Below are positions 1 to 24,658 of a stretch of DNA of 24,658 nucleotides, piece after piece. Origin of the DNA: a virus (lineage: Duplodnaviria; Caudoviricetes); IMG/VR virus record IMGVR_UViG_3300042376_000178, positions 1 to 24,658 of that record. One strand, 5' to 3'. The notes under the pieces were generated by a model that worked only from the letters and a program-made list of their open reading frames with translations, ran no database searches and was not told the DNA's origin. Every line of letters starts with the position of its first letter. Positions within the stretch are counted from its first letter, which is position 1. The position numbers and the translations under genes were made by a program.

Positions 1-435
1 GACGTTCCAACGGACGTTCAACCAACCAATAACCAAGAACCAATAACCAATAACCAAGAACCATCTTTAATACAAGAAGGTAAACCTTCTTTGTCCGAAA
101 CTTCGTTTCCTCCCTGTCCCCACAAGGATTTGCTCAAGCTTTACCAAAAGCACCTGCCACACTTGACTCAACCAAGGCTCTGGGAGGGCTCCAGACAGGC
201 CAGCATGAGGTCAAGGTGGGTGCAGGCTAGTAAACCCTCGGAATACTCGCCAAAGGGCTATAGCACCCTTGAAGACGGCATTGCTTGGTGGGATAGCTTT
301 TTTGGCTACATTGCCACTGACACCAACCTTGCGGCCGGGTACGAGTCAAACGGCCGGACGTGGAAACCAGATCTTTTGTGGATCGTCAACCCGGCAAATT
401 TTGCCAAAATCATAGATGGGAAATATTCAAAATGA
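1..435 (+). CDS. Phage replication initiator-like protein, C-terminal part (5' truncated by window)
   Basis: Frame 1 is open from base 1 (DVPTDVQPTNNQEPITNNQEP...) to TGA at 433-435. The NQEP-repeat linker and C-terminal 'W..DLLWIVNPANFAKIIDGKY' resemble lambdoid/DUF1376-type initiators; it lies upstream of rusA. Confidence 0.6.
   Translation, partial: DVPTDVQPTNNQEPITNNQEPSLIQEGKPSLSETSFPPCPHKDLLKLYQKHLPHLTQPRLWEGSRQASMRSRWVQASKPSEYSPKGYSTLEDGIAWWDSFFGYIATDTNLAAGYESNGRTWKPDLLWIVNPANFAKIIDGKYSK
24..65. repeat. Tandem heptamer repeat AACCAA(T/G) x5 plus a degenerate sixth copy; possible iteron/ori region
   Basis: Units at 24, 31, 38, 45, 52 and 59, followed by palindrome AGAAGGT-AA-ACCTTCT at 75-90. 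Confidence 0.7.
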
Positions 436-680
436 GCTTTGCTAAACCGGAAAAAAAGAATGACCACGTCAACGAAGACGACAAGCTGTACTGCTCGCAC
501 CCGGGTTGTCCGAACTTGTGGTCTGTCCGCATGGAGGGATCACCCCCGAAGTGCAGCCACCACCAGTGGGGTGCCAAGCCGAAGCATGAGGGGACATCGA
601 CGTACAAGCAGTGGTCTGACCGGCAAACCCTGTCTAAGCCGGTGGTTGACTGGTACAACCAGTCTGGAGAAAAGTGGTGA
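432..680 (+). CDS. Hypothetical protein with Cys/His cluster (CSHPGC...CSHH)
   Basis: ATG at 432 overlaps the upstream stop (ATGA coupling). Confidence 0.7.
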   Translation: MSFAKPEKKNDHVNEDDKLYCSHPGCPNLWSVRMEGSPPKCSHHQWGAKPKHEGTSTYKQWSDRQTLSKPVVDWYNQSGEKW

Positions 681-919
681 ACTATTTTCAGGCCCAAAAA
701 CTGCTTGACGAGGTAAAAGATGGACACGACCACCCCACCGCCGACATCAAAAGAGCACTTGGATTGGTTGGAGACATTGACCCAGACCTACGCCGAAATG
801 GCTCTGGCTGGTGGCGACCAAGCGTTGAAAGATGGCCGGAGGGATTACCTAATAGCCCGTTTCAAGGCACTGGAGCAGGACTTCCCCGGAATTACGGCAA
901 TGATTCACACCAAAATTAG
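677..919 (+). CDS. Hypothetical protein (NYFQAQKLLDEVKDG...), overlaps next ORF
   Basis: GTGA coupling with the stop at 678-680; GGAG at 666-669; helical-looking N-terminus. Confidence 0.5.
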   Translation: MNYFQAQKLLDEVKDGHDHPTADIKRALGLVGDIDPDLRRNGSGWWRPSVERWPEGLPNSPFQGTGAGLPRNYGNDSHQN

Positions 920-932
920 GGCAATGAAATGA
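720..932 (+). CDS. Hypothetical helical protein
   Basis: GAGGT at 710-714 precedes the ATG; its stop is ATGA-coupled to the gene at 929. Confidence 0.6.
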   Translation: MDTTTPPPTSKEHLDWLETLTQTYAEMALAGGDQALKDGRRDYLIARFKALEQDFPGITAMIHTKIRAMK

Positions 933-1177
933 ACATTTTTGAGCAGGGCAAAACCCTTTTTACGCAGAACGAATTCAACCAAGCACTGGCTGAGGCAAAG
1001 GCCGAGATCATGTCGGTTGCCGTCCACACAACCAAACATGCCATGTTCCTTGAGCGCCGGGCCTGTGCCCAGATGCTGCTGGACATGGCCGACAACGAGG
1101 ACGAGGGGGCTGTCTGCACGGCCCTGCGCAATGCAGCCGACCAGTTGGTCAACCGCATCCCGGTGCAGAACCAATGA
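929..1177 (+). CDS. Hypothetical protein
   Basis: ATGA overlaps at both ends; codon usage like neighbours. Confidence 0.75.
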   Translation: MNIFEQGKTLFTQNEFNQALAEAKAEIMSVAVHTTKHAMFLERRACAQMLLDMADNEDEGAVCTALRNAADQLVNRIPVQNQ

Positions 1178-1596
1178 TGCAAATTACGTTCACCGTCCCG
1201 GGCCCGCCGCACGGCAAAGGCAGGCCAAGGTTTGCCCGGCGTGGCAACTTTGTTGCAACCTATACCGACGCCAAGACCAGCAGCTACGAAGACCAAATCC
1301 GCTTTTACGCACTACAAGCAATGGGAAGCAGCAAACCGCTAGAAACGGCGCTAGAGGTTTTTATCTACATCAGGCTACCAGTGCCTAAGTCGTACCCCAA
1401 AAAGCGAGCAGAGGCCTGTCTAGGCGGCTCTGAATGGCCTTGCAAGAAGCCGGACTGGGACAACGTGGCCAAAAGCGTCTGCGATGCCATGAACTCAATT
1501 GTTTGCGTGGATGACAGCCAGATTGTTGAATGCCATGTCCGCAAAGTTTACGCAAGCGAGGCCGGAGTGGACGTTTTGGTGAAGGAAAAAGAATGA
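1174..1596 (+). CDS. rusA: RusA-family Holliday junction resolvase
   Basis: Motifs 'VPGPPHGKGRPR', 'KKPDWDNVAKSVCDAMN' and 'DDSQIV'. Confidence 0.9.
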   Translation: MMQITFTVPGPPHGKGRPRFARRGNFVATYTDAKTSSYEDQIRFYALQAMGSSKPLETALEVFIYIRLPVPKSYPKKRAEACLGGSEWPCKKPDWDNVAKSVCDAMNSIVCVDDSQIVECHVRKVYASEAGVDVLVKEKE

Positions 1597-1796
1597 CACC
1601 GCTAAAAGTCAAATGGTATGACTGCCGCAAGGGCAAGGTTGGCATCGCCAAGGTCCAGACCGACGACGGTGACACTGAGTACCGCATCGGCCCGGTCGAC
1701 GGGTTCCTTGAGCACATGGATGTCCAGCAGGTCGTGGCGTGGGGCGTCTGGTTCCCGACCGAGGCCGGTGATGCACTATTTTTGGAGGGCGTATGA
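1593..1796 (+). CDS. Hypothetical protein (MTPLKVKWYD...)
   Basis: ATG at 1593 with AAGGA upstream; ATGA coupling on both sides. Confidence 0.7.
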   Translation: MTPLKVKWYDCRKGKVGIAKVQTDDGDTEYRIGPVDGFLEHMDVQQVVAWGVWFPTEAGDALFLEGV

Positions 1797-2137
1797 CTGA
1801 AAAACTGATTGACCCGCAGGCTGCGGTGGACTTTATGATTGCCAAGTCCAAGGCCTACGCGCAGGCCGAGGGCAACAAAACCTACATGGAAGAGCTGCGC
1901 AAGACCATCAAGGCCGAGCAGATGATCGAGGCCGAGTTGAGGGATCACAAGACGGCTGCCATGCAGGAGCGCGAGGCCTACGCGAGCCAGCCCTACAAGG
2001 AGCACCTGCTGGCCCTGCAACACGCCGTAGAGGTCCGCGAGGAGCTGCGCTGGATGCTGATCGCGGCACAGGCACGCATTGAGGTCTGGCGCTCACAGGA
2101 AGCAAGCAACAGAGCAGAGGGAAAGGCAACTATATGA
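1793..2137 (+). CDS. Hypothetical coiled-coil protein
   Basis: GGAGG RBS; ATGA coupling; helical, charged sequence. Confidence 0.8.
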   Translation: MTEKLIDPQAAVDFMIAKSKAYAQAEGNKTYMEELRKTIKAEQMIEAELRDHKTAAMQEREAYASQPYKEHLLALQHAVEVREELRWMLIAAQARIEVWRSQEASNRAEGKATI

Positions 2138-2412
2138 GTGAAAACTACCCAATTGAATACACGAAGCATGTGGTCGTGGGCAGAAACCCAGATACCGAAC
2201 TTGGGCATTGGTTGACACAAGTAGAGGCAACAACAAATTTTGCATGGCAATTTGAAGAGTTGCTAAAAGATGCAGAGGGCAAGCTGTTGTTTGTTCGTCG
2301 AGCGCCGAAGCTGGAAAGTCATAGTTTGTTTGACAGGGACAAGCCTGTTTACACCATGATTGGAAGGTTTTCAATTGGCAAGTTGAAAGCAGAAGGAAAG
2401 GCAACGATATGA
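2113..2412 (+). repeat. 25-nt direct repeat (2113-2137 / 2388-2412), 23/25 identical, encoding AEGKATI-stop
   Basis: AGCAGAGGGAAAGGCAACTATATGA vs AGCAGAAGGAAAGGCAACGATATGA. Confidence 0.9.
2134..2412 (+). CDS. Hypothetical protein, probably a recent insertion
   Basis: ATGA coupling; visibly more AT-rich than its neighbours; flanked by a 25-nt direct repeat. Confidence 0.7.
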   Translation: MSENYPIEYTKHVVVGRNPDTELGHWLTQVEATTNFAWQFEELLKDAEGKLLFVRRAPKLESHSLFDRDKPVYTMIGRFSIGKLKAEGKATI

Positions 2413-2588
2413 CCGAAGATGACGAGTGGGAGCGCATTGAGCGCGAGATCAAGCAGCGTCAAGCGCTGCCTCTAGCCCCGATGTCACTGACTTACTCGAT
2501 CAAGCTCACGCAAAGCCAGCGGGTCAAGCTCGCCCAACTGGGCGGACCCAAGTGGATCAGGGCTCAGATTGACGCCGCGATCAAATGA
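2409..2588 (+). CDS. 59-aa protein, possible ribbon-helix-helix-like DNA-binding protein
   Basis: Not in the ORF track (<60 aa). Reads MTEDDEWERIERE...YSIKLTQSQRVKLAQLGGPKWIRAQIDAAIK; ATGA coupling at both ends. Confidence 0.7.
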   Translation: MTEDDEWERIEREIKQRQALPLAPMSLTYSIKLTQSQRVKLAQLGGPKWIRAQIDAAIK

Positions 2589-2887
2589 CAACGCTGGCCG
2601 AGCGCAAGCACATGAGCCGGGTGGCCGAGCTAGGCTGCGCGGTGTGCAGGCGCATGGGGTACGAGGGGACGCCTGCGGAGCTGCACCATCCAAGGGCCTT
2701 GGCGGGGGGTTGGGGGCGTTCGAGCCACATGGACGCCATCCCACTCTGCCCAGAGCACCACAGAGGAAAGACGGGGCTGCACGGGCTTGGCACGAAGGGC
2801 TTCCCCAAGCACTACGGCTACGACGAAGCCGACCTGTTGAACGACACCCGAACCCTATTAGGGTTTGTCCCTACACAAATAATTTGA
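2585..2887 (+). CDS. Ref-like (RecA-dependent nuclease / DUF968-type) HNH-fold zinc nuclease
   Basis: 'LGCAVC', 'PAELHH', 'IPLCPEHHRG..GLH'. Confidence 0.8.
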   Translation: MTTLAERKHMSRVAELGCAVCRRMGYEGTPAELHHPRALAGGWGRSSHMDAIPLCPEHHRGKTGLHGLGTKGFPKHYGYDEADLLNDTRTLLGFVPTQII

Positions 2888-2974
2888 AATAGTTGGCATA
2901 TCGTTTAATTCTGGATTACACTAGCATCACTGACCAAGCAATACCGCAAGTCAGAACCACAGAAAGACAGCGAC
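2851..2974 (+). promoter_or_regulatory. Repeated promoter/operator/leader cassette, copy 1
   Basis: TAGGG-TTTGT-CCCTA 2859-2873; TTGGCA (2893) -18- TACACT (2917); GTTTAA-N7-TTACAC 2903-2921; CATCAC, hairpin CTGAC/GTCAG, then AGCGAC-ATG. Confidence 0.8.
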
Positions 2975-3265
2975 ATGAACACCATCACCATCACCCACGA
3001 CGTTGACACCCTCGGCCAACTGCTCGCCCAGATCGCAGCCCTGACCAAGCAGGCTGACCTGATCAAGGACGGCATCAAAGACAGCGCCAGCCTCGGCGGT
3101 GACAAGGTTGTTGAGGGCGACCTCTTCAAAGCCACTTACATCGAGTCCAACCGCTCGGTGGTTGACAGCAAGGCCCTCTTCGCCGAGCTAGGCGCAACCC
3201 CTGAGCAGATTGCACGTCACACCAAAGTGACTGCCGTGTTCAGCGTCAAGGTCACCAGCAAGTAA
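2975..3265 (+). CDS. Hypothetical protein
   Basis: First gene after cassette 1; strongly biased codon usage. Confidence 0.8.
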   Translation: MNTITITHDVDTLGQLLAQIAALTKQADLIKDGIKDSASLGGDKVVEGDLFKATYIESNRSVVDSKALFAELGATPEQIARHTKVTAVFSVKVTSK

Positions 3266-3273
3266 ACCCAACC

Positions 3274-3287
3274 GCCCCTTCGGGGGC
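3274..3287 (+). other. cUUCGg hairpin without U-tract
   Basis: GCCCC-TTCG-GGGGC directly after the stop codon. Confidence 0.7.
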
Positions 3288-3308
3288 ATAACAGCGAAGG
3301 AAATTAAG

Positions 3309-3530
3309 ATGAACAAAATTTGGATTGAACTAGAGCGCCCCAAGGATCAAGCGCATGCAGAGCAGATTGCTAAGTTGGCAAACAACGTGCTCCGTAAGAT
3401 CAACAGCGTTACCCGCGAGTTCTTCTGGGACTCAAAAGACCTCATCTGGTGCATAGGCGGCGACATGGGCTACACAACGCTGAGCGACAACGGCGAGTGG
3501 TTCAACCTTGACTATCTCGGTAAAGATTAA
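3309..3530 (+). CDS. Hypothetical protein
   Basis: AAGGA RBS upstream of ATG. Confidence 0.7.
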   Translation: MNKIWIELERPKDQAHAEQIAKLANNVLRKINSVTREFFWDSKDLIWCIGGDMGYTTLSDNGEWFNLDYLGKD

Positions 3531-3536
3531 CCAACC

Positions 3537-3552
3537 GGGGGCTTCGGCCCCC
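3537..3552 (+). other. cUUCGg hairpin without U-tract
   Basis: GGGGGC-TTCG-GCCCCC between the stop and the next AGGAG RBS. Confidence 0.7.
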
Positions 3553-3566
3553 ATTAGGAGAACACC

Positions 3567-3752
3567 ATGAAGCACGCAGAAGCAAAATACGTTGACCTCG
3601 GGTTGCGGTACGAATTAGCCCGGACCCCGGCAGCCGGGACTGCCATCGCGCAGGCCATCAGGAGCCTGCTGGAGGCCGAGACGATCGAAGACAGGACCGA
3701 AGCCCGCCGCTTGGTCGATCGTGGCCGTCAAGAGGCTCGGGAGGTCGTATGA
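3567..3752 (+). CDS. Hypothetical protein
   Basis: AGGAG RBS; ATGA coupling downstream. Confidence 0.75.
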   Translation: MKHAEAKYVDLGLRYELARTPAAGTAIAQAIRSLLEAETIEDRTEARRLVDRGRQEAREVV

Positions 3753-3982
3753 CAACACAACCAGAAGCCTTGCGGCTGGCCGACTGTCTGGAAACAGAAA
3801 AAGTTGGCGCAATACTAGGCGACTCAGCCGCCGCCGAACTACGCCGGTTGCATGGGGTGAATCAGGAACTGCTGGTGGCGTTGAAGGCATTGGTTGAAGC
3901 AGACGCACCGGATTACATCAAGAGCAGCATTTGGGAACAAGCCCGTGCAGCAATAGCTAAAGGAGAAGGAGAGAAGACATGA
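3749..3982 (+). CDS. Hypothetical phage accessory protein
   Basis: GGAGG RBS; 'EALRLAD', 'AAELRRLH', 'ARAAIAKGEG' are stereotyped small phage protein motifs. Confidence 0.75.
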   Translation: MTTQPEALRLADCLETEKVGAILGDSAAAELRRLHGVNQELLVALKALVEADAPDYIKSSIWEQARAAIAKGEGEKT

Positions 3983-4152
3983 GCGAATATGCCAAGGGCT
4001 TTGACGCCGGGGTTGACGTAGTCCTGCTGGAAATCGAGCGTTGGATCAAGGAGCGGGGGTGGGAACCCCGCATTGCCCGGCCTGTTGAACAACTGCTGGC
4101 CCACCTGAAGCTGGAAAATAAAGACCACAAAAAGTTTCTGGTTATTGATTGA
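3979..4152 (+). CDS. 57-aa hypothetical protein (MSEYAKGFDAGV...)
   Basis: Not in the ORF track; AGGAG RBS, ATGA coupling, TGA at 4150-4152. Confidence 0.65.
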   Translation: MSEYAKGFDAGVDVVLLEIERWIKERGWEPRIARPVEQLLAHLKLENKDHKKFLVID

Positions 4153-4217
4153 CGTTTAATTTTCGGTTACACTACCAACACTGCAACATCGCAGCACCAC
4201 AGAAACGAAAGCGAATC
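4145..4217 (+). promoter_or_regulatory. Repeated cassette, copy 2 (lacks the upstream AGGGTTT box)
   Basis: TTGATT (4145) -17- TACACT (4168); GTTTAA-N7-TTACAC 4154-4172; hairpin CTGC/GCAG; AAAGCGAATC-ATG. Confidence 0.8.
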
Positions 4218-5024
4218 ATGATCCACCCCTTCCAAAAATCAGGCCTCGGAACAGCTCCCTTCTCCTGCACCCATGTGACAGAGAACGTTTTTGAGAACGG
4301 CGATGGCACGACCAAGGCCGGTGGCTGCTGCGACTACTGCGGCACCGGCATCCGCTGGGAGTTCTGGATCAAGGGCAGCATCGCTGGTGCCAAGCAGTTC
4401 AAGGTAGGCTGCGACTGCGTGGCCAAGACCGGCTGGGGCATCGAGGGCTTTGAGAAGGTACGCGCTGCTCACACCCGCGCCCGCCGCCAAGCTGGCGCAC
4501 AGTCCCGCCGGGCCGCCCGTCAAGCTCAGGTGGCCGCAGAACGCGCCCAGAAGGCCGCTGACCGCCAAGAGGCTACTCAGGCATGGCGTGATGCCAACAG
4601 CGCCGTAGTGGCCCGTCTGACGGCCTATGAGGGCACAAACAGCTTCCTGCGCGACATGATCCAGAATCTGGCGCAATGGGGCAACCTGTCCGCCCGCCAG
4701 CTCGAAGCTGTTGAGTCCTGCTTCGCCGTCATCGACCGCACCGAGGCAGCACGCGCCAACAGCCAGCACGTTGGAGCAGTAGGCGACAAGGTCACCCTGA
4801 CCATTACCGTCGAGCGCATCATCGTGCTGGAGTCCCAGTTTGGGACAAACTACATCACGATCGCTCGTGACGAGCAGGGCAACGCCATCACCTACAAGGG
4901 CAAGACCGACATTGGCAACAAGGGCGACACCAACACCGTCAAGGCCAGCGTCAAGGAGCATACGGTTTACAACGGCATCAAACAGACCGTCATTCAGCGC
5001 CCCAAGCTGTTGGAGGTGGCATAA
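4218..5024 (+). CDS. Zinc-binding protein with probable C-terminal OB-fold
   Basis: Start at ATG 4218 after the cassette. CDYC...CDC zinc ligands, helical middle, beta-rich C-terminus 'HVGAVGDKV...ASVKEHTVYNGIKQTVIQRP'. Confidence 0.75.
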   Translation: MIHPFQKSGLGTAPFSCTHVTENVFENGDGTTKAGGCCDYCGTGIRWEFWIKGSIAGAKQFKVGCDCVAKTGWGIEGFEKVRAAHTRARRQAGAQSRRAARQAQVAAERAQKAADRQEATQAWRDANSAVVARLTAYEGTNSFLRDMIQNLAQWGNLSARQLEAVESCFAVIDRTEAARANSQHVGAVGDKVTLTITVERIIVLESQFGTNYITIARDEQGNAITYKGKTDIGNKGDTNTVKASVKEHTVYNGIKQTVIQRPKLLEVA

Positions 5025-5129
5025 GGGTTTGTCCTAATAAAAATAATTGGCAGGAACCCACCTGCCTGTTTAATTCAACGTTACACTACAATCACTGCAA
5101 TCAAGCAGGCAACATAGAAGGAAAGCGAA
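5022..5129 (+). promoter_or_regulatory. Repeated cassette, copy 3
   Basis: TAAGGGTTTGTCCTAATAAAA; GTTTAA-N7-TTACAC 5068-5086; ATCAC, hairpin CTGC/GCAG; AAAGCGAA-ATG. Confidence 0.8.
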
Positions 5130-5534
5130 ATGAACATCGGAACCCAAACCAACAGCCTCGTCAACCACCTGTACAGCCGCATGACCGTGGGTGCCCCGGC
5201 TCCAGTGGTCGGCATGGCCGCCACAACTCTGTCGTGGACTGACCGCCACGCGGCCACCGTGACCGAAGTCACCGAGCTGGTCAGCAAGGTCTGGGCCTAT
5301 GAGATCCGCGTCGTGGAAGACAAGGTGCTCGTGATCAGCGGCAGCACCTACGACGGCAGCGCTACCTTTGCCTTTGTGCCAAACCCACACCGCTACGCCG
5401 ACATCTACCGCATGGACCGCAAGACCGGCGCATGGGTCCATGGCTACATCAACCAAGACACCGGCAAGTTCAAAAAGGGCCAAGGCGGCCTGATCCTTGG
5501 TCGTCGTGACCACTACGTTGACCCAAGCTTCTAA
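5130..5534 (+). CDS. Hypothetical protein (ends GRRDHYVDPSF)
   Basis: Single-gene unit between cassettes 3 and 4; biased codon usage. Confidence 0.8.
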   Translation: MNIGTQTNSLVNHLYSRMTVGAPAPVVGMAATTLSWTDRHAATVTEVTELVSKVWAYEIRVVEDKVLVISGSTYDGSATFAFVPNPHRYADIYRMDRKTGAWVHGYINQDTGKFKKGQGGLILGRRDHYVDPSF

Positions 5535-5639
5535 GGGTTTATCCTAATAAAATATTTTGATTTGGCTGTGATCTAGTGTAATTTGCGGTTACACTAACAT
5601 CACGGTCAACAAGACCGGTAACACCAAAAGGACAGCGAA
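5532..5639 (+). promoter_or_regulatory. Repeated cassette, copy 4
   Basis: TAAGGGTTTATCCTAATAAAA; perfect palindrome TAGTGTAA-N7-TTACACTA 5574-5596; CATCAC, hairpin CGGTC/GACCG; ACAGCGAA-ATG. Confidence 0.8.
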
Positions 5640-5834
5640 ATGACAAACGAAATCGAAACTGTAATCAAGACTGAAGATGACGTCCGGGTCAGCATTGACT
5701 CGTGGGACGATGGCGGTGCGTGGATCGGCCTGCAGATGCGTGGCGGGTCGGCATACGCAGTCCTGACCCGCTCCGAGGCCGAGCAAATGCTGGCTGGCCT
5801 GCAGGCAATCTTGGCTCAAGAGGTGGCGGCATGA
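5640..5834 (+). CDS. Hypothetical protein
   Basis: First gene after cassette 4; ATGA coupling downstream. Confidence 0.75.
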   Translation: MTNEIETVIKTEDDVRVSIDSWDDGGAWIGLQMRGGSAYAVLTRSEAEQMLAGLQAILAQEVAA

Positions 5835-6031
5835 ACATGGGCAACCTGTTTGATGAGGTGGAGGGGGAGCTAATCCGCAAGCACCGGGCCATCACCCATG
5901 AGCAATTGGCGCAGGAAGAGCGCCAACGGAAGGTCCAGCGTGAGTACGAAGCTTTGCATACAGCCATAGAAACTGAGGCAGACCGGGCCGATAAAGATGA
6001 GTATCCAGATGAAGATGAGGAGGCCGCATGA
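5831..6031 (+). CDS. Hypothetical acidic protein
   Basis: GAGGT RBS, ATG at 5831, ATGA coupling at both ends. Confidence 0.7.
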   Translation: MNMGNLFDEVEGELIRKHRAITHEQLAQEERQRKVQREYEALHTAIETEADRADKDEYPDEDEEAA

Positions 6032-6264
6032 TCACCTTCGAAGTCTTTATTGACGGCGACCTCTACGATGAGGTCGATGCCACTGACAGCGCCGACGCCT
6101 GCAGGCAGGTGTTTGATCGACTTGATGGCCAAGTCGGGGAGATGCACGCAGAGCTCGTAGAGGGCTCAGACGAGCCCGGGATCTGCCCGGCATGCAGCGG
6201 CAGCGGTGAGGGCCAGAACGAGGGCTCACGGTGCCATTCCTGCAAAGGTAGGGGGGGGGCATGA
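6028..6264 (+). CDS. Small protein with DnaJ-type CxxCxGxG zinc ribbon
   Basis: CPACSGSG...CHSCKGRG; GGAGG RBS. Confidence 0.75.
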   Translation: MITFEVFIDGDLYDEVDATDSADACRQVFDRLDGQVGEMHAELVEGSDEPGICPACSGSGEGQNEGSRCHSCKGRGGA

Positions 6265-6536
6265 CACGCGACAACATCATCCGCATGGCGCGGGAGGCTG
6301 GGTTTGCTGATTCTAACGGCGTGGTACATCCTGCGTATCAGCTTGAAGCCTTTGCCAACCTTGTTGCCGCTGCCGAGAGGGAGGCGTGTCTTGATGCAAT
6401 GATGCAGTCTACAACCAAAGCTGTGGACACGGCTATGGCCCTTGAGCGTGAGGCGTGTGCAAAACTGTGCGAAGCACAAGACGAGTACGGCTGGCAGCAG
6501 TACGCAGATGCCATTCGCGCAAGGGGAAACACATGA
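6261..6536 (+). CDS. Hypothetical phage accessory protein
   Basis: 'IIRMAREAG', two 'EREAC' repeats, 'ADAIRARG'; ATGA coupling. Confidence 0.75.
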   Translation: MTRDNIIRMAREAGFADSNGVVHPAYQLEAFANLVAAAEREACLDAMMQSTTKAVDTAMALEREACAKLCEAQDEYGWQQYADAIRARGNT

Positions 6537-6901
6537 CTGACAAAGAACTACTGGAACTTGCGGCGAAAGCCGCAGGCTACGAGAAGTACACCTCTCACTG
6601 GCTAGGAAGAGACTCGTTTGTAACCTATAAAAAGGAAGTCTACAGCGAGTTTAGAGAATGCCGAGTCATGGCTGAGTACACAATGGATTGGAACCCTCTC
6701 ACAGACGACGGCGATGCGTTGCGGCTGGCGGTGAAGCTAAAAATACCAATCCAATTCCCAGATTGGGAAAACATGACGCGCACATGGGGCAGTAAAAACT
6801 GTTTGGACGCATTTGATGAACCACACAACGACAACCCCTACGCAGCAACCCGCCACGCCATCACCCGCGCAGCAGCAGAAATTGGAAGGAGCATGGAATG
6901 A
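6533..6901 (+). CDS. Hypothetical phage protein
   Basis: ATG at 6533; 'ELLELAAKAAG', 'WNPLTDDGDALRLAVKL', 'ATRHAITRAAAEIG'. Confidence 0.8.
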   Translation: MTDKELLELAAKAAGYEKYTSHWLGRDSFVTYKKEVYSEFRECRVMAEYTMDWNPLTDDGDALRLAVKLKIPIQFPDWENMTRTWGSKNCLDAFDEPHNDNPYAATRHAITRAAAEIGRSME

Positions 6902-7359
6902 CAGGATTTGAATCAAAGCGCCAGATGGCGCAGGCCAAGGTGCGGGATGACGACGACACGCAGGTGTATGCCGACACGCTGTTGATTGCATACCAAAGCG
7001 GGTTTGCCGACGGTAAGAAATCGGCACAGCCAGAGCCTACCTGCCCCGAGTGTAAAGCCGCCGTACTTTACGAATGCGTGGCTTGCAGCAGCAACAACTA
7101 TCCACCTAGGCCAGAGCAGGAGCCGGTGGCGTATTACCACCCCCACAAGGGCTTTTACTGGGCAAAGCCTACACACATTTCAGCACCAACTGTTGTTGAT
7201 GTGCCGCCAGTACCCCTCTACGTCAAGTGGAAAGCAGCACAGCGCCCGTGGCAGGGGCTGACGGAGGAGGATTGGGCCAAGGTTGGGGATATGCCCGATG
7301 CGTTTGATCAAGGTGTAGCGTGGGCAGCGGCAAGATTGAAGGAGCGCAACAATGGATGA
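6898..7359 (+). CDS. Mosaic hypothetical protein (QEPVA / WQGLT motifs, CxxC pair)
   Basis: ATGA coupling; AAGGAG RBS. Confidence 0.75.
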   Translation: MTGFESKRQMAQAKVRDDDDTQVYADTLLIAYQSGFADGKKSAQPEPTCPECKAAVLYECVACSSNNYPPRPEQEPVAYYHPHKGFYWAKPTHISAPTVVDVPPVPLYVKWKAAQRPWQGLTEEDWAKVGDMPDAFDQGVAWAAARLKERNNG

Positions 7360-7441
7360 ATCATTGACTGAAAAGGTCTTGATTGTTATAATGTTCATTG
7401 GGTTTGTGGTAATCATTTGCCTGTTGCCCGATCTGTATTAG
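7352..7441 (+). CDS. 29-aa single-pass membrane peptide
   Basis: MDESLTEKVLIVIMFIGFVVIICLLPDLY; AAGGAG RBS; not in the ORF track. Confidence 0.55.
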   Translation: MDESLTEKVLIVIMFIGFVVIICLLPDLY

Positions 7442-7487
7442 CGAATTGAAAGCGAATCGGTTACATCAAACAATACGGAGAGAAATC

Positions 7488-7712
7488 ATGGCAGAAAGAA
7501 TTTACATTGTCCGCAACACCCACGGGGCACGCCTCGTCAAAGCCAACCTGCGCCAGCAGGCCCTGAGCCACGTCGCAAGCACCGAGTACACGGTCCGCGT
7601 CGCATCGCAGGACGACTTGGTCCAACAGCTCACCGCCGGAGCCAAGATCGAGCAGTACAAGGACCCGGAACAGCGAGAGCTGGTCGAAGAGAGCGAATCC
7701 CCCGGGAACTGA
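7488..7712 (+). CDS. Hypothetical protein (MAERIYIV...)
   Basis: GGAG RBS before ATG at 7488. Confidence 0.75.
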   Translation: MAERIYIVRNTHGARLVKANLRQQALSHVASTEYTVRVASQDDLVQQLTAGAKIEQYKDPEQRELVEESESPGN

Positions 7713-7750
7713 TACCATACGCCTCATCATTACGGACGAGGACTAAGGTC

Positions 7751-8332
7751 ATGCCAGAAACCGCCGCAAAGCCATCAAAACGAGCTACAGCAGCCCCAAA
7801 GCCCAAAGTCAAGGGTAAGGTAGCCCAACAGCCTGTAAGCGCACCCAAGAGGACAGGAAGACCCAGCAAGTACACCCCAGAGCTTGCGGCAGAAATTTGT
7901 GAGCGGATCGGGAAGGGTGAGACACTGCGCCAGATATGCAGGGACGAGCACATGCCGCATTGGACCAATGTGTACGAGTGGTTGAGTCGCGATGAGGGTC
8001 TTTCGGTACGGGTCGCGCACGCACGCGAGATTGGTTACGACGCCATAGCCGAAGAGTCACTGGCCATCACCGACAATGAGCCGCTGGCCGTGTTTGACGA
8101 GGCGGGAAACAAGCGCTACGACCCCGGCAGCATCTCATGGAACAAGAACCGCGCCGAGCACCGCCTGAAGCTGTTGGCCTGCTGGAACCCCAAGAAGTAC
8201 GGCACCAAGGTGGCGGTGGGCGGTGACCCCGGCAACCCGATCCAGATCGAGGCTCAGGTGGAGGCCGACAACTTCCTTGCCGCCATCATCAAAAACGCGG
8301 AGCTGAAGCGGCAAGTCTCGGCAAATGAATGA
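7751..8332 (+). CDS. terS: Terminase small subunit
   Basis: 'GRPSKYTPELAAEICERI..GETLRQIC...MP....VYEW', '..PKKYG' (Sf6-gp1-like); overlaps the terL start. Confidence 0.85.
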   Translation: MPETAAKPSKRATAAPKPKVKGKVAQQPVSAPKRTGRPSKYTPELAAEICERIGKGETLRQICRDEHMPHWTNVYEWLSRDEGLSVRVAHAREIGYDAIAEESLAITDNEPLAVFDEAGNKRYDPGSISWNKNRAEHRLKLLACWNPKKYGTKVAVGGDPGNPIQIEAQVEADNFLAAIIKNAELKRQVSANE

Positions 8333-10571
8333 CATCGCGGCGATCGTCTCTGACCCGGAGGTCAAGAGGCACCTAGCGCTGGCCAGCCCCGAGTACCGTC
8401 TCGCGTGGGCTTGGCGCATGTCATGGTTCAGCATCCAGCATACCCATCAGATTCTCCCGCCGGGCGACTGGTGGTCAATCTGGCTGATGCTGGCTGGCCG
8501 TGGAGCTGGGAAAACCCGCACCGCCGCCGAGCAGATCGCGTGGTGGGCCTATACCGAGCCGGGCACGCGCTGGCTCGTTGCAGCCCCAACCAGCGCCGAC
8601 GTGAAAGCCACCTGCTTCGAGGGTGACTCCGGCCTGCTTAACGTGATCCCCAAGGGACTGGTGGCCGACTACAACAAGCAGTACCACGAGCTGCGCCTGC
8701 ACAACGGCAGCCTGATTAAGGGCATCCCGGCGTCCGAGCCTGAGCGCTTCCGGGGGCCGCAATTCCACGGCGGATGGTGCTGTACCCCAGAGACGGTGAT
8801 TGCGTTACCCGGTGGCGGTGGAATGGCGATCAAGGATGTTCAGGTCGGCGACATGGTTATGACACGAAATGGCCCCCGCAAAGTGATTGCCGCTGGCGTA
8901 TCTGGCAACCTGAATGACTTGGCGACTATCGGATGTGGAGATACGAGCTTGACAGTCACGGTGGATCACCCGATACTCGTTGGTGACCAGTGGATTTCCG
9001 CTGGCGACATCAAGGTAGGGGATTTTGTATGGGCTACAAGTACATCGGCAGCAGGCTCGCTCACAGGGTCATCTATGAGCGCCACAAGGGTCCAATCCCC
9101 AAGGGATGGGTCGTTCACCACAAGGATGAGGACAAGGGCAACAATGACCTTGACAACCTTGAAGCAATGCCTCGCAAAGAGCACCAGCGGCTTCACGCAA
9201 CGGGCAGGCCAGCCTCTGACGTTCAAAAGGCAGTTGCAAGCAGAACCCTTGAGTCGTTGCGCACCCCAAAGCCAGCCAAGTGCATCCAGTGTCAAACCAA
9301 CTTTGTCTCGACGTCTGCTGGAGAGGTTGGTAAGTTCTGCTCTCGTTCGTGCCTTGAGTCTTGGCGTGGCAACAAATTCACCCCAGAGCTGCGCACCTGC
9401 CTCGTCTGCGAAGGCGAATACCTTGCCACGAAACGATTCCAGCGGTACTGTTGCAAGCAGTGTTGCAACAAGTCCACAGTGCGGACCTATCGAACTGAGG
9501 CAACTGGCGGTACACCGCGTCGAACGCTTGCCAAACTCGCTGACGTACAACCTGACAGTTGAGGGTGAGCACGAGTTCATCGCCAACGGTATCGTGGTTC
9601 ACAACTGCGACGAGCTGGCCGCGTGGGATTACCTGCAAGAGGCGTGGGATCAGATCCAGTTCGGGATGCGGCTGGGCAAGCGCACCCGCATGATCTGCAC
9701 CACCACCCCGCGACCAAAGGACCTGATCATCGAGCTGATGGGCCGGGAGGGCGACGACGTGGTCATGACGACCGCCTCGACCTACGCCAACCTCGGCAAC
9801 TTGTCCGACAACTTCAGGAAACAGATCCTCGCCTACGAGGGGACCAAGCTGGGGCGGCAGGAGATCTATGCCGAGATTATTGACCCCGAGGAGGGCGGGA
9901 TCGTCAAAAGGGATATGTTCAAGCTCTGGCCTGCCGGGCGGGCGTTCCCCAAGTTCGAGTACATCCTCCAGAGCTACGACGTGGCCACCAGCGAGAAGGC
10001 CCAGAACGACCCGACCGCCTGCATCACCTTCGGCGTGTTCAAGCCGCAGGACGGCCCCATGTCGGCCATGATCATCGACTGCTGGCAAGAGCGCATGATG
10101 TATCCTGACCTGCGCCCCAAGGTCATCGAGGAGTACGAGACCGTCTTCGGCGAGGGCAAGGACCGCAAGCGGGTTGACCTGCTGCTGATCGAAGACAAGA
10201 GTGCCGGGATCTCGCTGATCCAAGACCTCCAGCGGGCTCACCTGCCGGTCAGAGCGTACAACCCCGGGCGGGCCGACAAGCTCCAGCGCCTGAACATCGT
10301 CTCCAACATCATTGCCCGTGGCCGGGTCTGGATCCCCGAGTCCGACCACCGAAAGGGCTACGTCAAGGACTGGGCAGAGGGGTTCGTCAGCCAGATCTGC
10401 TCGTTCCCCGAGACCACGCACGACGACCTTGTGGACGCCTGCACTCAGGCCCTGCGCTACCTGCGGGATGCCGGGTGGCTGGAGATCGACCCGCCGCCCA
10501 ATGAGGACTGGGACGAGGACGACTTTGCCGACAGCGGCAAACAAAAGCGAGTCAACCCCTATGCAGTCTGA
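8325..10571 (+). CDS. terL: Terminase large subunit, intein-containing (748-aa precursor, 472 aa after splicing)
   Basis: Walker A 'AGRGAGKT'; Walker B reconstituted as 'GPQFHGGW|CDELAAW'; motif III 'TTTP'; RNase H-like acidic motifs 'YDVA', 'IEDK', 'HDDLVDA'. Confidence 0.95.
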   Translation: MNDIAAIVSDPEVKRHLALASPEYRLAWAWRMSWFSIQHTHQILPPGDWWSIWLMLAGRGAGKTRTAAEQIAWWAYTEPGTRWLVAAPTSADVKATCFEGDSGLLNVIPKGLVADYNKQYHELRLHNGSLIKGIPASEPERFRGPQFHGGWCCTPETVIALPGGGGMAIKDVQVGDMVMTRNGPRKVIAAGVSGNLNDLATIGCGDTSLTVTVDHPILVGDQWISAGDIKVGDFVWATSTSAAGSLTGSSMSATRVQSPRDGSFTTRMRTRATMTLTTLKQCLAKSTSGFTQRAGQPLTFKRQLQAEPLSRCAPQSQPSASSVKPTLSRRLLERLVSSALVRALSLGVATNSPQSCAPASSAKANTLPRNDSSGTVASSVATSPQCGPIELRQLAVHRVERLPNSLTYNLTVEGEHEFIANGIVVHNCDELAAWDYLQEAWDQIQFGMRLGKRTRMICTTTPRPKDLIIELMGREGDDVVMTTASTYANLGNLSDNFRKQILAYEGTKLGRQEIYAEIIDPEEGGIVKRDMFKLWPAGRAFPKFEYILQSYDVATSEKAQNDPTACITFGVFKPQDGPMSAMIIDCWQERMMYPDLRPKVIEEYETVFGEGKDRKRVDLLLIEDKSAGISLIQDLQRAHLPVRAYNPGRADKLQRLNIVSNIIARGRVWIPESDHRKGYVKDWAEGFVSQICSFPETTHDDLVDACTQALRYLRDAGWLEIDPPPNEDWDEDDFADSGKQKRVNPYAV
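8778..9605 (+). mobile_element. Intein (276 aa) inserted in the TerL Walker B motif
   Basis: Block A 'CCTPETVI', 'IKDVQVGD'; block B 'LTVTVDHPI' (TxxH); block F 'TYNLTVEGEHEFIANG'; block G 'VVHN' followed by Cys+1. Confidence 0.95.
9029..9562 (+). CDS. HNH homing endonuclease with two C-terminal zinc fingers, nested out of frame in the intein
   Basis: 'AHRVIYERHKGPIPKGWVVHHKDEDKGNNDLDNL...EHQRLH' (HNH_3-type); CIQC..FCSRSC and CLVC..YCCKQC. AGGGG 7 nt before ATG 9029 (GTG 8990 is an alternative start); TGA at 9560-9562. Confidence 0.9.
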   Translation: MGYKYIGSRLAHRVIYERHKGPIPKGWVVHHKDEDKGNNDLDNLEAMPRKEHQRLHATGRPASDVQKAVASRTLESLRTPKPAKCIQCQTNFVSTSAGEVGKFCSRSCLESWRGNKFTPELRTCLVCEGEYLATKRFQRYCCKQCCNKSTVRTYRTEATGGTPRRTLAKLADVQPDS

Positions 10572-10579
10572 TCAAGCTG

Positions 10580-10588
10580 TGGTACAGT
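10580..10588 (+). promoter_or_regulatory. Putative extended -10 promoter
   Basis: TGgTACAGT just after the terL stop; predicted start at ~10594-10595 coincides with the first hairpin. Confidence 0.5.
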
Positions 10589-10593
10589 GGCGC

Positions 10594-10925
10594 TGTTGTG
10601 GTCGATCGCAGCAATTTGAAAGCCGTTACTCATGCATTGGCTCCCGTGAAAGGGAGGATCGACCCAGTGCAGTAGTAACGGCTTTTGTCATTGGCGGCCC
10701 CGACTCGGACACCATGCGGCACGTCGGTGGTGGAGTCTTAAACAACCCTGTGACACGAGCAAGCCACAGCAGGGGCGGTGGGCGAATTCCCAGAGCCGGG
10801 CGGTTGAAACAAGTCTGGGATAACGTAAGCGACGACTGGCTCCATACAGAGGATCGTCGAGGCGTAGAGCGAACTTTGGTCTTGACCACGGTAAGGCTAC
10901 GCTTTGCTCAAACATTCACCACCAG
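10594..10925 (+). ncRNA. Candidate structured RNA (pseudoknotted 5' domain + multistem 3' domain), family unassigned
   Basis: Many nested stems in a ~360-nt gap of an otherwise tightly coupled genome; see findings. Confidence 0.6.
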
Positions 10926-10933
10926 AGGCCTTC

Positions 10934-11137
10934 ATGCAGATCACTAAAGAGTGGTTAGATCTAATCAGTGATCTTGAGGGGTTGACCAATGGCCAACAGA
11001 AACTGCTCGACATCTGGTGCAAAGACGCCCCCTACGTTGACAAGCTGATCCCTGATCTGGTGGCGCACTTCCTTGAGCACTGCCGGGGGTATCGTGAGAT
11101 GCCTCAGCACGTCAAAGACTTCAAAGGCTGGATATGA
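10934..11137 (+). CDS. Hypothetical protein (MQITKEWLD...)
   Basis: GAGG before ATG at 10934; ATGA coupling downstream. Confidence 0.65.
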   Translation: MQITKEWLDLISDLEGLTNGQQKLLDIWCKDAPYVDKLIPDLVAHFLEHCRGYREMPQHVKDFKGWI

Positions 11138-11328
11138 ACCAAGAACCTCCCAAGATTGAAATGTGCGCCAACCGTTTTGAGCTGATCAGCCGTTGGGGAC
11201 AACCTGTTGACAAGATCTGGGCCCGGGACATGCTTGAGCGCTGGCTCCAGCAGAGATTGGACTTGACAGACCCTAGCGTTTATGATGGCGGCATTCCCGC
11301 GAAAGGTCCTGAGCATGCAATTTCCTGA
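11134..11328 (+). CDS. Hypothetical protein
   Basis: ATGA coupling; overlaps the start of the large gene. Confidence 0.6.
   Translation: MNQEPPKIEMCANRFELISRWGQPVDKIWARDMLERWLQQRLDLTDPSVYDGGIPAKGPEHAIS
11258..11286 (+). promoter_or_regulatory. Putative promoter for the large gene/head operon
   Basis: TGGACT (11258) -17- TATGAT (11281); an overlapping TTGACA at 11263 is only 12 nt from the -10. Confidence 0.4.
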
Positions 11329-14300
11329 ACTCGCCCCGATCAAGCCGATCAACCTGCCGGATCTGAAACCGATCGGGACTGATTCGGTTCCCAAGAAGCA
11401 GTCACTGCAGGAGTGGCATGCGGCTGGTGGTGGAGTTCCGAAGCAGTACAAGGGCCGTGAGCATGTCTGGCACGCCAAGGTCAAGAAGTTCGCCGAGGGC
11501 GGTGAGGCTCATATGGGAGCCGGTGGTGTCATGAAGGGCTTGATAGGGGCCTACAACAAGGCGGACAAGGCCGCTGACGCAGCAATAGCTGCCAAGAAAG
11601 CGCTGCCTGCCGCCGAGCGGGACGCCAACCTCCAGAAGTTCCTTGAGCCCAGCAAAGCCCCGATGCGCCTGTACCACGGCACGACCGCCACCGAAGGCGG
11701 CAAGGGCAAGGAGGCTATCCGCAGTCTTAAACCTAGCAAGGAGGGCGCACTCGGCTCTGGGGTGTACCTGACCCCCAGCTCGGCCCATGCAAGCGGCTAC
11801 AGCGGCATTCCTAACGACGAGGCCATTGAGATGATGCTGCGTGACCCGCGCAATCAAGACCTTGGACTGAAGGCGCTAAACCAGCGCAACTCTGGCAATG
11901 TTCTGCCATCGCAGGAGGGCGGCAATATGTTGCCCGTCCATGCCCAGATACGGAACCCGCTGATCATTGAAGGCACTCACGGCGATCCTATGATCGAGGC
12001 GCTGATGAAACTAGGCATGGACGAGGACAAAGCCTCCCGCATGGTTGAGCGTGCTTACGACCAGAAGGGCTACATCGGCAAGGAAGTTGAGTCCCGCGCC
12101 CGTGCCGCTGGTTATGACGGCCTGATGCAGTACCGCAATGGCGACCTGTCCGAAGTGGTCTCCTACAACCCCAACACAATCAAGAGCGCAATCGGAAACC
12201 AAGGCACCTATGACACCAGCATCCCAGACCTGAACAAGGCTCGTGGCGGTGAGGTCCACATGCAAAAGGGTGGGAAGTCCGGTGCCCTCGTAAGCATTGC
12301 CGAGGCGGTGGCCGCAGCCAGCAAGAAGGCCGACGAGATCCTTGCGGCCAAGAAGGCGGCAGACGAGGCCACCAAGCCCGCCAAAGCAGCCAAGCCAACG
12401 AACTACAGCCCGAAGGTGCTGGAATCAACTGCCGCACGATTTGCGGACAAGATTTCAGCGGCCAGCCCAAAGTTGAGTGACGAAGAGGTTGCCAAGAAGG
12501 CAATGAACCAAGCCGTTAAAAAGCTGGAATGGGAGCGGACGCAAAAGCCTGCGTTAGAAAAAAAGTACGGACCGTTGAGCAAGTCTTCTTTTTCTGAGAG
12601 CAACCCCAACAAGATGCAGAACACCGCTGAGGTGGTGGCAGAACGCAAGCGCAAGGCCAACGAGTTTCTTGATCAACCCACTGAGCCATGGTCGCCCCCG
12701 CGAGCGGAGCTGCAAGCGTTTGACCGCTCATCCATCAAGGACGCTTTAGAGGGTTTCCCCGGCGTGTCGCAGTCCACCTTCCCTCGCGATAAGCCCAGCC
12801 GCGCCAGCACCTCGCACGTTGAGGAGCTGTACACAGATCCAGAAAATCGCGCCTTGATTGAGAAGCAGATCAAACGTGGCTTGCCATTAGGCGGGGAGTC
12901 GTTCTACGCTTCCTTGTACCCCGTGAAACAGGCGGTGCTGGAAGCAGGCATGCCTGCCGAGAAGTTTGATCAATGGATCCACGGTTTGGCTCCGGCGTCG
13001 GCACGCAATTCCATTATGAACGAAATGGCGGTTGGCCAGTTTCTGCGTCAAATGAATGCGCGTGGCATTCCATTGACCGAAGAAAATGTTGCCAGAGAAA
13101 TGGCTATATACGCGGATAAATTTGGCATGGGCTTGCCGTTGATGCCGGTTCACCGAGAAGGCGTGGCTAAGGTGCTGGAGGGCGGGCTGAACCTGCGCGA
13201 TCAGAATTTGGCAAACATACCAACTAACTACAAGATTCCAACATACGGCAGTCAAAAAGCTGGTGACTTTGCCAATTCGGTGGTGCTTGACGTTCATGAG
13301 GCTGCAGGCCACACACAAGGCAGTCGATACCACCCCTATTTCAATGAGCAAGGCGGGTTCGGCAATACCGAATACAACGCAGGCGAGCAAGGGTTGCTGG
13401 GAATTGCCAAGGACCTTGGCATCCCCGGCGGCATGGCGCAGGCTGGGCGCTGGTTTGGTGGAGGCGAGCTGACGGGGTTGAAATCGCCCCGGGGCGATGC
13501 GCTTGATCTGCTTGAGAAGCAGGTGGCTTACACGCTCCAGCAAAAAGGCATCCAACCTAACCCGGCCAACGTGCGCGCAGAAGTGCTTCGGCAGATTGAG
13601 ACGGGTGAAGGCGATCTCTTGCCTTGGTATCGCAAGGAAGGCATGCCTGATGTCCGTCAGACGGGCTTACAACGAGCTGAAGGCGGCGAGATCCACAAGG
13701 CCGAGGGTGGTTTAATTGAAGAGCGTCGCTTTGACGGCGGCGGCATGGCGGCGGCAGACTTTGCCGGGCCGGAGGACGACGGCGGCAGCCTTGACAAAGC
13801 CAAGCTGATGACCAAAATTCTTGCTGAAGAAGCTAAAAAGCAGGGCAGCAAAGAAGCGGGAAGCCTCAGCAAACCACGCGCACTCACAGACCTGCTAAAC
13901 CGTGGCGTGCTGGCCAACAACCCGATAAGCGCAGGCATTGACCTGCTGAACATGGGTTTGATACCCCTTGACATATTGGGTTCCAAGCTGACGGGACGGG
14001 ACATTAAGGTATCCAGCGACAAGCCGTTCCTTGGGTCCGAGTACGTCAAAGACCTGATGAACAAGTACAACGTCACGTCGGGCGAAGAGCGCCCCATGAT
14101 GGAGACCGCCCTGAGCTTTGCCAGCCCCGCAGGCATGGTCAAGGGCGCAATGAAAGCGCCGGGCGCGGTTACAAAGGTGACAGAGGCGTTAACCTCAAGT
14201 AAAATGCCACCTCTGGCCACAGAGGCGAAGACTGCGCAAGCAGGGAAACCAACAGGAGCTACATATGCAACAAAACAAGACGGACCGTTCTACCGGGTCA

Positions 14301-15790
14301 GCCAATCAACACCTGACCAAAGCTCGGAAACTGCGCGAGGAGTTAGAGAAGCAGATGGGCTACAAGCCCAAGGGGCTATCGGAGCAGGACCAAGCCAAAC
14401 TGGACAACGAGTTCCGAAACAGTTTTCGGATGAGGAAGTGGCAGGGCTAATTGCCAGCCCCAACAACAAACCACTCAAGCTCGCCCAGAGCTACACCAAG
14501 GAGCAGCGCGGCGCAGATTTTATGACGCCCAAGCTGCCCGCATCTAGTTTGGCCAAACAGTCAGCCATTGGCCGCACGCACATGGCCGCAGTCGAAGGAT
14601 CGCCCGCCTACAAGAACGCCATCTTTGACGCCTACGCTCAAAGCATGCCCGACGTGCTTCAGCAGGCCGGGGCAAAAAATTACGACGACTTGCTGGAAAA
14701 AGCTTATCGCCAGTTGGCCAAAGAAACCAGCGACCAGTTTGACCGACTGCCCGTAAGCATGTCTTTCCACAAAAGTGGTGAGGGCAACTACAACGGCGCA
14801 CGGGAGATGGCCAGCGACGTTCATGGCAACGACCACTTGTACGTCTTCCAAGGCGGCGACAAGCACGACTTCCTGAACCAAGTTGATCCCCGCACTGGGC
14901 TGAATGAGAACGAAAAGTTCCGCGCAGTCCACGACCTGTTTGGTCATGCCATTCGCGGCAACGAGTTTGGACCCGCAGGCGAAGAGAAGGCTTGGGGCAT
15001 TCACAAACAGATGTACAGCCCGCTGGCCCAGTTGGCTATGACGGCAGAGACCCGTGGCCAAAACAGCGTGGTTAACTACACCCCACTTAACGCCCGCCTG
15101 AAGGCTGAGGTTTCCCAGTTGCGCGAGATCCAAATGGAAGCCAAGCGACGCGGCGACACCCAGCGTTACAAGCTGGCCACCGAGGGTATTAAGGATGCCT
15201 TCCAAGGTTTCCAGTACGCCCCGCAGAAGGCCATCCTGCTACCGCCCGAATACGTTAGCGCTGACTACAAGGGTGGCATGCCCGACTATGTTCGCAAGCT
15301 GATCACCCCAGAAAAAGGAACAGAAACCCAATCGATTTTGACTCACTACAGCAACAAGCCCGACTTGAAATTTACCGACCCTAAGCGGTACGGTACTGGC
15401 ATCAAGGGAGCAGAAGCCGAGCGCTTAACCTCCCCAAGTGCCGTGCGCGATCGCTCGTACTTCTACATGGGTGAGCCGGGCACGGTGTCTGCTGAGCCGG
15501 GGCTTGGCGTCAACCGTTACCGTGGCGAGGCGTCAAGCCTGTACGACATCACGCAAGACCCTCTGGACTTTCGAGTGCTGGCCCGCGAGTCCAACCGCAC
15601 GCCCTACACTTCCAAGTACAACCAAGGCGTCACCAGCCCGCTGCAGGATGCCAATGACATGGAGCGCCTTGTGCGCGAATACGGCTACCAAGGCATGGCC
15701 AATCCCAAGGCGTCCAAGCCAATGGCCATCATGTTTGACCAAACACCAGTCGAGCGCTACAAGCGTGGCGGACTGTCATCAATAAAGTGA
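11315..15790 (+). CDS. Large multidomain (polyvalent) protein with ADP-ribosyltransferase-like domain(s), probably virion-delivered
   Basis: ATG 11315 has an AAGGT RBS (ORF open from 11282). 'RLYHGT...GVYLTP...GYDG...EVVSYNPNTIKSAIGNQGTYD' resembles ART-PolyVal; 'VVLDVHE' domain; 'FRAVHDLFGH...GEE' metal-binding motif; C-terminal 'LTHYS...RSYFY...GYQG' domain. Confidence 0.75.
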   Translation: MQFPELAPIKPINLPDLKPIGTDSVPKKQSLQEWHAAGGGVPKQYKGREHVWHAKVKKFAEGGEAHMGAGGVMKGLIGAYNKADKAADAAIAAKKALPAAERDANLQKFLEPSKAPMRLYHGTTATEGGKGKEAIRSLKPSKEGALGSGVYLTPSSAHASGYSGIPNDEAIEMMLRDPRNQDLGLKALNQRNSGNVLPSQEGGNMLPVHAQIRNPLIIEGTHGDPMIEALMKLGMDEDKASRMVERAYDQKGYIGKEVESRARAAGYDGLMQYRNGDLSEVVSYNPNTIKSAIGNQGTYDTSIPDLNKARGGEVHMQKGGKSGALVSIAEAVAAASKKADEILAAKKAADEATKPAKAAKPTNYSPKVLESTAARFADKISAASPKLSDEEVAKKAMNQAVKKLEWERTQKPALEKKYGPLSKSSFSESNPNKMQNTAEVVAERKRKANEFLDQPTEPWSPPRAELQAFDRSSIKDALEGFPGVSQSTFPRDKPSRASTSHVEELYTDPENRALIEKQIKRGLPLGGESFYASLYPVKQAVLEAGMPAEKFDQWIHGLAPASARNSIMNEMAVGQFLRQMNARGIPLTEENVAREMAIYADKFGMGLPLMPVHREGVAKVLEGGLNLRDQNLANIPTNYKIPTYGSQKAGDFANSVVLDVHEAAGHTQGSRYHPYFNEQGGFGNTEYNAGEQGLLGIAKDLGIPGGMAQAGRWFGGGELTGLKSPRGDALDLLEKQVAYTLQQKGIQPNPANVRAEVLRQIETGEGDLLPWYRKEGMPDVRQTGLQRAEGGEIHKAEGGLIEERRFDGGGMAAADFAGPEDDGGSLDKAKLMTKILAEEAKKQGSKEAGSLSKPRALTDLLNRGVLANNPISAGIDLLNMGLIPLDILGSKLTGRDIKVSSDKPFLGSEYVKDLMNKYNVTSGEERPMMETALSFASPAGMVKGAMKAPGAVTKVTEALTSSKMPPLATEAKTAQAGKPTGATYATKQDGPFYRVSQSTPDQSSETARGVREADGLQAQGAIGAGPSQTGQRVPKQFSDEEVAGLIASPNNKPLKLAQSYTKEQRGADFMTPKLPASSLAKQSAIGRTHMAAVEGSPAYKNAIFDAYAQSMPDVLQQAGAKNYDDLLEKAYRQLAKETSDQFDRLPVSMSFHKSGEGNYNGAREMASDVHGNDHLYVFQGGDKHDFLNQVDPRTGLNENEKFRAVHDLFGHAIRGNEFGPAGEEKAWGIHKQMYSPLAQLAMTAETRGQNSVVNYTPLNARLKAEVSQLREIQMEAKRRGDTQRYKLATEGIKDAFQGFQYAPQKAILLPPEYVSADYKGGMPDYVRKLITPEKGTETQSILTHYSNKPDLKFTDPKRYGTGIKGAEAERLTSPSAVRDRSYFYMGEPGTVSAEPGLGVNRYRGEASSLYDITQDPLDFRVLARESNRTPYTSKYNQGVTSPLQDANDMERLVREYGYQGMANPKASKPMAIMFDQTPVERYKRGGLSSIK
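14177..14205 (+). promoter_or_regulatory. Internal sigma70-like promoter
   Basis: GTGACA (14177-14182) -17- TAAAAT (14200-14205). Confidence 0.55.
14265..14450 (+). CDS. Overprinted 61-aa helical protein in the +1 frame of the large gene
   Basis: AGGAG 6 nt before ATG; promoter 60 nt upstream; the host frame reads as a low-complexity linker here. Confidence 0.55.
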   Translation: MQQNKTDRSTGSANQHLTKARKLREELEKQMGYKPKGLSEQDQAKLDNEFRNSFRMRKWQG

Positions 15791-15797
15791 GCCCTAC

Positions 15798-18344
15798 ATG
15801 GCAACCCAATTCCCCATCGACCCCGAGTTCAACCGCTTTGTTGGCGGCAACCCCGACCAAGACAACGAGGCCGGGGGCGAGGAGCAGGTCGTTGACATGC
15901 CAGAGATGGACGACGCCGAGCTAGAGGAGCTGCCCGACGGTAGCGTGGTGGTCACCATGGACACCAAGGGCCCCATGGAGGACGAGGACTTCTATCAGAA
16001 CCTGTCCGACAGCGACCTGATCATGGACGTGGACCTTGACGGTCTGGCCCTGCGCTACATTGAGCTGGTTGAGAAGGACAAGGACGCCCGCAAACAGCGC
16101 GACAAGCAGTACGAAGAGGGCATCAAGCGCACCGGAATGGGCAACGACGCCCCCGGCGGGGCCAACTTCAACGGCGCGTCCAAGGTCGTCCACCCCGTGA
16201 TGGCCGAGACCTGCATTGACTTTGCCTCTCGCGCCATCAAGGAAATGTTCCCGCCCGACGGCCCGACCAAAACCAAGATTTTGGGCGACGTCAACGAGGA
16301 CAAAACCAAGATTGCCGAGCGCAAGCGCGACTTTATGAACTGGCAGCTCACCGAGCAGATTGAGGAGTTCCGCGACGAGCAGGAGCAGATGCTCACCCAG
16401 CTCCCGCTTGGCGGCTCCCAGTACCTGAAACTTTGGTACGACGAGAAGAAGCGCCGCCCATGCGCCCAGTTTCTGCCCATTGATAATGTACTTTTGCCTT
16501 ACGCGGCAGGCAGCTTCTACACCGCCGAGCGGTTCACCGAGGTGGACGACATCTCCGACTGGGATTACAAGCGCCGCATCACCTCCGGCCTGTACCGCGA
16601 GACCACCCTGACCCGCGCCACCATGGACCCAGAGATGACCGGGTCGCAGAAGGCTACCAACAAGGTGGAGGGCAAGTCCCAAAACGACAATGAGGACGCC
16701 GTGCGCCGGGTGTACCACATCTACACATGGCTGGAGCTGGAAGACGACCCCATCACCAAGGGCGAGATGGCCCCGTACATCCTGATGATTGACGACCTGT
16801 CCAGCGAGGTCATCGGCCTATACCGGAACTGGGAGGAGGGCGACGACACATTGACCAAATTGGACTGGGTAATCGAGTTCAAATTCATCCCATGGCGCGG
16901 GGCATACGCCGTTGGCCTGCCGCAGCTCATTGGAGGGCTCTCAGCGGCCCTTACAGGCGCTTTGCGGGCCCTATTGGACTCTGCCCACATCAACAACGCT
17001 GCGACGCTCCTGAAGCTCAAGGGCGGCAAGATCTCTGGCCAGTCCCAAGAGATCGAAGTCACGCAGGTTGTAGAGATTGAGGGTGCCCCGGGCGTGGACG
17101 ACGTGCGCAAGATTGCCATGCCGATGCCGTTTAACCCTCCGTCGCCGGTGCTTTTCCAACTTTTGGGTTGGCTGACCAACGCCGCCAAAGGCGTGGTGAC
17201 CACCGCCGAAGAAAAGATTGCCGATGTCAACTCCAACACCCCGGTCGGCACCACTCAGGCGCTGATTGAGCAGGGCGCGGCTGTTTTTAGCTCAATTCAC
17301 GCCCGTTTGCATGAGTCTCAGGGCCGTGTGCTGAAGGTTTTGAGCCGAATCAACCGCTGGTACTTGGACGACATGCAGCGCGGCGAGGTTGTGGAGGATT
17401 TGGAGATCAAACGCGAGGATTTTGCCCGCGTGACCGACGTTATTCCGGTTTCTGACCCCCACATCTTCTCTGAGACCCAGCGGATGGCCCAAACCCAAGC
17501 GGTGATGGCCGTCATGAAAGACAACCCGGAGATGTTCAACAAGAAGGTGGTGATCCAGCGCTTCTTGAAGCAGATCAAGGTGCCCGGCATCAATGAAATC
17601 ATGGTTGACGTGCCCGCGCCGGTCAAAATGGACTCGGCCAACGAGAACGTGGCCATGGCAATCGGCCAAGCGGCCTACGCCTACCCCGAGCAAGACCACC
17701 TTGGCCACATTCAGTCCCATTTGGACTTTGCGAAGAGCCCAATCTTTGGCGGCAACCCCATCATTGCGCCTGCATTCCTGCCTAAATCGGTTGAGCACAT
17801 CAAGCAGCACATCGTGCTCTGGTACTTGAACCGCATGACGGGCTACGTCCAGAAGGCCATGGGGCAAAAGATGCCCGACTACGACTTGCAGAAGGATCCC
17901 AAGGCCATCGACAAGATGTACGCCTTGGCCTCGCAGCACGTTGAGATGGACGCCGACCAGACGCTCAAGGGCATCATGCCGGTCATCCAGCAGTTGGTAC
18001 AGGGCCTGCAGCAGTTCAAGCCACAGCCACAGATGACGCCCGACACCAAGGTGCTGCTCGACACCAGCATGGCCGAGACCCAGCGCCGGGCCAAGCGCGA
18101 CGAAGCCGAGATGGGCCTCAAGGACAAGGCTCTGGCAGCCAAGATCCAAATGGACATGGCCAAGCTGCAACAGGACCAGCAGGAGGCCATGGAAGAGCTG
18201 CAGCTCAAGTTAGCCATTGCTACCGACGACCGCGACATGAAAGAACGCATCGAAACAGCCCGCCTAACACGCGATGCGGCAAAACTCAATTTTGAGCAAG
18301 TCAAGGCTGAACCAACCCAAGGAGATAACTATGGCAACCAGTGA
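15798..18344 (+). CDS. Portal protein
   Basis: 848 aa; 'GASKVVHPVMAE', 'FMNWQLTEQIEE', 'PVGTTQALIEQG', coiled-coil C-terminus (P22-like long portal); position downstream of terL and upstream of the head genes. Confidence 0.85.
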   Translation: MATQFPIDPEFNRFVGGNPDQDNEAGGEEQVVDMPEMDDAELEELPDGSVVVTMDTKGPMEDEDFYQNLSDSDLIMDVDLDGLALRYIELVEKDKDARKQRDKQYEEGIKRTGMGNDAPGGANFNGASKVVHPVMAETCIDFASRAIKEMFPPDGPTKTKILGDVNEDKTKIAERKRDFMNWQLTEQIEEFRDEQEQMLTQLPLGGSQYLKLWYDEKKRRPCAQFLPIDNVLLPYAAGSFYTAERFTEVDDISDWDYKRRITSGLYRETTLTRATMDPEMTGSQKATNKVEGKSQNDNEDAVRRVYHIYTWLELEDDPITKGEMAPYILMIDDLSSEVIGLYRNWEEGDDTLTKLDWVIEFKFIPWRGAYAVGLPQLIGGLSAALTGALRALLDSAHINNAATLLKLKGGKISGQSQEIEVTQVVEIEGAPGVDDVRKIAMPMPFNPPSPVLFQLLGWLTNAAKGVVTTAEEKIADVNSNTPVGTTQALIEQGAAVFSSIHARLHESQGRVLKVLSRINRWYLDDMQRGEVVEDLEIKREDFARVTDVIPVSDPHIFSETQRMAQTQAVMAVMKDNPEMFNKKVVIQRFLKQIKVPGINEIMVDVPAPVKMDSANENVAMAIGQAAYAYPEQDHLGHIQSHLDFAKSPIFGGNPIIAPAFLPKSVEHIKQHIVLWYLNRMTGYVQKAMGQKMPDYDLQKDPKAIDKMYALASQHVEMDADQTLKGIMPVIQQLVQGLQQFKPQPQMTPDTKVLLDTSMAETQRRAKRDEAEMGLKDKALAAKIQMDMAKLQQDQQEAMEELQLKLAIATDDRDMKERIETARLTRDAAKLNFEQVKAEPTQGDNYGNQ

Positions 18345-18477
18345 TCAGGAACAGAAGAGCGTGCAGGTCCCCCAGCACAAGCGCATGGCTATGGGCGAGA
18401 AGCTCGATGGCCAGAGCATGAAGGGCGCAACCCCAACCAAACAAGCAGGAGGCCTGTCACAAGCTAAGAAAAAATGA
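18331..18477 (+). CDS. Small hypothetical protein (MATSDQEQKS...)
   Basis: AAGGAG RBS before ATG at 18331; ATGA coupling downstream. Confidence 0.65.
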   Translation: MATSDQEQKSVQVPQHKRMAMGEKLDGQSMKGATPTKQAGGLSQAKKK

Positions 18478-18656
18478 AAACCCTCTCGGACTTGATTGGC
18501 GGAATTAAGGCTAAGCAGGCTGAAATAGCCTCGTCCCTCGTTGCTGGTAATGCGACGAACTGGGAGTCTTACACCCGACTGGTCGGTCACAACGCGGGCC
18601 TGCAAGAAGCCCTCGACATCCTAAACAACCTGATGAAGGAAGATGAAAATGAGTAA
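18474..18656 (+). CDS. Hypothetical helical protein
   Basis: Coupled to genes on both sides. Confidence 0.7.
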   Translation: MKTLSDLIGGIKAKQAEIASSLVAGNATNWESYTRLVGHNAGLQEALDILNNLMKEDENE

Positions 18657-19080
18657 CCCGGTAGCTTCTAACGAAGCTGAGATGGCTTGGGCATTTCCGA
18701 GCGTAGATCCCGGTGCAAAACCTCTTGGCGGACGTATTTTGGTACAACTCCGCCGTTCAAAAAAGGCAACAACTGCATCCGGGATCATCTTGGTCGAAGA
18801 GACTAAAGAGACCGAAAAGTGGCAAAACATGGTGGCAAAGGTCATTGAGATTGGCCCACTGGCGTTCAAGCATCGTGACACGATGGCATCTTGGCCAGAG
18901 GGATCTTGGTGTTCTGTTGGCGACTACATCCGCGTCCCCAAGTGGGGCGGCGATCGCTGGGAAATTAAAGTCCCCGGCGAGGATGCGCACGAAGACTCCG
19001 CCCTGTTTATGGTCCTAAACGACCACGAGGTGATTGCAAAGCTCACCGGTGATCCACTTGCAGTGAGGGCTTTCCTATGA
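18649..19080 (+). CDS. groES: GroES/Cpn10-like co-chaperonin
   Basis: 'KPLGGRILVQ', mobile loop 'TTASGIIL', 'VIEIGP', 'VGDYI..PKWGG', 'LNDHEVIA'. Confidence 0.85.
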   Translation: MSNPVASNEAEMAWAFPSVDPGAKPLGGRILVQLRRSKKATTASGIILVEETKETEKWQNMVAKVIEIGPLAFKHRDTMASWPEGSWCSVGDYIRVPKWGGDRWEIKVPGEDAHEDSALFMVLNDHEVIAKLTGDPLAVRAFL

Positions 19081-20009
19081 GTACCGCAGAAAAAGAAGAG
19101 AACATCAGCGTTGTCGAGGAGAAGGATGGTTCCGTTACGGTTGACCTCCCGGACCACTTGGCCGGGGACGATGACAACGGTCCTGAAAGCCATCGAGTCG
19201 ACGATGGGGACGTAGACCACCCCGATGACTCTGACGCAGTGCGTGAGGCCCGCCGCAACCGCCGCCGAGCCAAAAAGGAGTACATCAAGCGCACCAACGA
19301 AGAGAAGGACCAGCGCCTTGGCCTGCTGCAGCGCCAGAATCAGGAGCTGATGGAGCGCCTGTCCGTTGTTGAGCGCAAGACCCATGGCGCGGACATGGCC
19401 CGCTACGAGAAGGCCATGGAGGACGAGGAGTACCGTCTGAGGTATGCCCAGCAGAAAATGCAGGAGGCCACAGACAACTCCGACGGCACGGCGTTTACCA
19501 AGGCTCAAGAGCTTTGGTACGACAGCCGCCGCAAGCTTGAGGCAATGAACAGCTACAAGGAGCAGGTTGCCCGGGCCGGTTCAACTGAATCAGCGCCAGC
19601 CAATCCCAAGCTGGTGAGGTTGGCCAACGGCTGGATGGAGCGGAATTCTTGGTACGACCCCGAGGCGGGCGACGAGGATACCCAGATTGCCAAGGTTATT
19701 GACAATCGTCTGGTTGCCGAGGGTTGGGACCCCGCAACGCAAGATTATTGGGATGAGCTTGACAACCGCTTGCAAAAGCGGCTACCACACCGTTATACTA
19801 GAAATACTGACGAGCCCTCCAGAAGGAGTCCCCGAAGTGTGGTTACAGGATCGAGTCGTGAATCGTCCGGTCGCGTTAATGGCAACCAATTTGTTTTGGA
19901 ACCTGAACAGGTCCGAGCAATGAAGGATGCTGGTTTTTGGGATGACCCCGAAAAACGCAACCGGATGATCAAACGATACGCAATTGAAGCCCGCAACAAA
20001 AGGTACTAA
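19077..20009 (+). CDS. Probable capsid scaffolding protein
   Basis: Acidic N-terminus, long coiled coil, 'W..RNSWY'; between portal and capsid genes. Confidence 0.65.
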   Translation: MSTAEKEENISVVEEKDGSVTVDLPDHLAGDDDNGPESHRVDDGDVDHPDDSDAVREARRNRRRAKKEYIKRTNEEKDQRLGLLQRQNQELMERLSVVERKTHGADMARYEKAMEDEEYRLRYAQQKMQEATDNSDGTAFTKAQELWYDSRRKLEAMNSYKEQVARAGSTESAPANPKLVRLANGWMERNSWYDPEAGDEDTQIAKVIDNRLVAEGWDPATQDYWDELDNRLQKRLPHRYTRNTDEPSRRSPRSVVTGSSRESSGRVNGNQFVLEPEQVRAMKDAGFWDDPEKRNRMIKRYAIEARNKRY

Positions 20010-20014
20010 ACATT

Positions 20015-20557
20015 ATGGATTCTCGTCTCAAAAAAACCCTCAACGCGGGTGGCCGTGAAAGCCGATCTTCACAAGATTCGTCACGAGCTGCCCCCGAAGA
20101 GGCGTTCATTTCAAAGCAGGAACGTCGCAAGATGTGGAGCGATGAATGGACACAAAGTGCGCTGCCGAAGGTTCCGGATATTCCGGGATGGCATCTTTGC
20201 TGGTTATCAACCACCAACGGCTACGACAGTATTGATAAGCGGATGCGATTAGGGTATGTTCCCGTGAGAGCGGATGAGTTACCCGGATTTGACAGTTACC
20301 GCGTAAAGGCTGGCGAAGACGTAGGCTTTATTGCGTGCAATGAGATGCGCCTGTACAAACTTCCAATGGAGGTTTATCAGGAGGTCATGACTCAAATGCA
20401 CCATGAGGCACCCAAGGAGGAGGCGGACAAAGTCCAAATCCAAGTTGAACAGCTTCAAGGGAACCGCGATAGCTCAGGCAAGAGTCTGGGAAGTGTTGAA
20501 GGTGAAGGCTTTGGCAATTTGAACCGAAACGTCCAAGCACCCGTGTTTTACGGGTGA
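20015..20557 (+). CDS. Conserved head-module hypothetical protein
   Basis: Long ORF with 'PGWHLCWLS...GYVPV'; position in the head operon. Confidence 0.7.
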   Translation: MDSRLKKTLNAGGRESRSSQDSSRAAPEEAFISKQERRKMWSDEWTQSALPKVPDIPGWHLCWLSTTNGYDSIDKRMRLGYVPVRADELPGFDSYRVKAGEDVGFIACNEMRLYKLPMEVYQEVMTQMHHEAPKEEADKVQIQVEQLQGNRDSSGKSLGSVEGEGFGNLNRNVQAPVFYG

Positions 20558-20579
20558 GGACTTAACAAAGGAGTTAGAT

Positions 20580-21152
20580 ATGAGTTCAACCTCTGCTCCG
20601 TTCGGCTTGCGTCCTTCGTTCCACCCATCGGGTCTGGATCGCGCTGTGGCGCTCGCAAACGGTATTGCTTCCGGGTACAACACCGGAATTCTCAAGGGCC
20701 AACCTGTAGCCCTTGACACGTCTGGAAACATCATCATTGCTACGGCTGGCAGTGCCTATCAAGGCGCTTTTGCTGGCCACGAGTACACTGATACCACGGG
20801 CCGTCGTCTGGTCAGCAATCAGTGGGTGGCTAACACCGCCTACCAAACTGGCTCACAAGTGACCTACTACTACTCTGACCCGAATATCGTTTACGACATT
20901 CAGGCCAACGGCAGTTTGGCACAAACCTCGATTGGCGATCAGGCCAACTTCGCAAGCGCTACCGCTGGTTCCACGACCACGGGCTTGTCGCAGTGCATGA
21001 TTTCCACCTCCCTTGCGGGGTCAGGCGCGGTCGGTGATATGCGTATCATTGGTCTTTCAAACGGCGTTGACAACGCTTGGGGCGATGCTTACACAGTTGT
21101 GCAAGTACAAGTCTCTCGCAGTCAGTTCGTCGCAACCATTAACGCCATCTAA
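20580..21152 (+). CDS. Probable capsid decoration/minor head protein
   Basis: AAGGAG RBS; small-residue beta-rich, 'APFGLRP', 'DPNIVYDIQ'; directly upstream of MCP. Confidence 0.6.
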   Translation: MSSTSAPFGLRPSFHPSGLDRAVALANGIASGYNTGILKGQPVALDTSGNIIIATAGSAYQGAFAGHEYTDTTGRRLVSNQWVANTAYQTGSQVTYYYSDPNIVYDIQANGSLAQTSIGDQANFASATAGSTTTGLSQCMISTSLAGSGAVGDMRIIGLSNGVDNAWGDAYTVVQVQVSRSQFVATINAI

Positions 21153-21163
21153 GGAGTCCAATC

Positions 21164-22078
21164 ATGGCAGCACCAATGCGCAGTACGGACTTTAGAAGCA
21201 TCGTTGAACCAATCATGAACGAGTGCTTCGATGGAGTCTATGACCAACGTACCGATGAATGGTCACGGGTTTTCCGTGAGCAGGACGGTATCCCCCGCAA
21301 CTACCACGAAGAACCCGTCCTGTACGGTTTTGGCGCGGCTCCCCAGTTGCCTGACGGTACTCCTGTCAGCTACCAACAGGGCGGCGTGCTCTTCTTGCAG
21401 CGCTATGTGTACAACGTGTATGGCTTGGCCTTCGCGTTGACCAAAGTGCTGGTTGAAGACGGCGACCACATCCGTATCGGGCAGGTCTATGCTCGTCACT
21501 TGGCTCAGTCTCTCATCGAGACCAAAGAGACTCTGTGCGCGAACATTCTGAACCGTGGCTTCAACTCCAGCTACCCCGGCGGCGATGGCGTGTCTCTGAT
21601 CAACACCGCTCACCCCATCGTAAACGGCACGTTCAGCAACCAGTTGGCCACTGCGGCTAACCTGAGCCAGACCAGTCTGGAACAGATGCTGATCCAGATC
21701 CGCCAAGCTGTGGATAACAACGGCAAGAAGATCCGTCTGGTGCCCCGCCAACTGGTGGTCGCCCCGGGCAACGTCTTCCAAGCCGAAGTTTTGCTGAAGA
21801 GCGTTCTGCGGTCTGGTTCGGCCAACAACGACCTGAACCCTGTCAAGTCCATCGGCTTGCTGGACGAAGGCGCTGCCGTTATTAGCCGCTTGACCAGCGC
21901 TACCGCGTTCTTTGTACAGACCGACGCTCCCGAGGGCATGAAGCTCATGATGCGTCGCAAGCTGGAGAAGACCATGGAAGGCGACTTTGAGACCGACTCC
22001 ATGCGCTACAAGGCCACCGAGCGTTACATCCCCGGGTTTACCGACCCGCGTGCAATGTTTGGCACTCCCGGCGTCTAA
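21164..22078 (+). CDS. Major capsid protein (HK97 fold, Mu gpT-like)
   Basis: 304 aa; 'GGDGVSL.NTAHP', 'LSQTSLE', 'DFETDSMRYKATERY..G.TDPR'; strong RBS and a following terminator. Confidence 0.85.
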   Translation: MAAPMRSTDFRSIVEPIMNECFDGVYDQRTDEWSRVFREQDGIPRNYHEEPVLYGFGAAPQLPDGTPVSYQQGGVLFLQRYVYNVYGLAFALTKVLVEDGDHIRIGQVYARHLAQSLIETKETLCANILNRGFNSSYPGGDGVSLINTAHPIVNGTFSNQLATAANLSQTSLEQMLIQIRQAVDNNGKKIRLVPRQLVVAPGNVFQAEVLLKSVLRSGSANNDLNPVKSIGLLDEGAAVISRLTSATAFFVQTDAPEGMKLMMRRKLEKTMEGDFETDSMRYKATERYIPGFTDPRAMFGTPGV

Positions 22079-22086
22079 AGCCAAGC

Positions 22087-22118
22087 GGGGCGGGCGTAAA
22101 AACCCCGCCCCTTTTTTT
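22087..22118 (+). terminator. Rho-independent terminator
   Basis: GGGGCGGG / CCCGCCCC stem followed by T7. Confidence 0.85.
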
Positions 22119-22150
22119 CAACATTGGTCAAACTTTTCAAGGAGCAGACC

Positions 22151-23128
22151 ATGCCGCAATTCTCAGACGATCTCTTTTTGGGTTCCGCACTTACCGTTCA
22201 AGGTATGGACGCCTACCCTGCTGTTTCAACTTTTACTGGCTCAATCGCTACCACCACATTGACCGTCACCGCGATGCTTTCGGGTGACCCAATTTTTGTT
22301 GGTATGTATCTTGATAGCTCAACGTCCCTTACCAATGGCACTACCATTACCGCTTTTGGTACGGGTTCAGGTGGTGTAGGTACTTACACGGTCAGTGCCT
22401 CGCAAACTGTAGCAAGCGCCACCATCATTGGTTCCGGGAATGCTCTGTTGCAAAACCCGTCGCCCATGAGCGTTGGTGTTGGCCCGTTGGGTCGTGTCTA
22501 TATTTGGGACGCTGTACCGCAAGCCAAGCTGACAACCAATATTGTTGCCGCTGTCATCACAACTGCTACCACGCTTACGCTGGCCGCAGGCGCAGGTGTG
22601 ACATCAGTCACCACAGCTAGTGGCGCTACAGTTTTGCAACTTGACTGCCCTCGTGCTGTGTCTACAACCACAGGCGCTGGCTCCCCGACCAGTGTCAACA
22701 TCACGGTTTCTGGTTTTGACTACTACGGTCAAGCCATGAGCGAGGTGATTGCAACAGGGGCGGTGGCGTCAACGACGGTCAATGGTAAAAAAGCCTTTTT
22801 CCAAATCTCCAGTGTTACTGCTTCGGGCGCAAGCGTGGTGACCGTTGCGGTGGGTACAACCGACATCTTGGGTGCGCCACTGCGCATCACTGATGCCGGG
22901 TACATCACTCGCGCTGGTTGGAACAACACCTTAGCCGAAGATGCTGGTACTTTTGCCGCCGCCGCTACTGCCACAGCCACCACCACCACTGGTGATGTCA
23001 GGGGCACTTACCTGCCCTCCTCGGCGGCAGACGGCATCAAGCGTCTTGTGATGGGAATAGCCCTGCCAGCAATTGCTGTAGGCCCGAATGCAACCCGTGT
23101 TGGCGCTCTTGGCGTCACACAAGCATAA
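22151..23128 (+). CDS. Virion structural protein (Thr/Ala/Gly/Val-rich beta protein)
   Basis: AAGGAG RBS before ATG at 22151; composition and position after MCP. Confidence 0.7.
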
Positions 23129-23138
23129 GGAGAACGAC

Positions 23139-24173
23139 ATGGGTCAATTCAAACCAATGGTCAAGATGGAGACCACAGAGCCCTCAGTTGAGCTGAAGCT
23201 CAAAAAGGGTGGCAAGGTAGCCAAGAAGGCTGACGGAGGCATGATGGGCGCTCCTATGGGCTCTATGCCCGCTCGTGGCGGCATGATGGGTGCCAAGGCT
23301 CCGATGCGCCCGCCTCTGGCAATGCGTCGCCGTGCGATGCGCGGTATGCCGTCCGGTGCGGGTCCTGCCGGTCCGATCGGTGGCGCTGCTCAGATGCAAT
23401 CTGCAATGCCTCCTTCAATGCCGCCTCCGATGCCGTCCGCCCCGATGAAAAAAGGTGGCAAGGCTGACATGGGGCAAGACAAGGCCATGATCAAAAAGGC
23501 TTTCAAGCAGCACGACATGCAAGAGCATAAGGGCGGCAAGGGCACGTCCCTCAAGCTCAAGCACGGCGGCAAGATGGCCACCGGCGGCGTAGTGAACGGC
23601 CAAGGCGGCTTTGCTACCGGCGGTGTGGTCAATGGCCAAGGTGGGTTTGCCACTGGTGGCGTTGCCAAATCAAACGGCGGCGGTTACAAAAAAGGCGGCA
23701 AGATCAAAGGCATGATGGACGGCGGCATGGCTGGTGACGGCATGATGGGTGGCGGGATGATGGATGATGCCGCTTACAAAAAAGGTGGTGCCCCAAAAAA
23801 AGCCTACGCGGCGGGGGGTACTGTTAACTCAGGCCGTCCCGTCGCGATGCCGCAAGGCAACAAAAAGCCATCACAGCCCGTGAGGATTGACCAATTGTCC
23901 GGTACCTTTAAACAGGGCGGCACGGTCAAAATGAATGGCGGTGGCTCTTCCTCTGACAAGGGGGAGGATATGTCCAAAGGTGCTTATGACAAAGCGCCAA
24001 AGTACAGCCGTGACGTTGAGGATGCATTAAATCCTGTTGGCATGATCAAAGAACTGGCCGGTAAGGCAAGGGACTTCTTCATGCCCAAGAAGACTGCTGA
24101 CAGTGTGACCAAGACCAAAGAGTCAGTCACCGTGACGCCCGCCAAAAAACGCGGTGGTTCGGTGAAGTGCTGA
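23139..24173 (+). CDS. Gly/Met/Lys-rich low-complexity protein with ~15 xxGG motifs
   Basis: AAGGAG RBS before ATG at 23139; LKKGG, MKKGG, MATGG, FATGG, YKKGG, YAAGG, FKQGG etc. Confidence 0.75.
   Translation: MGQFKPMVKMETTEPSVELKLKKGGKVAKKADGGMMGAPMGSMPARGGMMGAKAPMRPPLAMRRRAMRGMPSGAGPAGPIGGAAQMQSAMPPSMPPPMPSAPMKKGGKADMGQDKAMIKKAFKQHDMQEHKGGKGTSLKLKHGGKMATGGVVNGQGGFATGGVVNGQGGFATGGVAKSNGGGYKKGGKIKGMMDGGMAGDGMMGGGMMDDAAYKKGGAPKKAYAAGGTVNSGRPVAMPQGNKKPSQPVRIDQLSGTFKQGGTVKMNGGGSSSDKGEDMSKGAYDKAPKYSRDVEDALNPVGMIKELAGKARDFFMPKKTADSVTKTKESVTVTPAKKRGGSVKC
23577..23663 (+). repeat. 36-nt-period coding repeat (ATGGVVNGQGGF x2 + partial)
   Basis: Units start at 23577, 23613 and 23649; the differences between the two full units are synonymous. 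Confidence 0.8.
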
Positions 24174-24176
24174 ACC

Positions 24177-24213
24177 AAAGTGGGGGCTTCGGCTCCCACT
24201 TTTAATTTATTTT
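24177..24213 (+). terminator. Rho-independent terminator
   Basis: AAAGTGGGGGC-TTCG-GCTCCCACTTT followed by a T-rich tract. Confidence 0.8.
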
Positions 24214-24223
24214 GGAGACCCAC

Positions 24224-24658
24224 ATGGGAACTTATTCTTCTGCAACACGCCAAGGTGCGTATGAGCCATTTGAACTGCAAGTAGCCCGTGGGCAAGTTGA
24301 TGGTCACAAAACCTTATTTAAGTTCGGCATCAACGGTGATGTCGGCACATCCGTAGAAACAGTTTGGGCACAAGGCGGAACGTATGCATACCCCGCTTCT
24401 GCCACTGTAATGAAAATCTCTAGCTCAAGTGCAGACGATACTTCTGCTGGAACTGGCGCAAGAACAATTGCTATTTTTGGTCTTGATGCAAATTACAACG
24501 AAATTAGCGAGTCTGTCCTATTAGATGGGCAAACAGCAGTCAATACTGGCAACAGTTACTTGCGTATTTCTCGTATGTATGTAACCACCGCTGGTTCTGG
24601 TGCAACTGCCGTAGGAACTATCTACGCTGGCACTGGCACTGTTACTTCGGGCGTACCA
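24224..24658 (+). CDS. Probable virion structural protein (3' truncated)
   Basis: GGAG RBS, ATG at 24224, open to the window end: MGTYSSATRQGAYEPFELQVARGQVDGH...GTGARTIAIFGLDANY... Confidence 0.75.
   Translation, partial: MGTYSSATRQGAYEPFELQVARGQVDGHKTLFKFGINGDVGTSVETVWAQGGTYAYPASATVMKISSSSADDTSAGTGARTIAIFGLDANYNEISESVLLDGQTAVNTGNSYLRISRMYVTTAGSGATAVGTIYAGTGTVTSGVP

Follow-up and report, generated by a model that had tools for sequence, protein, structure and literature searches.

A predicted self-splicing terL intein of a lake phage carries an HNH endonuclease gene in a shifted reading frame

The large terminase gene (terL) of a lake phage contains a predicted self-splicing intein which carries an HNH gene in a shifted reading frame. 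The question raised by this locus is how a nuclease can be encoded, expressed and spread within an essential gene whose own reading frame remains open. The window, i.e. the whole stretch of DNA analysed, comprises 24,658 nucleotides of IMG/VR record IMGVR_UViG_3300042376_000178, which is about 44% complete. Its TerL open reading frame (8325-10571) is stop-free and encodes 748 amino acids, or 472 when the 276 residues of the intein are subtracted. The locus is organized as follows.

7751..8332, plus strand: terminase small subunit, given as context (Pfam Sf6_terminase, E 2e-29)
8325..8777, plus strand: TerL N-extein, 151 amino acids, with Walker A motif GRGAGKT and C-terminal FHGGW (Terminase_6N)
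8778..9605, plus strand: predicted class 1 intein, 276 amino acids, Cys1 to His-Asn, mobile unit of 828 nt (sequence, Pfam, AlphaFold2, Foldseek, empty-allele joint)
8778..9029, plus strand: N-terminal splicing region, blocks A and B with T61-x-x-H64 (invariant columns in 27 sequences; dN/dS 0.12-0.20)
9045..9479, plus strand: linker rich in Ser, Thr and Ala, read in the TerL frame as residues 90-234 of the intein (mostly pLDDT <50; S+T+A 38%)
9495..9605, plus strand: C-terminal splicing region, blocks F and G (invariant columns, AlphaFold2)
9606..10571, plus strand: TerL C-extein, first Cys(+1)-Asp-Glu, then an RNase H-like nuclease domain (Terminase_6N, Terminase_6C)

The insertion point (GGW/CDE) lies in the Walker B region of TerL; Cys(+1)-Asp-Glu of the C-extein presumably represents Walker B and the catalytic carboxylate. 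The intein starts with C-C-T-P, possesses the T61-x-x-H64 motif and ends with V-H-N directly before C-D-E. Residues C1, T61, H64, H275 and N276 are invariant in 27/27 inteins, and the +1 residue is Cys. Pfam comparison of both frames gave Intein_splicing in the TerL frame (E 1e-8; 35.5 bits, slightly below the cut-off of 35.8) and HNH_3 in the +2 frame. Both splicing halves are modelled by AlphaFold2 with pLDDT values near 90 or above, residues 90-124 and 132-234 with values below 50, and Foldseek searches with this model retrieved known inteins of the HINT fold, with 1am2 as the best match (E 1.6e-6). The empty-allele joint 8777/9606 is found exactly in contigs of relatives from five of eight runs, giving an insert of 828 nt, and empty GGW-CDE alleles are present among related terL genes. 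In run X24, which probably represents DNA, only the empty allele was seen. Motifs, fold match and joint agree with the complete, Walker B-splitting intein that a preliminary description had read from the sequence, and its remark that the TerL frame between the splicing halves lacks a nuclease motif holds as well, the Pfam search having found no nuclease family in this frame. The element consequently differs from canonical full inteins. By sequence, fold and precise insertion it is a class 1 intein for which protein splicing is predicted. The window has no Rfam matches at gathering thresholds, which speaks against a group I or II intron, and the TerL frame is continuous, unlike that of split inteins and fractured genes. 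A tblastn search of GenBank phages with the intein protein gave no match; the two nearest genome-contig matches are short MAG contigs with discordant labels (Betaproteobacteria and Aquiluna).

9029..9562, plus strand: gene for a 177-residue endonuclease of the HNH_3 family with a C-terminal pair of Cys4 zinc fingers (FCS/TRASH-like), offset +2 to TerL (Pfam, homologue alignment, dN/dS 0.15-0.23)

The nuclease gene extends from ATG 9029 to a TGA at 9560-9562. HNH_3 covers residues 9-54 (E 2e-19) and is the only Pfam family found in this ORF, with no match to the Endo VII family up to E 0.1. All eight zinc-finger cysteines are invariant in 25/25 aligned homologues, as expected for the HNH protein with two Cys4 fingers described earlier; H30, H31, D33, N38, N43, H52 and H56 are invariant both in these 25 and in a wider set of 12. 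The intron-encoded nickase I-HmuI (1u3e) is the best nuclease match by sequence (E 0.009) and by fold (E 0.06, weak). The likeness comprises the HNH_3 core with an aligned active-site stretch, the residues of which are invariant among the homologues and presumably have the corresponding catalytic and metal roles. The match is weak and restricted to the core, whereas the DNA-binding part of the phage nuclease is predicted to consist of the two Cys4 fingers. By its conserved residues the beta-beta-alpha-metal core is intact, and cleavage or nicking of the empty allele is predicted. The tail of the gene and its stop codon (GTT GAG, V261-E262) overlap intein block F; the TGA lies 43 nt from the intein end in 38 of 45 homologues, and the other seven have another in-frame stop within 12 nt. 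No further HNH copy was found elsewhere in the contig of this partial (ca. 44% complete) record. An antisense ORF at 8966-9586 has no Pfam match and was rejected as a gene.

Both frames are open in all 46 full-length unique homologous inteins, each combining a stop-free TerL frame with an uninterrupted +2 HNH ORF; the third frame of the same sequences contains 6-30 stops. Isolate phage records of relatives show the same offset. Within the overlapping stretch the HNH frame has a dN/dS of 0.15-0.23 and the TerL frame one of 1.0-1.3 (41 sequences; 802 of 820 pairs within bins), and the most variable site is TerL codon position 2, i.e. the HNH wobble position. Synonymous recoding of the TerL frame of the window preserved an open HNH frame in no more than 1.4% of trials. 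In the converse, weaker test on the window alone, 0.2-41% of trials kept the TerL frame open according to the null model chosen, and under a codon-preserving shuffle its openness in this single sequence is not significant (P 0.41). The dual coding that had been proposed is supported by the homologues, with purifying selection confined to the HNH frame. The linker in the TerL frame appears to be a by-product of the HNH codons and is predicted to be disordered; an overlap of 530 nt would be cheap because one of the frames is spliced away.

The preliminary description contained neither of two features found upstream of the nuclease gene, a predicted sigma-70-like promoter inside block B and a leader hairpin following it.

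8949..8977, plus strand: predicted sigma-70-type promoter TTGACA-N17-GATACT on block B codons L58-T59 and P65-I66-L67 (10/12 matches; 0.3 expected in shuffles)
8987..9004, plus strand: predicted hairpin (7 bp) at the 5' terminus of the putative nuclease transcript (27 sequences)

The Leu codon in the -35 box is TTG in 46/46 full inteins (background 0.11-0.26) and the Ile codon in the -10 box is ATA in 36/46 (background 0.07-0.10); in a thinned set conservation of the promoter codon is 30/30. Only two of 72 conserved amino acid columns in the 30 thinned sequences use a single codon, namely L58 (TTG) within the -35 box and T56 (ACG) just upstream of it. The hairpin positions pair in 187 of 189 cells across 27 sequences, a value reached in 4 of 500 shuffles, with two-sided change at only one pair. 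We consider it likely that the nuclease gene is transcribed from this promoter. Alternatively, the terL mRNA could be the sole template for a separately translated nuclease, with TTGAC and ATACT kept for something else such as protein binding or RNA structure. A consensus match does not equal function, the -10 element is the weaker of the two boxes (TATTCT or TATCCT in 10/46), and the equal invariance of T56 hints at an additional motif. On the other hand, the -35 and -10 boxes coincide precisely with two rare codons at a 17-nt spacing in 46 sequences, and the mini-intein L070 has lost the -10 box. Similar promoters precede nested HNH genes in 10/72 distant inteins as compared to 1/72 control regions (3.1 expected), and in 3/4 second-site inteins they occur at one fixed place. 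A point against the promoter is its absence from the block B position in distant relatives (1/72; control 2/72). Overall, translation from the terL mRNA alone is an unlikely explanation, albeit the strongest competitor of an internal promoter.

Empty alleles are interspersed with the carriers of the intein, and groupings by intein disagree with the extein tree, which is the pattern expected from homing. The extein nearest to that of the window belongs to an empty allele (93% identity; 85% for the best carrier), and L038 and L040 share 95.7% identity in the intein and 84.4% in the extein, while the L038 extein is 97.5% identical to that of the empty allele L210. With 41 of 120 rows being carriers, the extein tree requires 25 changes, which still means more clustering than with shuffled labels (34 changes). 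AU tests on a 40-row extein tree, for which rows and intein groups were picked after trees had been seen, rejected four of five intein-defined groups, leaving L037+L046 (p 0.078); on a quick 119-row tree, which was unreliable and had a suboptimal free search, two of the same groups were not rejected. Patchiness and incongruence support mobility of the whole element, in line with the selfish character attributed to it earlier. Ordinary phage recombination can likewise uncouple an intein from its flanks.

Among 160 related HNH loci, 93 are located within inteins at +2, none is in frame and 28 are apparently free-standing; a split form also occurs. Related elements exist as contiguous, mini, empty and split versions. 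The lack of in-frame relatives together with the free-standing genes fits invasion of a mini-intein by an HNH gene. The two mini-inteins at the GGW/CDE site, however, look like later deletion products, so that invasion is one possible direction of events. In genome contigs, 37 of 50 covering ORFs are terminases, and HNH nucleases adjoining terminase genes are known (PMC3592412), so the protein might instead be a domesticated cofactor of packaging. This is very improbable for a protein of the HNH_3 family resembling I-HmuI, since close phage relatives lack the entire element, its distribution is incongruent with the extein, and L024 has deleted most of the HNH gene and kept the TerL frame intact.

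9017..9021, plus strand: Shine-Dalgarno-like AGGGG within intein codons K-V-G-D, 7 nt upstream of the ATG

Translation of the nuclease would begin at its own start codon, as had been suggested. Duplex energies of the Shine-Dalgarno motif in 45 homologues have a median of -7.6 versus a background of -2.5 kcal/mol, the motif being partly forced by the G-D motif of the intein. The start is located at intein nucleotide 249 or 252 in 45/45 (44 ATG, one GTG), and its first base, A or G in all 45, is the synonymous third base of a Val, Leu or Ile codon. GTG 8990, previously offered as a second candidate, is an unlikely start because many homologues have HNH-frame stops between this codon and the ATG. 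Both the hairpin and the Shine-Dalgarno motif lie on codons that are also under intein constraint. The consensus fold contains no stem over the motif; its occlusion on the long terL mRNA was rejected, as the short leader is more open in 25/29 (0.46 vs 0.33) but longer contexts pair more anyway. Ribosomal frameshifting out of the TerL frame, with a fusion as its product, is conceivable in so far as both frames share strand and transcript, and some homologues have no HNH-frame stop for a long way upstream of the ATG; the start codon on a synonymous site and the HNH-frame stop one codon upstream of the ATG in 5 of 41 full inteins listed (L032, L041, L051, L054, L072) make it slightly less credible still than a packaging role. 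An in-frame HNH intein of the canonical type, distorted by compensating indels from sequencing or assembly, can be dismissed, and so can an intron at the RNA level: contigs of eight runs, rather than raw reads, were examined and no indel is listed inside the intein, no Rfam family occurs in the window, and the identical offset in 46 divergent inteins and in isolate phages refutes an assembly error.

We infer transcription, translation, splicing, cleavage and the cleavage site from the sequences. The most plausible reading, which we hold with considerable confidence, is that of an 828-nt terL intein containing a +2 HNH-zinc-finger homing nuclease gene with a likely promoter and ATG of its own, the intein being predicted to splice from TerL and to spread by homing. 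The block B promoter would drive transcription and ATG 9029 would start translation, after which the nuclease would nick or cut intein-free terL alleles and repair would copy the whole insert into the cut allele. The stop-free TerL frame would allow the precursor to be made whole, and splicing would excise the peptide of the alternative frame, predicted to be disordered, and re-form Walker B. A broader proposal, for and against which we see the balance as even, is that the splicing domain serves as the expression cassette of the nuclease, with promoter (block B), 5' hairpin, Shine-Dalgarno motif, start and stop (block F) all within splicing-motif codons. The nuclease would then be a transcriptionally autonomous, splicing-independent homing gene of a dedicated, always-+2 lineage, common in terminase inteins of many phyla and missed by annotation, with the split relatives as a predicted link between contiguous and split forms.

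An earlier account of a cyanobacterial dnaX intein with an out-of-frame LAGLIDADG nuclease was reportedly given by Gorbalenya in 1998. This system was described by Phillips, DeSimone and Gogarten (bioRxiv 10.64898/2026.09.14.751524). Similar to the terL intein, it has a +2 ORF between the splicing halves, a putative Shine-Dalgarno sequence, a disordered in-frame middle, omega values that are low for the nuclease frame but high for the host frame, and coexisting full, mini and empty alleles. It differs in its LAGLIDADG nuclease and chromosomal host gene, no promoter is described, and HNH and terminase are not mentioned.

Gosselin et al. (2025) reported contiguous inteins with an Endo VII-like (IPR004211) nuclease in frame 3 and proposed an invasion model. 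Shared features are the contiguous intein, the same-strand frame-3 nuclease, phage hosts, many non-canonical TerL cases and signs of transfer. By sequence, the window intein belongs to the non-canonical class of Gosselin 2025 and Phillips 2026, in which the nuclease has a frame of its own, but family matches place it outside the Endo VII-like frame-3 subtype: its nuclease is HNH_3 with two C-terminal zinc fingers, the sequences being compared by family assignment only. The HNH cases reported there are in frame, and those in the present lineage out of frame; its main text does not mention a promoter, unlike the predicted one here. Such integrations were called "extremely rare", a view that the 93 nested genes among 160 related HNH loci speak against.

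A further relative in design is a hidden alternate-frame HNH gene with an open host frame and homing-like spread (PMC11855218, 2025). That system has no splicing domain, a non-essential host gene and no detectable ribosome binding site, whereas in the window an intein protects an essential gene and a Shine-Dalgarno motif and promoter are predicted. In the fractured genes of Dassa et al. 2009 (PMC2677866), a nuclease gene under control signals of its own also lies between intein halves and its 3' end overlaps the C-terminal half. There a broken host gene relies on trans-splicing and the nucleases are of GIY-YIG or Vsr-like type, in contrast to the continuous host frame of the window. The frame-3 layout and the invasion model were already published by Gosselin (2025) and Phillips (2026). 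Searches of open-access PMC and bioRxiv main texts gave no report of an intein with an out-of-frame HNH gene or with an internal promoter, and Gosselin's supplementary intein tables could hold cases. The architecture is known for Endo VII-like and LAGLIDADG nucleases; the HNH version, apparently unreported, is widespread.

Annotation has passed over the nuclease gene of phages TJE1, phiCDHM19 and Highwayman in GenBank. Long terminase inteins with a featureless middle often carry an intact, selected nuclease gene and are not products of decay. The predicted internal promoter offers a testable answer to how hidden homing nucleases are expressed, a question raised in PMC11855218. The contiguous, mini, empty and split forms make models of nuclease acquisition by inteins testable. 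If the splicing domain indeed acts as an expression cassette, the nuclease could be made at another time than the late terminase.

A TerL intein with a nested HNH ORF at offset +2 is well supported in this 24.7-kb phage record, which occurs in lake and freshwater metagenomes. The genes concerned are:

7751-8332, terS
8325-10571, terL, 748 aa, with the intein as TerL residues 152-427
9029 (ATG) to 9562 (TGA), HNH ORF, 177 aa, at offset +2 in the intein DNA

The intein possesses Cys1, T61-x-x-H64 and a terminal His-Asn, and is followed by Cys-Asp-Glu. It is placed just before the Walker B Asp-Glu, so its imprecise loss would be lethal. The splicing halves are confident in the AlphaFold2 model and match solved inteins; the intein middle has low confidence. 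The 177-aa protein contains two C-x2-C-x13/15-C-x3-C fingers in addition to an HNH_3 domain (E 2e-19). ORF, motif and domain checks confirmed the coordinates and motifs assigned to both elements in the preliminary description. Elsewhere in the window, a 1502-aa ORF (11282-15790) separating terL from the probable portal gene contains an ART-PolyVal domain (E 6.5e-11) and shares repeated AxGG/MxxGG motifs with a 361-aa ORF (23088-24173), and the head module includes a Cpn10/GroES-like gene (18643-19080, E 1.9e-7).

An IMG/VR search yielded 48 unique inteins at the GGW/CDE site, 45 of 275-295 amino acids, one of 330 and two mini-inteins. In every full intein of this set the TerL frame is free of stops and the HNH ORF at +2 is intact, with 6-30 stops in the third frame. 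Compensating indels had been named as what would undo the overlap; comparison of eight sequencing runs as contigs listed no indel within the intein, and related contigs in five of the runs join 8777 to 9606 exactly. The dual-frame layout is no artefact.

The intein-frame peptide between the splicing halves had been described as junk, and this is borne out by dN/dS values over the overlap of 0.15-0.23 for the HNH frame and 1.0-1.27 for the TerL frame (from 41 sequences in which both exteins are present; 802 of their 820 pairs were binned). The most changeable base is TerL codon position 2, which is the HNH wobble position. Among 395 HNH codons that end in TA or TG, not one precedes a base that would make a host-frame stop, which restates the open frame; stop avoidance is the sole constraint on the TerL frame in the overlap. 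In the window alone, openness is significant for the HNH frame (P at most 0.014) and not significant for the host frame under the strictest shuffle (P 0.41). From this pattern of selection and openness, the Ser/Thr/Ala-rich linker is therefore a by-product of nuclease codons.

Expression signals for the nuclease can be predicted from the alignments. The HNH start lies at intein nucleotide 249 or 252 in all 45 cases (44 ATG, one GTG) and combines the synonymous third base of a Val, Leu or Ile codon with a codon for Trp or Cys; in 38 of 45 the HNH ORF stops at a TGA that lies 43 nt from the end of the intein. A putative SD-like motif upstream of the start has a median of -7.6 versus -2.5 kcal/mol, partly forced by the intein G-D motif. 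A promoter scan gave a single sigma-70-like match, TTGACA-17-GATACT (8949-8977), overlapping intein block B. There TTG encodes Leu58 in 46/46 full inteins (background 0.11-0.26) and ATA encodes Ile66 in 36/46 (background 0.07-0.10). Only two of 72 conserved columns use one codon, each of them at the -35 box or immediately upstream of it (30 sequences, <85% identity). The Thr56 codon ACG (ACGAGC-TTGAC, 8943-8948), immediately upstream of this box, is invariant (29/29) and possibly marks an upstream element or regulator site. A 7-bp hairpin downstream of the predicted transcription start (8987-9004; 187/189 cells paired, 4/500 shuffles, one two-sided change) is suggestive only. The predicted block B promoter is absent from distant relatives (1/72 versus 2/72 in the control); promoter-like matches upstream of their HNH gene occur in 10/72, versus 1/72 control regions and 3.1 expected. 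Another strong sigma-70-like match, TTGACT-17-TATAAT, occupies intergenic DNA upstream of terS (7364-7392).

A profile from 12 HNH proteins was applied to genome contigs (200 confirmed loci) and to a partly scanned viral collection (430 confirmed loci), and the best 80 loci of each were collected. In 93 of these 160 best loci the HNH lies at +2 within an ORF bearing intein motifs (eight from the window's own family); in another 14 it is nested at the same offset and the ORF matches none of the intein profiles used. A further 25 have intein pieces nearby, and 28 look free-standing; an in-frame or +1 HNH occurs in none of the 160. Covering ORFs from genome contigs match intein or Hint families in 43/50 cases and terminase families in 37/50. 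The record titles of these contigs are mostly MAG labels, which we take to represent Bacteroidota, Bacillota, Actinomycetota, Pseudomonadota, Cyanobacteria, Chloroflexota, Planctomycetota and archaea. TJE1 (L089), phiCDHM19 (L090) and Highwayman (L091) carry a +2 HNH inside a terL intein at the terminase nuclease site, with HNH gene and intein unannotated in GenBank. An unannotated intein with a +2 HNH ORF is also present in terL of phiCD119 (L092, GenBank), whose terL frame is interrupted; the annotation of this region shows two genes.

Related layouts occur at other positions. The same terL family has a second intein, located at the nuclease motif HDDxVDA/C, and again an HNH-zinc-finger ORF at +2 within it. 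These second-site inteins, with approximate spans, are:

L007, 4430-5370, in a terL that contains both inteins
L073, 2983-3930
L079 and L087

TTGAC(T/G)-17-CATAAT is found about 52 nt before the HNH start in three of these four loci. In the intein of a more distant TerL (L021, 2144-4198), inserted three residues downstream of the window's site (after WCDEL), the HNH relative at +2 is shorter and has one zinc finger. At L345 (2-811, contig edge, ShiLan-like) an ORF that matches an N6/N4 methylase and no intein contains a related HNH at +2. Among those listed, loci with intein pieces nearby are mostly split, in the order TerL-IntN stop, HNH gene and IntC overlapping the HNH tail. The split forms are:

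L022, L023 (IntC frame apparently broken), L283, L285, L303, L304, L308, L325, L390, L395, L407, L420

They are mostly in Bacillota-labelled or gut-type prophages. IntC and a short C-extein overlap the HNH tail at +2, often lacking an obvious ATG. The split forms may constitute a new family of split inteins.

Empty alleles are common (an estimated ~400 stored stretches versus 63 filled, from search patterns of unequal strictness), and the nearest extein to that of the window is empty (93%). Several pairs have near-identical inteins within more divergent exteins, for example L038 and L040 (intein 95.7%, extein 84.4% identity). On an extein tree of 120 rows, the 41 carriers require 25 changes (34 with shuffled labels), far from one origin. 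AU tests on a tree of 40 rows, selected once the data had been seen, rejected four of five intein-defined groups, two of which were not rejected on an earlier, unreliable quick tree. This patchy, incongruent distribution agrees with homing; general recombination can contribute to the intein/extein conflict. In mini-intein L024 both HNH ORF ends remain around the deletion, and the L070 extein is 96% identical to that of a full carrier; both mini-inteins therefore look derived from full forms.

The two-frame intein/nuclease architecture is already known. In Gosselin et al. 2025, actinophage inteins carry Endo VII-like nucleases in frame 3, and Phillips et al. 2026 (bioRxiv 10.64898/2026.09.14.751524) report a LAGLIDADG +2 ORF in a dnaX intein, where selection differs between the frames in the same way as in the terL intein. 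Arsenault et al. 2025 (PMC11855218) and Dassa et al. 2009 (PMC2677866) present an out-of-frame HNH without an intein and split forms, respectively. In searches of open-access PMC and bioRxiv, neither an out-of-frame HNH inside an intein nor an intein-internal promoter was found. New here are the nuclease family (HNH), how widely it occurs and the predicted promoter that overprints block B.

An origin by invasion of a free-standing HNH gene would fit the lack of in-frame relatives among the best loci; Gosselin et al. 2025 put forward this model too, for Endo VII-like inteins. As to function, we consider it likely that splicing, separate nuclease synthesis and homing operate together. The precursor from terL mRNA would splice to a 472-aa TerL, with the linker discarded, and the nuclease would be produced separately from this precursor, probably from its own transcript. 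During co-infection the nuclease would nick or cut empty terL alleles, and repair would copy the 828-nt unit into them.
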